In this document: positions 1 through 64,000 of the stretch, piece after piece
How positions within the stretch are numbered: position 1 is the stretch's first letter
How the letters are laid out: every line of letters begins with the position of its first letter
From: Sedimentisphaerales bacterium
GTDB taxonomy: Bacteria; Planctomycetota; Phycisphaerae; Sedimentisphaerales; Anaerobacaceae
Assembly (NCBI GenBank): GCA_963708075.1
Contig: OY970194.1
Coordinates: forward strand, 4,768,001-4,832,000
Direction: 5' to 3'
Length of the DNA: 64,000 nt
Position numbers and translations under genes: made by a program
The notes under the pieces: generated by a model
Database searches by the model: none
What the model saw: only the letters and a program-made list of their open reading frames with translations
What the model was told of the DNA's origin: nothing

Positions 1-119
1 CATACATTGCCTTTCCAGTTCGACCATGAGCCTGTTGCACCAAGATAGCCTGTCGGGTCGAGCCTCGCAATGCATTCTCCAGCGGAACCGATCCAGCCAG
101 CCATAGCACATGTGGGAAG

Positions 120-376
120 GGGTGGCACGGGCAAACTGGCTTTGCCCGTGGGGGCTTCAGATGCGCCTGTTCCATCGAGACAGCACCGTCAAACGAGTTG
201 GGTTCGTCCCAAATCCTTGAGATCGAGCCTGTGCAAGCTGCGCAGTCGGGTGGCAGCGTCAAGGCCGAAGGCCTTGGCGATGGCGAATGGGCAAGACCAT
301 CGCCAAGCTGCGCTTGACGCTGCCACCCAAAACTCAACAACTTGGGACGAACCCAACGAGTTTGGCGGTGCCACCC
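120..376. repeat. Nested palindromic (REP/MITE-like) element with GGGTGGC...GCCACCC ends
   Basis: Outer arms gggtggcac (120) and gtgccaccc (to 376). 183-212 pairs with 342-371. Encloses the 248-328 palindrome. Confidence 0.8.
248..328. repeat. Palindromic element family A (gggtggcagcgtcaag...cttgacgctgccaccc)
   Basis: Near-identical arms recur at 18530-18619, 25005-25093 and 48163-48251, with a half copy at 10965-10996. Confidence 0.9.
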
Positions 377-640
377 GAGAAGGAGTTCGCTTGTGTCACT
401 CTACCCGCCCGGGTCCTGTATCTGTCTTCCTCCTAGTGCGGCGAATTGAGTAGAGCGGACGCCATGTCGCAAACGTGCGGGCGTGTCCCTGTCCCCTCAG
501 GAGATACCTGATACGAGGGTCATGTTTCCCCTTAAGCGCATTCCTTACTTGCAAAGACCCGTGCGTCACGTACATACTGGAAGACGGGTGACGCGAGAAG
601 GTCTCGCGGCCGGATTTTTGGCGCCCGCTGGGAAAAGTGT

Positions 641-669
641 TTGCTTGCCGTGGTGCACGGCACTACAAT
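641..669 (+). promoter_or_regulatory. Putative sigma70-type promoter
   Basis: TTGCTT-17 nt-TACAAT, about 50 nt upstream of ATG 720. The spacer is palindromic (tgccgtg-gtg-cacggca). Confidence 0.5.
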
Positions 670-719
670 TTTCTCAGGGACGGTTTGAATTTGTAGTGAG
701 AGACAAGAAAGGATTCGAG

Positions 720-920
720 ATGGCCAGAAAAGATAGAGACATGACAAAGGGGTCCTGGTCGAAGGACGATCTGAAGGAGCTCAAGAGATTGTTCCCCAAT
801 CGCCCGACCGCGGAAGTTGCCGCGGAGCTCGGACGTCCCACGGAGGCCGTGAAGAAGAAGGCGTCCCGAATGGGACTGAAGAAGTCTCCCAGGTACATGA
901 AGTCCCTCGGAAGAATGTAA
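720..920 (+). CDS. Small basic Myb/SANT- or GcrA-N-like helix-turn-helix protein
   Basis: GSWSKDDLKELKRLF...EVAAELGRPTEAVKKKASRMGL pattern; AAAGGA RBS before ATG 720. Confidence 0.65.
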   Translation: MARKDRDMTKGSWSKDDLKELKRLFPNRPTAEVAAELGRPTEAVKKKASRMGLKKSPRYMKSLGRM

Positions 921-1123
921 TCGAAAGAGGTTTCCTGCCCCGCGCTGTCGCATGTTGAACGATGCGCAACGCGGGGCGTGGACAACCTGGCGTCATTCGA
1001 TCTTCACGACATGGGAGGGTATCAGGTTCGGCCGCGCAGGGCCTTCCCTGAGCACGAGCCACCCGGGCGACTGGCCATCACGCTTTCGAATCCGCGATCT
1101 GTGTATCTTTTCGGAATTGGAGT

Positions 1124-2332
1124 ATGACTTCACGAGAGCGTGTGTTGGCAGCGCTGGCGCATCAGCAGTCTGCGCGTGTTCCGGTCGATTTCTCAGGCCA
1201 CCGATCCTCCGGGATCGCCGCTATGGCGTATCCGAAGCTGCGGCAGATCCTCGGCCTGCCCCCGAAGCCCGTCCGCGTGTACGATGTCGTCCAACAGATG
1301 GCTATCGTGGACGAGGATGTGCTCGACCGCTTCGGTGTCGATACCATTGAACTGGGCCGGGGATTTGCGCGGGGGGAGACGGATTGGGTTCCCTGGACGC
1401 TGCCTGACGGTACGGATTGCCTGGTACCCGCCTGGACGCGCATCGAGCGGCAGGAGCGCCGCTGGGTGATCCGGTCCGGCAACGGTACGATCCTTGCCCA
1501 CATGCCCGACGGGGCCTTGTACTTCGAGCAGACCTACTTCCCCATGGCCGCCACAGACGGCCCCAGGACCGTTCGCGAGGCCCTCGACCAAACGATGTGG
1601 ACCGCTATCGCCAGCCCGCCCGGCCCGATTGACATGAAGGCCCTTCACAAGGGCGCGAGGCAACTGCGGGCCAAAACCGACCGGGCGATCATCGGGCTGT
1701 TCGGCGGCAATCTCTTCGAGATCGGCCAGTTCTGCCATCGCAACGACCTGTTCATGATGATGCTCGCCGCCGAGCCTGCGAAGGCCCACGCGTTCCTCGA
1801 TGAGCTCATGGCTATTCACCTGGAACGGCTGGAGCGATTCCTCGCGGCGGTTGGCCGGTACATCGACATCATTCTGTTCGGCGACGACCTGGGCATGCAA
1901 ACCGGCCCGATGATGTCGCCGCGGATGTACTGTGAGTTCTTCAAGCCCCGCCATAAGCTTCTCTGGACCCGCGCCAAAGAGCTGGCCGACGTCAAGGTCA
2001 TGCTCCACTGCTGCGGAGGCGTCCGCGAGCTGATGCCCCACTTGATCGAGGCCGGTCTCGACGCCATCAACCCGGTCCAGATCAGTTGCCGAGGCATGGA
2101 TGCACGCGAGCTCAAGGCCGAATTCGGCAAGGATATCACCTTCTGGGGCGGCGGCTGCGACACGCGCGATATCCTCTCCAGCGCCACGCCCAGGCAGGTG
2201 GCCGAGCACGTCAAGCGGCAGGTCGAGATCCTCCACCCCGGCGGCGGATTCGTCTTCCAGCAGGTGCACAACATCTTAGCCAATGTCCCGCCCGAGAACA
2301 TCGTAGCCATGTTCGACGCGGTGAACGCTTGA
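1124..2332 (+). CDS. Uroporphyrinogen decarboxylase / MtaA-CmuA methyltransferase family protein
   Basis: MTSRERV start, GDDLGMQ, LHCCGG, GLDAINPVQ, GGGFVFQQVHNI motifs. Confidence 0.85.
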   Translation: MTSRERVLAALAHQQSARVPVDFSGHRSSGIAAMAYPKLRQILGLPPKPVRVYDVVQQMAIVDEDVLDRFGVDTIELGRGFARGETDWVPWTLPDGTDCLVPAWTRIERQERRWVIRSGNGTILAHMPDGALYFEQTYFPMAATDGPRTVREALDQTMWTAIASPPGPIDMKALHKGARQLRAKTDRAIIGLFGGNLFEIGQFCHRNDLFMMMLAAEPAKAHAFLDELMAIHLERLERFLAAVGRYIDIILFGDDLGMQTGPMMSPRMYCEFFKPRHKLLWTRAKELADVKVMLHCCGGVRELMPHLIEAGLDAINPVQISCRGMDARELKAEFGKDITFWGGGCDTRDILSSATPRQVAEHVKRQVEILHPGGGFVFQQVHNILANVPPENIVAMFDAVNA

Positions 2333-2357
2333 CTTTTGTGCCTGTTCCCGGTATTCT
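2329..2357 (+). promoter_or_regulatory. Putative sigma70 promoter of trpS operon
   Basis: TTGACT-17 nt-TATTCT, about 60 nt upstream of trpS. Confidence 0.55.
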
Positions 2358-2417
2358 CGCGCTTTTGTAACTTGCCTAAGTTGTTTTGGACTCTGGTTTT
2401 ACTTCCTGGAGGCAGCG

Positions 2418-3389
2418 TTGAGAGTATTGTCGGGCATCCAGCCGTCAGGCCGATTGCATATCGGCAACTATTTCGGGGCCATCCGCCAGCACATGCGAAT
2501 GCAGGCGGAGCATGAATGCTACTACTTCATCGCCGATTACCACGCTCTAACCAGCAATCCGTCGCCCAAGGTGGTGCAGGAATATACGCTTGGCGTGGCG
2601 ATGGACTACATGGCCCTCGGACTCGACACGGAAAAGACCGTGTTCTGGCGACAGTCGGACGTGCCTGAGGTAACGGAACTGACCTGGCTGCTGTCCTGCA
2701 TCACGCCCATGGGCCTGTTGCAGCGATGCGTCAGCTACAAGGATAAGGTAGCGCAGGGGCTCAGCCCCAATCACGGCCTGTTCGCTTATCCTGTCCTGCA
2801 GGCGGCGGACATCCTGATCGTCAAGTCCGACCTCGTGCCCGTCGGGGCAGACCAGAAACAGCATATCGAGGTGACCCGCGACATCGCCATGCGGTTCAAC
2901 AACGCCTACGGCGAGATCTTCAAGATTCCCGCGGACTACATCATCGAGTCGGTGGCCGTGGTGCCGGGCACCGATGGCCGCAAGATGAGCAAGAGCTATG
3001 GCAATACCATCGAGATCTTCGAGCCCGAAAAGAGCGTAAAGAGTAAGGTAATGAAGATCGTGACCGATTCCACGCCGGTCGAGGCGCCCAAGGACCCGGC
3101 CAAGTGCAACGTGTTCGCCCTTCTGCGGCTGTTCGCCTCGCCGGAGGAGTTGGCCGAGTGGGATCGCCGCTACCGCAGCGGCGGCATGGGCTACGGCGAG
3201 GCCAAGAAACGTCTGGCCGAATTGATCGTCGAGTATTTCAAGCCCTATCGGCAGAAGCGTGCCGAGCTTGAGAAGAACCCGGACGCCGTCGATGCCATGC
3301 TCAAGAAAGGGGCCGAGCGGGCCAGAGCCGTGGCTGCGCCGACCCTCTTGGAGGCTCGAAAGGCCATAGGCTTGGGAGAGCGAAGATGA
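2418..3389 (+). CDS. trpS: Tryptophan--tRNA ligase
   Basis: SGIQPSG, HIGN, YPVLQAADIL, VPVGADQKQH, KMSKS motifs. Confidence 0.97.
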   Translation: MRVLSGIQPSGRLHIGNYFGAIRQHMRMQAEHECYYFIADYHALTSNPSPKVVQEYTLGVAMDYMALGLDTEKTVFWRQSDVPEVTELTWLLSCITPMGLLQRCVSYKDKVAQGLSPNHGLFAYPVLQAADILIVKSDLVPVGADQKQHIEVTRDIAMRFNNAYGEIFKIPADYIIESVAVVPGTDGRKMSKSYGNTIEIFEPEKSVKSKVMKIVTDSTPVEAPKDPAKCNVFALLRLFASPEELAEWDRRYRSGGMGYGEAKKRLAELIVEYFKPYRQKRAELEKNPDAVDAMLKKGAERARAVAAPTLLEARKAIGLGERR

Positions 3390-3700
3390 ACGAGAAACTC
3401 GTTACCGTAGCGCGTTTCAGCGATTACATGCAGGCGGAGTTGGCCCGGCAACTGCTCGATAGCCAGGGCATCACGGCGTTCGTCATGGGCCAGAACGTCG
3501 CCTCCGTCTATGGAGGCGTTCCGGCGGCCGTCGATGTCCAGCTTCAGACGCCCGAGAGCCAGGCCGACGAGGCCAAAGAGATCCTCGAAGCCAGCAGGCA
3601 GCAAGGGGAGGAATCGGAGCAGGAGACGGAGGAGGACATGGAACAGGGCTGGGATGGGGGCCTCGAAGACGAGCAGGATGAGGAGCCGGAACAGGAGTAG
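3386..3700 (+). CDS. DUF2007-like (putative signal-transducing) protein with acidic tail
   Basis: LVTVARF...AELARQLLDSQGI pattern; ATGA overlap with trpS. Confidence 0.7.
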   Translation: MNEKLVTVARFSDYMQAELARQLLDSQGITAFVMGQNVASVYGGVPAAVDVQLQTPESQADEAKEILEASRQQGEESEQETEEDMEQGWDGGLEDEQDEEPEQE

Positions 3701-3703
3701 CCA

Positions 3704-4684
3704 GTGGCTGATTACCGCGTCAACCTCGACATATTCGCCGGGCCGTTAGACCTGTTGCTGTACCTCGTCCGCAAGGAAGAGGTGGATATCTACGATATCC
3801 CACTCGCCAAGATCACCGACCAGTATCTGCAATACCTCGAACTGCTCAAGCAGCTCGATATCGACCTGGCGGGCGACTTCCTGGTCATGGCCGCCACGTT
3901 GATGGAGATCAAGTCGGCGATGCTCCTGCCGAGGGCCGATCCGGAGCAGGCGGGCGAGGCGGAAGTGAACGATCCGCGGGCCGAGCTGATCCGCCAGCTC
4001 CTCGAATACAAGAGATTCAAGGACGCCGCGAATCTGCTCGACGCCGCCGCCGAACGGCATCAGGAGCGGCAGGGCCGGCCCACCAACCTCATCGACAAAC
4101 TCGTCCCCGACGCCGAGCCTGAGATCGACATGGATCAGGTCAGCATCTGGGACCTGCTAGAAGCCTTTGACGCGATCTGCAAGGCGACCGGCACGAGCAC
4201 GTACACCGGCCATATCCGGGATGATACCCCCATCGATCTGTACCAGATCGAAGTGCTGCATCGCCTCCAGACGGAAGGCCCGTTGACTTTCGAGCGCATT
4301 TTCGACGCCAAGCCGAATCGCCTGGTGATGGTCGGAGTCTTCCTGGGGATTCTGGAGTTGATTCGCGGCAAGCTCATCTGGGCCGAGCAGGGCGAGAACA
4401 CCTCCCAGATCTACCTGCGGTCCCTGACCGAGGAGCCGGCGGAACAGGCCGTGCAAAGGGCCATCATGGCCGTCGGCGATGTGGAGGCGGAAGCGCCGGC
4501 CCAGGCCGAGACCGCCCAGACGCCTCCCATCCCCATCGTGGAGCTGCCGGCCAAGTCACAGGCAGAGGCTGATGAACAAGAGGACGACGAGGAGATTACA
4601 CAAGAGGAGGACTTCGATACCGAGGAGGCGGCCGGCACAGCCGACGATGATTTGGTGCTTGACGAACCCTTGGGGGAAGGATGA
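3704..4684 (+). CDS. scpA: Segregation and condensation protein A (SMC kleisin)
   Basis: FAGPLDLLLYL, DIYDIPLAKITDQYL, FLVMAATLMEIKS, DPRAELIRQLLEYKRFK. Confidence 0.93.
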   Translation: MADYRVNLDIFAGPLDLLLYLVRKEEVDIYDIPLAKITDQYLQYLELLKQLDIDLAGDFLVMAATLMEIKSAMLLPRADPEQAGEAEVNDPRAELIRQLLEYKRFKDAANLLDAAAERHQERQGRPTNLIDKLVPDAEPEIDMDQVSIWDLLEAFDAICKATGTSTYTGHIRDDTPIDLYQIEVLHRLQTEGPLTFERIFDAKPNRLVMVGVFLGILELIRGKLIWAEQGENTSQIYLRSLTEEPAEQAVQRAIMAVGDVEAEAPAQAETAQTPPIPIVELPAKSQAEADEQEDDEEITQEEDFDTEEAAGTADDDLVLDEPLGEG

Positions 4685-4764
4685 TGGATAATTGATAATG
4701 GATGATTGAAGAAGGGGTCAGCTCCTTGACCCGAATTATCAATCATCAATTATCAATAATCAAT
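4680..4764. repeat. Inverted pair of 7-mer tandem repeats
   Basis: gatgatg-gataatt-gataatg-gatgatt followed by tcaatca-tcaatta-tcaataa-tcaat. Confidence 0.8.
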
Positions 4765-4781
4765 TTCGAAAGGACAATGCC

Positions 4782-5108
4782 ATGTCAGGCAATGTGATTG
4801 AGCTGACGGACGCCGATTTCGATGAGACGGTGCAGAACTCGGAAGTGCCGGTGCTCGTGGATTTCTGGGCCCCGTGGTGCGGCCCGTGCAGGATGATGAC
4901 CCCGATCATCGAGCAGATCGCGACCGAGTACGCGGAGAAGGCGAAGATCTGCAAGGTCAACACGGATGAAAGCCGCAACACCGCCGTGAAGTTCGGCATC
5001 AACGCGATCCCGACGCTCATCCTGTTCAAGGGCGGGCAGGTGCAGAAGAAGTGGGTCGGCGTGACCAGTAAGAAGGACATCAGCGACACGATTAACGGGC
5101 TCCTTTGA
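4782..5108 (+). CDS. trxA: Thioredoxin
   Basis: DFWAPWCGPC active site; 108 aa. Confidence 0.97.
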   Translation: MSGNVIELTDADFDETVQNSEVPVLVDFWAPWCGPCRMMTPIIEQIATEYAEKAKICKVNTDESRNTAVKFGINAIPTLILFKGGQVQKKWVGVTSKKDISDTINGLL

Positions 5109-5109
5109 A

Positions 5110-5965
5110 ATGTCCCACAGAATCACAGGTAAACGTCAAATCGGAGAAGACGTCTTCTGGGCGGAGGTCGAGGCCCCGCTGATTGCGGCGGCTCGCAAGC
5201 CCGGCCAGTTCGTTCTTGTCTGTATCGATAGCAATTATTCCGAGCGCATCCCGCTGACGATCGCCGAGGTGAATCGCGAGAAGGGCACGATCGAGTTGAT
5301 CTGGCAGCGGGTGGGTAAGACCACGACCGAGATGGCGGACATGAAGGAAGGTGATGTGATTGGGAATATCGCCGGGCCCCTCGGCACGCCCACGCACATC
5401 ACGCGTTACGGCACGGTCGTCTGCGTTGGAGGCGGCATCGGCAACGCCCCGCTGCTGCCCATCGCCACCGCGCTCAAGCACGCGGGCAACCGAGTCATCA
5501 GCATCCTCGGGGCCAGGGACAAGACCCGGCTGATTCTCGAAGACCGCTTCGCAAAAGTCAGTGACGAGATGATCGTCTGCACCGACGACGGCTCCTACGC
5601 TCGCAAAGCCCTGGTGACGGAGCCGCTCAAAGAGGTCTGCGGACGCAATCCCAAGCCCGATCATGCGTTCATCATCGGCCCGACGCCGATGATGAAGTTT
5701 TGTTGCGAGGTGACGCGGCAGTTCAGCGTACCGACCGAGGTTCTCGCTGAACACGATCATGGTCGATGGCACGGGCATGTGCGGCGGCTGCCGCGTCGAG
5801 GTGGACGGCAAAGCCAAATTCGTCTGCGTGGACGGCCCCGAATTCGACGGACACAAGGTCAACTTCGACCTCATGATCAAACGGTTGAACGCCTACAAAG
5901 CCCAGGAGCGACAGGCCCACGAGAACTATAAGCAGCACCGCTGCAAATTGGGCCCCGAAAATTGA
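5110..5965 (+). CDS. nfnA: NfnA/SudB-like FAD/NAD-binding 2Fe-2S subunit with an apparent +1 frameshift at ~5741 (possible sequencing error)
   Basis: PGQFV, ERIPLTI, GPLG, GGGIG and TDDGSY in ORF 5110; MVDGTGMCGGCR...CVDGPEFD in ORF 5759. Removing one T restores VSLNTIMVDG. Confidence 0.88.
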
Positions 5966-6047
5966 TGAAGGATGATGGATGATTGATTATTGAGAGAGCG
6001 AGAGCGAATTCCTCTGCAATCATCAATAATCAATCATCGATAATCAA
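5962..6047. repeat. Inverted pair of 7-mer tandem repeats
   Basis: gatgaag-gatgatg-gatgatt-gattatt ... aatcatc-aataatc-aatcatc-gataatc. Confidence 0.8.
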
Positions 6048-7540
6048 TGACTATGACCAATGACGAGAGAAAGAAATTGCTGGGTGACCTGCTGGCAAAG
6101 AAGGACGCCGGCGTGTTGAAAGTCAAGGACCGCATGGCGATCCCGGCGCAGGCGATGCCTGAGCAGGACGCCCAGGCCCGCCGCCGCAACGTGAACGAGG
6201 TGGCTCAGGGCTATACCGAAGAGCAGGCCCGGATCGAGGCGCTGCGATGCCTCCAATGCAAGAATACCCCGTGCATCGAGGGCTGCCCGGTCCGCATCCG
6301 CATCCGCGATTTTGTCGGCGCGATCGCCGAGGGCGACTATCGCAGGGCGCTGCAGATCATCAAGGAGAACTCCCTGCTTCCGGCGGTCTGCGGCCGGGTC
6401 TGTCCCCAGGAGGTTCAGTGCCAGGAGAAATGCACGGTTGGTCTGAGCCTCAAGGACGTGTCCAAGGCCGTTTCCATCGGCCGGCTGGAGCGATTCGTCG
6501 CCGATCTCACTCATGACGGGGATTCCGCGATTCCGCAGGTGGCGCCGCCAACCGGCATGAAAGTAGCGATCATCGGCTCGGGTCCCGGCGGGATTGTCGC
6601 CGCCGCCGACGCGAGAAGAGCCGGGCACGACGTCACCGTCTTCGAGGCCTTCCACAAGCCGGGCGGAGTCATGGTCTACGGCATCCCCGAGTTCCGGCTG
6701 CCCAAGGCCATCGTGCAAAAGGAGATCGAGACCCTTAAGCAGATGGGCATCAAGATCGTCACGAACTTCATCGTCGGCCGAACGAAGACCATCGAGCAAC
6801 TGATGAAAGAGGACGGCTTCGATGCCGTCTATATCGGCGTGGGGGCGGGCCTGCCCAGCTTCATGGACATCGACGGTGAGTCGCTCGTCGGCGTCTATAG
6901 CGCCAACGAATATCTCACCCGGGCCAACCTGATGAAGGCCTATGAATTCGGCGCGGGGGCGGATACGCCCATCGCGATGTCGAAGAGGGTCGCCGTCATC
7001 GGCGGCGGAAATGTCGCCATGGACTCGGCCCGCACCGCCGTGCGACTCGGCGCCGAAAAAGTCTATCTCATCTACCGCCGGACAGAGAAAGAAATGCCCG
7101 CACGCGTGGAGGAAGTCCATCACGCCCAGCAGGAAGGCGTGGAGTTCCACCTGCTGCAAAACCCCAAACGGATCATCGGCGACGACAAGGGCATCGTCAC
7201 GGGGATCGAATGCCTTCGCTACGAGCTTGGCGAACCCGACGCCTCCGGCCGCCGCCGCCCCGTCGCGATCCCCGGCTCGGAGTTCCGGATCGACGTCGAT
7301 ACCGTCATCGTCGCCATCGGCAACCTGGCCAACCCCTTGATCCGCCAGACCACCCCGGGCCTGGAGTTCAACAAGTGGGGCAATATCGTGGTCGATGAGA
7401 ACTGCCGGACCTCGATGGAGGGCATCTTCGCCGGCGGAGACATCGTCCTCGGCGCCGCCACGGTCATCCTCGCCATGGGCCAGGGCCGAATCGCCGCCGC
7501 CGCCATCAACAAGTACCTGGCCGAGAAGAAGAGCAAATAG
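6047..7540 (+). CDS. nfnB: NfnB/SudA (GltD-like NADPH oxidoreductase, 4Fe-4S/FAD)
   Basis: RCLQCK..PC..GCPV, CGRVCPQE.QC, YGIPEFRLPK, GGGNVAMD, GGDIVLGAATVILAMG. Lies directly after nfnA with no gltB nearby. Confidence 0.88.
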   Translation: MTMTNDERKKLLGDLLAKKDAGVLKVKDRMAIPAQAMPEQDAQARRRNVNEVAQGYTEEQARIEALRCLQCKNTPCIEGCPVRIRIRDFVGAIAEGDYRRALQIIKENSLLPAVCGRVCPQEVQCQEKCTVGLSLKDVSKAVSIGRLERFVADLTHDGDSAIPQVAPPTGMKVAIIGSGPGGIVAAADARRAGHDVTVFEAFHKPGGVMVYGIPEFRLPKAIVQKEIETLKQMGIKIVTNFIVGRTKTIEQLMKEDGFDAVYIGVGAGLPSFMDIDGESLVGVYSANEYLTRANLMKAYEFGAGADTPIAMSKRVAVIGGGNVAMDSARTAVRLGAEKVYLIYRRTEKEMPARVEEVHHAQQEGVEFHLLQNPKRIIGDDKGIVTGIECLRYELGEPDASGRRRPVAIPGSEFRIDVDTVIVAIGNLANPLIRQTTPGLEFNKWGNIVVDENCRTSMEGIFAGGDIVLGAATVILAMGQGRIAAAAINKYLAEKKSK

Positions 7541-7571
7541 CGCTGCCCCCGTGCCGCGGCTGAAAGTGACT

Positions 7572-8135
7572 CTAACTAAGCTCAATCTCAAACTCACAAC
7601 TATCTGCCCCTTGGATGATTGACTGCTTCAGTTTCACCTCTACCGGCTTATCGAACGCGGCTTCGAAGAGGGACTTATACCATCCCGCGGAGCAATGGCA
7701 ATAGGTATCGGTCGGGAACGGTTGCTGGGTCTGCTTCACCCGTCCGCAGTAACACCAGTCGTAGCCGCCCACGATCGTGTTGGGGTTTTTCAGTTTCAGC
7801 CTTCCTCCGCCGATGCCTCTTTCATTCAGCCTGGCGAGCAGTTCCTTGACCGATTTCGATTCCTTCATGAACTGCCTGGCGCGTTTCTGCTGTGTAGGAC
7901 CGCAGCATTTCATTCCGCAGGCCTGCATTACCTTTCTCGCCGTGGGTCTACCCGCTTCCTTCTCAAGACGCCGGACAGCATTCTTTATCCATTCGGCTTT
8001 CTGTGCGTAGTCCGATGTCGCATCAAATCGCTCAGTTTCGATGATGACCTTCTCAGATACCGCTGCGCCGGCTTCAGCGTCGATGCAGCGCTTGAACCTG
8101 GTCATCCACCCGCCGAGTCTTTGGGCCTTTGCCAT
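7572..8135 (-). CDS. Cys-rich hypothetical protein (DUF6144/V4R-like)
   Basis: CGMKCC, WCYCG, YCHCSAGWYK..FE...PV.V.L..SI..G...CEF pattern. Confidence 0.6.
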   Translation of the reverse strand: MAKAQRLGGWMTRFKRCIDAEAGAAVSEKVIIETERFDATSDYAQKAEWIKNAVRRLEKEAGRPTARKVMQACGMKCCGPTQQKRARQFMKESKSVKELLARLNERGIGGGRLKLKNPNTIVGGYDWCYCGRVKQTQQPFPTDTYCHCSAGWYKSLFEAAFDKPVEVKLKQSIIQGADSCEFEIELS

Positions 8136-8180
8136 TTACTGTGCCTCCTTCTGAAGACCCACGTATCGATTTGCCACGAA

Positions 8181-9602
8181 CTACTTGGGAAATCCAGGTT
8201 TAATGTAGCGGTCGGCCCAGGCCAGGAAGGTGGGCCAGTTGGGGCCGGTGGTGTGGCCGCCGGCGTGCTGGCGCCAGGCGAGCTCGCCATCCATCAAGCC
8301 GGTCTCCACGGGCGGGAACTCGGTGGCGCCCAGGTCCTTCTTTCCGAGGAGTCTGTATACCGGTCCGGCGGCGACGGCGGCCATGAAGCTGCCCTTCTGG
8401 TCCACCCAGGTGCCTTCCGCGCCCGGACCCGACGACGCGCCGTAGCTGATGAACGTCGGGCGAGGGGCGCACAGGGCGATCAGCTCGTGCGCGTCCACGG
8501 GCAAGTCGCCTGCGTTTTGCGGTCCGCCATACTTGAGCAAGTTGCCGGCCATCCAATGGTACTCCCCGCTTCCTGTGAGATTTTCCACCAGTTCGCCGAA
8601 ATTCCGGCGGTGAAGCTTGGCGCCACCTTCGCCGGAGGAGCCGATGAAACCGATGGCGAAACGCTGGTCATAAGCCATCGCGACAAGCGCGGCCTTGCCG
8701 TAACGGGAGAGACCCTCGATGCCGACCTGCTTGGCGTCCACAGCCTTATCCGTTTCGAGATAATCCAAGGCCCGGCTGGCGCCCCACGCCCAGGCGCGCA
8801 ACGCGCCCCAATCCTCCGGCTTTCGGGGCCGGCCTTTGTTGCACAGGCCGATGATGCCCTGAGTCAGGCCGGCGCCGCTATCCGCTTGAATGCTGTTCGG
8901 GACGATGATGGCATAGCCCCAGCCTTTGGCCAGAACCTGCCGCTGCCAACCTCCGCCGAACCCGCCGGGACCGCCCTTCCGCGCGCCGCCGAAGCCGCCG
9001 GGCCCAAATGAAAAGCCGAACTCCATCATTACGGGGACGGGACCGGTCGCGTTGGCCGGCGTGGTCAGCGTCAGCCGGATGTCCACGGTGATCGCAGGAC
9101 ACGAGGAATTGTCGACGTGGCCCACGAGCTGCTTCGTGATGACCGGCACATTACTGTCGGTTTCTTTGGTCGTCTCAGTCACTTCCCATGTCACCTTCGG
9201 CGTGTCCCCGGGCACTCGGCCATAGACCTCGCGGTCGAAGTCCTCCACGATTTCCGGCCGGCGCCGGTCCCACCACATCTGGGCCGTCGTCACCTTCTGC
9301 CCATTCTTGAGCGTCAGCGGGTCCGGCAGGTTCGGGTAAGGATTGGCCTTGGACTCATCGGTGTTCTGGTAATAGGGCGACTGGCGGTTCATGCCGTCGG
9401 CGCCCCGCCTCAGCGTCTTGATGCCCAATTGATCCATCATGTTCTGATGGTCCTCCTGGGCGGTCATCTTCACAGAACCCGGCGGAGTCCCGCTCTCCGG
9501 CGGTTTCGCCGACTCAGCCCCCCGTGCCGGCGGGCCGGCAACCAGCAGCAGTAGAGCCAATTCAAACGACCAGCGAACCGATCTCATCGCCGTGGTAGAC
9601 AT
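8181..9602 (-). CDS. Secreted CE15 glucuronoyl esterase-like alpha/beta hydrolase
   Basis: Signal peptide; WAWGASRALDYL, GLSRYGK nucleophile motif, SGEGGA, LPVDAHELIAL.APRP, GGH. Confidence 0.85.
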   Translation of the reverse strand: MSTTAMRSVRWSFELALLLLVAGPPARGAESAKPPESGTPPGSVKMTAQEDHQNMMDQLGIKTLRRGADGMNRQSPYYQNTDESKANPYPNLPDPLTLKNGQKVTTAQMWWDRRRPEIVEDFDREVYGRVPGDTPKVTWEVTETTKETDSNVPVITKQLVGHVDNSSCPAITVDIRLTLTTPANATGPVPVMMEFGFSFGPGGFGGARKGGPGGFGGGWQRQVLAKGWGYAIIVPNSIQADSGAGLTQGIIGLCNKGRPRKPEDWGALRAWAWGASRALDYLETDKAVDAKQVGIEGLSRYGKAALVAMAYDQRFAIGFIGSSGEGGAKLHRRNFGELVENLTGSGEYHWMAGNLLKYGGPQNAGDLPVDAHELIALCAPRPTFISYGASSGPGAEGTWVDQKGSFMAAVAAGPVYRLLGKKDLGATEFPPVETGLMDGELAWRQHAGGHTTGPNWPTFLAWADRYIKPGFPK

Positions 9603-9726
9603 AGGGTTCTCCTCGAAATCTGCGCAACGCCGCACCCATTCCGTGCCTCGTCGCTGTCGGCAACAGTATAGCCGCAATCCCAGCAGCGATCAAAGGCCAA
9701 ACCCCTGAAGATAGGTGACGTCGCAT

Positions 9727-9840
9727 GTAGGGTGGGTTCTTAACCCACGCGTCAAGCAACGCCTCGATCAGGCAACTGCGTAGGTCAAGGACCCATCCCA
9801 CGAGCCCCCTCTTGTGTAGGTCGTGCGTCCCCGCACGACA
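9727..9840. repeat. GTAG-type REP cluster
   Basis: gtagggtgggttcttaacccacgc, whose reverse complement is nearly identical at 30898-30922; also gtaggtcgtgcgtccccgcacgac. Confidence 0.7.
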
Positions 9841-9854
9841 GGAGGGCGAGCGCC

Positions 9855-9933
9855 GGGTGCAGTGTCTACGCTTGCGCAGACATGTTCCGTGCGATAGGCA
9901 GGGCATGCTTACGCGAGCGTAAGCATGGCACCC
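9855..9933. repeat. Palindromic element family B (double hairpin, gggtgc...gcaccc ends)
   Basis: catgcttacgcgagcgtaagcatg plus tgtctacgcttgcgcagaca. Copies at 36675-36752, 43531-43601 and 60455-60533. Confidence 0.88.
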
Positions 9934-10716
9934 AGCAAAAAAGCCGGGCTGTAAGTCCCTGGGCCACAGGGGGTTACAAGTCTTGTCGTTATCTAACATA
10001 TATTCCTGTAACATTCTGCCCTCCGGGAGCGTCTATTCTGTATGGTCTTACGACCATCGTTCGCCCGGCGAGGCTGTGTGCAGGCAGGCCTGCGGCAGGG
10101 CTCAATCGTAAATCAAAACTCGTAAATCGTAAATCCTAAGTTCCTGGAGGGCTTCCCATGGGTAGCCAAGCACGAGTCGCCGCCAACCGTCGTAACGCCG
10201 CCAAATCCACCGGACCCCGCACGGTGGAGGGCAAAGCCGTCGTGGCCCGGAACGCCGTCAAGCACGGCCTGTGGGCCCGCCAGGCCGTGCTCAGGAACGA
10301 AGATCCGCAGGAATTCGAGCTGCACCGCAGTCGGATGCTCCGGAAGCTGGCTCCGGATGGGCCGGAGGAAGAGGCGATGGCGGAACGCATCGTCGGTTCT
10401 CTGGTGGCGGCTCAAACGGGCCGAACGCATGCAGGATGAGGCCCTCGATTATCTGATCGAGGCGGATCGCGGCAGCGACTGGGTCAAGTGCCGCCGTGAG
10501 AACCGCGATCCATCGGCCAGGGCCGAGCTGAGCTTCGGGCGGGCGGTCGCGCGGGACTTCGCCGAGACAAGGACCCTCGACCGGCTGACAATGCACGAAC
10601 GGCGGATCGAGAGCAGCCTGTACCGGACGATGAAGGAGCTGCGGCAGCTCCGGCGAGAGGAAAAAGGCCAAGACGGGCACAGGGCATCGAGTTCGCACAA
10701 TTTGAGGGATCACGAC

Positions 10717-10914
10717 GGGTGGCAGCGGCAAGCGCAGCCTGCGGAGCTTGCCGATGGTGTTGGGCTGCATCCTGACGCCATCGGCAAGCTGCCGCTTGCC
10801 GCTGCCACCCAGAACTCAACAACCTGGGACAGACCCAACTCGTTTGACGGTGCGGATTCGAAGAGTTCCGGCCATCCGAAAGTCCACGGGCAAACGAGTT
10901 TGCCCGTGCCACCC
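10717..10914. repeat. Composite GGGTGGC-family palindromes inside the hypothetical ORF
   Basis: gggtggcagcggcaag...cttgccgctgccaccc (10717-10810, related to 20281-20373), then segments matching the element at 120-376. Confidence 0.75.
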
Positions 10915-11087
10915 GGAGGGAGCGATTCCGCGAAACAAAGCCAATTCGGGGAGCCTCAAGGCGACCATCGCCAAGCTGCGCTTGACGCTGCCACCCATAC
11001 CGTCGTAAGCGACTGTGCGAAACAAAGCCAATCGGCGGAAGTCCCAAGTCTGACGTGTGAAGTGTCAAGTGAGGCTGGCCCGGCGGC

Positions 11088-12310
11088 CAGGGCTATCGCA
11101 TCTAAATGCCAAGGACCTTAAGCAGGTAGTCTCGGTCCCAGCCGGCTCGGAGGCGTTTGGCGGCGATGCCGCCCTTGGCCGTCTTCTCCTGCTTGAGCAG
11201 CATCAGGGCGATTCGACGCAATCGCGAGAAGTTCTCGGCGGCGTTGGCCACTCGGACTCGACTGGCGTCCTCATGGAAACTCACGTCCAGCGACCAGTGC
11301 AACTGGACCTCCACGGACCAGTGATGGCGAATCAATGTCCCCAGACGCTGGGCACAGTGTCCCGGATGGGAGCTGATGAAGTAGTGTCGCTTTCGTTCGC
11401 ACTGGCCGTTGACCTGACGCTCTCGCTCGATGGCCGTGAGGCTGCCCAGACCCGGCCAGTCGTGACGCCCTTGCAGCCATCCCACATCGCTGGTAGTCCA
11501 CACCCGCCGGGTTTCCAGTCGTCCATGGCCTTTTTCCACGGTTTCCCAGAAGTCCTGCTCGCCGGCAAACCCGTGGGCGATGCCGTCCTCCATGTACATC
11601 CGGGCATCCTCGTACAGAGTCCCTTGGTTAGCCTTGAGGGCCAGCACATAGTCGCCGCCCTGATCGACGATCTGCTCGGCGATCTCCTTTTGACAACCCA
11701 TGGCGTCAATCGTGATGGTTGCCTCCTCCACGTCGAGCAGCTTGAGCAACTCCGGGATCGCGGTGATCTCATTGCTCTTGGCATCGACCGCCCGTTGGCC
11801 GAAAGCCACGCAGTTCTCGTGGACCCAGGCACTGACCATGTGCAACGGGCCTTTGGCACGGACCCGATCAAAGCTGTTTCGCAGGGTCTTGCCGTCGATG
11901 GCGATGTGCTTGCCCCGGCTGCTGCCGGCCAGATCCGCCACAAACGCCTGCATGACCGCTTCAAACGCATCCGGGTCCAGGGCGGCAAAGACCCGACCAA
12001 AGGTATCATGCGATGGAATGCCATTGGGCAGGTCCAGAAACGTGCCAAACCATTCCTCGTTGACGTTGCCGAACATCTCTACGTCCGTCCAGTGCTCAGC
12101 CCCGCAGATCACGGCACAGACGCCAATGACCAGAATATCCTGTAATTCATGCCGTTTCGTCCGCTCCACGCGAGGATCAGGAACCGCGGCAAAATGATCC
12201 CAAATCGATTTCTTCATCAAAAACGTATTCCTCTCTACTTGAAGTGTCTTGCTTCTGAGAAGAATACGAAACCATGCCTGCAAAGGCTCAATTTAGATGC
12301 GATAGCCCTA
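11088..12310 (-). mobile_element. ISAs1-family insertion sequence, complete
   Basis: 20-bp TIRs (cagggctatcgcatctaaat / atttagatgcgatagcccta, 19/20 match); 10-bp TSD gcccggcggc at 11078-11087 and 12311-12320. Confidence 0.95.
11102..12217 (-). CDS. ISAs1-family DDE transposase
   Basis: [65 protein letters not shown]. Confidence 0.96.
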
Positions 12311-12572
12311 GCCCGGCGGCCGAGGACAAACCAACGTGCGAAACAAAGCCAATGGAGACGCCTGGGGCCGAGTGTGCGAGACAAAGCCAATCTGTGACGG
12401 CGGAAGGTGGGCACTGCCCACCCTACAAAACGGATCGTGCGAAACAAAGCCAATGCCGCAAGCCGGCCGCGGGCGCTGGGGCCATGCTGCGGCCACGGCC
12501 GCGGGTCGCATACCACTGCCACGACATCGCCCGCTCGTACTGATCGACGGGAAAGACCGGCAACGCGGCTCG

Positions 12573-12947
12573 AATCCGCCACCGAAGGCCAACCCCACCC
12601 CATTCCCCGGGTATGGTCGGAATTCGGTGGCGGCGTGTAGCCGCCGTGTGCGGACTGCGCCTCTTTCGTCCCTTACGGGACTGGCTTTTGTCCTCGGCCC
12701 CGGTTCCCCAGCGATCAATCGCTGGGCTATTCTCTGTCGCCCTCCGGGCTTGGACTTGGCTCCAGTCCTCTTGCGTCGGCCCGTCCGCCCCACGGGGGCG
12801 ATCGACACTAGCCCACCGTTTCAACGGTGGGTACGATAGTCAATCCTATCTCAAAGCCCCGTAGGGGCGAAAGAAGACTGGGCTGCGCTCTTGTGTCGGG
12901 TGGAATCCAAATCCGCCACCGAAGGCCGACCTCACCCTGTTCCCCGG
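12573..12947. repeat. REP-like cluster bounded by ~38-bp direct repeats
   Basis: aatccgccaccgaaggcc...ttccccgg at 12573 and 12910. Inner inverted ends at 12662-12682 and 12855-12874. Hairpins cccagcgatcaatcgctggg and cccaccgtttcaacggtggg. Confidence 0.7.
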
Positions 12948-12964
12948 CGGGCGGGGGTTCTTTC

Positions 12965-12993
12965 TTGACAAAGGGGTCCTGGTTGGCTATTAT
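12965..12993 (+). promoter_or_regulatory. Near-consensus sigma70 promoter
   Basis: TTGACA-17 nt-TATTAT. Confidence 0.7.
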
Positions 12994-13149
12994 CCCGCCA
13001 TTCACGAACCTGGTGAATTGCAGGAGCGTCCTGCGAACCCCAAGGCTGGTGGCAGAGTTCTGTCCGGACGGGTGTCCACGGCATCCGCAGAATCACCTGT
13101 CGGTTCAGGGGAAATCCGTGCCGGGTGAAGGACCGCGAAGACTGTGATA

Positions 13150-14454
13150 ATGGAAGTGAAACCCTTCAAGGCGTTCCGATACAACCCGCAGGTCGTCGGG
13201 GACGTGGGCCGGTGCATCGCGCCGCCTTACGACGTCATCAGCGACGACGAGCAGGAGCGGCTCCACAATCGGAGCAAGTACAACGTCGCCTACATCACGA
13301 GGGGCAAGACCAGCCCCGCCGACAACGGCCGGCACAACGTCTATACTCGGGCCGCGGAATACCTCCAGAAGTGGATCTCCGAGGGTGCCCTGAAACAGGA
13401 CGACAAGGACACGATCTACGGCTATGTCCAGGACTTCGAGCTCAACGGCATGGCTTTTCAGCGGCTGACCTTTATCGCGTTGGGCAAGCTCGAAGACTTC
13501 GGCAAGACAGTCCGGCCGCACGAGCAGGTGTTCGAAAAACCCATGCTCGACAGACTGAACCTGGAACGAGCGACGGACGCCAAGTTCGGCCTGGTCTTCA
13601 TGCTGTACGAGGACCCGCAAGGCGTCGCCGACAGGATCATCGAGAAGGCCGCCACGCAAAAGCCGCTCGTGGATTTCGTGGACGATCAGGTGAGGCACCG
13701 GCTCTTCGCCATCACCGCCACCAGGGAGGTCGAAGCCGTCACGAAGATGATGGCCGAGAAAAGCTGCATCATCGCCGACGGCCACCATCGCTACACCACC
13801 GGCCTCAAGTACATGCGGGAGTCGGGCAACCCCGCTGCCAGGTACCAGATGCTGGCCTTCACGAACACCCGGCAGAAAGGCCTCGTGGTCCTGGCCACTC
13901 ACCGCCTCGTCGGGGGAATCGCAGAGTTCAAACCGCCCGAGTTCCTCGCACGGCTGCAGGACAACTTCCGGCTGATACGGTTCGAGTTCTCCAGCGACAC
14001 GAAGGAACAGGCCAAGCAGGACATGCTGGCCCGGATGCGGAGCCTGCACGAGCAGGACAAGACCGCGTTCGGGATTTACATGGGCGACAAGGCCTTCTAC
14101 GTGGCGACCCTGAAGGATAGAACCGCCATGGACGCGGTCGCCCCGAATATGAGCGAGGCATGGCGGGCCCTCGATGTCTCCGTGCTCCAGAAGCTTGTCC
14201 TGGAGGGATTGCTGGGCCTCGATGAGCAGAAGATGGGCAACCCTGAGCACGTGGAATACGTGAAGGACATCCCCAACGCCGTCGATGAGTTGATCGCCCG
14301 GATCGACGCCGGCCGCAAGCAGATCGCCTTCTTCACCAACCCGGTGAAGATGCAGCAATTGTCGAAGGTCACGGACGCGGGAGAACGTATGCCTCACAAA
14401 TCGACATACTTTTTTCCGAAGATGTATACAGGACTCACGATTCAGAAGCTCTAA
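13150..14454 (+). CDS. DUF1015 family protein
   Basis: PFKAFRY, APPYDVI, PHE, IADGHHRY, MPHKSTYFFPK motifs. Confidence 0.9.
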   Translation: MEVKPFKAFRYNPQVVGDVGRCIAPPYDVISDDEQERLHNRSKYNVAYITRGKTSPADNGRHNVYTRAAEYLQKWISEGALKQDDKDTIYGYVQDFELNGMAFQRLTFIALGKLEDFGKTVRPHEQVFEKPMLDRLNLERATDAKFGLVFMLYEDPQGVADRIIEKAATQKPLVDFVDDQVRHRLFAITATREVEAVTKMMAEKSCIIADGHHRYTTGLKYMRESGNPAARYQMLAFTNTRQKGLVVLATHRLVGGIAEFKPPEFLARLQDNFRLIRFEFSSDTKEQAKQDMLARMRSLHEQDKTAFGIYMGDKAFYVATLKDRTAMDAVAPNMSEAWRALDVSVLQKLVLEGLLGLDEQKMGNPEHVEYVKDIPNAVDELIARIDAGRKQIAFFTNPVKMQQLSKVTDAGERMPHKSTYFFPKMYTGLTIQKL

Positions 14455-14475
14455 CCGCATTATCGGAGTGCACAA

Positions 14476-15564
14476 ATGGCAGATTGGAGAAACCCGCCCC
14501 GGCTGTTTATCCCCGGGCCCATCCAGGTCAAAGACGACGTGCTGAAGGAGTTGGCCCGGCCGACGCTCGGGCATCGTGACAAGGAGTACGCACAACTGCA
14601 CGGTGAAGTCGTCGATATGCTCAAGAAGCTGCTCTTCACCGATCAGTATATCTTCCTCTCCACTTCCAGCGGCTCGGGACTGTGGGAGGCCTCCGTCCGC
14701 AACTGCGTCGCTCCCAGTGAGCTGGTCCTGGCCACGTGCTGCGGTGCGTTCAGTGATAAGTGGGCGGACGTGGTGAAGGACTGCGGCCGCAACGTCGAGA
14801 CGCTCAAGGTCGAGTGGGGCCAGGCTACCACGCCGGAACTGATCGACGCCAAGCTCGCCGGCGGCAAGTACGCGGCGATCACGCTGATCTACAACGAGAC
14901 GAGCACGGGCCTGATGAACCCGATCTACGACATCAGCAAGATGATGAAGGCCAAGTACCCGGATGTGCTGGTCTTCGTGGACGCCGTCAGCGGCATGATC
15001 GGCCAGCCGATCCACTTCGACGAACTCGGCTGGGACGTCGTGTTCGCCTCCGTGCAGAAGGCGTTCGGCCTGCCGCCGGGATTCACCGTCGCCGCCGTCA
15101 GCAAGCGGGCCGTCGAGAAGGCCAAGAGCGTGCCCGCCAAGGGCTACTACTTCAATTTCATCGAGTGGGCCAAGGCCGCCGAGAAGAGCCAGACCCTCGT
15201 GACGCCCAGCATCCCGCACATCATGGGCCTGCACTACCAATGCACGAAGTTCGTCAATGAGGGCATCGAGAACGTCTGGGCGCGTCATAAGAAGATGGGC
15301 GATTTCTGCCGCGGCTGGGCCAAGCAGAAGTTCGACCTGTTCTGCGAAGAGCGATACGCGTCCAACACGCTCACGACGATCAAGAACACCCGCGGCATCA
15401 ACGTCGGCGAGGTAATCGCGGCCGTCAAGAAGAAGCACAACACGATCTTCAGCGCCGGCTACGGCCAGCTCAAGGACAAGACGTTCCGCATCGCGCACAT
15501 GGGCGACATCACGCTCGACGAGGTGCGCGAGCTGTGCGGCTGGATCGACGAGGAAATCGGCTGA
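14476..15564 (+). CDS. Class V PLP aminotransferase (alanine-glyoxylate/serine-pyruvate family)
   Basis: LFIPGP, NETSTG, VDAVS, SVQKAFGLPPG, FRIAHMG. Confidence 0.9.
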   Translation: MADWRNPPRLFIPGPIQVKDDVLKELARPTLGHRDKEYAQLHGEVVDMLKKLLFTDQYIFLSTSSGSGLWEASVRNCVAPSELVLATCCGAFSDKWADVVKDCGRNVETLKVEWGQATTPELIDAKLAGGKYAAITLIYNETSTGLMNPIYDISKMMKAKYPDVLVFVDAVSGMIGQPIHFDELGWDVVFASVQKAFGLPPGFTVAAVSKRAVEKAKSVPAKGYYFNFIEWAKAAEKSQTLVTPSIPHIMGLHYQCTKFVNEGIENVWARHKKMGDFCRGWAKQKFDLFCEERYASNTLTTIKNTRGINVGEVIAAVKKKHNTIFSAGYGQLKDKTFRIAHMGDITLDEVRELCGWIDEEIG

Positions 15565-15663
15565 GCCGTCTTTTCCCGACAATTGAATGTGTCAAGCGAC
15601 CCCACTGGCCATCCAACGGGGTCGCTTTCTTTGAGGCGTCGTGCGTCGCCGCTCATCCGGCCA

Positions 15664-15691
15664 TTGCCCCCAACCGCATAAGCCGTATAAT
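15664..15691 (+). promoter_or_regulatory. Putative sigma70 promoter
   Basis: TTGCCC-16 nt-TATAAT upstream of ATG 15727. Confidence 0.45.
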
Positions 15692-15726
15692 GAGAGCCGG
15701 CTGTCTGATTCTTGTGGAAAGGCAAC

Positions 15727-16461
15727 ATGGACTTATCGATCGTTATACCAGCCTTCGAAGAGTGCCGGAAGATCGCGCGGGATGTAGAAGCCGCCGCGGC
15801 GTTCCTGCAGACCAACAGGCTGGCGGGCGAGGTCGTGGTCGTGGACGATGGGAGCTGCGACGGCACGGCGGAGGCGGCGCGGGCCGTCCGCGTTCCACCG
15901 GCCGTCAGGCTCAACGTGATCCACTACGACCAGCACCGGGGCAAGGGCTGCGCCGTCCGGACCGGCATGAACGCCGCCGGCGGCAAGTACGCCATGTTCG
16001 CCGATTGCGGCCTGTGCATTCCGTACAACAACGCCCTCAAGGGGCTGGAGATGCTCAAGAACGGTGCCTGCGACATCGCCCACGGCTCCAGGCGGCACAT
16101 CGCCAGCGATATTCACAGGGCCCAGCCCTGGCATCGGCGCGTCCTGTCACAGGCGTTCAAGTCCACCGTTCGGACGCTTCTGAGAGTCCCCCCGGAACTC
16201 GCCGACACTCAGTGCGGGTTCAAAATGTACAAGGGCGACGTCGCGAGAGAGCTTTACAGGCAATGCACCACTGATGGGTTCATGTTCGACATCGAGATCA
16301 TTCTGCGGGCCATGAAGAGGGGTTATCGCATCGCGGAATTCCCCGTCGAGTGGACCTGCGACCCCGACAGCCGGCTCTCCGTCGCCCGCACGCCCTGGCC
16401 CGTGCTCTCCGAGCTGCGAAGAATCCGACGAGCCATGTCCAACAACAGAAGTGAGATGTAA
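15727..16461 (+). CDS. GT2 polyprenyl/dolichyl-phosphate glycosyltransferase-like
   Basis: LSIVIPAF.E, VVDDGS.D, GKG.AVR.G, DTQCGFK, FMFDIE. Confidence 0.85.
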   Translation: MDLSIVIPAFEECRKIARDVEAAAAFLQTNRLAGEVVVVDDGSCDGTAEAARAVRVPPAVRLNVIHYDQHRGKGCAVRTGMNAAGGKYAMFADCGLCIPYNNALKGLEMLKNGACDIAHGSRRHIASDIHRAQPWHRRVLSQAFKSTVRTLLRVPPELADTQCGFKMYKGDVARELYRQCTTDGFMFDIEIILRAMKRGYRIAEFPVEWTCDPDSRLSVARTPWPVLSELRRIRRAMSNNRSEM

Positions 16462-16538
16462 GATGTTTGATGGTTGATGTAAAGAGTGCTCGCGCCCAAA
16501 TCAAACATCACACTTCACACATCAAACATCACACTTCC
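16450..16538. repeat. Inverted pair of 7-mer tandem repeats between convergent genes
   Basis: gtgagat-gtaagat-gtttgat-ggttgat ... catcaca-cttcaca-catcaaa-catcaca. Confidence 0.8.
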
Positions 16539-17518
16539 AGCTCACCTTGTCTCCAGGCGCCGGAGGAGAGGATTCGCTCGGGCAAGCCAGCCTGGGGATC
16601 GGCCGGTACGATGAGAAGGCTGCGCACGGCGGGGTGATCGATACAGTACGCCTCGACCTCCTCCGGCGTCATCACCATGAAGGCGGTCGAGAGACAATCG
16701 GCACGAGCGGCGTCGGGTGCAATGGACCACGTGGCGATCTTGCGTTCCACAGGCCGGCCGCTGCGGGGATCGATGATATGCGGGCCCTTCTCCAGGCCTG
16801 AGCCGCTCACCGCGATGCGCTCCAGTTGCAGACGGGCGAGCGAGCGGCTGCGATTGCCCGGGTAGCTCAATGTCACCGGCCAGCCGGCAGAACCTTCCGG
16901 GGCATCGAGGGCCAGGACAGAGCTGAAGCCCCCGTGAATCAGCGCCCGGTCGATGCTCCACTCGCGCAGCATCTCGGCCATGCGATCTACGCCGTAACCC
17001 TTACCCACCCCGCCCAGATCGACACGGACGGGACTGCGCGTCAGGGCCACCGCGTGGGTTGGCTCATCGAAAAGGATCAGGTGCATGCCGGTATGTTCGC
17101 GGGCAAACTGCAGCTCCTGCGGCGTGGGCGTGCGCGGGTTCTTCTCCTCATCCCGCCAGCAGTCCACGAGGAATCCCACTGTGACATCGAATGCGCCCCT
17201 GGTTTGGGCCCAGACCTCGGCACTGATTTCCAGGCACTGGAAGGTTTCCAGGCCGAGCGGCAAGGGGTGGCCCGCCGGCAGATTGTTGATTCTCGCAATG
17301 TCGCTGTTCTCAATGAAGCGGCTCAACTCCCCTTCAATCCGGTCGAGCTCATCGAACACCGCATTCGCCGCCTGTTGCGCGTAGAGCTTGTCCTCGTGCT
17401 GGATGATGATCTCGAACGTGGTCGCCATCGCCCGGTGCGGGAAACGATGGATGTTCCGCACGGCGGCCCAATCGGCAACCACCAACGGTTCCTCCGGCTC
17501 TTTCGGTCTACCTGCCAT
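16529..17518 (-). CDS. apbE: FAD:protein FMN transferase (ApbE), no signal peptide
   Basis: AMATTF, LSRF..NSDIARIN, T.GAFDVTVG, DLGGVGKGY, HIIDPRSG, AD.LSTA. Confidence 0.9.
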   Translation of the reverse strand: MAGRPKEPEEPLVVADWAAVRNIHRFPHRAMATTFEIIIQHEDKLYAQQAANAVFDELDRIEGELSRFIENSDIARINNLPAGHPLPLGLETFQCLEISAEVWAQTRGAFDVTVGFLVDCWRDEEKNPRTPTPQELQFAREHTGMHLILFDEPTHAVALTRSPVRVDLGGVGKGYGVDRMAEMLREWSIDRALIHGGFSSVLALDAPEGSAGWPVTLSYPGNRSRSLARLQLERIAVSGSGLEKGPHIIDPRSGRPVERKIATWSIAPDAARADCLSTAFMVMTPEEVEAYCIDHPAVRSLLIVPADPQAGLPERILSSGAWRQGELEV

Positions 17519-19244
17519 ACTTGCCCCCCAGCAACTCGGATGGATTGGACTGCCGGTAGTTGTGCTGCTCCCAGAGGTCCTTTCGCACGAATCCCATGAG
17601 CTTCACCTGGGGCCTGGCCCAGACGTAGTACGGCGGATCGAACAGGTACATGTACATCTGTCGCTTCTCCGACGGCATCTCATCGTAGAGCCTGCGGGCG
17701 AGGGTCCCTTCCAACTTGTCGGAAATGAGGATCAGCGGCCCGAGTTCGCCCGGCTCCGGCACATCAGGGTAATAGCCGACGTGCAAGTCGCGCAGATACC
17801 AGGGCAGCGGCCAGTAGTCCCCGCCCGGCACGATCACCTGGATCGGCAGATCGTCGGAACGCCCCACCCCATCCAGGTCGGCGTACTCCCGGACCTTCTC
17901 GATGGCCAGGAAGATCTCGGACGTCGGATGGGCGTAGACGTACGGGTTACGGCTGTCGGCGTAATAGACAAAGTTCGCCCGATAGGTCTCGAAGCCAAGG
18001 TGCCCCACGGCGACGATCAGCAGCACGGCGGCTGCAAGCTGCATCGCGGGCCTTCGCAGCCATGACAGCAGCGTCACAGCGCCGACACCAGCCAGGAGAA
18101 TCATGCCGTGCAAAAAGCTGAGGGCACACCACGGCGTCTTGTACGGAACGGCCGAGTACGCAACCGTCAACGCGATGGTATAAACGGCGAGGAAGCGCGT
18201 AAGCTTAGGATCGATCGGGCCGACCCGCGAGCCTTTGACCGCCGCTGCAATGCCGACAAGGGCCAGAAGGACAATCCAGCCTTCCGTCCAGATCGGGCCC
18301 TGGTCGTACCGCGAGAGCAGGAGCATCTGCAGGTAGTAGTACCAGGGGTGAACGTGCACCGTGTCGTGCCCGGCGCCACGGCCGAAGTAGGTCGCATAAG
18401 CCAGGTAGGAATCCAGCACTCCCCTCGGATGGCGGAAAAAGGCGGAGTAGAAGAGAGCCGAGACAATCACCGCCGCCGCGACGCCGAGAACCAGATGTGA
18501 CAGCCTGATTCCGGCCGGTGCCTGCCACGGGGTGGCAGCGTCAAGCGCAGCTTGGCGATGGCTGTCCTCGGATACAGGGGGAACCATCGCCAAGGCCTTC
18601 GGCCTTGACGCTGCCACCCGACCGCGTTGCATCAGAAGAACCAGCACGAGGGCCAGACCCATGGCGCCGAAAGCGATGATAGCCGTCTCCTTGGTGGCGT
18701 GCATCAGGCCGGCGAAGACGCCGGTCAGCATCGCCCAAGGCAATCGTCTGGTGCGAGCGTACCGATAGCCGCACGCGATGACGCCAAACGTGAAGCAAAC
18801 GAGCAGCATTTCCTGGATGTAATAGCGGCTGTAGAAGACCATCGCAGGCGACAGCGCAGCCAGCACGGCCGCCACCACCGCCGCCAAGCCCAGGCCATCG
18901 ACGAGCAACACCGCCAGCAGAATCACGATCGCGCCGAACACCACGGGCACGATGCGCACGGTGGATTCGGTGATCTCATTGTATGTGCTCGCAGAACTCA
19001 GCCAGGCGGAGGGCAATGTGAAGTAGTTGAGGGTCGGGCCGTGATATTCCTCGGGGTCGTACGTGTAGATGCCGTTCTCAAGGAGCCCGCGGAAGTTGTA
19101 GGCGTGCACCGCCTCATCCGTATGCATCGGCCGCATACGCAAGCGTGGCGCTCGGAGTCCAAAGGCCCCGAGCGCCACGAGAAAGATCATCAACCAGAAT
19201 AGCCTGAACCTCTTATCGGAGGAGGCCCAATCCAGCCATCTCAT
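17508..19244 (-). CDS. GT-C fold membrane glycosyltransferase (TIGR03663/Agl23/PMT-like) with in-frame palindrome insertion
   Basis: RPMHTDEAVH, YDPEEYHGP, SPAMVFYSRYYIQE, ATKET, HPWYYY, YKTPW, YWPLPWYLR; many TM segments. Confidence 0.85.
   Translation of the reverse strand: MRWLDWASSDKRFRLFWLMIFLVALGAFGLRAPRLRMRPMHTDEAVHAYNFRGLLENGIYTYDPEEYHGPTLNYFTLPSAWLSSASTYNEITESTVRIVPVVFGAIVILLAVLLVDGLGLAAVVAAVLAALSPAMVFYSRYYIQEMLLVCFTFGVIACGYRYARTRRLPWAMLTGVFAGLMHATKETAIIAFGAMGLALVLVLLMQRGRVAASRPKALAMVPPVSEDSHRQAALDAATPWQAPAGIRLSHLVLGVAAAVIVSALFYSAFFRHPRGVLDSYLAYATYFGRGAGHDTVHVHPWYYYLQMLLLSRYDQGPIWTEGWIVLLALVGIAAAVKGSRVGPIDPKLTRFLAVYTIALTVAYSAVPYKTPWCALSFLHGMILLAGVGAVTLLSWLRRPAMQLAAAVLLIVAVGHLGFETYRANFVYYADSRNPYVYAHPTSEIFLAIEKVREYADLDGVGRSDDLPIQVIVPGGDYWPLPWYLRDLHVGYYPDVPEPGELGPLILISDKLEGTLARRLYDEMPSEKRQMYMYLFDPPYYVWARPQVKLMGFVRKDLWEQHNYRQSNPSELLGGKYGR
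18530..18619. repeat. Family A palindromic element inserted in frame within CDS
   Basis: 90 bp with the same arms as the intergenic copies; reads RVAASRPKALAM...HRQAALDAAT. Confidence 0.9.
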
Positions 19245-20095
19245 TGAACCGGCTTGCCGTAAACTTCAACCTCGATGTAGTGATTCAGGTCGTTGCTGGT
19301 GTTGCCGTTGCTGTACAGGCGGACGTACCGGGCCTTCGGGCTGCCCTGCGACAAGAGATCGATGAGCCTGCCCTCAGAGGTCTCGACATAGTGCATGTTC
19401 GTGCCGATGCCCAGGCCGGCGGAGTTGTCGAGGTCATTGTTGAAGACGGTCTTGACGTCCGTGACAAAATCCTTGTCGTTCGCGAGCTGCACGACCACGT
19501 CATTGTATACGCGAGGCTGTTTGTGATAGTGCCAGACAACGATGACGTAGATCTCGCACTGCTTCTCCAGATCGACCGTGACGTGCTGCACGAGCGGGGC
19601 CAGCTCGACATAGCTGCCGTCGGCGGCTTCCTTATCCCCATCGGTGATGTAATCGATGTCGCCAATGATCGGCTCCTCATCGCTGGCCGAGACGGGCTTG
19701 CCTCGGGACAGAAGGACCGTGCCCTCGGGGGCCAGGAACGGCGGACGGGGCTTGCCCAGCGGCTTTTCAAGATTCTCCACCTTGATATCCTGCGGCGTAC
19801 CGACAAACATCGGCTTGGGCAGCTCGATGTTGAGCGGCACCATCTTGGCGCCGGAGGCTGCTGCTGTCGCGGCAGGCGCGGGGGCCGGCGCGACAGGCTT
19901 CGGGGCCTCTTTCGGCTGCTCCGGTGTCGCCGCAACCGGCTGGATGGCAGGCACTGCCTCTTTCTGGGGTGCAGGGGGTGTCGGCTGCTTGGTCGTCGGG
20001 GGAGTCTCTGATTTCTTGCACGAAGCGCTCATACAAAGCGCCGCCGCCAAAGCCGCCAGGAGAACGATTCTTGTCATCTGCCAGTTCTTTCTCAT
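19241..20095 (-). CDS. Putative lipoprotein: Pro/Ala/Thr-rich linker plus discoidin/galactose-binding-like domain
   Basis: Signal ending SASC-KK; PAP linker; ITDGDK, VTVDLE, ARYVRLYSNGN, NHYIEVEVYG. Confidence 0.75.
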   Translation of the reverse strand: MRKNWQMTRIVLLAALAAALCMSASCKKSETPPTTKQPTPPAPQKEAVPAIQPVAATPEQPKEAPKPVAPAPAPAATAAASGAKMVPLNIELPKPMFVGTPQDIKVENLEKPLGKPRPPFLAPEGTVLLSRGKPVSASDEEPIIGDIDYITDGDKEAADGSYVELAPLVQHVTVDLEKQCEIYVIVVWHYHKQPRVYNDVVVQLANDKDFVTDVKTVFNNDLDNSAGLGIGTNMHYVETSEGRLIDLLSQGSPKARYVRLYSNGNTSNDLNHYIEVEVYGKPVQ

Positions 20096-20193
20096 CGTCG
20101 TCAACCTTTTCAACGTGAACCTAATATATCCCAGTGTACCGCGACGGTTTCAGCCCTCGAAACCGCTGCCGGTCCCGGCCGGCCAAAGCGGGT

Positions 20194-20222
20194 ATGCTAC
20201 CGGCGCCCGGTCCCATTGTCAA
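20194..20222 (-). promoter_or_regulatory. Putative sigma70 promoter for lipoprotein-GT-C-apbE unit
   Basis: TTGACA-17 nt-TAGCAT on the minus strand. Confidence 0.5.
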
Positions 20223-20280
20223 GTTGCGCCACCGGACATTTCGTTACAGTATCTGTGCAGGTTTTTTGGGGTACCGTACC

Positions 20281-20373
20281 GGGTGGCAGCGGCAAGCGCC
20301 GGCTTGCCAATGGCTCCTTAGCTGCCTGACACCATCGGCAAGCTCCGAAGGCTCCGCTTGCCGCTGGCCACCC
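20281..20373. repeat. Family A variant palindrome
   Basis: gggtggcagcggcaagcg...cgcttgccgctggccaccc. Confidence 0.75.
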
Positions 20374-20394
20374 ACGAACCATGTCTGTTCCGGC

Positions 20395-20434
20395 GAAAAA
20401 GAAAAGCAGGGACCCGGCATTTGCCAGGTCCCTG
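20395..20434 (-). terminator. Probable intrinsic terminator downstream of permease
   Basis: Minus strand: cagggacctggc-aaat-gccgggtccctg stem followed by cttttcttttt. Confidence 0.7.
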
Positions 20435-20578
20435 TCTATCCATCATGACTTTCAGAGTGCTTGGGTGCTTCGCACCCGCGTACCACCAGGCTGGCGGCGT
20501 CGGCGACTTCTCGCCACCAAGGACATGGTCGGCGGATTCGGCGTCCGGGGCTGCAGGTCCCGGACCCGGCTCACCCAC

Positions 20579-21967
20579 TCACTTGGGCGAGACACCCGGC
20601 ATTGCCACCGCCCGCGGCTGCAGCCCGGCCTTGGCCAGGATGAAGTACAGCACTGCACCAACGATGAACGCCACCAGAGGCGCTGCCGGAACATTCGCGA
20701 TCCCGACGAGTGGCGCTATACCCACGATAAATCCGACGGCCCAGGAGATCCACCCCGCCAGGTTCCAGCCGAGACGCGGGCCCGCCCAAGTCTTTCCGGA
20801 CAGGAAGTAGTCCACGAGCATCGCACCGCAGACCGGTCCAAAGGAAGCGCCGATAACCGTAAATACAGCGCCCGCCCTGCCCGCCCAGCCAGTCACGGCC
20901 AGGATGATACTGACCGCCGCGCCAACCCCTACGGAGATGAACGGATTGACCTTCGGCAACACGGTCTTGAAGCTGTTGGCTGCAATAAATGAGGAGAAGC
21001 AGGCAGACGGGAAAGCGGAAATCGCCAACAGCAATCCCATGATCTTGCCTGCACCCTCGGAGCCCATGATGCGGCCCATGAAACTGGGGGATGCGGTATT
21101 CAGGTCGGCTTGGCCGGTAAGCCCGAAGGCCCCTGCGGCGATCAGCAGAGAGGCCCCGCCCGCAACGATAATCGCCACCGCGATACCGACGATGCCACCC
21201 ATCTGAACGTCTTTTTCGTCCCGGCTGCTCATCCCGAAATCAACCCCGGCGGCACCCGCTGTCGCGAAGAATCCGACAACGAACGCTATCGAAAGCGCGA
21301 TTACGCCAAAGACGCTCAGGCCCGCCGCTGCACCTGCGACGGGGACTGCACCACTGGCGGCCACCAGCTTTGCAGGGTCGAAGTCGCCAAGGCCTCCAAG
21401 GGTCTTTACCAGCAGGACGAGGAGGATAATCACTGGGATCAAGGGAAGGTAGGTTGCCACCTTTGCCACATACTGAATTCCCTTCAGCCCGACGAACGCC
21501 GCGAGTGCGGCCCATAGGACCGCGATAATCTTCACGGCTACGACGTTGTTGCCTACCAGAGGCGCAAGCGCCTGCGAGGAGAAGTATGCGTTGACACCGA
21601 GCCAGCCAAATTGCAGGGCGCCCATGAGGAACCCGGGCATCAGGAACCCGCCCTGCGTGCCGTACTGGGCGCTGCCAACGACATACAGGGGCAGGCCCGT
21701 CTTCATCCCGAACATGCCCGGCACATAGTAGAACAGGACGTGGCACAGCAGTGCTGCGATGACCAGCCCCAGAAGGGCAACCCCCACGCCCTGTGACAAC
21801 GTGCCGCCGGCAATCCCCGTTCCGCCGCTCGGTGCCTGGCTCCAGAAGACGAACCACAGGAAAATGCCCGCGTATGTGGGGGCCGTGTTTTTGTACCACG
21901 GCGCCCGGTTGGCCGGCGGGTTCGGCTTGGCCATGCTCAAATAATTTGGCAACGTTCCGTTACTCAT
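20579..21967 (-). CDS. NCS1/cytosine-purine permease family transporter
   Basis: About 12 hydrophobic segments; GMKTGLP...GSAQYG, QFGWLGVN, GVDFG, FGPVCG..LVDY. Confidence 0.75.
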   Translation of the reverse strand: MSNGTLPNYLSMAKPNPPANRAPWYKNTAPTYAGIFLWFVFWSQAPSGGTGIAGGTLSQGVGVALLGLVIAALLCHVLFYYVPGMFGMKTGLPLYVVGSAQYGTQGGFLMPGFLMGALQFGWLGVNAYFSSQALAPLVGNNVVAVKIIAVLWAALAAFVGLKGIQYVAKVATYLPLIPVIILLVLLVKTLGGLGDFDPAKLVAASGAVPVAGAAAGLSVFGVIALSIAFVVGFFATAGAAGVDFGMSSRDEKDVQMGGIVGIAVAIIVAGGASLLIAAGAFGLTGQADLNTASPSFMGRIMGSEGAGKIMGLLLAISAFPSACFSSFIAANSFKTVLPKVNPFISVGVGAAVSIILAVTGWAGRAGAVFTVIGASFGPVCGAMLVDYFLSGKTWAGPRLGWNLAGWISWAVGFIVGIAPLVGIANVPAAPLVAFIVGAVLYFILAKAGLQPRAVAMPGVSPK

Positions 21968-22235
21968 GATCGGCTCTCCTTAAATCGTTTCTACCCATGC
22001 CCGCGTGCGGCGGGTGACTTATCGGATCGGCAGACCGCCGGTCTCAGCGAAGGGAAGAACTGGTGTGCAGATCATGACTACGGAGATGGTACGATGCATG
22101 CCTTTCTCCCCGTCACGTTGGCCGGCCGTGCCGATCCTCGGCACAGGCGCCGTTGCACCCATATGGCCGATGCTCCGGCCCCGGGCCCGCGATCCGGACC
22201 CGGCTTCTACCCACAACAGTAAGGCGGATGGTCGC

Positions 22236-22895
22236 CTAGATCGCGTTGGCCATCCGCAGTCGCACTGCCAAGTATGTATGGATGATCGCTACGATAACGA
22301 ACACCATGCCGACCCATCGGTGCAGGGACAGCGTGGTGCGTTGCCAATCCGTTCCGAGGATATGAAACATGCTGATGACGATGGACACAACCAGCGGCAG
22401 CGTCAGGAACAGCAGGGCCCAAAAAGCCGCTTTGTAGAGCATCAGAGAGCATCGCCACGGCCTGTCGTCCGCAGCGACCTGTAGCCGGGTCACTCGACGC
22501 AGCAGCCGCGACATCCACGGACAATCCTCCGCCGCGAAGCGGTTAGCGCCCGCCCAGGTGATCGCCAGGATCGCCATGCACAGGGCGAAGACCGGTGCGA
22601 ACGTGGCGTGGATCATCATCCCGAAGCCCGAGATGTGCTCGCCTTTGACCAGGACCGGGTAGAACCCTGTGATCGCCAGAACCAGGAAGCAGACTGCCGC
22701 CACGAGGTAACAGAGCTTCTTGAGAGCCCCCAGGAGGCTTGACCTTTGCTCGATGAGCAGCAGACTCAGCGTGTGCACCCCACCCTGGACCACATTGCGC
22801 GAACCACCGGCCGGGGTGGCGACCCAGTGCACCGCGATACCGACAAATGTCGCCAGGAACGCAAAAATCGAGACAGTCTCAAACATCCGGATCAC
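22236..22895 (-). CDS. Membrane cytochrome b-like subunit (FdnI/HydC-like)
   Basis: About 5 TM helices with membrane His (MIHATF, LHRWVG, IIHTY); immediately downstream of the multiheme cytochrome. Confidence 0.65.
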   Translation of the reverse strand: MIRMFETVSIFAFLATFVGIAVHWVATPAGGSRNVVQGGVHTLSLLLIEQRSSLLGALKKLCYLVAAVCFLVLAITGFYPVLVKGEHISGFGMMIHATFAPVFALCMAILAITWAGANRFAAEDCPWMSRLLRRVTRLQVAADDRPWRCSLMLYKAAFWALLFLTLPLVVSIVISMFHILGTDWQRTTLSLHRWVGMVFVIVAIIHTYLAVRLRMANAI

Positions 22896-22898
22896 CTA

Positions 22899-22982
22899 AT
22901 CATTGATGACGGATAATTGATTATTGATGATTTGTGGCTGCCAACCCTCAATCATCAATCATCCATCATCCATTATCAATTA
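22899..22982. repeat. Inverted pair of 7-mer tandem repeats
   Basis: gatgacg-gataatt-gattatt-gatgatt ... tcaatca-tcaatca-tccatca-tccatta-tcaat. Confidence 0.8.
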
Positions 22983-24895
22983 CTCTGCTTTTGTTCAGCC
23001 AGTACTCTTGCGACGGCGCCGAGGGCCTTGAGGGCGTACAGCAACAGGACAATGCCTATGACCGCGACGGAGCCAATCGCCACGACCTTGAACCACGGCC
23101 GGAAAACGAACGACCAGGCGAACGCCCACGTGCGGCTGTGAGGCGCCCCCTGGAACTGATACTGCTTCATTCCGCTGCCGATGAGGGTGGCAACCGGCGA
23201 ATCCGCCGCCACGTTTCCAAAGAAGAACGCGGAGTTCGTCGAGTGGCAGACGGTGCATTTGCCGACGCCAAGAGACTGTGCGGCGGGACGCACATTGTGC
23301 GCGATCGGCCACATGTAAGGAGCGGCCGCAACATGCTTTTGCGGCGGCAGGAGCTTGCCGTCATCGCCGAGGCGGTACAGAACGCCGCCGGTGACGTACA
23401 CGGGCTTCTGCTCGGCCGAGCCGCCCAGCGCCGTAAGGGCCTGAGCGATTTGCTCTTCCTTCAACGGAGCCCAGTCGCCCGTGCGTGGGACTGTGACACC
23501 CTTCAATGCCGCGCCGACGTCTTTCGTCACAGTCGCCAGATCGACCGGCTGAACCTTATCGTCCTTACCCAACATGCCCCAGTAGGCAGGCCAGATCAGC
23601 TTATTCGGCGTGATCTTGCTGACCTTGCCGGTCGCCTTCGCAAAGACCGGGTACTGAATATGCGGCAAGGCATTGGGTACCTTATTGGAGCCGTGCGTGC
23701 CCAACGCATGGGCCTGCGAAGTCTTGCATCGATCGGCCTCGCTCTCGGGCCAGGGCCCGGAGTGGCACGCCGTGCAGCTTAACCTCTCGAAGTGGACGGC
23801 GGGAATGCCCTTATGCTCGGGAACAGGCGCCCCGAGCCGTCCGCCTTCCGGCCGGCCGCTCTCGTCACCCAGATGGCACCCTCGGCAAGTGCTCCGGGCA
23901 GCCATAACATTGGCATTGTTCTCGCCCTCGTAGCCGCGAATCGTGTTGTGTTCCAGGCCCTCCCGGTGGCAATCCACGCAGGTCATCCCGGAAGTCATGT
24001 GCACGTCCTCGTCCGCCTGCCATTTCTGCGTTCCGTGCTTGTCCACGTTGATATCGGAATGGCAGAAATAGCACCGCTCCGCGGAGATGCGGTTGCTGAC
24101 ATCGAAGAACACGTTGTCCTTGTGATCGAACGTGTTCGCACGGTAAGTTACGGTCGGGACCTGCGGGAGCAGTTCAGGACTCGTCACCGTATCCGGCATC
24201 CGGTAGTCGAACGTCTCATCCATCTTCTCGGCCGAGCCGGTCACCGCCGCGAATCCGGCCGACGCCGTGGCCGCCCAGCGGAAGTTCTGCTTCTCGACAT
24301 TGGCAGCGTATTCCGCCTGGTCGTGGGCAGCGTCCGCATCATGGCAGCTCAGGCAGTTGATCTCCACCTTGCCCGAGACCATCTGCCGGGTGATCTCGGC
24401 ATCGTTGGTCGTATCCATCTCACCGGGTCCGCCGCCCGGCATCTGCCGGCCGAACAGATCGGTGAACTGGAATGGGCTTATCCCCACCTGATCGGGTCTG
24501 AACGTCCCGGGCCAAGCACGATAGGAAAGCGGGATCTGGGTCCCCGTGGCGGCATCGACGTGGATCCAGGGCTGTCCCGGGCGGCCCGCCGGAACATTCG
24601 GCTCGCCCGCGTTGAAATGCCAGCCTTTTCGGATCACGTCATACGTATGCTCATACACGTGGCACTCGCTGCATGTGCCTCGCATCGAGAAGGGCAGAGC
24701 CGGACTCGTTTCCGCGGTGATCTTCTCCCGCTTCTCTCCGGCTTCCGCCTCCGTATAGAGCGGAATCCTGTGAATCGCGAGGGCGCGCGTTCCGTCGCCC
24801 CGGTTCAGGACGACTGTCTCCGCTGACGTTGCCGCCGCCGTCGGCCGAATGAACACCGACAGCAGGCACAAACCTGCAAAGATCGCCTTTCTCAA
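22976..24895 (-). CDS. Membrane-anchored multiheme cytochrome c (7 CxxCH)
   Basis: CSECH, CLSCH, CYFCH, CVDCH, CRGCH, CTACH, CTVCH; N-terminal signal from TTG 24895 with GAAGGA RBS; C-terminal TM helix. Confidence 0.9.
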   Translation of the reverse strand: MRKAIFAGLCLLSVFIRPTAAATSAETVVLNRGDGTRALAIHRIPLYTEAEAGEKREKITAETSPALPFSMRGTCSECHVYEHTYDVIRKGWHFNAGEPNVPAGRPGQPWIHVDAATGTQIPLSYRAWPGTFRPDQVGISPFQFTDLFGRQMPGGGPGEMDTTNDAEITRQMVSGKVEINCLSCHDADAAHDQAEYAANVEKQNFRWAATASAGFAAVTGSAEKMDETFDYRMPDTVTSPELLPQVPTVTYRANTFDHKDNVFFDVSNRISAERCYFCHSDINVDKHGTQKWQADEDVHMTSGMTCVDCHREGLEHNTIRGYEGENNANVMAARSTCRGCHLGDESGRPEGGRLGAPVPEHKGIPAVHFERLSCTACHSGPWPESEADRCKTSQAHALGTHGSNKVPNALPHIQYPVFAKATGKVSKITPNKLIWPAYWGMLGKDDKVQPVDLATVTKDVGAALKGVTVPRTGDWAPLKEEQIAQALTALGGSAEQKPVYVTGGVLYRLGDDGKLLPPQKHVAAAPYMWPIAHNVRPAAQSLGVGKCTVCHSTNSAFFFGNVAADSPVATLIGSGMKQYQFQGAPHSRTWAFAWSFVFRPWFKVVAIGSVAVIGIVLLLYALKALGAVARVLAEQKQSN

Positions 24896-25004
24896 GGTAC
24901 CTGTATCCTTCAAATGTACCGACAATCGGTTGGTGTGCGGTGCACACCCTACATGACGCCTTATGCCGCAACATCCCACTATATGTCATTCCTGCAAAGA
25001 TGCC

Positions 25005-25093
25005 GGGTGGCATCGTCAAGCGCAGCTTGGCGATGGTCTTCCACGCTCACGAAAGAGCCATCGCCAAGACCTTCGGTCTTGACGCTGCCACCC
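25005..25093. repeat. Family A palindromic element
   Basis: gggtggcatcgtcaagcgcagcttggcgatgg...ccatcgccaagaccttcggtcttgacgctgccaccc. Confidence 0.9.
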
Positions 25094-25151
25094 GGAGCAT
25101 AATCTCGTGCCTCAGAGGCCATCTGCGAAACACCCCTAGTGAGACAGGCTC

Positions 25152-26507
25152 TTAGACTTTGAACTCGTCCGGCTTGAATTCGAGCCTTTTGGCGGCTTCG
25201 ACGGCCTCATTGACCTTCAGGACCATGACGGCCGTCTCGTACCCGACTTCGGCCGGGCAGTTCAGCTTCGCCTTGCCGCGCATCGCATCGAAGAAGTTCT
25301 CCAAGTGCGGCTGATGATACGGCTTGTTGTCCATCGTGACGGGGATCTCGTAGGCCGCAGGCGCCAGCGTCTCACGCACATCGAGGGCGGCGTCGCCTTC
25401 CTTCTTCGGAGCTTCCTTCGCCTTCGGATCGTTCAGGAAGCCGAGCTTGACCCACTTGTCCCATTCCACCTGGGCGCTTGCCTCGCGGTAGACCGCTCCA
25501 CGGCTGGCCGATTCGGAGATGGACAGCGTCCCCTGGTCGCCCATGAAGACTTCATAGTAGCCCTGGTTGCTGTTGGTCGTGAGCACCTGATAGAAGCCCC
25601 GGACCAAGCCTTCCTTCGTCTCGAAGTCATAGATAGCCATGACTGTGTCGTACCACTCATGGGTTTTCTTGTCGTAGTAATCGGTACCGCCACTGGCGAT
25701 GACGCCCTTGGGGGTGGTGCCGAGGAACCAGCTATAAATGTCGATCTGGTGCGAGCCGAGGTCCACAATGGGCCCGCCGCCGAGTTTCTTGTACCATCGC
25801 CAGTTGCGGAACTGCTCCATATTGGTGAAGCCGTACTTGCCGAGGGTGGCGTCGTCGATGACCGCGGTCTTGGGCCAGCCGAGAGGCTCCTGGGCCCCAC
25901 GGTTCCACTGGCCGTTGATTGTCGTGATCCGGCCGAGAATCTTGGCTTCCTTGATCAATTTATCGTAGCAGTGGAGGTAGCGAGGGTTGCTGCGGCGCTG
26001 ATGGCCGATCTGCAGGAGCTTGCCCGTCTTCTTCTGGGCTTCGACCATCTGCCTGGCCTTGGCCAGATCGTTGGACATCTCCTTCTCGCAGTAGACGTCA
26101 AGGCCGGCCTCCATGCAGGCGATGGCGTGCTCGGCATGCCAGAAATCGGGCGTCGCGATGATCACCGCGTCGATCTTGCCCTTCTCCTTATCGAGCATCT
26201 CCTTGTAATCGGTGTAGGCGTTGCACTCGTACTTATAGGCCTTCAACAGCCTGGCCATGTTCCTCTGATTCCACGCCTCCCAGATATCGCAGACGGCCTT
26301 GAACTGGACGCCCGGGATCTTCCGGCAGGCCTGCATCAGGATCTGCCCCTCGGCGCCGGCGCCCAGCAGGGCGACATTGATATCCTTTGCTCCGCCGGAG
26401 GCTGCGGCAAACATCCTCGGTGAAAAGGCCAGACCCGCACCGACCGCCGCGGTCGTGCGCAGGAAGTTGCGTCTGTTCATCCCTTGCTGTACTTTCTGCT
26501 CGCTCAT
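25152..26507 (-). CDS. Tat-exported Gfo/Idh/MocA oxidoreductase (paralog 1)
   Basis: NRRNFL signal; GAGAEG, IATPDFWH, YCEKEM, GHQRRS, DLGSHQID. Confidence 0.92.
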   Translation of the reverse strand: MSEQKVQQGMNRRNFLRTTAAVGAGLAFSPRMFAAASGGAKDINVALLGAGAEGQILMQACRKIPGVQFKAVCDIWEAWNQRNMARLLKAYKYECNAYTDYKEMLDKEKGKIDAVIIATPDFWHAEHAIACMEAGLDVYCEKEMSNDLAKARQMVEAQKKTGKLLQIGHQRRSNPRYLHCYDKLIKEAKILGRITTINGQWNRGAQEPLGWPKTAVIDDATLGKYGFTNMEQFRNWRWYKKLGGGPIVDLGSHQIDIYSWFLGTTPKGVIASGGTDYYDKKTHEWYDTVMAIYDFETKEGLVRGFYQVLTTNSNQGYYEVFMGDQGTLSISESASRGAVYREASAQVEWDKWVKLGFLNDPKAKEAPKKEGDAALDVRETLAPAAYEIPVTMDNKPYHQPHLENFFDAMRGKAKLNCPAEVGYETAVMVLKVNEAVEAAKRLEFKPDEFKV

Positions 26508-26574
26508 CGTATTTCTACCTGTTCCCAAAATTGAACTTTACAGTTCACAACCCGTACTTCGAGTTTAGCCGGTC

Positions 26575-26603
26575 ATTATCCCGACGACCCGGATGGCTGT
26601 CAA
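26575..26603 (-). promoter_or_regulatory. Putative sigma70 promoter for paralog 1-cytochrome unit
   Basis: TTGACA-17 nt-GATAAT on the minus strand, about 70 nt before ATG 26507. Confidence 0.6.
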
Positions 26604-26679
26604 GGACAGTCGCCCCGTTTTTTCGTGTCGTCCGATAATGCCGGCACGCCAATACTTCACGCTGCGCAGCGCGAGACAC

Positions 26680-28068
26680 TCATTTCACCAATGGTGTTAC
26701 AACGATGTTACGATAGGCCACGGGCCCGTGGTTGCCCTGGAACATCAGCGGCCCCTCGGGCGCCTCTTTGCCCGTCACCCCGCCGGGGGTCTTGTCGGGC
26801 ATCACCAGGTTCTTGTGCAGGACCTGGCCATTGAGCTCGACCTTCACGAACTCGGCATTCTTGACCTTCTTGCCACCGGCGTCGAACTTCGGGGCACGCC
26901 ATTCGATCACGTACTGCTGCCACTCGCCGGGCTTCTTGGAGGCGTTGACAGCGGGTGCAAAACCGCCATAGATGGCGCCCATGTCCCCACTGCCCATCTT
27001 CTCGCGGCCATAGCTGTCGAGCACCTGGACCTCGTACTCGCCCATCACGTAGATGCCCGAATTCGAGCCCTGCGGCACCGTCACTTCCAGCTCGATCCGG
27101 CAATCACCGAACTTCGCCTTGGAGTAGATGTCCTGGCTGGCGCCGTGCTCGGGGCTCACATTGATCATCTCGCCGGTCCCCTGAGCGGCTTCCAACTGTT
27201 TCGGATCGCTCGCGGAGATTTTGGCCTTGCCAACCTTCCACAGATTCGCCTTGCCGGAGCCGGCGTTGGCGGTCCACTCGTCGAGGTTCTGGCCGTTGAA
27301 GGCAAGGACTGCGTCGCCATAGCCCGGCGGCGTCTTCTTGACCAGTATATCCTTGAACTCCACAAGCATCGGCGGTCCGGCATGGATCTGCAAAGCCAGC
27401 AGGCCCTTGCGGGAAGCCCCCTTGCGGTCCTTCGGATCATCCGGGCTGGTCAAGCGGTCGTTGTCGATCAGCTCGATGGTCTTGTAACCATTGAGATATT
27501 GAATGATGTGGTTGCCCTGAGCGATGATGAGGTACTCGTTCCAGTCCTTGTCCTTGTAGTAGCCGGCATCGATGAGCGCCTGGCGGTCGTTGACGTTACC
27601 GGCCACCTTCTTGTTGCCCTGGCCATCGATGATGACGAACTCGCCGACGTTGGCCAGATACGCCCGCCCGGCCTCGTGATAGAGGAACCCGACCTTGCCC
27701 GGGGTGCCTTCCACCTCGGCCTGGTAGCCGGTGATCCGCCACTTATCGAATTCCTTGCTGCGGTACTGAATGCCCGAGTTGCCGTTGCGGATGCGGAACT
27801 TGATTTTCAGCTCGAAGTCGCCCATCTCGCCGCCGCGATAGACCAGGAAGGTATTACCCTTCGTGGGGTTTTCCGGGGTCGTCTCGCCGCGGATGACGCC
27901 GTCTTTGGCCGACCAGAGGCGTGTGTCGCCCTCCCAGCCGGTGAGGTCCTTGCCGTTGAACAGCGGGACCCACCCATCGGACGCGTTTGCATTACCCGCC
28001 AGTGCCTCCTGCTGAACGCCGGCCACAAGCACCACAAACAAGCTCAGAACTACTATCTTCTTCATCAC
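26680..28068 (-). CDS. Secreted protein with two DUF1080 (3-keto-disaccharide hydrolase-like) domains
   Basis: LFNGKDLTGW, GNSGIQYR, LQIH..EFKDI; second domain FNG.NL..W, NSGIY, YEVQVLD, FQGNHG..YRNI. Confidence 0.9.
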   Translation of the reverse strand: MMKKIVVLSLFVVLVAGVQQEALAGNANASDGWVPLFNGKDLTGWEGDTRLWSAKDGVIRGETTPENPTKGNTFLVYRGGEMGDFELKIKFRIRNGNSGIQYRSKEFDKWRITGYQAEVEGTPGKVGFLYHEAGRAYLANVGEFVIIDGQGNKKVAGNVNDRQALIDAGYYKDKDWNEYLIIAQGNHIIQYLNGYKTIELIDNDRLTSPDDPKDRKGASRKGLLALQIHAGPPMLVEFKDILVKKTPPGYGDAVLAFNGQNLDEWTANAGSGKANLWKVGKAKISASDPKQLEAAQGTGEMINVSPEHGASQDIYSKAKFGDCRIELEVTVPQGSNSGIYVMGEYEVQVLDSYGREKMGSGDMGAIYGGFAPAVNASKKPGEWQQYVIEWRAPKFDAGGKKVKNAEFVKVELNGQVLHKNLVMPDKTPGGVTGKEAPEGPLMFQGNHGPVAYRNIVVTPLVK

Positions 28069-28076
28069 AGTCCACC

Positions 28077-29498
28077 TTAATCATAAGACTTGATCTTGAG
28101 GTTCTTGAACCAGACGGGGTTGCCGTGGTACTGGAAGCCCAGGTGTCCCTCACGGGGCATGTCCTTGTACGCTGTCGTGAACTTGTTCTTGGTGCCATCG
28201 GGGTTCTTGCGGGCCTCAGGCCACTGGTTCAGGTCCATGTCGATGATGTCTGCGCCGTTGAGATTCACATAGATCTTGTTGTCCAGGCAGGTGATGACGT
28301 AGTGGTTCCATTCACCCGGCTTCTTCTGGGCAGCCTTTGACGGGGAAAGGCAGTCGTAGATCGCGCCACACTGACCCTTCGGCGTCCCGTCGGTGGTCTC
28401 ATGAATCTGCACTTCGATAGCCGTGTTGATCCAGTTATCAATACTGCCGGTGCGGATAAAGACACCGCTATTGCCCTTCTCAGGAATTTTGTAATCGAGC
28501 TCGAGCGTGAAGTTGCCGTAGCGCTCCTTGGTCCAGATGTCGCCATGGCCGGCCGATCCGGGCGTCAAGACACCGTCGGCATCGAAGGCCCAGCCATGGG
28601 GCGGCATGACGGCATTGGACAGGTCCTTCTGGAACACGTCCCTGGCCTGGACGCCGCTCAGCTCGGCCGCGGTCTTCTTGAACCACTCGACGCACTTGGC
28701 GATCTCCGGCACGCTGTTGTCCCAGTTGTACTCGTACTCGATGGAGAAGGTCCCCTCGAAACCCATTCTGGCCAGTTCCGTGAGGATCTCTCTGGGCTTG
28801 CTGACGCCGGTGCCCCAGGGGACATCGTGTGCATCGCCGCCGAACTTGTTGAGGTCCTTGAAGTGGAAGCTGCGAATCTTGCCGGCCTTGCCCAGCATCT
28901 GGACGGCCTTCAGCGGGTCCAGGTTCGAGCGGGTCCAGTGCCCGGTATCAGCGCAGGCCCCGATCCATTTGCTCCGGCCCTGGCAGACCTTCATCACCGT
29001 ATTGGGGTCCCAGTAATGGGAGGGCTTCGGGTGATTGTGAATCGCCACGCCGACCTTGTACTCGTTGCAAAGCTTGTCGATCATCTCGAAGGCATCCTCC
29101 GGCGGCTCCGAGACGATGTTCTCAAGGCCCATGTCCTTCGCAAAATCGAACACCTTGCGGCACTCGGCCTCGTTATTGGGCAGAGACACCACGCCGTAGT
29201 TGACCAGCGTGAGCCCTTCCTTCTTGAGAAGCTGCTTGAGTTCCTGCCTCTGCTCGGCGGTCATGTTGTGATCGACCTTGACATCTGGCTTTTCAGCACT
29301 GAAACGCTGGCCCGGATAGGCCTCGATGTACTTCAGGCCCACCGATTTCGTCTTGGCCACCGCCTCGACAAACGTGAACCGATTGAAGCTGTACGCCTGC
29401 GTCCCCAGACGCCACTTTTCCTTCGTCGCCGCGCCGGCAATACCGACGCAGGCTCCAACAACCAACAGAACCGTGCCTACCTTCATCCACTTGCTCAT
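28077..29498 (-). CDS. Secreted fusion: sugar-phosphate isomerase/epimerase TIM barrel + DUF1080
   Basis: QAYSF, AIHNH, DTGHW, HFKD, SIEYE followed by GNSGVF, EVQI, GEWN, GFQYHG..WFKNLKI. Confidence 0.9.
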   Translation of the reverse strand: MSKWMKVGTVLLVVGACVGIAGAATKEKWRLGTQAYSFNRFTFVEAVAKTKSVGLKYIEAYPGQRFSAEKPDVKVDHNMTAEQRQELKQLLKKEGLTLVNYGVVSLPNNEAECRKVFDFAKDMGLENIVSEPPEDAFEMIDKLCNEYKVGVAIHNHPKPSHYWDPNTVMKVCQGRSKWIGACADTGHWTRSNLDPLKAVQMLGKAGKIRSFHFKDLNKFGGDAHDVPWGTGVSKPREILTELARMGFEGTFSIEYEYNWDNSVPEIAKCVEWFKKTAAELSGVQARDVFQKDLSNAVMPPHGWAFDADGVLTPGSAGHGDIWTKERYGNFTLELDYKIPEKGNSGVFIRTGSIDNWINTAIEVQIHETTDGTPKGQCGAIYDCLSPSKAAQKKPGEWNHYVITCLDNKIYVNLNGADIIDMDLNQWPEARKNPDGTKNKFTTAYKDMPREGHLGFQYHGNPVWFKNLKIKSYD

Positions 29499-29555
29499 TT
29501 CATGTTCTCCAGTTCCACCCACAATCGAAAATCATAAATCATAAATCGTAAATCC

Positions 29556-30869
29556 CTACAGTCTCCAGCCTTCGCGGTACTTGCGGCTCAGGAGCTTATT
29601 GGCCTCGGGCAGGTTCTTCACCTTCATGCCGGGGCCGTCCCATTCGAGTTTCTGACCCGCCAGAGCGGCGATATTGCCCAGCAGGATCGTCTCCGTCAGC
29701 GGGCCCGCATAATCGAAATTCGACAGCGGCTTGGGTCCGCCCTTGCAGGCCCGAATCCACTCCTGGTAGTGATCGACGTCCCGCGGCAGGGATTGCTCCG
29801 GGGCCTTGAAGCCCTTCATTTTGGATTCCGGGATCAGCCGGGGATTGCCGCCGTGCGGCAGGAGGATCGTGCCCTTGTCACCGTAGTAGAGCCCGCCCTG
29901 GTCCGGGAGCTTGCGCTCCGCTTCCAGCTCCTTGGGCCGCGGCGGCGGGTTCTTGCCGTCCCGCCATGTCACCGTTACGGCCGGCAGGTCCCCGCGGGCG
30001 GGGAACTCCCACGTGATCACCGTATGCTCCGGGTACGTCTCCTTGTTGAACGGTCCCGGCTTCGCCTCCACGCTCGTCGGGTACTGCGGGCCCAGGACCC
30101 ACCAGGCGGGATCGATGATGTGGCAGCCCATGTCGCCGAGCGTGCCTGTGCCGAAATCCCACCAGCGCCGCCACTCACCGGGCAGATACCGGGGATGATA
30201 GGGCCGGTACGGAGCGGGACCCAGCCACAGGTCCCAGTCGAGCGTCGCGGGCACCGGGGGCGTATCTGTCGGCCGCTCGCCGCCGCCCCAGTTCTTGCCG
30301 CTCCAGAGGTCCACCCGGTTGATCTTGCCGATGACGCCGGCCTTGACCCACTCGACGAATGTCTTCATTTCGCCGGTCGCGTGGAGCTGCGTGCCCATCT
30401 GCGTCATGAGGCCGCGCTTGCGGGCTTCTTCGGTCAGTTGCCGGACTTCGTAGATGTCATGGCACAGCGGCTTTTCACAGTACACATGCTTGTCTCTCTT
30501 CAGCGCCGCCATAGCCGCCACGGCGTGGATGTTGTCCGGCGTCGCCACCGTCACCGCATCGATGTTCTTGTCCTCGGCGTCGAGCATCTTGCGGAAGTCC
30601 TTGTACTTCCTGGCATTGGGGAACTTCTCGAAGGTCTTGGCGGTATGCGGGCCCCAATCAACGTCGCACAGCGCGACGATATTCTCGCTGCTGACCGACT
30701 GGATATCGCTGGCGCCCTGGCCGCCGATGCCGATGCACGCGATATTGAGCTTCTCGCTCGGCGGCACCGTCCGGGGACCGCCCAGGACGTGCCGGGGCAC
30801 AATCGTAAACGCAGCCACGCCAGCCACGCTGCCCAAAAACTGCCGTCTGTTGATTTGTCTGGTTCTCAC
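29556..30869 (-). CDS. Tat-exported Gfo/Idh/MocA oxidoreductase (paralog 2)
   Basis: NRRQFL; GIGGQG, YCEKP, WRRWWDFGTGTLGDMGCH. Confidence 0.92.
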   Translation of the reverse strand: MRTRQINRRQFLGSVAGVAAFTIVPRHVLGGPRTVPPSEKLNIACIGIGGQGASDIQSVSSENIVALCDVDWGPHTAKTFEKFPNARKYKDFRKMLDAEDKNIDAVTVATPDNIHAVAAMAALKRDKHVYCEKPLCHDIYEVRQLTEEARKRGLMTQMGTQLHATGEMKTFVEWVKAGVIGKINRVDLWSGKNWGGGERPTDTPPVPATLDWDLWLGPAPYRPYHPRYLPGEWRRWWDFGTGTLGDMGCHIIDPAWWVLGPQYPTSVEAKPGPFNKETYPEHTVITWEFPARGDLPAVTVTWRDGKNPPPRPKELEAERKLPDQGGLYYGDKGTILLPHGGNPRLIPESKMKGFKAPEQSLPRDVDHYQEWIRACKGGPKPLSNFDYAGPLTETILLGNIAALAGQKLEWDGPGMKVKNLPEANKLLSRKYREGWRL

Positions 30870-30979
30870 TGTGTCATCCCTCTCAATCTGGCTTGAACGC
30901 GTGGGTTGAGAACCCACCCTACTGCTCGTACGTCACCTTCGGCACCCACAATAATCAATCACCAATCATCCCTTATCAA

Positions 30980-32356
30980 TCAAAGGGTCCAGCCCTCACG
31001 AAAGAGCGGCTTGACATACTTGTTCGCTTCATCCACGTTCGTGACTCTGAGATTCTTCGAGTCCCATTCGAGCGGCGTGTCTTTCATCCGCATAGCCAGC
31101 ACGCCCAGCAGGACCGCTTCGGTGAGCGGACCGCCGTAGTCGAAGGTCGAGCTGGCGGGCTTGCCGTCTTTGCAGGCGCGGACCCAATCCTGCTCATGGC
31201 CGCTGGCGCCGCGATTGACACGCGGGATTGTCTTTTCCGGCCGCTTGTAGGCCTTCATCTTCTCTTCCGGCACGATCCGCAAACCACCCGCGCCGTGCGA
31301 GCCATGCATGATCGTGCCCTTGTCGCCGAGGAAGATCGCCCCGTTGCCTTCGAGTCGCCGGGCGGGCTCCAGGTCCTTCGGTCGCGGCGGCATCAGCCGG
31401 CCATCCAGCCACGTCAGCTTCACCGGCGGCATATCACCACGCGCGGGGAACTCATACCGGACAATCGAGGCCCGCGGATACGTCTCGGAAGCCACCTCAG
31501 GCTGGTAGTGCGTCGTCGTGGCTTCGACCCGCGTCGGGGCGCCGAGCTTCAACGCCCAGAAGGCCGGGTCGATGATGTGACAACCCATATCGCCGAGCGC
31601 GCCGGTGCCGAAATCCCACCAGCCTCGCCACTGCATCGGGCAATAGATCGGATGATAGGGCCGATACTGGGCCGGGCCCAGCCACAGGTCCCAGTCGAGC
31701 GTCTTGGGCACTTCCGGCGTTTCCTTCGGCCGCGCCATGATCGGAAAGTCCGACCACGGGTCGCCGCCCACCGGCCGGTCGCTCCAGGTGTACACCTCGC
31801 GGATCGGACCGATGGCGCCATCCGCGATCCATTCGCACAGCATGCGAATCTCTTCGGAGGAGTGGCCCTGGTTGCCCATCTGCGTCTGGACCTTGGCTGC
31901 GCGAGCCGCCTCGGTCAACTTCCGCACCTCACCAATCGAATGGGCCAGCGGTTTCTGAAGGTAGATGTGTTTACCGTGTTTGAGGCAAGCCATCGCGATC
32001 ACGGCATGCGTGTGGTCGGGCGTCGCGATGATGACCCCGTCGATGTTCTTGTCTTCCTTGTCCAGCATGACACGGAAGTCTTTGTACTTCCTGGCGTCAG
32101 GGAATCTGTCGAATACCTTGGCGGCATACGCGTCATCGACATCGCACAGGGCGACGAAATTCTCGGTGCTGCATTGCTTGATGTTGTAGTCGCCCATGCC
32201 GCCAACACCGATGGCCGCGAGGTTGAGCTTATCGCTCGGCCGCTGGCCCGCCGCCCCGGCCAGCACGTGACTGGGCACTATCGTGAACGCCGCCACCGCT
32301 CCCGCCGTGCCGCGAAGCAACTCCCGCCGGGATACCGTTTTCTTCTGCTCAGCCAT
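30980..32356 (-). CDS. Tat-exported Gfo/Idh/MocA oxidoreductase (paralog 3)
   Basis: [35 protein letters not shown]. Confidence 0.92.
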   Translation of the reverse strand: MAEQKKTVSRRELLRGTAGAVAAFTIVPSHVLAGAAGQRPSDKLNLAAIGVGGMGDYNIKQCSTENFVALCDVDDAYAAKVFDRFPDARKYKDFRVMLDKEDKNIDGVIIATPDHTHAVIAMACLKHGKHIYLQKPLAHSIGEVRKLTEAARAAKVQTQMGNQGHSSEEIRMLCEWIADGAIGPIREVYTWSDRPVGGDPWSDFPIMARPKETPEVPKTLDWDLWLGPAQYRPYHPIYCPMQWRGWWDFGTGALGDMGCHIIDPAFWALKLGAPTRVEATTTHYQPEVASETYPRASIVRYEFPARGDMPPVKLTWLDGRLMPPRPKDLEPARRLEGNGAIFLGDKGTIMHGSHGAGGLRIVPEEKMKAYKRPEKTIPRVNRGASGHEQDWVRACKDGKPASSTFDYGGPLTEAVLLGVLAMRMKDTPLEWDSKNLRVTNVDEANKYVKPLFREGWTL

Positions 32357-32389
32357 GACAATCATCCATCATCAATTATCCATCATCAA

Positions 32390-33739
32390 TCACAAAGCCC
32401 AGCCTTCGCGATATTCCTTCGTCAGGTACTTGTTCGCCTCGGGCATATTGGTGAACTTGAACTCCTTGGGGTCCCAGAGCAGCTTCGTGCCGAGGAGCTT
32501 TTCCTTCAGGGCCGGACGAATAGCAACGTTGCCCAGCAAAACCACCTGGGCCAGCAGGCCGGCGTGATCGGGGAAGTTCGAGCCGGCAGGCTTGCCGCCC
32601 TTGCAGGCGATGACCCACTCCATGTAGTGGCCGGGCGAACGCTCCAGCTTCTGCGGGGGCTTGCCGTATTCCTTCTGGCGGGCTTCCGGGATGAGCCGGC
32701 CGCCAAGCATCTTGCCCTTGTCGCCGATATACAGGGCGCCATTCGTCCCCCATTGGCGGCCATCTTCCAGCTCCGGCGGCCGAGGCGGCTTCATTCCGCC
32801 GTCGTACCAGTGCAGCGTCACCGGCGCCAGGTCGCCCCGGGCGGGGAACTCATACGTCACGCGCGACGCCACGGGGAAAGTCTCATCGTTGACCAGTGTG
32901 CAGCAGGCTTGCACGCTCGTCGGGTGGCCGAGCTTCAGCGCCCGGAACACCGGGTCCATGGCATGACAACCGATATCGCCCAGCGCACCCGTGCCGAAAT
33001 CCCACCAGCCCCGCCAGACAAACGGATTGTAGACACTCTTGACATACGGGCGCATCGGCGCCGGACCGACCCAGAGGTCCCAATTGAGCGATTCGGGCAC
33101 AGGGTCTTCCCCTTTTGGCCGGTCCACACCCTGCGGCCAGTACCACTTGTTGGTCCCGTTGAGCGGCCGATCCGTCCAGACGTGGACCTCACGAACCTGC
33201 CCGATGGCCCCATCCCAAATGGTTTCGCACAGCAGGCGGACCTCCTCGCCGGCCTGGCCCTGGTTGCCCATCTGCGTCGCGACTTTATGCTCACGGGCAG
33301 CATCCGCCAGCATCCGGGCCTCACGGACCGTGTGAGTCAAGGGCTTTTCGCAGTATACATGCTTGTTTCGCTTGATGGCGGCCATGGAAACCGGCGCGTG
33401 CAGATGGTCCGGCGTCCCCACAACGACTCCGTCGATGTTCTTGTCTTCCTTGTCCAGCATCTCGCGGAAGTCTTTGTACTTCTTGGCGTCAGGATACCGC
33501 TTGAACGTCCCGGCTGCGTGTGCCCAGTCCACATCGCACAGGGCCACGATATTCTGGCTGGAGAGTTCCCGCAGGTCGGCCCCGCCCTGGCCGCCGATGC
33601 CGACGCCGGCGATATTGATCTTCTCGCTCGGGGGCGTCTGGCCCGCCCCGCCGAGCACGTGCCGGGGGACAATCGTGAACGCCGCCACGCCCGCGGCCGC
33701 ACCCATCAGACTACGTCGAGTTATCTTTTTCTCTGTCAC
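32390..33739 (-). CDS. Tat-exported Gfo/Idh/MocA oxidoreductase (paralog 4)
   Basis: TRRSLM; GIGGQG, YCEKP, WRGWWDFGTGALGDIGCH. Confidence 0.92.
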   Translation of the reverse strand: MTEKKITRRSLMGAAAGVAAFTIVPRHVLGGAGQTPPSEKINIAGVGIGGQGGADLRELSSQNIVALCDVDWAHAAGTFKRYPDAKKYKDFREMLDKEDKNIDGVVVGTPDHLHAPVSMAAIKRNKHVYCEKPLTHTVREARMLADAAREHKVATQMGNQGQAGEEVRLLCETIWDGAIGQVREVHVWTDRPLNGTNKWYWPQGVDRPKGEDPVPESLNWDLWVGPAPMRPYVKSVYNPFVWRGWWDFGTGALGDIGCHAMDPVFRALKLGHPTSVQACCTLVNDETFPVASRVTYEFPARGDLAPVTLHWYDGGMKPPRPPELEDGRQWGTNGALYIGDKGKMLGGRLIPEARQKEYGKPPQKLERSPGHYMEWVIACKGGKPAGSNFPDHAGLLAQVVLLGNVAIRPALKEKLLGTKLLWDPKEFKFTNMPEANKYLTKEYREGWAL

Positions 33740-33848
33740 AGTACAACTCCTCATATCTTATTGCGCCACGCACTCATTCGTTACAACCCACGGAATCGAC
33801 CCCGTTATTCCCCTCAATAATCAATCATCCATCATCCTTCATCAATCC

Positions 33849-35201
33849 TCACAGGCTCCAGCCTTCCCGGTACTCGTCACGGATGTACTTGTTGGCTTCC
33901 GGCAGGTTGGTCACCTGCATGTTTGGGCCGTCGTAATGCAACTTCAGGCCTTTCTCATAGAGCTGTCTTTCCATCTTCAGGGCGATGTTGCCGGTCAGGA
34001 CGACCTCGGTGAGCGGTCCGGCCCAGTCGAAATTCGCCCGTGCCGGCTCGCCGCCCTTGCAGGCATTGATCCACTCCTTATGGTGACCCGGCGAGCGGGG
34101 AATCTTCTGTGGCGGCTTGCCGTACTCCTTCTGCCGAGCTTCGGGAATCAGCCGGTAGCCGAGCATCTTGCCTTTGTCGCCGATGAACAGGTTGTCGTCC
34201 AGCTCACCGAACTTGCGGCCTTCCTCCAGCTCCACCGGCCTCTGCGGCATCAGCCCGCCGTCATACCAGGTCAGCGTCAGTGGGGGAAAACCTTCGCGTG
34301 CGGGGAACTCGAAACGGACAATCGACGACTTCGGGGCGGTTTCCTCCTTCACGCCGGGTCCCTCATCCATGTTGCTGGAGCAGGCCTCCACGGTCGTCGG
34401 GTAGCCCAGCTTCAATGCGCGGAACACCGCGTCCATCTGATGGCAGCCAATGTCACCGAGCACCCCTGTCCCGAAGTCCCACCAGCCTCGCCAACTGAAG
34501 GGTAGATAGACCGGATGGTACGGTCGATACTTGGCCGGCCCCAGCCACAGGTCCCAGTCGAGCGTCTTCGGTACCGGCGGCGTGTCCTTCGGCCGCTCGA
34601 TCCCACGCTGCGAGATGGGCCGGTTGCACCAGGAATGCACCTCGCGGACCGTGCCGAGCGCGCCGTCCCAGATCATCTCGGAGACCAGGCGGTTGCCTTC
34701 TCCGGCCTGGCCCTGGTTGCCGAGTTGCGTCGCGACCTTGGCCTCGCGGGCGGCGAGCGTAAGCTGGCGGCATTCCCAGATGGAATGGGCCAGCGGCTTT
34801 TCGCAGTACACGTGTTTTCCCCGCTTGATGGCCGCCATCGCGATCACGGCGTGCAGATGGTCAGGCACGGCGATCACCACCGCGTCGATGTCCTTCTGCT
34901 CATCGAGCATCTTGCGAAAGTCCGTCCACTTCTTCGCGTTCGGGTACTTCTTGAACACCCGTCCGGCGTAGGCTTCATCCACGTCGCACAGCGCGACGAT
35001 ATTCTCGCTGCCGCACTCGTCGAGGTCCCCCTCGCCGCGACCGCCAAGCCCAATGCCGGCGATGTTGAGCTTGTCGCTCGGTGCTATGTGCCTGGCCCCG
35101 CCGAGCACATGCCGCGGCACAATCGTAAACGCCGCCACCCCCGCCGCCGTCCCCATGAACTTCCTGCGCGTCAATCGCGTGCCTTGATCGGATGCCTTCA
35201 T
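33849..35201 (-). CDS. Tat-exported Gfo/Idh/MocA oxidoreductase (paralog 5)
   Basis: TRRKFM; GLGGRG, YCEKP, WRGWWDFGTGVLGDIGCH. Confidence 0.92.
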   Translation of the reverse strand: MKASDQGTRLTRRKFMGTAAGVAAFTIVPRHVLGGARHIAPSDKLNIAGIGLGGRGEGDLDECGSENIVALCDVDEAYAGRVFKKYPNAKKWTDFRKMLDEQKDIDAVVIAVPDHLHAVIAMAAIKRGKHVYCEKPLAHSIWECRQLTLAAREAKVATQLGNQGQAGEGNRLVSEMIWDGALGTVREVHSWCNRPISQRGIERPKDTPPVPKTLDWDLWLGPAKYRPYHPVYLPFSWRGWWDFGTGVLGDIGCHQMDAVFRALKLGYPTTVEACSSNMDEGPGVKEETAPKSSIVRFEFPAREGFPPLTLTWYDGGLMPQRPVELEEGRKFGELDDNLFIGDKGKMLGYRLIPEARQKEYGKPPQKIPRSPGHHKEWINACKGGEPARANFDWAGPLTEVVLTGNIALKMERQLYEKGLKLHYDGPNMQVTNLPEANKYIRDEYREGWSL

Positions 35202-35254
35202 AGCGCCGGTCCTCCCAGTCCTTCAATAATCAATCATCAATTATCCATCATCAA

Positions 35255-36616
35255 TCAGAGGGCCCACCCCTCCCGGTATTTGCGATGCATGAACTCATTG
35301 GCCTCGGGCAGATTCGTGATTTTCATGTTCGGCCCGTCGTAGGCGAGGCGAAGGCCCTTCTCCTGGGTCTTGAGGCTCATGCGGACGGCGATGTTGCCGA
35401 GCAGAATCACTTCGGTCATTGGCCCGGCGGTATCGAAATTCGAGCCGGCGGGTTTGCCGCCCTTGCAGGCCTCGACCCATTCCTTGTAGTGCCCGACGGA
35501 GCGCGGGATGCTCGGCTCCGGCCGCTTGTACTCTTTCATTCGCGACTCCGGGATCAGCCGGGGGCTGCTGCCGTAGCTGCCGCAGATGAGCTTGCCTTTG
35601 TCGCCGACGAAGATCACGCCGCCGAGCTTGTCGCCGAGGCGAAGCCCCGGGTCCATCTCCGCGGGCCTTCGCGGCATCAGGCCTCCATCGTACCAGGTCA
35701 GTTCCACCGGCGGCAGCTCGCTCCGAGCGGGGAATTCGTACCGCACGATGGAAGCCTGCGGGTAGCTCTCATTGTTGAAAGGCTTGTCCCACGTGACCGT
35801 GGGCACGAAGATCGAGCAGCTTGCCTCGACGCTCGTCGGGTGTCCGAGCTTGAGAGCCCAGAACACCGGATCGAGGTTGTGACAAGCCATGTCCCCCAGC
35901 CCGCCGGTGCCGAAATCCCACCAGCCTCGCCACAGCATCGGCAAGTAGACCGGATGGTACGGCCGATACGGCGCCGGCCCCAGCCACAGATCCCAATCGA
36001 GCGTCGCCGGCACGGGCGGCGTGGCTTTCGGTCGATCCATGCCCTGCGGCCAGACCGCGTGCGTCGTCCACGCGTGCACCTTGCGCACGGTGCCGATCGC
36101 GCCATCCCAGATCCACTCGCAGATCAGGCGGATGCCCTCGCCGGAATGGCCCTGGTTGCCCATTTGCGTGGCCACTTTCGCCTCGCGTGCGGCCTTGGCC
36201 ACCTCGCGGGCCTCACGCATCGAGTACGTCAGCGGCTTTTCGCAGAAGACGTGCTTGCCCGCCTTGATCGCCGCCATCGTCGCGACAGCATGGACATGAT
36301 CCGGTGTCGCCACCACGACGGCGTCGATGTTCTTGTGCTCCTTGTCGAGCATCACCCGGAAGTCTTTGTACTTGCGGGCATTCGGAAAGGCCTTGAACGT
36401 CCCGGCGGCCTGCTTCTCATCGACATCGCACAGCGCGACGATGTTCTCGCTGCTGAGGTTCATCAGGTCGCCGGCGCCCTGGCCACCGACGCCAATGCCG
36501 GCAATATTGAGCTTCCCGCTCGGCGGGACGTTCCCGGCTCCCCCCAGGACGTGCCGGGGAACCATTGTGAACGCCGCCACACCCGCCGCACCACCCAGAA
36601 ACCGACGCCTGTTCAT
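35255..36616 (-). CDS. Tat-exported Gfo/Idh/MocA oxidoreductase (paralog 6)
   Basis: NRRRFL; GVGGQG, FCEKP, WRGWWDFGTGGLGDMACH. Confidence 0.92.
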   Translation of the reverse strand: MNRRRFLGGAAGVAAFTMVPRHVLGGAGNVPPSGKLNIAGIGVGGQGAGDLMNLSSENIVALCDVDEKQAAGTFKAFPNARKYKDFRVMLDKEHKNIDAVVVATPDHVHAVATMAAIKAGKHVFCEKPLTYSMREAREVAKAAREAKVATQMGNQGHSGEGIRLICEWIWDGAIGTVRKVHAWTTHAVWPQGMDRPKATPPVPATLDWDLWLGPAPYRPYHPVYLPMLWRGWWDFGTGGLGDMACHNLDPVFWALKLGHPTSVEASCSIFVPTVTWDKPFNNESYPQASIVRYEFPARSELPPVELTWYDGGLMPRRPAEMDPGLRLGDKLGGVIFVGDKGKLICGSYGSSPRLIPESRMKEYKRPEPSIPRSVGHYKEWVEACKGGKPAGSNFDTAGPMTEVILLGNIAVRMSLKTQEKGLRLAYDGPNMKITNLPEANEFMHRKYREGWAL

Positions 36617-36674
36617 TTCTCTCTTACCCACCGCTACACAAACCCTCGACACACGCAACACGCACTGCCGATCT

Positions 36675-36832
36675 GGGTGCCATGCCTACGCTCGCGTAGG
36701 CATGCCTCACGATCAGACCAAGCATGTCCACGCAAGCGTGGACACGGCACCCCGCGCATATGTCATTCCCGCGCAGGCGGGAATCCAGTCACACATCGAA
36801 TGATCCTGGACCCCCGCCTGCGCGGGGGTGAC
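36675..36832. repeat. Family B palindrome followed by TGTC-type REP doublet
   Basis: 36675-36752 is family B; 36761-36832 reads tgtcattcccgcgcaggcgggaatccag...ctggacccccgcctgcgcgggggtgaca. Confidence 0.85.
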
Positions 36833-36917
36833 ATAGCCAAGGTCATTTCGTTAGAACCTCTGAGACACGGGGCCTGCACCCGCAGGCCCCAGGATTCATG
36901 TCTTAATTGCGCGCCGG

Positions 36918-38276
36918 TCACACGAAATCGTAGCCGGCACGATAGAACTTCGTGACGTAGTTGTCCGCCTCGGGACAATTGGGCGAGCGCATCTTCTCGC
37001 AGTCCCATTCGACGCGTTTCTGCAGCCGGACGGCGAGATTGCCGACGAGCAGTGCCTCGACGAACGGCCCGGCGTACCAGAAGCCGCTCTTGGCGTCTTG
37101 CGGCTTGCCCGCCTTGCAGGCGTCGATCCACTCCCTGTGATGGCCGGGCGAGCGAGGCAGGGTCTTCGGCGGCCGGCCGTACTCCTTCTGCCGTGATTCC
37201 GGGATCAGCCGGGGCGCGCCCGCGTGACTCGGGCCCAGCAGCTTGCCCTTATCGCCCACGAACAGGATGCCGTTGTCACCGAGCTTGCGGCCTTCGAGCT
37301 CCGCCGGAGCCGGGGGCAGCTTGGCGCCATCGTACCAGGTCATTTTGACGGCAGGCCGGTCCCCCCTGGCCGGGAACTCGAACGTGATGATATTCCACAC
37401 GGGAAGGGTCTCATCATTGACCGGACTGGTTTCGGCTTGCACCGCCGTTGGGGCCCCAAGCTCCAGGGCGAAGAACGCCGGGTCGGCATTATGCACGGCC
37501 ATGTCGCCGATCGCACCGCAGCCGTAATCCCACCAGCCGCGCCACTTGAACGGCGCATAGGCCGAATGGTACGGCCTCCACCTGGCCGGTCCAAGCCAAT
37601 GGTCCCAATCCAAAGTTTCAGGAATCGGCTCAGTGCCCTGGGGCCGGTCAACGCCCTGCGGCCACCAAGCTCGCTCCGGAGTACCGGCACGGTCGGTCCA
37701 GACGTGAACCTCGCTGACCTTGCCGATCGCGCCGTCGTGGATGAATTCCCAGTACAGACGCAGGCCCTCGCCGCCGTGGCCCTGGTTGCCCATCTGGGTG
37801 ACGACGCCCGTCTCCTTCGCGACCTCGGCCAACCGCCGGGCCTCGTAGATCGTATGCGCCATGGGCTTTTCGACGTACACGTGCTTGCCCATCTTCATGG
37901 CCATGATGGCCGCCGGCGCATGGATGTGATCGGGCGCGCCGATGACCACCGCATCGATATTCTTCTGCTCCTTCTCCAGCATCTCGCGGAAATCGCGATA
38001 GAGCTTGGCGTCCGGATGCGCTTTGATCGTCCCCGCGGCTTTCTTCAGGTCCACATCGCACAGCGCGACGATATTCTCGCTGGAGACCTCCTTGATGTCG
38101 CTGGCGCCGCGGCCGCCGACGCCGATGCCGGCGATATTGAGCCTGTTATTGGCCGAGCTCTGGCCGGCGGCGCCCAGGATTCGCTTTGGCACGAAGGTGA
38201 ATGCCGCCACGGCCGCCGCAGCGCCGACAAACTCCCGCCGCGACAGAGCCGCATCATTTTTCGCTTTGTTCTTCAT
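36918..38276 (-). CDS. Tat-exported Gfo/Idh/MocA oxidoreductase (paralog 7)
   Basis: SRREFV; GVGGRG, YVEKP, WRGWWDYGCGAIGDMAVH. Confidence 0.92.
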   Translation of the reverse strand: MKNKAKNDAALSRREFVGAAAAVAAFTFVPKRILGAAGQSSANNRLNIAGIGVGGRGASDIKEVSSENIVALCDVDLKKAAGTIKAHPDAKLYRDFREMLEKEQKNIDAVVIGAPDHIHAPAAIMAMKMGKHVYVEKPMAHTIYEARRLAEVAKETGVVTQMGNQGHGGEGLRLYWEFIHDGAIGKVSEVHVWTDRAGTPERAWWPQGVDRPQGTEPIPETLDWDHWLGPARWRPYHSAYAPFKWRGWWDYGCGAIGDMAVHNADPAFFALELGAPTAVQAETSPVNDETLPVWNIITFEFPARGDRPAVKMTWYDGAKLPPAPAELEGRKLGDNGILFVGDKGKLLGPSHAGAPRLIPESRQKEYGRPPKTLPRSPGHHREWIDACKAGKPQDAKSGFWYAGPFVEALLVGNLAVRLQKRVEWDCEKMRSPNCPEADNYVTKFYRAGYDFV

Positions 38277-38292
38277 CAGTCATTACCTTCTA

Positions 38293-38408
38293 GTGGAGTT
38301 TTGCAAAATGGAAGTTGGGCTTACTTGGAGAAGGAAAAATGCGATTTTCATTTTTCCTTCTCCAGCAACAGACCCGCGCGGGGGTATGCAACACGCACGA
38401 CCCGCTTG
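38293..38408. mobile_element. Truncated copy of the MITE-like element at 39901-40154
   Basis: Shares gtggagttttgcaaaatggaagttgggctta, the 15-bp stem tggagaaggaaaaat/atttttccttctcca and gacccgcgcggg..gcaacacgcacga. Confidence 0.7.
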
Positions 38409-38465
38409 CCCAACCGCCCGAGACAGTTCAAGCACTGGTAGAAAGCTCCGTGTTTCGCGACGTAC

Positions 38466-39857
38466 TTAGACCTTCATTTCCATCGGTCCCCAACCCTTGC
38501 GGGGCTCGCGCCAGGCCAGATCGTTGATCTCCGGATCGCTGACGATCTTCCCGGCTTCGTCCAGCTCGAGCTTCTTTCCCGCGCGGGCGCAGAGGTTGCC
38601 GAGCTGGATGTTGGCGGCCATGGGACCCGAGTAGCCCCAGTTGGACTGGCTGAACTCCCGCGGCTTCTCGCCCTTGCAGGCCATGATGAACTCTTCGTGA
38701 TGTCCGGGAGAGCGTTCCAGCAGTTGCTTGGGCGTGCCGAACTCTTTGCGCCGCGCCTCCGGGATCAGCATCGGGGTGTTCCAGTAATCTTCCTGGACTA
38801 GCATTTTTCCCTTGGTGCCAATGACCAGGTTTCCCGTTCTCGGCAGTTTGCGCCCGTCGACCTTGAGTTCCTCAGGGACCTCCGGCATGAAGGGCGTTCC
38901 ATCCTCTTTCTTGCCCTCGTACCAGTACGTGGTGAACCCGGGTCGGCCGTCTTTGGCGCGATAGGTGCTCTTGACCACCATCCCGGCCGGCCATTGATCC
39001 TTGACGGGTCCGGTCATGACGATTGGCTCGGCGGTGGCCGCGTAGCCCGGATTCATGATCGCGTAGATTCCGTCGGTCGTATGACAGGCCATATCGCCCA
39101 GCGCCCCGGAGCCGAAATCGACGACGCCGCGCCAGTTGAACGCATGGTAGGGACCGTTTCCCTTGCCGTCCTTGGGACCGACGTAGGGCCGCATCGGCGC
39201 CGCGCCAATCCAAGCCTCCCAGTCCAGGGTTTCGGGGACTGGATCTGACCCTTGCGGGCGGTCGCCACCCTGGGGCCAGATCGGGCGATTCGTCCAAGTG
39301 TGAAACTCTACGATGTCACCAATAGCACCGGCCTTGATGAGTTCGTACGCTTTTCGCCACCCGTCACCGGCATGGCCCTGGTTCCCCTGCTGGGTGACGA
39401 CCTTGGGATTCTTGGCGTAGACGGCCGCCAGCAGTTGTGCCTCGCGAACCGACCAGGTCAGAGGCTTTTCAGTGTAGCAGTGAATGCCCATGGAAGCGGC
39501 CGTCATCGACGGAGCAAAATGGGTGTGATCGGGCACCGCCACGAAGATCACATCCAGTTTCTTGGCGTGGTTTTCGAACACCTTCCGCCAATCGGTGTAC
39601 CCGGCCGCCTGTTCCCAGCCCTGCTTGCCCAGGACGCCATCCCACCGGGTTTTGTCGACCTCCGCGAAGGCGACACACTGAAGGCCGGCCCCGTGGCAGT
39701 AGCCCGTATGGCTCCCCGCCTGTCCGCCGGCGCCGATAAATCCCACCTGGAGCTTTTCATTGAGTCCCTGGGCCCGGATGAGGCTCGGGAAGCCGATGCA
39801 TGCAGTCCCAGCGGCGACGCTGCCTTTGATGAACTGACGACGTGTGATGTTCGACAT
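38466..39857 (-). CDS. Tat-exported Gfo/Idh/MocA oxidoreductase (paralog 8)
   Basis: TRRQFI; GAGGQA, YTEKP, WRGVVDFGSGALGDMACH. Confidence 0.92.
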   Translation of the reverse strand: MSNITRRQFIKGSVAAGTACIGFPSLIRAQGLNEKLQVGFIGAGGQAGSHTGYCHGAGLQCVAFAEVDKTRWDGVLGKQGWEQAAGYTDWRKVFENHAKKLDVIFVAVPDHTHFAPSMTAASMGIHCYTEKPLTWSVREAQLLAAVYAKNPKVVTQQGNQGHAGDGWRKAYELIKAGAIGDIVEFHTWTNRPIWPQGGDRPQGSDPVPETLDWEAWIGAAPMRPYVGPKDGKGNGPYHAFNWRGVVDFGSGALGDMACHTTDGIYAIMNPGYAATAEPIVMTGPVKDQWPAGMVVKSTYRAKDGRPGFTTYWYEGKKEDGTPFMPEVPEELKVDGRKLPRTGNLVIGTKGKMLVQEDYWNTPMLIPEARRKEFGTPKQLLERSPGHHEEFIMACKGEKPREFSQSNWGYSGPMAANIQLGNLCARAGKKLELDEAGKIVSDPEINDLAWREPRKGWGPMEMKV

Positions 39858-39900
39858 GAGCTTGGCTCCTTAACTTTTGGTGAATGAAAGTGTCTTCCTA

Positions 39901-40154
39901 TTGGAGTTCTGCAAAATGGAAATTGGGCTTACTTGGGGAAGGAAAAATACGTCTTTCATTTTTCCTTCTCCAACAACGGACGCCCATGGTGCATGGTACG
40001 CACCCTGCGAAGTGACGGCAGATTGCCTTGCTACACGCGGCAAAACCGACCCGCGCGGGCTGCGCAACACGCACGAACCACTTGTCGACTCAAGGAAATC
40101 CAAAAGCTGATTTCCTTGAATAATAAGCCCAACTTCCATTTTGCAGAACTCCAC
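39901..40154. mobile_element. MITE-like non-autonomous element (254 bp)
   Basis: About 30-bp TIRs (tggagttctgcaaaatggaa[a/g]ttgggctta), flanked by ttccta direct repeats at 39895-39900 and 40155-40160. Confidence 0.75.
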
Positions 40155-40157
40155 TTC

Positions 40158-41543
40158 CTAGAGCGACCATCCCTCGCGGAACTTCGGTCGAACGTAGGTA
40201 TTCGCTTGCTCATCGTTGGTGACCTTCATGTTCTCACCATCCCAGAGCAGCACCTTGTCCGGATTGAGAACGGCCAGGTTGCCCATGACGACCGTCTCGG
40301 TGAACGGGCCGGAATAGTCGAAATTGGAGCTGGCGGCCGGTCCGCCCTTGCAGGCGTTGATCCAGTCCTTCTCGTGACCGTCCGGACCGCCCTCGACGCG
40401 GCGAATCGTCTTCGACGGTCTCTTGTACTCTTTCATCTTGCTCTCGGGAAAGATGCGGGCGTTCTCGCTGTACGTGCCGCACATGAGCTTGCCCTTGTCC
40501 CCGACGAAGATCGTGCCGCTTTCCGGAATCTTGCGTCCCGGCTCGAGATCATCCGGCCGCTGCGGCAGGATGCCCCCGTCGTACCAATGCAGCTTCACAG
40601 GCGGCATGTTCCCGCGGGCGGGGAACTGATAATGGACCACCTCGGCCGAAGGGTACGTTTCCTTGTTGTCAAAGCGCGTCCACATCTCCTTGACTTCCCA
40701 GGAGTGGCTGGCCTCGACGCTCACGGGGTACTTCAGCTTCAGCGCCCAGAACGCCGCGTCCATCACGTGGCATCCCATGTCGCCCAGGGCGCCGGCGCCG
40801 AAGTCGATCCATGCACGCCAGTTGAACGGCAGGTACACCGGATTGTACGGCCGCATCGGCGACGGGCCAATCCAGAGATCCCAGTCCAGCGTCTCCGGCA
40901 CAGGGGGCGTGTCTTTGGGTCGGTCGATTCCCTGCGGCCACACCGGACGATTCGTCCAGCAGTGCACTTCGCGCACGTCCCCGATCGCGCCGTCCTGGAT
41001 CCATTCGCAGACCAGCCGGACTTCCTCGCTGGAATGGCCCTGGTTGCCCATCTGGGTCTGCACCTTGTACTTGCGCGCCGCCTCGGTCAGCATGCGAGCC
41101 TCCCACACGCTGCGGGTCAGCGGCTTCTGGACGTAGACGTGCTTGCCCCGCTGCATGGCGGCCATCGCGACGACGGCATGCACGTGGTCCGGCGTGGCGA
41201 CGACCACCGCGTCGATGTCTTTCTGCTCGTCGAGCATCTTGCGGAAGTCCGTCCACTGGCGGGCGTTCGGATATCTCTTGAAGACCTCGGCCGAGTACTT
41301 GGTGTCCACGTCGCACAAGGCCACGATGTTGGCGCCCGCCTCGGCACACTTGGCGACGTTATTCTGGCCCATGCCGCCGATCCCGACGCCGGCGATGTTC
41401 AACTTCTCGCTCGGCGGCTTGTTGCCCTGGCCGCCCAGGACGTGCCGGGGCACGATGGTAAATGCCGCGGCCGCTGCGGCGGCACCCATAAACTGGCGAC
41501 GAGAAAGCCTCTCGTCTCTTCTGGTGTTTGCCCTATTCTCCAT
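40158..41543 (-). CDS. Tat-exported Gfo/Idh/MocA oxidoreductase (paralog 9)
   Basis: [35 protein letters not shown]. Confidence 0.92.
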
Positions 41544-41620
41544 GTCTATTGTCCTCAAAAACAACCGTTGATATGTGCTGCCGATTCAAGCGGCCTCGGA
41601 CTCACATGCCGCACTTGCAC

Positions 41621-43507
41621 TCATTGGGGCTCGGATTTCAGGCCTTCGAGCTTACCGCCGTCGGGGCTTCGGAAGCGCACGCACAGGGACCACTGGCCGC
41701 CGCCCTGCGTCAGCTTCACCAGCAGTGGATTCCAGCCTTCTTTCAGTGTCACCGGTGCCTTATCTTGTCCGCATTCAGCCGGCCGGATCACGTTATTGGC
41801 GTGCACGATCTGGCCGTTGAGCCAGACCTTGACGCCGTCGTCGCTGCCGAGCTCGAGCTGCGCCTTCTGCTCCTTCGGCGACCAGACCCGCGCCCGCAGA
41901 TAGGCGATGCGGTTCTCGCCATTTATGGCCGCGTCCTTTTCCAGCTCGATGAGCCAGGGCTGCCCTTCGTTGGTGCCGGCGGAGACGAGCCGCCACGTGG
42001 CCTGCTGGCCCTCCTGCTCGGGAGCAAACGAAACGTCGAAGAGCCCCTGCGCATCCACATTTTCCTTCATGTACGGGCCGCTCACCTGCCAGGCGACGAC
42101 GTAGTCCTCGAAGCGATCAGCCTGCTTGATCATCTGCTGTGCCTGTTCGCGGAGAGCATCGTTCTTCGTGCCCTGGATCACTTTCTGGAGCACTTCCTTC
42201 GTGCGCTGCGGATCGCTTCCGGCAGTCGCCTTGGCGATCTGGACGGCAGCCGATTCCGCCTCCAGGTGCAGCGTCACGTCATCGAGATATTGAGCGGCCA
42301 TGTTCAAGGCCGCGATGGACGTGGCCGCGGCCAAGCCGGAGAGCACCCGCTTCTTCTCCGCCGCGTCACCCGCCAACTCCATCGCCTGCTTATACAGGTC
42401 GATCGTCTCTTCAGCGGACCGGCTGCTGTCGAGAGCGAGCAACCGCACGAAGCCGCGAAGGGCGAGAACCTTGTGCACTTTGTTTTCAGTGGTCTGCGCG
42501 ACCTTGACCAGATCGGCCACAGGCTCCGGCGTCGGCCAGTCGGAAAGGGCCCGTATCGCCGCGTCCTGGATCTCCGGCTCGCGGTTTGTCAGAGCAGCAC
42601 GCAAAGTCGGCAGCGAGCTGCTGTCGCCGATGCGCCCGAGCGTGCCAAGCAGCGACGCCCGGCCGGCGGTTTCCTTCACATTCGGAAGCACCGCCAGGAC
42701 CGCCGTCGCCTGCCGGTTCTTGTCCTCGATCTTGTGCGCGACAGCCGCGACCATCTTCTCCGCCTCGCTGCGGTCGGCATCGCTCTTGGCCTCCAGCAGC
42801 AGATTCACCAAGGCCGGCAAGTCGTCCGGCTTGGCGATAATCCGCAACACCTTGAACGATTCCAGCCGGACCTTGCGGTCCTCGTCCGCCGCAGTCGCCA
42901 GCAGCGTCTTGACAGCATCGCCGATGTTGCGCTCGCCGATAGCGCCGATCAACTCCACCTTCACACTGGCCGGGGCCGATGGCAGGACCTGCAGGATTGC
43001 CGCATCGACCTCGGCGCCGCGAAGCCGGTAGAGGCTCTCGCGAGCCGCCTTCTGCTCAGCGCCTCTGCCCGCTGCCGCACGCTCCGCCAGCAGCGGAACG
43101 CTCGCGGCGCTGCCCAACTGGCCAACGGCCTTCAGGGCCGCCACGCGGACGGATTCGTCGGGCGACTTTACCGCCTCGACCACCACCGGCAGAGCCAGCG
43201 CATCGCCACGATCAGCAAGGGCCGAGAGCAGTTGCACCTGGGCGGCCGGAGGCAGCTTGGGCAACACCTGCACCAGGGCCTTGGTGACCTCCGGGCCGGG
43301 GATCTCGCGAACGATGGTGATCGCCCCGGTCTGCATCTCGGGATCGTCGCTCTTGAGCGCATCGATCACTTGGTTGATGATTTCCTGGTTGGCCTCGTCC
43401 CCCGCGACGGCCACGGCAGCCACGCCGGGCACAACCACGGCAAACGCCATTACCAACAGCACACAGTACTTCTTCGATTGCCGAGCCATGTTCAGAATCC
43501 TACTCAT
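41621..43507 (-). CDS. Secreted HEAT/PBS-lyase-repeat protein with C-terminal beta-sandwich domain
   Basis: Signal peptide; repeated VR.AAL.A.G.LG helices; C-terminal LGSDDGVKVWLNG...LKEGWN.LLVK. Confidence 0.8.
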   Translation of the reverse strand: MSRILNMARQSKKYCVLLVMAFAVVVPGVAAVAVAGDEANQEIINQVIDALKSDDPEMQTGAITIVREIPGPEVTKALVQVLPKLPPAAQVQLLSALADRGDALALPVVVEAVKSPDESVRVAALKAVGQLGSAASVPLLAERAAAGRGAEQKAARESLYRLRGAEVDAAILQVLPSAPASVKVELIGAIGERNIGDAVKTLLATAADEDRKVRLESFKVLRIIAKPDDLPALVNLLLEAKSDADRSEAEKMVAAVAHKIEDKNRQATAVLAVLPNVKETAGRASLLGTLGRIGDSSSLPTLRAALTNREPEIQDAAIRALSDWPTPEPVADLVKVAQTTENKVHKVLALRGFVRLLALDSSRSAEETIDLYKQAMELAGDAAEKKRVLSGLAAATSIAALNMAAQYLDDVTLHLEAESAAVQIAKATAGSDPQRTKEVLQKVIQGTKNDALREQAQQMIKQADRFEDYVVAWQVSGPYMKENVDAQGLFDVSFAPEQEGQQATWRLVSAGTNEGQPWLIELEKDAAINGENRIAYLRARVWSPKEQKAQLELGSDDGVKVWLNGQIVHANNVIRPAECGQDKAPVTLKEGWNPLLVKLTQGGGQWSLCVRFRSPDGGKLEGLKSEPQ

Positions 43508-43530
43508 GTGCGTTCTACCTGTACGGCGCC

Positions 43531-43601
43531 GGGTGCCATGCTTACGCTCGCGTAAGCATGCTGCCCATGAGCATGTCTACGCAAGCGCAGACATGGCACC
43601 C
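43531..43601. repeat. Family B palindromic element
   Basis: gggtgccatgcttacgctcgcgtaagcatg...catgtctacgcaagcgcagacatggcaccc. Confidence 0.88.
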
Positions 43602-43634
43602 GTGATGCGACCTGTGTCCTTTGTTCTTCCGTGA

Positions 43635-45272
43635 CTACTTCTTGCCGGCGGCGCCGACCATGCCCTTCAAGGCAGCCGTGCGGACCAGCTGAGGCACGCC
43701 CTGCTTGTTCAGGCTCAGGTAGATCTTCTGCGCCTCAGCCTTATTACCCGCGGCGACCATCTTCTCGGCGATCTTCAGGTACGCATCGTACACGGGCATC
43801 TTCTGGTTGTCGGGAGCACTCGCCAGAGCCTTATCCAGCGCCTTGAGGGCGTCCGGTCCACCGATCTTGCCCAGCGCGCTGACGGCAGCGCCGGCCAGCA
43901 CCTTGTCCGAGTTGTCCACGAGCTTGGCGATCTCGGCGGCAGCAGGCTTGTAGCCGCGCTCGCCCAGGCTGTTGACGATCCCGACCTTGGCCTTGCCCTC
44001 AGCCTTGGAAAGGGTGGCAAGCAGCGCCTTGTCCACCGCCTCGCCCGGAATGCGCTCCAGAGCGTAACGGGCCATGTCCGAGTATTCCTGGTTGGTCAGC
44101 ACGGGCGCCAGCACAGGCACCGACTGCTCCGTGCCGATGATGCTCAGCTCGCGGCAGGCATACTGCTTGCCGGCGTACTTGGCATCCGACTTGACGACGT
44201 CCAGCAGTTGCCCCTCGAACTTCTTCAGTTCCTCGGGCTTGCCGTAAGCCTTGCGGATCTCATCGCTGATCTCGGTCAAAGGCTGTCGGCTGTCGCCGAA
44301 ATCGTAAGCCTTGAGTTTGTCCCAATTGCCCCCTGCCGTCTGTGGTTGCGCCATATTCTGCTCCTTTGCTGATCCTTTTGGTTTCGTCGGCACCGGAAAA
44401 TCGCCCATGGCAAACTGAATGCCACGCAGATAGTGCTCGAGAATGGGTGTGTTCATGAAGATTTCATCATTATGGCCCAGCGAGCAATAGAACAGCCGGC
44501 CCTTGCCCCAGTCCTTGATCCAGGTGATGCCCGTGTCTTTGTCGCTCTCGATGACGCCCTTCATGTCGCGGGTCGCCGGGTCGCTCATGTCCAGACTCAT
44601 CAGGACAAACTGCTTGTCGCGAGAGTAGAGCGGCGGGGCTGTGCGGTAGATCTCGTCCTTGACCTTGAACCCTTGGCCCTTGAACGGCGCAGTCAACGGA
44701 TGATCGGGCTCGTCGATCTTGATCGCCACCGTGCTGCCGGCGCCCCAGGGATGGGCGGTGAACTTGTTGCCCATCATCTCCTGGGCCTCGGGGAACTGGT
44801 AAAAGTTGTCGGCGGCGGCGTGAATACCGACGATGCCTTTGCCGCTCTTGATGAAGTCCATCAGGGCCGCACAGCGCTCCGGCGTCTCCTTCGGATCGAA
44901 CTTCAGGCTCGTCGTGTTGTTCAGGCAGATCACGTCGAACTGCTTGAGCGTATCAGCCGTGAAGACAGCGTAATCGTCTGTGACCGCCGTCACTTGGAAC
45001 GCTCCGGTCTTCTCGCCCATGATCTTCAGGGCCTCGTTCGCCACAGGGATCACGGTATGGAAGAACGTCTCACATCGCCAGAACACGAGCATCTTGCGAG
45101 GCTGCGCCGGCTTTGCCACGGCCTTGTCCGGCATGGCTGCCTTGATTTTGTTGATCTCGTCTTCCGTTACCTTGCGCAGCTCTTTCGGCGACTCCGCCCA
45201 CAACGGCATAGCCACCAGCGACAGACAAAAGCCCGCAAGTAGCACCGCGGCCATCATTCTCGACCTGATCAT
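43635..45272 (-). CDS. Secreted ThuA-like domain fused to HEAT repeats
   Basis: FFH..IP, FD...LNNTT, GKGIVGIHAA, HPW, DEIY, WGKGRLFY.SLGH, then helical repeats. Confidence 0.85.
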   Translation of the reverse strand: MIRSRMMAAVLLAGFCLSLVAMPLWAESPKELRKVTEDEINKIKAAMPDKAVAKPAQPRKMLVFWRCETFFHTVIPVANEALKIMGEKTGAFQVTAVTDDYAVFTADTLKQFDVICLNNTTSLKFDPKETPERCAALMDFIKSGKGIVGIHAAADNFYQFPEAQEMMGNKFTAHPWGAGSTVAIKIDEPDHPLTAPFKGQGFKVKDEIYRTAPPLYSRDKQFVLMSLDMSDPATRDMKGVIESDKDTGITWIKDWGKGRLFYCSLGHNDEIFMNTPILEHYLRGIQFAMGDFPVPTKPKGSAKEQNMAQPQTAGGNWDKLKAYDFGDSRQPLTEISDEIRKAYGKPEELKKFEGQLLDVVKSDAKYAGKQYACRELSIIGTEQSVPVLAPVLTNQEYSDMARYALERIPGEAVDKALLATLSKAEGKAKVGIVNSLGERGYKPAAAEIAKLVDNSDKVLAGAAVSALGKIGGPDALKALDKALASAPDNQKMPVYDAYLKIAEKMVAAGNKAEAQKIYLSLNKQGVPQLVRTAALKGMVGAAGKK

Positions 45273-45299
45273 GTTAGCTCCTTTCTCCTGATTCAAAAC

Positions 45300-45390
45300 A
45301 AGTTTGAAGTTTGATGTTTGATGTTTGAAGTCGGAACGACCGAGTCCTTGCACTTCACACTTCAAACTTCCCACTTCACACCTCAAACTT
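45300..45390. repeat. Inverted pair of 7-mer tandem repeats
   Basis: agtttga-agtttga-tgtttga-tgtttga ... acttcac-acttcaa-acttccc-acttcac-acctcaa. Confidence 0.8.
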
Positions 45391-45391
45391 C

Positions 45392-46693
45392 CTACAGATG
45401 CCACGGGGCCCGCATCGGCCTGGACAGCAGGCGGTTGGCCTCGGGATCGTTCACGAATTCTTCCTTCACAGGGTCCCAGCGGACCTTGCGCTCCAGCAGC
45501 ATGGCGATCTCGCCGAGCAGGCCGACGCTGATCGAGCGGCACGCCACCTCGATGGGCGTGATCGTCTTCTTGCGAGACTTCACGCAATCGAGGAAGTTCT
45601 GATGGTGGTCGCGGCTCTCATACAGCCGGTTCTCGTTCGGACCGATGGTCTCGTTCCACAAGCTCGCCGGCTCGGTGGTCTGGCGGCCGCGATCGACGTG
45701 GACCCAGCCCTTTTCGCCATACCAGACTGTCCCCATGCCCTTGGGCACCTGCTTATCGTTGGCGACGACCATCTCCAGCCCGTCGGCGTACTTGCAGGTG
45801 AATTTGTACTCGGTCGGGACGTTGAAGATACCGTCCTTCGGATAAACCCCTTTGCCCTCGATCTCGACCGGGCCGGTGTCGTCGAACCCCAGGCCCCAGT
45901 GGGCGATGTCGATGTGGTGGCCCGCCCAGTCGGTCAATTGGCCGCCGGAGTAGTCCATGATCCAGCGCCAATCCCAGTGATAGACGCCTCGGAATGGAAC
46001 CCACGGCGCCGGCCCCAGCCAGAAATCCCAGTCCAGATTCGCCGGCACCGGCACCACGGGCTTATTGTCGCTGCCGCCGCCGGTGGGCAGACCCACCTCG
46101 ACACGAGTGACCTTCCCGATCCGCCCGTTGCGGACCAGCTCGGCGCCGTGACGGAAATTCTCGACGGAGCGCTGCCAGCTCCCGGTCTGCCAGATCCGGC
46201 CGTAGCGGTTCACGGTGTCGCGCATCACCTTGGCCTCATGAATCGTGCGGGCCAGGGGTTTCTCGCCGTACATGTCCTTGCCCGCCTGGGCCGCCATCAC
46301 CACGGGAATCGAGTGCCAGTGGTCCGGCGTCGCCAGCGATATCGCGTCGATATCGGCCCGGGCGATGAGCTCGCGGAAATCGCGATAGATCACACAATCC
46401 GCGTTGCCGTACTTCTTGTCCACGATGCCCTTGGCGCGGTCGGCGTTGCGTTTGTCCACGTCGGAGATGGCCACGACCCGGACTTGATCGCCCTTGCCGA
46501 GGAAGCCCTGCATGTTGCCCGTGCCCTGGCCTCCGACGCCGATGCAGCCGATCGTGATTCGCTCACTGGCCGCGACACCCCCGTTCGCTCCGAGCGCCGA
46601 GGAGCTGATGATGTACGGGAAGCCCGCGATACCCGCGGACACGCCCGCGACATTCCCCAGGAATCGGCGGCGCGACATGGTTCTATCTGTCAT
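45392..46693 (-). CDS. Tat-exported Gfo/Idh/MocA oxidoreductase (paralog 10)
   Basis: SRRRFL; GVGGQG, TPDHWH, GEKP, QTGSWQRS, DYSGGQLTDW.GHH. Confidence 0.92.
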   Translation of the reverse strand: MTDRTMSRRRFLGNVAGVSAGIAGFPYIISSSALGANGGVAASERITIGCIGVGGQGTGNMQGFLGKGDQVRVVAISDVDKRNADRAKGIVDKKYGNADCVIYRDFRELIARADIDAISLATPDHWHSIPVVMAAQAGKDMYGEKPLARTIHEAKVMRDTVNRYGRIWQTGSWQRSVENFRHGAELVRNGRIGKVTRVEVGLPTGGGSDNKPVVPVPANLDWDFWLGPAPWVPFRGVYHWDWRWIMDYSGGQLTDWAGHHIDIAHWGLGFDDTGPVEIEGKGVYPKDGIFNVPTEYKFTCKYADGLEMVVANDKQVPKGMGTVWYGEKGWVHVDRGRQTTEPASLWNETIGPNENRLYESRDHHQNFLDCVKSRKKTITPIEVACRSISVGLLGEIAMLLERKVRWDPVKEEFVNDPEANRLLSRPMRAPWHL

Positions 46694-46722
46694 TTGCCGT
46701 TCTCCTCATTCAAGATGAACTG

Positions 46723-46813
46723 GCCACAGAGGACACAGAGATCACAGAGGCATTCTTGATTCACTATCAGATGTCCTGTTGTCATTCTCTGTATCCTCTG
46801 TGCCCTCTGTGGC
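46723..46813. repeat. Inverted pair of 9-mer tandem repeats
   Basis: gccacagag-gacacagag-atcacagag ... ctctgtatc-ctctgtgcc-ctctgtggc. Confidence 0.8.
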
Positions 46814-46829
46814 AAGAAAGAAATCGTAC

Positions 46830-48116
46830 TTACATGTGCCAGGGGCTGCGCATCGTGCGTGAGAGCAGGCGGTTGGCCTCCTCGTCACCGACGAATACCT
46901 CCCGCTTCGGGTCCCACTTGAGCGGCCGTTGCAGCTTATAGGCGATGTTACCCAGGTGGCACACCGTCACCGAGCTGGCGCCGATCTCAATGTCGCAGAT
47001 CGGCTTGCTGCGCTTGCGGATGGCGTCGAGCCAGTCGGTGTAGTGGTTCTTGCTGTCGTAGAGATGCGTCTGATCAGGCCCTATGACCTGATCTTTCAGG
47101 GTGTCCGGCCAGGTTTTGAGGTGGCCGCGATTGACCTCGACCTTGCCCTTGGTGCCCGCAAACAGGATGCCGTTGGCCTCGTCCCGCGTCATGGGGATTC
47201 CATTGGCGTACTTGTAGGTGAGCACCTTGTAGTCCTTGCCGTCGGGCGGAATGATCTCGACCGGCCCGGTGCCATCCATTCCGAGGCCCCACTGGGCGAT
47301 ATCGAAGTGATGGGCGCCCCAGTCGGTCATGCCGCCGCCGCCATAGTAGCTGTGATACCGCCAGTTCGGAAAGCCATCGAAACTGATGTGCGGCGCCAGG
47401 TCGTTATTGTAGGGTCGCCACATGGCCGGGCCGACCCACATGTCCCAATCGAGATAATCCGGCACGGGCTCCGCAGGCAGCCGCTTATCCTCCGGCGGCC
47501 CGCCCACGCCAACCGTGACGTGCTGGATGTCACCGATGTAGCCATTTCGCACCAGCTCGCAGGCGAAGCGGAACTCCCGCGACGATCTCTGCATACTGCC
47601 CGTCTGAAAGACGCGGTTGTACCGGCGGACCGCGTTGACCATCGCCCGGGCCTCCTGGATCGTCTGCGTCAGCGGCTTCTCGCAATAGATGTCCTTGCCC
47701 GCCTTGCACGCTTCAATAGTCGTCACGGCGTGCCAGTGGTCCGGCGTGGAGATCACCACCGCATCGATATCGTTTCGGGCCAGCAGATCGCGGAAATCAC
47801 CATAAGTCGCACAGCCTTTATAGGACCCGTCATTCTTGTCCGCGTAGTGCTTTTCGACGATGCCCTTGCTGCTGCGTTCGAGCTTGAGCTTATCCACATC
47901 GCACGCCGCCACGACCTGCGTGCCGGGCGAATTCAAGAAGGCTCGCATCAGGTGCTGGCTCTGCTTGCCGCAGGCGATGAACCCAAGGACAATGCGGTTG
48001 CTCGGCGCCTCGGCCCCAAGGACCGATGACGGCACGACATAGGGGAAAGCCGCCACCGCGGCCGTGCCCGCCGCCGCACGCAGAAAGTCACGTCGATTCA
48101 TATTCTTTCGCGCCAT
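46830..48116 (-). CDS. Tat-exported Gfo/Idh/MocA oxidoreductase (paralog 11)
   Basis: NRRDFL; TPDHWH, YCEKP, QTGSMQRS, GGGGMTDWGAHH. Confidence 0.92.
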   Translation of the reverse strand: MARKNMNRRDFLRAAAGTAAVAAFPYVVPSSVLGAEAPSNRIVLGFIACGKQSQHLMRAFLNSPGTQVVAACDVDKLKLERSSKGIVEKHYADKNDGSYKGCATYGDFRDLLARNDIDAVVISTPDHWHAVTTIEACKAGKDIYCEKPLTQTIQEARAMVNAVRRYNRVFQTGSMQRSSREFRFACELVRNGYIGDIQHVTVGVGGPPEDKRLPAEPVPDYLDWDMWVGPAMWRPYNNDLAPHISFDGFPNWRYHSYYGGGGMTDWGAHHFDIAQWGLGMDGTGPVEIIPPDGKDYKVLTYKYANGIPMTRDEANGILFAGTKGKVEVNRGHLKTWPDTLKDQVIGPDQTHLYDSKNHYTDWLDAIRKRSKPICDIEIGASSVTVCHLGNIAYKLQRPLKWDPKREVFVGDEEANRLLSRTMRSPWHM

Positions 48117-48162
48117 TCAACTACCCTCTCGTATCAAGATCAGAGCTGGCGGAGGCATCAAC

Positions 48163-48251
48163 GGGTGGCAGCGTCAAGCGCAGCTTGGCGATGGCTTGGT
48201 CCGGATATGACAGAACCATCGCCAAGGCCTTCGGCCTTGACGCTGCCACCC
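48163..48251. repeat. Family A palindromic element
   Basis: gggtggcagcgtcaagcgcagcttggcgatgg...ccatcgccaaggccttcggccttgacgctgccaccc. Confidence 0.9.
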
Positions 48252-48304
48252 AGATCAGTCGTTGTGTCTCCATATCGCGCCTCACTCAATTATCCTCTCA
48301 GGAT

Positions 48305-49624
48305 TTACAGGTGCCAGGGACTTCGCAGCGGCCGGCCGAGCATCGCTGTCGCGGTCGGATCGCCGATAATCTCCTCGGTTTCAGGGTTGAAACGAATCTT
48401 TCGGCCCAGCCACATGGCGATCCGCCCGAGATGGCCCGGTGTCGCGGAACGATGGGCCGCCTCGCAGGGCGTGATCGTTTCCTTGCGGCTCTTGATGCAA
48501 TCCAGGAAGTTGCGCCAGTGGCCCGGCGACTCATACAGGCGCACATCGTTCGGGCCGAACTTCTCGTTAAGCAGTTCCTTCGGCTCAGCCTCGACCTTGT
48601 TGCCGCGATTGACCCAGACCCAGCCTCTATCGCCGATCCACTTGGTGCCGCCGCGGATGTCCCTGTGCCCGCCCGCGATGATCATCGTGACGCCATCGCG
48701 GTACTTGGCCGTCAGGCGGTACCGGGTCGGGCTGTCATAGAGCCCGTCTTTCGGATATTCGCCTGTGCCTTCGATCTCCAGCGGACCGGTGTTATCGAAT
48801 CCCAGGCCCCAGTGGGCGATATCCACGTGGTGGCCGATCCAGTCCATGAGCTGACCGCCGCCATAGTCGAGGACCCATCGCCAGTTCTTCGGCAGCAGTG
48901 CGGGACGGTACGGCGTATACGGGGCCGGGCCGATCCACATGTCGTAGTCGAGCCCCTGCGGCGGGGCCACGATCTGCTCCTGACCTGCTGTCTTGGCGAA
49001 ATCCGAGTGTCCCGAAGGCAGTCCGACTTCGACCGTGTGCACCTTGCCGATCCGGCCGTTGCGGACCAATTCGCAGGCGAAGCGGAAGTGCGATTCGGAG
49101 CGCTGCCAACTGCCAGTCTGCCAGATCCGGCCATACCTCTTGACCGCCTCGCACATCGCCCGACCCTCCCGCAGGTCGTGCGAGAGCGGCTTTTCGCCGA
49201 AGATATCCTTGCCCGAGCGGGCCGCCTCAATCGCCGGGATCGCGTGCCAGTGATCGGGCAGACCCAGCGACACCGCGTCAATATCGCTGCGGGCGAGCAG
49301 CTCGCGATAGTCATTATAGGCGGCACAGTCCTGGTTGCCGTACCGCTTGTTGACAGCGTTTACGGCACCCTGGAGGGTGTTCTTGTCCACGTCGCAGATG
49401 GCGACGATCCGGCAGTCCTTTTCCCCGAGGAACTGACGCATATTGGAGCCGCCCTGCCACCCGACGCCGATGCAGCCCATGGTGATCCGCTCGCTGGGAG
49501 CGACGGCACCGGCATTGCCAAGGGCCGAAGAGCTGATGATGCATGGAAACGCCACCACCCCCACTGCGGTTCCGGCCGCGGCGCCGAGGAATTGCCGCCG
49601 GCTCACGTCGTGCTTCGTCACCAT
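48305..49624 (-). CDS. Tat-exported Gfo/Idh/MocA oxidoreductase (paralog 12)
   Basis: SRRQFL; GVGWQG, LPDHWH, GEKP, QTGSWQRS, DYGGGQLMDWIGHH. Confidence 0.92.
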   Translation of the reverse strand: MVTKHDVSRRQFLGAAAGTAVGVVAFPCIISSSALGNAGAVAPSERITMGCIGVGWQGGSNMRQFLGEKDCRIVAICDVDKNTLQGAVNAVNKRYGNQDCAAYNDYRELLARSDIDAVSLGLPDHWHAIPAIEAARSGKDIFGEKPLSHDLREGRAMCEAVKRYGRIWQTGSWQRSESHFRFACELVRNGRIGKVHTVEVGLPSGHSDFAKTAGQEQIVAPPQGLDYDMWIGPAPYTPYRPALLPKNWRWVLDYGGGQLMDWIGHHVDIAHWGLGFDNTGPLEIEGTGEYPKDGLYDSPTRYRLTAKYRDGVTMIIAGGHRDIRGGTKWIGDRGWVWVNRGNKVEAEPKELLNEKFGPNDVRLYESPGHWRNFLDCIKSRKETITPCEAAHRSATPGHLGRIAMWLGRKIRFNPETEEIIGDPTATAMLGRPLRSPWHL

Positions 49625-49695
49625 GCCCGCCGCCCTGCTAATCAACTGGTGAGGCCTGGACGTTTGCGCACGCCCAGGCCTCACGCTTGTTGTTG

Positions 49696-50697
49696 TCATT
49701 TCTTCTCAAACGCCGAATCGAACGCGACTCGAGACGGCTTGAAGTCGGCCTGCTTGATGGCCTGGACAGCCTCGGCCGCCCCGTGCTCGCGATCCATCCG
49801 GCCGTCTTCCCACTCGATCGACAGCGGGCCCTGGTAGCCGATGTCGTTCAGGGCCACAATGATCTCCTCGAAGTTGATGTCCCCGTGTCCGATGGAGCGG
49901 AAATCCCAGTACCGGCGGGGATCGGTGAACTCCGTGTGACCGCCGAAAACGCCCACGGTGCCGTCCCCGTGAGCCCACCACACGTCCTTCATGTGGCAAT
50001 GGAAGATCCGGTCCGGGAACGTGCGGATGAACTTCACGTAATCGACGCCCTGGTAGCCGAGATGGCTCGGGTCGTAGTTGAAACCAAAGGACTTATGCTT
50101 CTTGACGGCGTCGACGGCCCGCTGCGCCGAGGCGATGTCGAACGCGATCTCCGTCGGATGGACTTCCAGGGCGAACTTGATGCCTTCGGCCTTGAACGCG
50201 TCCAGGATGGGGATGAACCGCTTGGCGAAGTCATCGTACCCGGCCTGGATCATCTCTTTCGAGGCCGGCGGGAACGAGTACAGCATGTGCCAGATGGAGC
50301 TGCCGGTGAACCCGTTGACGACCTTGACACCGAGCTTTTTGGCCGCCTTGGCCGCATCGATCATGTTCTGGGCCGCCCGCTGGCGGACGCCCTCCGGCTT
50401 GCCGTCGCCCCAGATCGCCGGCGGAATGATCGCCTTGTGACGGCCGTCGATATTGTCACAAATGCACTGGCCGACCAGGTGGTTCGAGATGGCGAACACC
50501 TTCAGCTCGTACTTGTCGAGCATCGCCCGCTTCGCCTTGCAGTAGTTGTCGTCCTTCAGGGCCTTGTCCACCTCGAAGTGGTCGCCCCAGCAGGCCAGCT
50601 CCAGCCCGTCGTAGCCCCAGCTCTTGGCCTTCTGCGCCAGCGTTTCCAGCGGCAGGTCCGCCCATTGTCCCGTGAAGAGTGTTACAGGTCTAGCCAT
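49696..50697 (-). CDS. Cytoplasmic sugar-phosphate isomerase/epimerase (AP_endonuc_2 TIM barrel)
   Basis: [43 protein letters not shown]. Confidence 0.9.
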
Positions 50698-50903
50698 CTC
50701 GAAACCTCCTTATCCAAAGGACTCGTAGGGTGTGCACGGCACACCAATCCTGCAAAGCGCCTTTCTCACTAAAAGAACGCTTACAATCCTCCCTTTATTG
50801 CGGCTCACCTCCCCGGCGGGTCGCCCTGGCACGCGCGTGTCCTTTGCCCGGATTTTCGTCCGAGCCGGAGACACCTACCCTCGCGACATACCAAGAGTTC
50901 CCC

Positions 50904-50931
50904 ATTATACAAGCCCCGACGGGGCAAGCAA
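50904..50931 (-). promoter_or_regulatory. Putative promoter heading the large minus-strand cluster
   Basis: TTGCTT-16 nt-TATAAT on the minus strand; palindromic spacer gccccgtcggggc. Confidence 0.5.
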
Positions 50932-51223
50932 CGATTTCCAAGTCAAAATCCCCGTACGACAGGGGACATCCTCCAGGCGTCGGGACCGTCCCGGCAGACC
51001 GGTACCGGCCCCACCCAATGGATTGCGCCAAACCTTCTGCTGTTACGCCGAGGAATTCATTTTCCACCGGATGGCGTAGCACCGCCGCTCGGCTTCAACG
51101 TAACATTGATGGATGCGCCAAGTCCTGCCTGGCGTGACAGCCAGAGCATGCGCGAGGCTCCCATGATCGGGCGTGCCTGACAATCTACTTGGATTCACAT
51201 GCTTTTTCGAAAAGGAGACAGCG

Positions 51224-52339
51224 ATGAGTACACTGGCACGAGTGGCAACAGTCATTCTGGTGATCGCCGCAGCTTCAGGTCATGCACAGGCAGAGCCTTG
51301 GCCGCCTGATGTCTCCGTCAGTCCCCGGAATCCGGGTACCTCGGACCCAATCACCCTCACCATCTCGGACACGTGGTCAACCGACTGCGTCCCGCGAGGA
51401 ATCGTCGACACTCAGATTCAGGGGCACTCGATATACGTCACTGTGGGTCTCGTCATGTATGTCGTATGCAATCCCAAGCCGACCTTCTGGCAGGAGCAGT
51501 GCGCGGTAGGCCCCCTGGCTGCCGGATGCTACGATGTCTACGTTGGGCATGGCTCGGAGCATGGCGGGGAAATCCAACTCGTACAGCCGTTTGCCAAGGC
51601 CGCGACCTTTTGTGTGGGTGCCGGAGGGACTGGCGGCAGCTTCTGTTTTCCCCGCCCGGCCTACGATAGCGGTTGGATTGACACGCCCAAAACCGGGCCG
51701 GCACCCTACACGACGACCCTGACACACAATCTGGGCGGCAACGTGGACGATTACGTCCTCGATCTGCAGTACAAAACGTCCGGCCCGGGCGAGACCAACG
51801 TGACGAACGCGGGGGTCGGAAACACGTTCCACTACAGCCAACTGACGACCACGAGCGTGAAGCTGACGGGGCCGATCAGCCCAAAGGACGCAACGGTGAG
51901 TCTTCGTATCCGGATCTGGGTCTACAACTGCGGCGTTTCGTGTCCGGTTGACCTGGCCCCATATGAGCGCCTCAATCAGGGCGCCTCTCCATCGTCCATC
52001 CAGGCAGGCCAGACCCTGACCCTGAGGTTCGGCGTGGTGAACAATGGTACGCAAGCCGTCGCTCCGGGGTGGCGCATAAAGTACTTTGCCTCGCAGGACA
52101 CCAACATTCAGCAGACTGACGGCGACTACCTCCTCTATGAAACGACGGCCGACTTCGGAATCGATGCCGGTGAGCAACTGGGCCTTCTGGAGGAATTCGC
52201 GTTCCCCAGCACCGTGCCCGCCGGCCAATACTACCTCGGATGGATCTTCGATCCGCTCAACGAGATCTGCGAGTCCGACGAGAACAACAACACAGGCTGC
52301 CTGTGCACCACAGGGGGCAGGCTGACGGTTATGGAATAA
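51224..52339 (+). CDS. Secreted hypothetical protein with C-terminal CARDB/Ig-like domain
   Basis: AAGGAG RBS; signal peptide ending AQA; C-terminal V.N.G...G.YYLG.I.DP.NEI.ESDE.NN. Confidence 0.7.
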   Translation: MSTLARVATVILVIAAASGHAQAEPWPPDVSVSPRNPGTSDPITLTISDTWSTDCVPRGIVDTQIQGHSIYVTVGLVMYVVCNPKPTFWQEQCAVGPLAAGCYDVYVGHGSEHGGEIQLVQPFAKAATFCVGAGGTGGSFCFPRPAYDSGWIDTPKTGPAPYTTTLTHNLGGNVDDYVLDLQYKTSGPGETNVTNAGVGNTFHYSQLTTTSVKLTGPISPKDATVSLRIRIWVYNCGVSCPVDLAPYERLNQGASPSSIQAGQTLTLRFGVVNNGTQAVAPGWRIKYFASQDTNIQQTDGDYLLYETTADFGIDAGEQLGLLEEFAFPSTVPAGQYYLGWIFDPLNEICESDENNNTGCLCTTGGRLTVME

Positions 52340-52419
52340 GAGGTAGGACCGCTTCGGCGGGGGATTCACCATCCTACTCCGCAGGCGCCGCATAGTCGCA
52401 CGATTTTTGGGATGTGATA

Positions 52420-53691
52420 TTAATTGCCCTTGGGCACCTGTAGCGTGACCATTTGAGGGCCTTTGCCCAGGGGCAGGGTGAATGTCTGGCGGGAAGAGAG
52501 GTGATCCGAGGTCGTCAATGTCGCGGCGTAGTCGCCGGGGTAGGCCGGGAAGGCGACGATGCCAGAGGAGTTGGTAGTGCCGGAGGCGTTGGTGGACCAC
52601 TCGGCCATGAGGGCTTCATAGCGTTTGCCGGCTTCGGTGAGCGTCCAATCCCGTTTTGCCAGGCCGGCGTTGGGCCCTCGCCAGGAATTGCCTGCCCAGA
52701 AGATCCACATGACGATTCCCTCGACGGCGGGATGGCTATACGCCGTGCGATAGACCAGCTCCAGCTTGTCCGCGTTGGACTTTTCGTCCACGTCCGCCAC
52801 GTCGAACTCGCTGATCCAGATCGGCAGTCCAAGGGCGGCGACCTTGTCCAGCCGCTGTTTGATCACCTCGGGATGGGCGAGGATGTCTTCGGACCAGACG
52901 TGGCCCTGGATGCCGACACCGTCGATCGGCGCCCCCTGCTCCCGCAGCCGGCGGACCTGGGCGACATATTCGTCCGTCTGGACCTCATTGAAATCCTTAT
53001 CCACGGACAGGACGTTGAACTCGTTCGTGTACAGTTTCACGTCCGGATCGAGCTCGCGGGCCCGTTTATACATCCAGACGTGGATATCCTCGCCGAGGCG
53101 GCCGCTGAAGAAGGTCCCGTGCAGCATCTCGTTGTCCACGTCCCAGTGGACGAACTTGCCGCGAAAGTGATTGACTGCGCTCTCTATGCGATGCTCGACG
53201 ACAGCCTTCAACTGTGCGGCATCGAGCGGCAACATCCACCGCGGCTGCCACTTCTCGGGCTCCCAGAAGATGCAGTGGCCGCGGACGGGGATGCCGTTGT
53301 CCTTGCACCACTGACACATCGCGTCGGCGGCGGCGTAGTCGTCTTTGCCCCGCACCCTCTCATTACTGTACCACTTGGACTCGTTCTCGAAGACCGCCCA
53401 GTTGAAGTGAGACTTGAAGAACTCGCCGTACTGGGCGTTTCTCAACAGAGCCGCGCTGACGGCCGCGCCAAAGGGAAACGCTTTGCGGGTCTGGCGAGCC
53501 TCCACGGCCACGCCCGCCTGCGGCTTGCCCTGCCCGTCGACGACGCGAACCTGCACGGGACGCAGGCGGATTTCCCGGATTCTCGCATCAGCCTCCGTCC
53601 GCCACGAAGCGTCCTGTGCCCAGCAAGCCGGTACACACAAGCTGCTCCAAGCTGCTGCCAGAACAATCGACACGCATCGCTGTTCACGCAT
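52420..53691 (-). CDS. GH10 endo-1,4-beta-xylanase-like
   Basis: FENESKW, RGHCIFW, WDVDNE (acid/base), GVGIQGH, IWISEFD (nucleophile). Confidence 0.9.
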   Translation of the reverse strand: MREQRCVSIVLAAAWSSLCVPACWAQDASWRTEADARIREIRLRPVQVRVVDGQGKPQAGVAVEARQTRKAFPFGAAVSAALLRNAQYGEFFKSHFNWAVFENESKWYSNERVRGKDDYAAADAMCQWCKDNGIPVRGHCIFWEPEKWQPRWMLPLDAAQLKAVVEHRIESAVNHFRGKFVHWDVDNEMLHGTFFSGRLGEDIHVWMYKRARELDPDVKLYTNEFNVLSVDKDFNEVQTDEYVAQVRRLREQGAPIDGVGIQGHVWSEDILAHPEVIKQRLDKVAALGLPIWISEFDVADVDEKSNADKLELVYRTAYSHPAVEGIVMWIFWAGNSWRGPNAGLAKRDWTLTEAGKRYEALMAEWSTNASGTTNSSGIVAFPAYPGDYAATLTTSDHLSSRQTFTLPLGKGPQMVTLQVPKGN

Positions 53692-53707
53692 AACGGACTC
53701 CCACATC

Positions 53708-55033
53708 TCAAAGATCGGCCTGCCCGCCACCGGCAGGTCCATGCTTCATACCACTACCTGTCATCTGAACGTCCACTACCTCGACCTTGGGTGGATTAGC
53801 ATAAGCTGCATATCGCGCCGCCAGCGTCTCACGTGTCGGCGTTTCGCCTCGCCCTACCCAGAAGCGGTACCGCAGGGTCAGGGTTTCATTCTTTGGAATC
53901 GTCTGCCTGCAAAACGCACCGAACCGCCCGTAATCGCGATAGGCCGAGTAGAACGTCCCTTTGGGGTTCGCAGGGTGGTTCATGTGCTGCACGCAGTAGC
54001 GATTGCCGTTGAGGCCGTAGGACATCGCCACCCAGGGCAAGTCCGTGTCCTTGCGAGGGTCGATGCCATCGGCATGGAACAGGTACTGCGCATTGTTCTC
54101 TTCGGGCCCGGTCGCCACGTCGTTATGCGCTCGATACTGCACACCTCCATGCTCCGGATCGCCATCGAGAAGCACATCGCCGGCGACGGCTTTCAACTGG
54201 CTTTCGATATCCAGCAGCACGACGGTCGGGTCCGGGAGCCGGTAGACCGTGATGGTTCTCTGTTCGATGATGATTGCCATGCCCCACAGACCGGGGCCTG
54301 CCGGATCGCTCCAGTGAACGGTCGAAGCGACCCTGGCCAGGAAGTTTCCCGCCTCCCTTAGATTGAGATCATGGACTACCTGAGCTGTACCTTTCATGTC
54401 CCAGAAATCGTATTCCTTGCCTTCGAACGTCAGCTTGTTCCACCCGATGAAAATGCCACACTCGTTGGGATCGAGGATCTTGGCGCCCTCATACGGCTGG
54501 ACGCCATCCGGCCCGTTGGTCAGCCTCTGCTGATCGTCGTAGACATGGATAACCGGCTTTCGACACCGCCACGGCCGCTCCCAATACGGGTCACGCCGCA
54601 CATACGCAACGATCTTGGCGTCGCCGTAATGCAGGACGGAACTCCCTGGAGGATAGTCCAACCAGCAAGGCCGGTGATCGGCGAAGGCGCCTGGGCGACA
54701 GAAGTAACTCACGTCATAGACCTTTGCCGTCCACAGACTGGAGGTGTTTGCCTGCACTTGCGGCGCTATCCACCACAGTTCGCCCTTTCCGCTGAGATCG
54801 CCCATGATGGTGCCATGTGCACGCGACTCATCATTCTCGTCCATTGGAATGTCGAGAAGAGATGGAGGAACGACGCATATCCAGCCGGGCACATCGATGG
54901 GCACGCATATGGGGACTTCGATACATCGGGTATCGCCGCCCGTGACCTTCAGGTGTATCAGCGCGGCATTCTCCGCCGCGTCCAGATTGCACGCCAGTAC
55001 AGCACTCGCCAGAACCAGCATTGCCGCTCTCAT
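53708..55033 (-). CDS. Secreted DUF6807 ('PmoA-like') protein
   Basis: GIFIGW..DFW, GGVQYRA, NHPANP, RDYGRFG, LTLRYR. Confidence 0.65.
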   Translation of the reverse strand: MRAAMLVLASAVLACNLDAAENAALIHLKVTGGDTRCIEVPICVPIDVPGWICVVPPSLLDIPMDENDESRAHGTIMGDLSGKGELWWIAPQVQANTSSLWTAKVYDVSYFCRPGAFADHRPCWLDYPPGSSVLHYGDAKIVAYVRRDPYWERPWRCRKPVIHVYDDQQRLTNGPDGVQPYEGAKILDPNECGIFIGWNKLTFEGKEYDFWDMKGTAQVVHDLNLREAGNFLARVASTVHWSDPAGPGLWGMAIIIEQRTITVYRLPDPTVVLLDIESQLKAVAGDVLLDGDPEHGGVQYRAHNDVATGPEENNAQYLFHADGIDPRKDTDLPWVAMSYGLNGNRYCVQHMNHPANPKGTFYSAYRDYGRFGAFCRQTIPKNETLTLRYRFWVGRGETPTRETLAARYAAYANPPKVEVVDVQMTGSGMKHGPAGGGQADL

Positions 55034-55104
55034 GTCCCTCCCTTCGGTCACCGGAGCCGTCCGTCACACGCGGGGCCAAATCATCAATAGTCAATCATCC
55101 ATCA

Positions 55105-56970
55105 TCAATCCAAAGGCACGATCCAGACGTTGCGGAAGCTGACTTCGTTGCCGTGTTCCTGAAGCAGGATCGGCAGAGGCTTCGGGCCTTCTTGCTGGCC
55201 GGCGCCGGTTTTACGCGGGACCTCGACGTTGTCGTGGATCAGGATGCCGTTCTGAAAGACCGTGATTCGCGCGTTTTGCACTTTCTCAGGCTTGCCGTCT
55301 TTGTCCGCCCAACGGGCCGCACGGAAGAGAATGTCGTAGGTCTGCCATTCGCCCGGCTTCTTGCAGACGTTCTGGTCGGGGGCCTTGAACGTGTAGATAC
55401 TGCCGCACTCATTATTCTTGGGCTCCAGTCCGTAAGAGTCGAGGATTTGCAGCTCGTACCGCCGCTGGATGTAGATGCCGCTGTTGCCCCGGCCCTGGCC
55501 CTTGACGTTGTCGGGCATCTGGGGCGTCTTGAACTCCGCGTGCATCATGAAGTCCGTATAGTCGCGCTTGGTCATAATACTGCCGGTCTTGGGCACGGAC
55601 TGCATCACGCCGTCGGCGATCTTCCACTGAATCTCACCGCCGCCTTCGCGCTGCCACTGGGAGAAGTCCTTGCTCAAGACGGTCGCCTGCGCGGGCCGGC
55701 TCGCTTCGACTTTCACCTGCGGCGGGTTCGCGTAATCGTTCCAGATCCGCTCGATCTGGGCGACATCGGGCTTGCCCTCGTGGACGTACCAGCGATAACG
55801 GAACACGTGGTCCTCGCCCGGCTTCATCTCCCACTCGCCCAACTGCGACGGGCAGAAATTGAAGAAGATATAGTTGTTAGGCTCGGGCCACAGCCGCATC
55901 GGCTCCGGGTGCCGGAAGTTCGCAGGATTGCTGAAGAATGTCACACCCTGCCACTCGTCGCCCGCCTTGCCGTAGTTGTCGCACCAGCGGGCACGGGTCG
56001 CGTGGCCGTCCTTGCGGGTCTTGCCCTCGCTGGTCAGGTAGTCCGCGTTCGGGCCCTTCCACTGCCGCGTTGCCCGGTACCCGAAGCCGCCATAACGATA
56101 CTCGTCCTGAATCAGCGGCTGGTCGGCCACGCAACGCTGCGTCGATTGGAAATCCACCAGCCAGTAACCCTTCTCTGTCCCACCCACGTTATAGACGCGA
56201 ACGTCCCAGACCTCCTTGAGAATCGTCTGCTCGCCCTTGGAGGTTTTCAACGCCACGTGGTCGTGCTCCGCCTGGAAGCCGCCGTAGACCGCACCGGTGG
56301 TCGTCGCCAGGAACTTCGAGAAGCGGACGGTCCCCGTGCCGTCGCCGACGTTCCAGAAATCGACCATCTTGCCCTCGAAGGTCGTGTGCGTCCAAGGCAT
56401 CCAGATACCCATGTGGTGGAGGTGGTCCGGCGGATTGATGTCGGTCAGCACCGTCCCCTTGGGTGACCAAAGGGGGTGGATGAACGCACTGTGGTCGTAC
56501 AGCGGCAGCTTCGACTCCGGGACCTTGGCGACGCCCTTCGGAGCCGGGAACGCCGCATGATGGTACTGCATCACCTTGGCATCCCCGACACTGATCTCCA
56601 GGTTCTTCTCGTCTTTGACGGCTTTGACCGGCCGGTCAACCCGAGCCTCCCCGGCGACTAACTCATAGACCCTCGTCTGTCCGGCAGGCAGTGTCCCCGC
56701 GATGATCCAATGCAGCTTCGGTGTCTCGCCCTGCTCGACCTGCGCCGGCACCGACACGCGATCAGCACCCCGCACCTCCTGCAACGACAGCGCCAGCCCC
56801 TTCACCGCCTGCGGCACCGTCGCCAGAGGCACCGACACCGGCGTATCCGTGCGGGCGTATTGCCCCGCCTCCACGGTAATCGTCGCCAGCGGCTCAGCAC
56901 ACAAGGCCACGCCAGAAAGAGTCATCGCAAGAACACAGGTCACAACAGCCGACACACGTGCACACATCAC
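55105..56970 (-). CDS. Secreted DUF6807 + DUF1080 fusion protein
   Basis: FIHPL.SP.G, DHLHH.GIW, YGGFG.R, P.N..HP; then GRGNSGIY, YELQILD, GEWQTYDI, LQEHG..V.FRNVW. Confidence 0.85.
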   Translation of the reverse strand: MMCARVSAVVTCVLAMTLSGVALCAEPLATITVEAGQYARTDTPVSVPLATVPQAVKGLALSLQEVRGADRVSVPAQVEQGETPKLHWIIAGTLPAGQTRVYELVAGEARVDRPVKAVKDEKNLEISVGDAKVMQYHHAAFPAPKGVAKVPESKLPLYDHSAFIHPLWSPKGTVLTDINPPDHLHHMGIWMPWTHTTFEGKMVDFWNVGDGTGTVRFSKFLATTTGAVYGGFQAEHDHVALKTSKGEQTILKEVWDVRVYNVGGTEKGYWLVDFQSTQRCVADQPLIQDEYRYGGFGYRATRQWKGPNADYLTSEGKTRKDGHATRARWCDNYGKAGDEWQGVTFFSNPANFRHPEPMRLWPEPNNYIFFNFCPSQLGEWEMKPGEDHVFRYRWYVHEGKPDVAQIERIWNDYANPPQVKVEASRPAQATVLSKDFSQWQREGGGEIQWKIADGVMQSVPKTGSIMTKRDYTDFMMHAEFKTPQMPDNVKGQGRGNSGIYIQRRYELQILDSYGLEPKNNECGSIYTFKAPDQNVCKKPGEWQTYDILFRAARWADKDGKPEKVQNARITVFQNGILIHDNVEVPRKTGAGQQEGPKPLPILLQEHGNEVSFRNVWIVPLD

Positions 56971-57120
56971 GGTACTCCTTTCTATCTGAACCTTTACACA
57001 CCGATCCTCCCCGCTACCGAAAGACGGATTCTACCCGCCAGTTATTCCCGCGACAAGTAAAGCGCGTTTCTCGCGTGCCTGTGAGGCCCCATGTCACTCA
57101 TTGCCGTAAGGAGCCCAATC

Positions 57121-57269
57121 CGTCATGTCGAGCGAAGCGCAGCGGAGTCGAGACATCTGGCATCGCAGAGGATGCACCGTGCGGTCCCGGCCAGATCCCT
57201 CGGCGCAGCCTGGCCCTTCGACAGGCTCAGGGCAAGCTCTGAGCGCCGTCGAATGGGCTCGGGATGACA
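57121..57269. repeat. CGTC/TGTC-type REP-like composite element
   Basis: cgtcatgtcgagcgaagcgcagcggagtcgagacatct...agatccct...cccttcgacaggctcagggc...gctcgggatgaca. Confidence 0.7.
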
Positions 57270-57376
57270 AAGAGAGCCTGCTTCGCCAGAAGACATGGTA
57301 TTTTTGTCCTTGATTTTGTCTTGCCTTGCCCACGCTTATGGAGGTAAAATGAAACCACATTGCCAGGGAGAAAACC

Positions 57377-58337
57377 ATGAAACGCGAACACACATCGCGT
57401 GTCGCTTGGCGGTCCGAAGCCCATGTGCAGGGCCCCTGCCTTCCAATCATCGATCATCCTTCATCCATTCTCAATCAAAGGGCCTTCACCCTCATCGAGC
57501 TGCTGGTGGTGATCGCCATCATTGCCCTGCTGATGTCGATCCTGACGCCGATGCTGCAGCGGGCCCGCAAACACGCGAGGGCGGTCGCCTGCCAGGCGAA
57601 TCTGCGCCAGTGGGGCATTCTCTACGCCACGTATGCAGCGGAAAACGAAGGCCACCTGCCCGGCTGGCTCGACCGGCGCTGATGAGCCTGGCGACCCCGG
57701 GTGGGGGTGGTGGGGCTGGGGATGGGGCTACCGGGGCCGCCCGGGAGAACCGGAATCGCCACAGTACAGGGCTACCAAGGATATCATGCTCTGCCCCATG
57801 GCCACAAAGCCGGCCAATACGACCGATCAAGGCGATCCGGCGGGCGGGACCTTTTTGGCATGGGGCTACGGAACCCGGCCCAGGCCTGAGTACTGGCGGT
57901 ACGGCCACGGCAGCTACGGCGTGAATCGCTGGGTCCACTGGTCGTATTGGAGTGGTGGTGACACCTATTACCGCAAATACTGCTGGTCAACCCCCGACGT
58001 CAAGGAGGCCGCCGCGGTGCCCGTACTCCTGGACAGTGCCCGGCCCTGGGGCGGCTGGTGGGACCCGACGTCTGGGCAAAATATGCCGCCTCCGGAGTTT
58101 GATGCGATTCCGACGATGCCCTATACAAGTACCCCCTGGAATCCCTTCTGCATCAATCGCCACGATGGCTATGTCAACGGCCTGTTCCTCGATTGGTCCG
58201 TGCGCAAAGTGGGCTTCAAGGAGCTCTGGACGCTCACGTGGAACAAGCAGTTCAGCACCCGCGGCCCCCGGACCAAGGCCGGCGGTGCCAAACCCGAAGA
58301 CTGGCCCCAATGGATGCGACGGTTCAAGGACTACTGA
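57377..58337 (+). CDS. Prepilin-type N-methylation / H-X9-DG-like (DUF1559-like) protein, frameshift at ~57655-57680
   Basis: [19 protein letters not shown]...AR..AR...C..NLRQWG in ORF 57377; [18 protein letters not shown] in ORF 57633 (+1 frame). Confidence 0.8.
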
Positions 58338-58361
58338 GCAGGCACCCGGCACCGGCTTCCA

Positions 58362-59792
58362 TCAGCCCTTGACGCAGATCAGGGGTTCGAGGCGGGCGAC
58401 CTTGTTGGCCAGGCCGGCGGTTTCGGTGGCGTCGACGACGGCTGCGACATCCTTGTAGGCGCCGGGGGCTTCCTCGGCGATGCCGCGGGCGGAGGTGCCT
58501 CGGATGAGGATGCCCTTCTGGGCCAGGTGCATGATGATGTCCTTGCCCTTCCAACGTTTGGTGGCCTGGCTTCGGCTCATGGATCGGCCGGCCCCGTGAC
58601 AGCAGGAGCCGAAGGACAGTCGCATGCCTTCGGCCGTGCCGACAAGGATGTAAGAGGCGGTGCCCATCGTGCCGCCGATGAGGACCGGCTGGCCGACCGG
58701 CTGCAGGTCCTTCGGCAGCGACGGGTCCCCGGGACCGAAGGCACGCGTCGCGCCTTTGCGGTGCACGTACAGCTTTTTCTTTTGGCCGTCGAGGAAATGC
58801 TCCTCGACCTTGCACGTATTGTGCGAGACATCGTAGAGCAGCGTGAGATTGGCGCGAGAGTAGATTTGCGCGAATGCTTCGCGGGCTAAATGCATCAGCA
58901 CCTGCCGGTTGGCCAGGGCGCAATTGATCCCCGCACACATCGCTCCATAATATTGCCGGCCCACGTCGGACTTGATCGGGGCACAGGCCAGCTCCTTTTC
59001 GGGCAACTCGATGCCCTGCTCTTTGGCCGTCTTGATCATCTTGGCCAGGTAATCGGTCGCAATCTGATGGCCCAGACCGCGGGAGCCGCAGTGGATCATC
59101 AGGATGACGTCGTTGAGGGCCACGCCGAGGACTTTGGCGATGTCCTCGCGGTAGACCGCCGTGACTCGTTGCACTTCGAGGTAATGGTTGCCCGAGCCGA
59201 GCGTGCCGACTTCGCTCTCCTGCCGCTCCTTGGCATGCTCCGAGACGTACCTCGGCTCAGCCCCCGGCATCTTGCCATTTTCCTCGACGTACGCCAGATC
59301 GGCCCGGGTCCCGTATCCCTGCTCGACGGCCCACTCCGCGCCGCCTAGCAGCATGTCGTCCATTTCCCCGGCGGAGACCCGCAGCTTGCCCCTGCTGCCG
59401 ACGCCGGCGGGGATTCGCCGGGCCAGTACGTCCGCCAGTTCCGGCTTGTTGTCTTCGATGTCATCCGCGGTCAGTCCGGTGCGGACGGCCCGCACGCCGC
59501 AGGAAATATCGAAGCCGACCCCGCCCGCCGAGATCACCCCGCCCTGATCCGGATCGAACGCGCCGACGCCCCCGATGGGAAAGCCGTAGCCCCAGTGGGC
59601 GTCGGGCATCGCGTACGAGGCCTTCACGATGCCGGGCAGAGCAGCCACGTTCGCCGCCTGCTGGAAAACCTGCTCCTCCATCGCGCGGACCAGCTCATCA
59701 TCGGCGTAGATGATCACCGGCACCTGCATCTTGCCGACGGGCGCGATTGTCCATTGTGCGTCACCAGTTTTCTGCAATCTCTCGGTGTACAT
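58362..59792 (-). CDS. rtcB: RNA 2',3'-cyclic phosphate ligase RtcB (archaeal/eukaryotic-type)
   Basis: MPDAHWGYGFPIG, GVGFDISCG, GTLGSGNHY.E, H.GSRGLGH, HRKGAT, GGTMG, HGAGR, EEAP.AYK. Confidence 0.96.
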   Translation of the reverse strand: MYTERLQKTGDAQWTIAPVGKMQVPVIIYADDELVRAMEEQVFQQAANVAALPGIVKASYAMPDAHWGYGFPIGGVGAFDPDQGGVISAGGVGFDISCGVRAVRTGLTADDIEDNKPELADVLARRIPAGVGSRGKLRVSAGEMDDMLLGGAEWAVEQGYGTRADLAYVEENGKMPGAEPRYVSEHAKERQESEVGTLGSGNHYLEVQRVTAVYREDIAKVLGVALNDVILMIHCGSRGLGHQIATDYLAKMIKTAKEQGIELPEKELACAPIKSDVGRQYYGAMCAGINCALANRQVLMHLAREAFAQIYSRANLTLLYDVSHNTCKVEEHFLDGQKKKLYVHRKGATRAFGPGDPSLPKDLQPVGQPVLIGGTMGTASYILVGTAEGMRLSFGSCCHGAGRSMSRSQATKRWKGKDIIMHLAQKGILIRGTSARGIAEEAPGAYKDVAAVVDATETAGLANKVARLEPLICVKG

Positions 59793-59816
59793 CCTTGTGC
59801 TCCTGTCTATGCATCG

Positions 59817-59845
59817 CATAGGACCTATAGGACGAATGGGACCTA
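59817..59845. repeat. 9-mer tandem repeat
   Basis: cataggacc-tataggacg-aatgggacc between archease and rtcB. Confidence 0.6.
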
Positions 59846-60268
59846 TCAGACATCTACAATGCACTGGGCAACCCAGTTGCCTTCGTTGTCGCGGCCGACT
59901 TCCAGGCCGGCGTATGTGGCGGCCTTGACCTCGACCGCGGGCTCGTGCTTCGCCACGTCCACCGGCTCGCCCCAGGCCTTTGCCTTCAGACCCCCTTCGA
60001 CAAGCTCAATCTCGAACCGACTGAAGAGCATGTTCCGGGCGTCCATCTCGTACAGCAGCGAGCTGAGCCAGACCATGAAGAGCATCTCGTCGTCGTCCTC
60101 TTCGCAGGCGATGTCAACAACCTCCTTCGGCTCGACTTTCTCGAGGTCGGCAATCACGGCCGTCAACGCCATCGCCGCCTGCGCGAACGCCTCGGCCTTC
60201 GTCGGCGCCACGCCGCGAATCCCGATATCCGACGGATGCGAAATATGCTCCCAGTGTCCTCGTGTCAT
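59846..60268 (-). CDS. Archease (RtcB activator)
   Basis: H.SDIGIR, AF.QAA.A, WLS.LLY, GE....H....EVKAATY, C-terminal DV; directly upstream of rtcB. Confidence 0.92.
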   Translation of the reverse strand: MTRGHWEHISHPSDIGIRGVAPTKAEAFAQAAMALTAVIADLEKVEPKEVVDIACEEDDDEMLFMVWLSSLLYEMDARNMLFSRFEIELVEGGLKAKAWGEPVDVAKHEPAVEVKAATYAGLEVGRDNEGNWVAQCIVDV

Positions 60269-60454
60269 ACAGGCTCGAATCTCACACTCAGGTCCAGAAA
60301 CCTCGCCCATCCTATTCGACAATCCGCGTGCGAGGAATCAGTTTTCCCCTGAATCGCCGGGCGAAGGCAAAATCGTTCGACAGCATCGCCAAGTGTGTCA
60401 TTGCGAGTCGATCAGCCACAGGGCGGCTGGTGTCGGGAAGAAACGAGGTGGCCT

Positions 60455-60533
60455 GGGCGCAATGCTTACGCTCGCGTAAGCATGCCTTACCCATCGAGCG
60501 GAACATGTCTACACAGGCGTAGACATGGCGCCC
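60455..60533. repeat. Family B palindromic element
   Basis: atgcttacgctcgcgtaagcatg...catgtctacacaggcgtagacatggcgccc. Confidence 0.85.
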
Positions 60534-60562
60534 ACCGCCGCACCTGCAGCCTCCCGACTCGC

Positions 60563-62893
60563 CTATTTCGCCGGCAACTCGGAGGACCAGCCGGTCTCGT
60601 TGTGGCCGGTGGACGTGTCACGGGCTTTCACGAGGAAGCGATGCCACTGGCCGATGCGGCCGACCTTGACCGTGTACTCGCGGGACTTCTGCCAACCGCT
60701 GCTGAAGCCCGATTCCGTCGTGCACAGGAAGAAGTACTCGACTTCGGCGGCGTCGTCAGTCGCTTCCACGGCTTTCATGGTCGCGTAGTAATTGAAGCTG
60801 CCACCGCCGATATTGATCTCCCTCGGCTCGATCTCCCACTTCATGGGATCCGGCGTCGGCGGCTGCATGTCCACGCTCACTACATCGGAGTAGGCCGTCG
60901 CGTTGTGCTTCGGGGATTTGTCCCTGGCCCGCACCTTGAACGAGTAGTGGCCCTTGGGCAGCGATTTCACTTCATACGTGCGGCTGTCCTGCCATCCGCT
61001 GCTGTAGGCGGAGTGTGAGGTACACTCGAACTGGTACTCGACGCCACTGCTGTCGGTCGCCGGCGTCGCCACCATGCGGATCGTGCCCGCCGCCACGCCG
61101 AACGGCTCGGTCTCCCAGGTCATCGGCTGCGGCGTCGGCGGCGTCATGTCTTCCTGCAGGGTTTTGGCCGCCGAATACTCGGACCAGTCCGTCACAGCGA
61201 GATTACCCTTGTTCCGCGCCTTGACGCGGTACCAGTACGTCGATTCCGGCGACAGGTCCTTGTCCTCCCAACGGGGTTCCTGCCCGGGCGGGAAGGACAG
61301 CCACCCGCTGTTGTAGTCAGAATGGAAGTAGTCTTCAAACCAGTACTCGACGCCGGTTCCGTCGGTGGACGTGGCCGTGGTGGCCACCATGGCGATCGTG
61401 TACGGACTGGTCGCATAAGGCTTGGTCGCCCAGGTCATCGGGCTCGGTATGGGCGCACTCGCCAGGGGCGGTCCGCTTCGCCAGGACTGACCGAGGATGG
61501 CGAGGTCCGTCAGATTGACCTTGCCGTCGCGATTCAGGTCTTCCGCCAGCAGGTTCTCCACATACGGCCATCTCTGCCCCATCCGTTTCAGGTCCGCCGG
61601 ACCCACTTGGGCGTCGTGATTCAGGTCGGCCACGCTCCCCAGATCGGAGCCAGACATGCTTGCCTGCGGGGTCCCGCCGTACGCGCCGAGATTGATCCGC
61701 TCGCCGTGCGGCCACAACTCGGCCCACCAGTTGGAGCTTGGATTGCCCGCATCGATGCAATAGCTGGTGACACTGTCGAGCATCCACCAGTTCTCCGCGG
61801 GGTCCCAGCGGCCGGTCTGCGATTTCAGGTGATAGTCGCCGTCCACCCAGAAGTCGTCGCCCGTGCCGGGCGTGCCGTTCGTGTCCCAGCGCCCGTCCCG
61901 TGCAAACTGCGGGGCCGTGATGATGTCGCCCACGCCCGTGCTCGCGCCGCCGGTGAAATCGCCGCCGTTGTTCTTCCAGAATGCGTTGTATGTGCTGTTG
62001 GCCGGCCCGAAGATGCCGCCGCCGCCCGGGGCATCGTTGAACGCGATGATATTGTTCCGCACCGTGCCGGGGCACTGGTACAGGGCGCCGCCCTGCTCGA
62101 CGGCAACGTTGCCCACGATGGTGTTGTTGATGACCGACTTCGTGCAGTTGTACAGTCCGCCGCCCTGGCGGCCGGCCTTGTTGCCGGCGATGATATTGTT
62201 GCTGATGTCGCCCAGGCAATTGGAGAGTCCGCCCCCCAGACTCTCGGCGTGGTTGCCGGAGATCAGGTTGCCGCTGATGGCTCCATTGCAGTAGTACAAG
62301 CCACCGGCCGGCCCGTTCTCCGTGATGATATTGTCCTGGATCGCGCCGGTGCAGAACGCGCAGCCGGCGCTGTTCTGGGAGATCGTGTTGCCCTGGATGA
62401 GCCCGTTGCAGGAGTAGATGCCCTCTTGGTGATTGGCGACGATGGTGTTGCCGATGATCGTCGGCGAGGCCGCGTTTCGGCCGGTGATTCCCGGGCCGTC
62501 GCAGTTGCGGATCACGTTCTTTGAGATCGTCGGGGAGGTCCCCGCGCACTGGATGCCGCGGCCGGTGATCGTGAAGCCTTCGAGGACGGACGTGTCCCCC
62601 TCGTTGAAATCGAAGGTGACGGTGGCGCCGGTCCTGTCGGTAATGACCGTGGCCTGCACGACGCCCGGATCGTCCGGATTCTCGCTGCGGACCGTGACGG
62701 CCCGGCCCTGAAAGGTGATTCGCTCGTGGTACGTGCCCGGCTTGACGATGATGATGTCACCCCGCCAGGAATTGGTCAGGGCCTCCTGGATGCTCTTGTA
62801 CGCCGCCGGACCATCGTCATCGACGATGATCGTCTTTCCCATGCAGGGCGCCACCATCAATACGGATATCAGTGCTGCAAGTAGCTTACCCAT
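60563..62893 (-). CDS. Large secreted protein: right-handed beta-helix, dockerin-like motif, three FN3-like repeats
   Basis: IIVKPGTY.E, N.I..N.A..GGG repeats, DYHL...SYCIDAG, DLN.D..V...DL x2, three P.P.PM.W...P modules. Confidence 0.8.
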   Translation of the reverse strand: MGKLLAALISVLMVAPCMGKTIIVDDDGPAAYKSIQEALTNSWRGDIIIVKPGTYHERITFQGRAVTVRSENPDDPGVVQATVITDRTGATVTFDFNEGDTSVLEGFTITGRGIQCAGTSPTISKNVIRNCDGPGITGRNAASPTIIGNTIVANHQEGIYSCNGLIQGNTISQNSAGCAFCTGAIQDNIITENGPAGGLYYCNGAISGNLISGNHAESLGGGLSNCLGDISNNIIAGNKAGRQGGGLYNCTKSVINNTIVGNVAVEQGGALYQCPGTVRNNIIAFNDAPGGGGIFGPANSTYNAFWKNNGGDFTGGASTGVGDIITAPQFARDGRWDTNGTPGTGDDFWVDGDYHLKSQTGRWDPAENWWMLDSVTSYCIDAGNPSSNWWAELWPHGERINLGAYGGTPQASMSGSDLGSVADLNHDAQVGPADLKRMGQRWPYVENLLAEDLNRDGKVNLTDLAILGQSWRSGPPLASAPIPSPMTWATKPYATSPYTIAMVATTATSTDGTGVEYWFEDYFHSDYNSGWLSFPPGQEPRWEDKDLSPESTYWYRVKARNKGNLAVTDWSEYSAAKTLQEDMTPPTPQPMTWETEPFGVAAGTIRMVATPATDSSGVEYQFECTSHSAYSSGWQDSRTYEVKSLPKGHYSFKVRARDKSPKHNATAYSDVVSVDMQPPTPDPMKWEIEPREINIGGGSFNYYATMKAVEATDDAAEVEYFFLCTTESGFSSGWQKSREYTVKVGRIGQWHRFLVKARDTSTGHNETGWSSELPAK

Positions 62894-62941
62894 AGCAATT
62901 TCCATCCTCCCTTATGCACACCACGCATTTTCTATCCGACT

Positions 62942-64000
62942 CTATGGCTGCAGGCCCTGGTGCAGGCGACCGGCCAGGCACAGATTCCCGGCGGTATCGA
63001 CACATGCCACCGTCCTGCCCAGCCAATCCTTCACCGCGAACCCGCCGCCAACCAATTCACAATTGCCCAGTTCGTTCAACTCGCCCCGAATATGCATGTT
63101 GCCGTCGAGGTCAATATATCCCGCGACCTGCTGGTCCGGGCCGTTGATCACAAACGCACCGCCCGGCGGTGCACCCTCAATCCCCGTTGTCAGGCTGCCG
63201 TGCAACACGAGGTTGCCCTCGTCGTCAAACTCGGCCACCGTCTGCCCCAGGTTGCCGGTGACGCTGAGAATCACCCTGCCCGTTGCCGGTTCGGCCGGAT
63301 CTGTCGAGCCGAAGATCAATGAATACGACTGCTGCGGCTGAGGCACGGTCGTACCCAAGACCGTGGCAACCCATCGGCCCTCCGCAGGATTCTCGACCAG
63401 CACCTGCTCGACGTTGTTCGTGTGGTCGGCCCGCGTCCGCTCCGCCGGCTTCTCTGGCGACAATGGGTCGAGCGTCCACGGGTAATACTGCTTTGCGTCC
63501 GGACCCGTCACCACAAGGTCGAGATCGTTCACCAGCGCCTGCCCCGCCAGCGGATCGCCGGCGTAGTCGTCCCAGATGAGCGTCAGCTTCAGCGCGTTTG
63601 CGCCGGAGGGGATGTTCAGCGTGTACACGTCGCGTTCATCCTGCTGCAGGATCATGTCCTCCACGATCGTGGCGGCGCGGACTTGGTCGATGGCGGTCTT
63701 GGCATCGATCAGGCCGTACCCATAGGCGTAGTCGGGACCCGGAGTGCCCAGATCTCTGGCTGTATGCAGGAGCAGTCCTTTGATCGTCGAGGACAATGGG
63801 TCCCTGCCATGCGTGGCCCGCCAGTCTTCGAGGATCAGCGCCATCGTGCCCGAGACGGCAGGGGCCGCCTGCGACGTGCCGCAGGCTCCGCCGTAGCGGT
63901 TGCCCGGCAGAGTGGACCAGATCGCTCCGCCATTGCGGGCCTCGCAGCCCGGCGCGACCACGTCGGGCTTGAGCCGTCCGTCGGCGGTCGGGCCCTTGTC
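62942..64000 (-). CDS. Subtilisin-like S8 serine peptidase, C-terminal part (5' end outside window)
   Basis: GRLKPDVVAPG, GTS.AAP.VSG, LL.TA.DLG, YGYG, LTL.W.D, LVNDLDL, NNVEQV. Confidence 0.88.
   Translation of the reverse strand, partial: DKGPTADGRLKPDVVAPGCEARNGGAIWSTLPGNRYGGACGTSQAAPAVSGTMALILEDWRATHGRDPLSSTIKGLLLHTARDLGTPGPDYAYGYGLIDAKTAIDQVRAATIVEDMILQQDERDVYTLNIPSGANALKLTLIWDDYAGDPLAGQALVNDLDLVVTGPDAKQYYPWTLDPLSPEKPAERTRADHTNNVEQVLVENPAEGRWVATVLGTTVPQPQQSYSLIFGSTDPAEPATGRVILSVTGNLGQTVAEFDDEGNLVLHGSLTTGIEGAPPGGAFVINGPDQQVAGYIDLDGNMHIRGELNELGNCELVGGGFAVKDWLGRTVACVDTAGNLCLAGRLHQGLQP

Follow-up and report, generated by a model that had tools for sequence, protein, structure and literature searches.

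Several kinds of bacterial repeat arrays are relevant to the locus described here. CRISPR, TIGR-Tas and integron cassette arrays have as defining features a leader with a repeat–spacer layout and the reordering of modules. A REPtron consists of a gene and its own short repeats, which are also dispersed genome-wide, and BIME-1 contains an IHF site. Published reports describe BIMEs as mosaics of REPs and other motifs (PMC3733652), and NIMEs as dRS3 repeats with families of 19–214-bp RS spacers, dynamic at syntenic sites, invaded by insertion sequences (IS) and other repeats, and proposed to serve as recombinase sites (PMC1797815). They also describe lambda cosB, where the R3 and R2 sites flank an IHF site (PMC4669245), the N-terminus of the phage small terminase (TerS), which is its putative DNA-binding part (PMC9611059), and the CcaF1–CcsR1-4 system of Rhodobacter, in which a DUF1127 protein binds the CcsR, sRNAs that arise by processing (PMC8034643).

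The locus studied here lies in a 64,000-nt stretch of DNA from a planctomycete genome, which was analyzed as a whole (the window), and it is a damaged copy, IS-interrupted and apparently frameshifted, of a widespread unnamed bacterial repeat element. It resembles NIMEs in its many arrays, its short conserved repeat flanking variable spacer families, its dynamics, and its invasion by IS and other repeats; however, dRS3 is an inverted repeat of 20 bp, which the accessible part of the report (PMC1797815) links to neither a gene nor a leader, whereas the 16-mer of the present element has an asymmetric, polar sequence, is conserved across phyla, and is preceded by a dedicated gene and a promoter-like leader. 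The single IS110-type match in this genome (PF01548; NIMEs have been connected with a Piv/IS110-type recombinase) is not beside an array. The element is like REPtrons and BIMEs in its mosaic make-up and in having a gene with its own short repeats dispersed genome-wide, but unlike in REPtrons the 16-mer forms no GTAG/CGTC hairpin, the protein has no HUH/Y1 match, and REPs are located within the spacers. The likeness to TerS and cosB consists of a 45-aa N-terminal segment, found in one TerS group, and of fixed-distance sites around a possible bending site, while the differences are that there is no homology past residue 46, that the element contains no terminase large subunit (TerL) or portal gene, and that the strict IHF consensus is mostly unmet. 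A small protein gene with repeated units in the 3′ region is also seen in CcaF1–CcsR (PMC8034643), but the present element has no DUF1127 (no Pfam match), no Rfam match and no conserved RNA fold, and it differs in that its spacers vary, some copies are inverted and dozens of arrays are dispersed. Finally, the leader, repeat–spacer layout and module reordering recall CRISPR, TIGR-Tas and integron arrays, from which the element differs by the lack of Cas1, of a significant Nop-domain match and of an integrase within the element, by a nonpalindromic repeat, and by shared spacers of very uneven length. None of the four tyrosine integrase matches (PF00589) in the genome is beside an array, and in the fold comparison of the protein, which has no Pfam match, TasR of TIGR-Tas reached only Z 7.8 over 57 residues, among unrelated helical hairpins.

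Results

The element begins with a conserved leader (9935..10157, forward strand; left limit about 9935). The leader contains a 25-bp TAA-N19-TTA pseudo-palindrome (9952..9976), a predicted protein-binding site that recurs mid-way in a 90–92-bp two-motif core unit, followed on the forward strand by a predicted ECF-sigma-type promoter, TG(C/T)AAC-N16/17-CGTC (10007..10033), and by a heptamer tract (TCGTAAA; 10106..10133), a host repeat located 5′ of the ribosome-binding site (10146–10150). The gene encodes a conserved helical domain of ~170 aa (ANRRNA.KSTGP.T.EGK..KHGL ... WRL.R ... ERRIE; 10158..10670, forward strand), and its coding tail includes host palindromic repeats of family A and a relative (10717..10914). 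The original prediction reported five copies of GCGA(A/G)ACAAAGCCAAT, and these were confirmed on the forward strand at 10930..10945, 11017..11032, 12338..12353, 12376..12391 (one mismatch) and 12439..12454; their recomputed spacings with the IS removed were the same 87, 88, 38 and 63, and the third copy is indeed read as CETKP and the other copies as A[K/R]QSQ in the frame of the tail. The interrupting IS is an ISAs1-type passenger of ~1.2 kb (11089..12310, reverse strand; DDE_Tnp_1), with 13 near-identical copies across the genome and an 11-bp target duplication (11078–11088 and 12311–12321). The right end (12455..12600, forward strand), made of a C-terminal peptide (...RVAYHCHDIARSY, stop 12543) and ~55 bp, is subfamily-specific, as it is common to 7/9 gene-bearing arrays and to 0/32 gene-less arrays. 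Within the window the neighbors of the locus are a glucuronyl-esterase-like gene and a DUF1015 gene, and no TerL or portal gene adjoins it.

Two features go beyond the original prediction: the locus is one of 41 arrays, and the gene is split by an extra base near 10397–10399, relative to four close paralogs. The extra base may be either a sequencing error or a real frameshift, as contigs without it (X1 and X3) look like paralogs because of 15–18 other differences.

The protein has at least 5,703 relatives, and 16/18 congeners contain 1–21 gene matches per genome. Its predicted structure is all-helical, with a helical-hairpin core in the model and pLDDT of about 55 for residues 1–50. Its first 45 residues are shared with phage small terminases, proteins encoded immediately ahead of TerL and portal (hhalign 99.4%), whose N-terminus is the putative DNA-binding part (PMC9611059). 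Searches gave no match in Pfam or PADLOC, sub-threshold rows only in PHROG and NCBIfam, nothing below E 0.6 in a PDB sequence search, and no tblastn match among curated phages and plasmids. Foldseek found no match at E≤0.001 and VIA-align gave generic helical matches only (helical bundles, best Z 9.4), although missing family and fold matches do not by themselves make a new fold. In the ESM Atlas 30/30 nearest clusters were unnamed, and residues 1–60 had no usable named match. No recurring fusion partner was found, since among 81 longer distant homologs scanned only four had a Pfam match, each a different one. A conserved catalytic tyrosine (alignment Tyr155) was ruled out, as several intact paralogs in this genome have His or Phe there. 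Four young paralogs located at unrelated sites gave a pN/pS ratio of ~0.25, indicating that the gene is under purifying selection.

Genome-wide, the motif had 243 matches at ≤1 mismatch against 0 for a reversed control, which shows that its occurrence is not due to chance. The suggestion that it is conserved at the nucleotide level was borne out by downstream, all-frame, post-stop and inverted copies. At 80 homolog loci 132 matches were downstream on the gene strand, as compared to 11 on the other strand and 2 upstream; 81 of the 132 were beyond the stop codon, and the in-frame counts were 15/23/13. Hence, the pattern that had been named as contrary to this suggestion, a motif present only as an in-frame peptide, was not what the homologs contained, and the peptide itself varies by lineage (KQSQ, TKPI, NEPN, or ELASF on the reverse strand). 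The claim about mixed frames holds for the homologs, which use all frames, but in this lineage gene-bearing arrays also keep an open frame. The motif was downstream in 15/22 distant homologs, including Bryobacterales, Alphaproteobacteria and an Actinomycetota MAG, and was absent within 1.7 kb in the other 7/22, as judged with a profile trained partly on those same loci. In one clade an inverted copy preceded the forward copy, mostly with two mismatches between them, in 14/14 loci, which were picked for that very feature; such inverted copies fit DNA sites better than an RNA word. The 16-mer is asymmetric, has no foot and no stem, and is not a hairpin.

The link between gene and motif is well established, and the exact 13-mer occurred 0–2 times in 15/15 sampled genomes without the gene. 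One genome (G011) had 18 motif matches with the gene not found, and another candidate for arrays without the gene (G006) was ruled out, as the start of its gene is cut at a contig end. A single-copy homolog in 11/11 genomes of one family lacks the 45-aa N-terminus, and there was no 16-mer beside the gene in five inspected loci of this homolog. Conversely, among phage TerS loci sharing the N-terminus 8/10 had no 16-mer in 4–10 kb and 2/10 only a weak distant match, so the 45-aa segment alone does not imply a 16-mer site. Judged from these patterns, the protein likely binds the 16-bp motif on double-stranded DNA.

The 41 arrays of this genome contain ~290 motif copies, with each array on one strand. 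The ANRRNA..KHGL gene is located ahead of nine arrays, while 32 are gene-less; most of the latter follow the same leader and seem to derive from gene-bearing copies by loss of the gene, and several of them still carry the ribosome-binding site and first codons (three at E<0.01 among 32). The leader profile matched 19 times in the genome, each time ahead of an array in the same orientation, and two leader types were ahead of 19 and 4 arrays. The predicted promoter pattern was present in 16/19 leaders, and Streptomyces sigma-E target promoters show the same layout (PMC6767563). In the core unit two motifs are 90–92 bp apart, with offsets of 38–39 bp in 53/57 and 27–28 bp in 54/57 cases, in a set chosen by a pattern requiring the palindrome ends. 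Pairing across the core palindrome was mostly no better than expected from column composition, and the core unit gave no consensus RNA structure. The labeling of the pseudo-palindrome as an IHF site was weakened, because the E. coli IHF consensus was found at ≤1 mismatch in only 5/57 core units. Replication polarity was ruled out, with 17/41 arrays on the leading and 24 on the lagging strand. The downstream gene was same-strand in 28/41 cases versus ~56% expected, a comparison too weak to use because it depends on a crude caller that miscalled this locus. End alignments inspected by eye revealed no target duplication, terminal inverted repeats or fixed left end, and no empty allele was seen in close strains, where public-run contigs break at repeats and none spans the locus.

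The spacer pieces had been described as genome repeats, and this was correct at the BLAST cut used, with 232 matches for the half-palindrome, 5 for the 7-mer tract and 4 for the GTAG REP. Of 247 spacers, 165 belong to 26 recurring families, all but one of which are present in more than one array, and 82 are singletons; among 227 spacers 92 hold genome-wide repeats, 122 have no match outside arrays, and just 13 show a short match at one or two other places of the genome. When spacers at least 80% identical were compared between arrays, at least one of them gene-less, 42/42 neighboring spacers differed, and in one genome (G013) unlinked arrays shared one block of 276 nt (96%) and one of 225 nt (97%), both ending at motifs. 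These data demonstrate that modules are shuffled between arrays. Block ends fell at motifs in 21/28, 55/96 and 53/84 cases versus 11.4, 37.8 and 40.5 expected; this does not separate site-specific from short-homology recombination, because alignments run through the shared motif anyway. The original prediction of a hypervariable system is supported as regards variable arrays, but the two closest haplotype pairs differed by point changes and small indels only and gave no sign of hypervariability at the strain level. The proposal of sequence capture in the CRISPR sense was not supported, given that spacers recur across arrays and that the two arrays tested had no phage match. In turn, an undescribed multi-copy system was supported, and no paper on the element was found in a literature search conducted mostly outside subscription journals and supplements.

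Discussion

We tentatively favor, as a reading with a chance close to even, that a site-binding protein and its DNA sites form a dispersed mosaic element, NIME-like in behavior, for which both the binding and a moving enzyme are predictions. The leader, the gene of the small helical protein and the one-directional array of 16-bp motifs would together make one dispersed element, whose motif-plus-spacer modules are shared by unlinked arrays, likely via recombination at the motif. The ancestral unit could have been two motifs at a fixed distance of 90–92 bp around the 25-bp pseudo-palindrome, and this core unit would be folded into a loop of DNA by the protein together with a host bending factor. 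The REP and heptamer repeats of the host would enter the spacers as passengers, while new copies would come from an enzyme of the host or of another mobile element, working in trans, as suggested by the lack of a known catalytic fold in the protein. Some observations point the other way: G-rich gene-less arrays and the leader kept in gene-less copies point to a role of a transcript, and some sites persist across species, with 3/18 congeners carrying the motif ahead of one and the same DUF1015 gene, which is not required of a purely selfish element.

A transcript role would be explained if the arrays were many-sited regulatory RNAs made from the ECF-type promoter, with the single-stranded A-rich motif bound by the protein or a host factor, as a sponge or as processed sRNAs in the manner of CcaF1–CcsR. 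The promoter pattern is indeed kept in leaders of gene-less arrays, and the A-rich motif core was predicted to be mostly unpaired. The motif strand had more G than C in 32/32 gene-less arrays (median skew 0.22, versus an intergenic median absolute skew of 0.06), while gene-bearing arrays, with a skew of ~0.05, keep an open frame: frame 0 holds 39 motif copies, frame 1 holds 11 and frame 2 none, and 9/9 frame-1 copies that have a successor go back to frame 0. Because rut sites are C-rich, both properties would shield a transcript from Rho, and this genome does contain Rho. On the other hand, one clade has inverted copies, at one locus (L176) a copy stands on the opposite strand ahead of the gene, the core unit has a rigid spacing without RNA structure, the array has no internal Rfam match, and many homologs have one or two copies only. 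These points are at odds with this explanation, which we regard as a doubtful but serious possibility.

Alternatively, the protein itself could be the mobilizing factor of a new class of element, a helical enzyme or recombination adaptor with no recognized fold, derived partly from a phage packaging module, which would recognize the cross-phyla 16-bp site, exchange modules, and spread promoter-carrying gene-less copies upstream of host genes. Judged overall, this is unlikely.

A further idea is that the functional product is a protein whose low-complexity tail varies, diversified from the arrays as a silent pool of modules. In agreement with it, 8/8 intact paralogs read into the array and 7/8 reach the conserved C-terminal peptide, whereas a frame running through 6 modules of random gene-less spacers is open in only 12.5% of cases. 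However, the 81/132 homolog copies located after the stop codon, the many homologs of ~190 aa with no tail, and the peptide frames that differ by lineage make this improbable.

It is even less probable that the arrays arise passively, from REP/RAYT activity and from slippage in intergenic junk, with the gene as a hitch-hiker. This would account for the 92/227 spacers with genome-wide repeats, and it fits with the 13 Y1_Tnp matches in the genome, which are genes other than that of the element, and with RAYT-like fragments upstream of at least two arrays, but not with a non-hairpin 16-mer that follows the gene and hardly varies between phyla, with 13-mer counts of 0–2 where the gene is missing, or with purifying selection on the gene.

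The N-terminus in common with TerS, together with the helical-hairpin core of the model and two sites around a possible bending site, similar to lambda cosB (PMC4669245), could suggest a minimal packaging parasite, whose TerS-like protein and cosB-like sites would recruit the terminase of a helper phage and bring flanking DNA into capsids. The profile match to the one TerS group tested is, however, confined to 45 N-terminal columns and ends at residue 46, no solved TerS was among the top fold rows shown, most TerS genes have no motif nearby, an exact search found no core pattern in viral contigs, and packaging itself does not explain dozens of copies in one chromosome, so that we consider this explanation very improbable. 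A CRISPR-like memory capturing foreign or unique host DNA between repeats is hardly credible, since its repeat–spacer look, conserved leader, 82/247 singleton spacers and 122/227 spacers without a match outside arrays are outweighed by spacings from 33 to >200 nt, by recurring spacers, by the absence of Cas1 (PF01867) from this 93%-complete genome, which agrees with the earlier statement that no cas genes are present, and by the lack of a phage match for two arrays and of a plasmid match for one of these, with host phages poorly sampled.

In the preferred reading, of a site-binding protein with its DNA sites, a family with no Pfam, PHROG, NCBIfam, PADLOC or PDB match gains a candidate ligand, namely the 16-bp site and the 90-bp two-site unit. 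Because motif copies reach ~950 in some genomes, the arrays form a large unannotated part of Sedimentisphaerales-type genomes, and spurious "KQSQ/TKPI/NKPN" ORFs may partly stem from them. If the protein drives the exchange of modules, it would represent a new and compact kind of system for site-specific rearrangement, and if the RNA explanation is right, the arrays would constitute an unusually large dispersed family of regulatory RNAs.

The locus in the window

Re-reading of the window sequence confirmed the five 16-mers of the original prediction at 10158-12543, together with their spacings and mixed reading frames. The 1.2-kb insert within this locus is an ISAs1-type element (window 11089-12310) with an 11-bp target duplication; 13 copies of it are found in the genome at 99-100% identity, and it has been active recently. 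The helical-protein gene of the locus is broken by one extra base near 10397-10399, as compared with its four closest paralogs, and this base may be either a sequencing error or a true mutation, as the public contigs fit either. The ferredoxin-NADP-reductase-like ORF preceding a glutamate-synthase-like gene (window 5110-5931) apparently loses its frame close to the 3' end, which hints at single-base errors in the assembly. In a repeat-rich intergenic stretch, Rfam Acido-Lenti-1 is matched twice, once on each strand (window 12707-12750, plus strand, and 12786-12831, minus strand); the two matches look like a REP-type doublet, and their contig depth is high in public runs. A further palindromic repeat family is located at 12565-12644 and 12910-12947, and the young gene-bearing subfamily of arrays has one half of this palindrome as its right end.

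Conservation of the motif among homologs

A single-sequence search with the helical domain gave 641 relatives, and a profile search at least 5,703 among 8,000 scored candidates; among the matches listed, the relatives were unnamed or hypothetical. The gene was matched 1-21 times per genome in 16 of 18 congeners. The placement of the motif was counted with a degenerate core pattern in the best 80 of 572 homolog loci, where the 1.6 kb that follow the start had 132 copies on the gene strand and 11 on the opposite one, and two copies were upstream. Among the 132 downstream copies, 81 lie past the stop codon, a count that is slightly high because a few starts are misplaced or genes broken, and the other 51 are spread within the ORF over all three frames. 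Hence, the motif is kept as DNA and not as peptide, as had been proposed from the window alone. A motif profile, which is partly circular for distant homologs, found the motif downstream in 15 of 22 of them but not in the remaining 7; the 15 include homologs from Bryobacterales, Alphaproteobacteria and an Actinomycetota MAG. Motif counts ranged from 11 to 944 over the 18 congeners. Of 12 genomes from other families, 11 had 0-6 copies and one, which has the gene, had 40; each of 15 sampled genomes that lack the gene had an exact 13-mer count of 0-2. In one clade a forward copy is preceded by one in inverted orientation, as seen at 14 loci picked for this arrangement. Sequence comparison thus shows a motif that is preserved at the level of DNA and follows the gene.

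Arrays and their core unit

In the 7.5-Mb host genome the 16-mer has 243 matches with up to one mismatch, versus none for the reversed control, and 283 copies with up to two mismatches. The copies group into 41 arrays of 2-13, each running in a single direction (290 copies in total when 3-mismatch copies inside clusters are included). The gene precedes 9 of these arrays. The leader profile derived from the locus has 19 matches in the genome, every one ahead of an array and on its strand; 4 arrays have a leader of a second type, whose profile gave one weak match elsewhere, and neither profile found a leader at the remaining 18. The leader carries a 25-bp TAA-N19-TTA element, and 16 of 19 leaders contain TG(C/T/G)AAC-N15-17-CGT(C/T), a layout also seen in the Streptomyces sigma-E promoters of PMC6767563. 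Several gene-less arrays, three of them at E<0.01, retain the ribosome-binding site and first codons immediately ahead of motif copy 1, and are therefore likely deletion derivatives. About 140 bases past the last motif are common to 7 of 9 gene-bearing arrays; comparison of array ends found no such common sequence in gene-less ones. In one subfamily of the latter a truncated RAYT/Y1-like gene and a family-A repeat precede the leader (at about 481700-482100 of G000:C1, and likewise ahead of the arrays at 2286780 and 4446689), so that part of the copies took a longer stretch of left flank with them when they moved.

The commonest layout among homologs is two motif copies 88-93 bp apart flanking the 25-bp element (27 pairs). 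In 57 units selected by pattern, one offset was constant within ±1 bp in 53 units and the other in 54. Pairing within the palindrome was near column expectation at most positions, with one above and one below, and RNAalifold predicted no pair in 36 of these units. The E. coli IHF consensus was present at up to one mismatch in only 5 of the 57. With a strict pattern, 13 gene-less arrays of the host genome have one core module each.

Signals of possible transcription through the arrays

All eight intact paralogs read into their own arrays, and seven reach a conserved C-terminal peptide. The motif frames in gene-bearing arrays are distributed 39/11/0, and the frame-1 copies that have a successor return to frame 0 in 9 of 9 cases, which are not independent. 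The paralogs' frame is open in only 6 of 32 gene-less arrays, but the motif strand is rich in G in every one of the 32. Rho is present in the genome, and a second Rho-like gene (G000:C1:5348462-5349565) falls below the family cut-off. We take these signals to reflect selection for transcription across the array. The DNA-site model alone does not explain them, and either read-through into the next gene or a role of the arrays as regulatory RNA gains; the latter, favored by the frame distribution, the G-richness and the presence of Rho, is a possible though doubtful alternative. Variation of the protein tail is unlikely, and it is quite unlikely that the arrays are a passive by-product.

The protein and its N-terminus

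The AlphaFold model of the protein is all-helical, with a mean pLDDT of 80 and about 55 for residues 1-50; the searches run gave no family, solved-structure or fold match, and no recurring fusion partner was found among homologs. Four young paralogs from unrelated loci have pS of 0.13-0.16 and pN of 0.03-0.06. Ten of 16 viral matches align to residues 3-46 only, atop a different downstream domain, and the profile match spans only 45 columns. Of three viral loci tested, two have a TerL match in the gene that comes next, and portal genes follow, so these proteins are likely small terminases. On the viral contigs L163-L170, L039 and L041 their NA.KSTGP.T.EGK N-terminus is followed by a four-cysteine segment, and their family matches are limited to PHROG 26872, which has no name, and a Terminase_4 hit below threshold. 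PMC9611059 describes the N-terminus of small terminases as their putative DNA-binding part, there in the form of an HTH. Eight of the 10 phage loci have no 16-mer nearby and two have one weak distant match, which argues against a simple link between N-terminus and motif. That the element is a packaging parasite, by analogy with cosB (PMC4669245), is very unlikely.

In all 11 genomes of family f36 the homolog aligns only from about residue 26-40 onward (inspected loci: L172:3665-4273, L173:3811-4407, L174:3719-4333 and L175:3772-4380, minus strand; L177:3789-4409, plus strand). The motif is absent beside the gene in these five loci, one having a single match 1.5 kb off. A second copy in one genome (G207) keeps the N-terminus, and 54 bp upstream of it there is one motif, which faces the other way. 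This pattern favors the link. With 36-40% GC and 3-4.4 Mb, the f36 genomes are, we infer, anammox-type planctomycetes. In 4 of 5 loci the homolog adjoins two ketoacyl-synthase genes and a FabA/Z-like gene, a cluster reminiscent of ladderane lipid genes, and it is possibly a domesticated copy.

Spacer content and turnover

Single-linkage clustering at 70% identity or more (shuffled maximum 0.64) placed 165 of 247 spacers of up to 300 nt in 26 families and left 82 singletons. Of 227 spacers of at least 25 nt, 92 hold genome-wide repeats, 122 match nothing beyond arrays and 13 have 1-2 short matches. GTAG hairpins (21 versus 3) and TTGCGGA (40 versus 0) are mostly or wholly on the opposite strand, but these copies are related by descent. 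Heptamer tandem repeats are also abundant outside arrays in the host genome, for example TTGCGGA (98 tandem pairs), TCGTAAA (88), TCAAAAA (33) and TCAGTTG (33). Phages gave no match for two arrays searched, nor plasmids for one of the two, and a capture memory is highly improbable.

For spacer pairs at least 80% identical between different arrays, at least one of them gene-less, neighbors differ in 42 of 42 comparisons; when both arrays bear the gene, the neighbors are different in 36 comparisons and alike in 29. Unlinked arrays of the congener G013 share blocks of 276 nt (96%) and 225 nt (97%), each with a motif at either end, although the excess of such ends is biased by the alignment. One DUF1015 gene is preceded in both G005 and G013 by a gene-less array of at least 12 copies; the two arrays have a few modules in common, arranged differently. 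At this gene G007 has a single copy, and in the DNA examined none was found in 15 of 18 congeners (one without upstream DNA). When 13 sampled G005 arrays were compared with 11 sampled G013 loci, only one of the 13 was at a shared site. Arrays thus turn over between species, but no fast change between strains was seen: in the two closest G013 haplotype pairs, 97% and 99% identical, the order of modules is the same. The near-identical pairs L195/L197 and L196/L203, on different contigs of one genome record, are likely strain haplotypes.

Relation to known systems and proposed mechanism

The behavior of the arrays is like that of Neisseria NIME arrays and REP/BIME mosaics, but their repeat or enzyme differs from the one that defines these systems (PMC1797815, PMC3733652). 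The element also lacks defining features of CRISPR, of integrons and of CcaF1-CcsR (PMC8034643), and literature searches aimed at the element found no paper describing it. The host genome has 13 Y1_Tnp matches, four tyrosine recombinases and one IS110-type gene, which are candidate enzymes for copying whole elements; no recombinase or IS110 gene was found beside an array in this genome, and the sole candidates close to arrays are RAYT-like fragments, at two or three of them.

The reading that we tentatively prefer, at a little short of an even chance, is that the protein would bind the 16-mer on double-stranded DNA, and that two sites with the 25-bp element would be the ancestral nucleoprotein unit. 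Recombination at the motif would let arrays grow and shuffle, host repeats would enter the spacers, and deletion would leave gene-less copies that may be served in trans.
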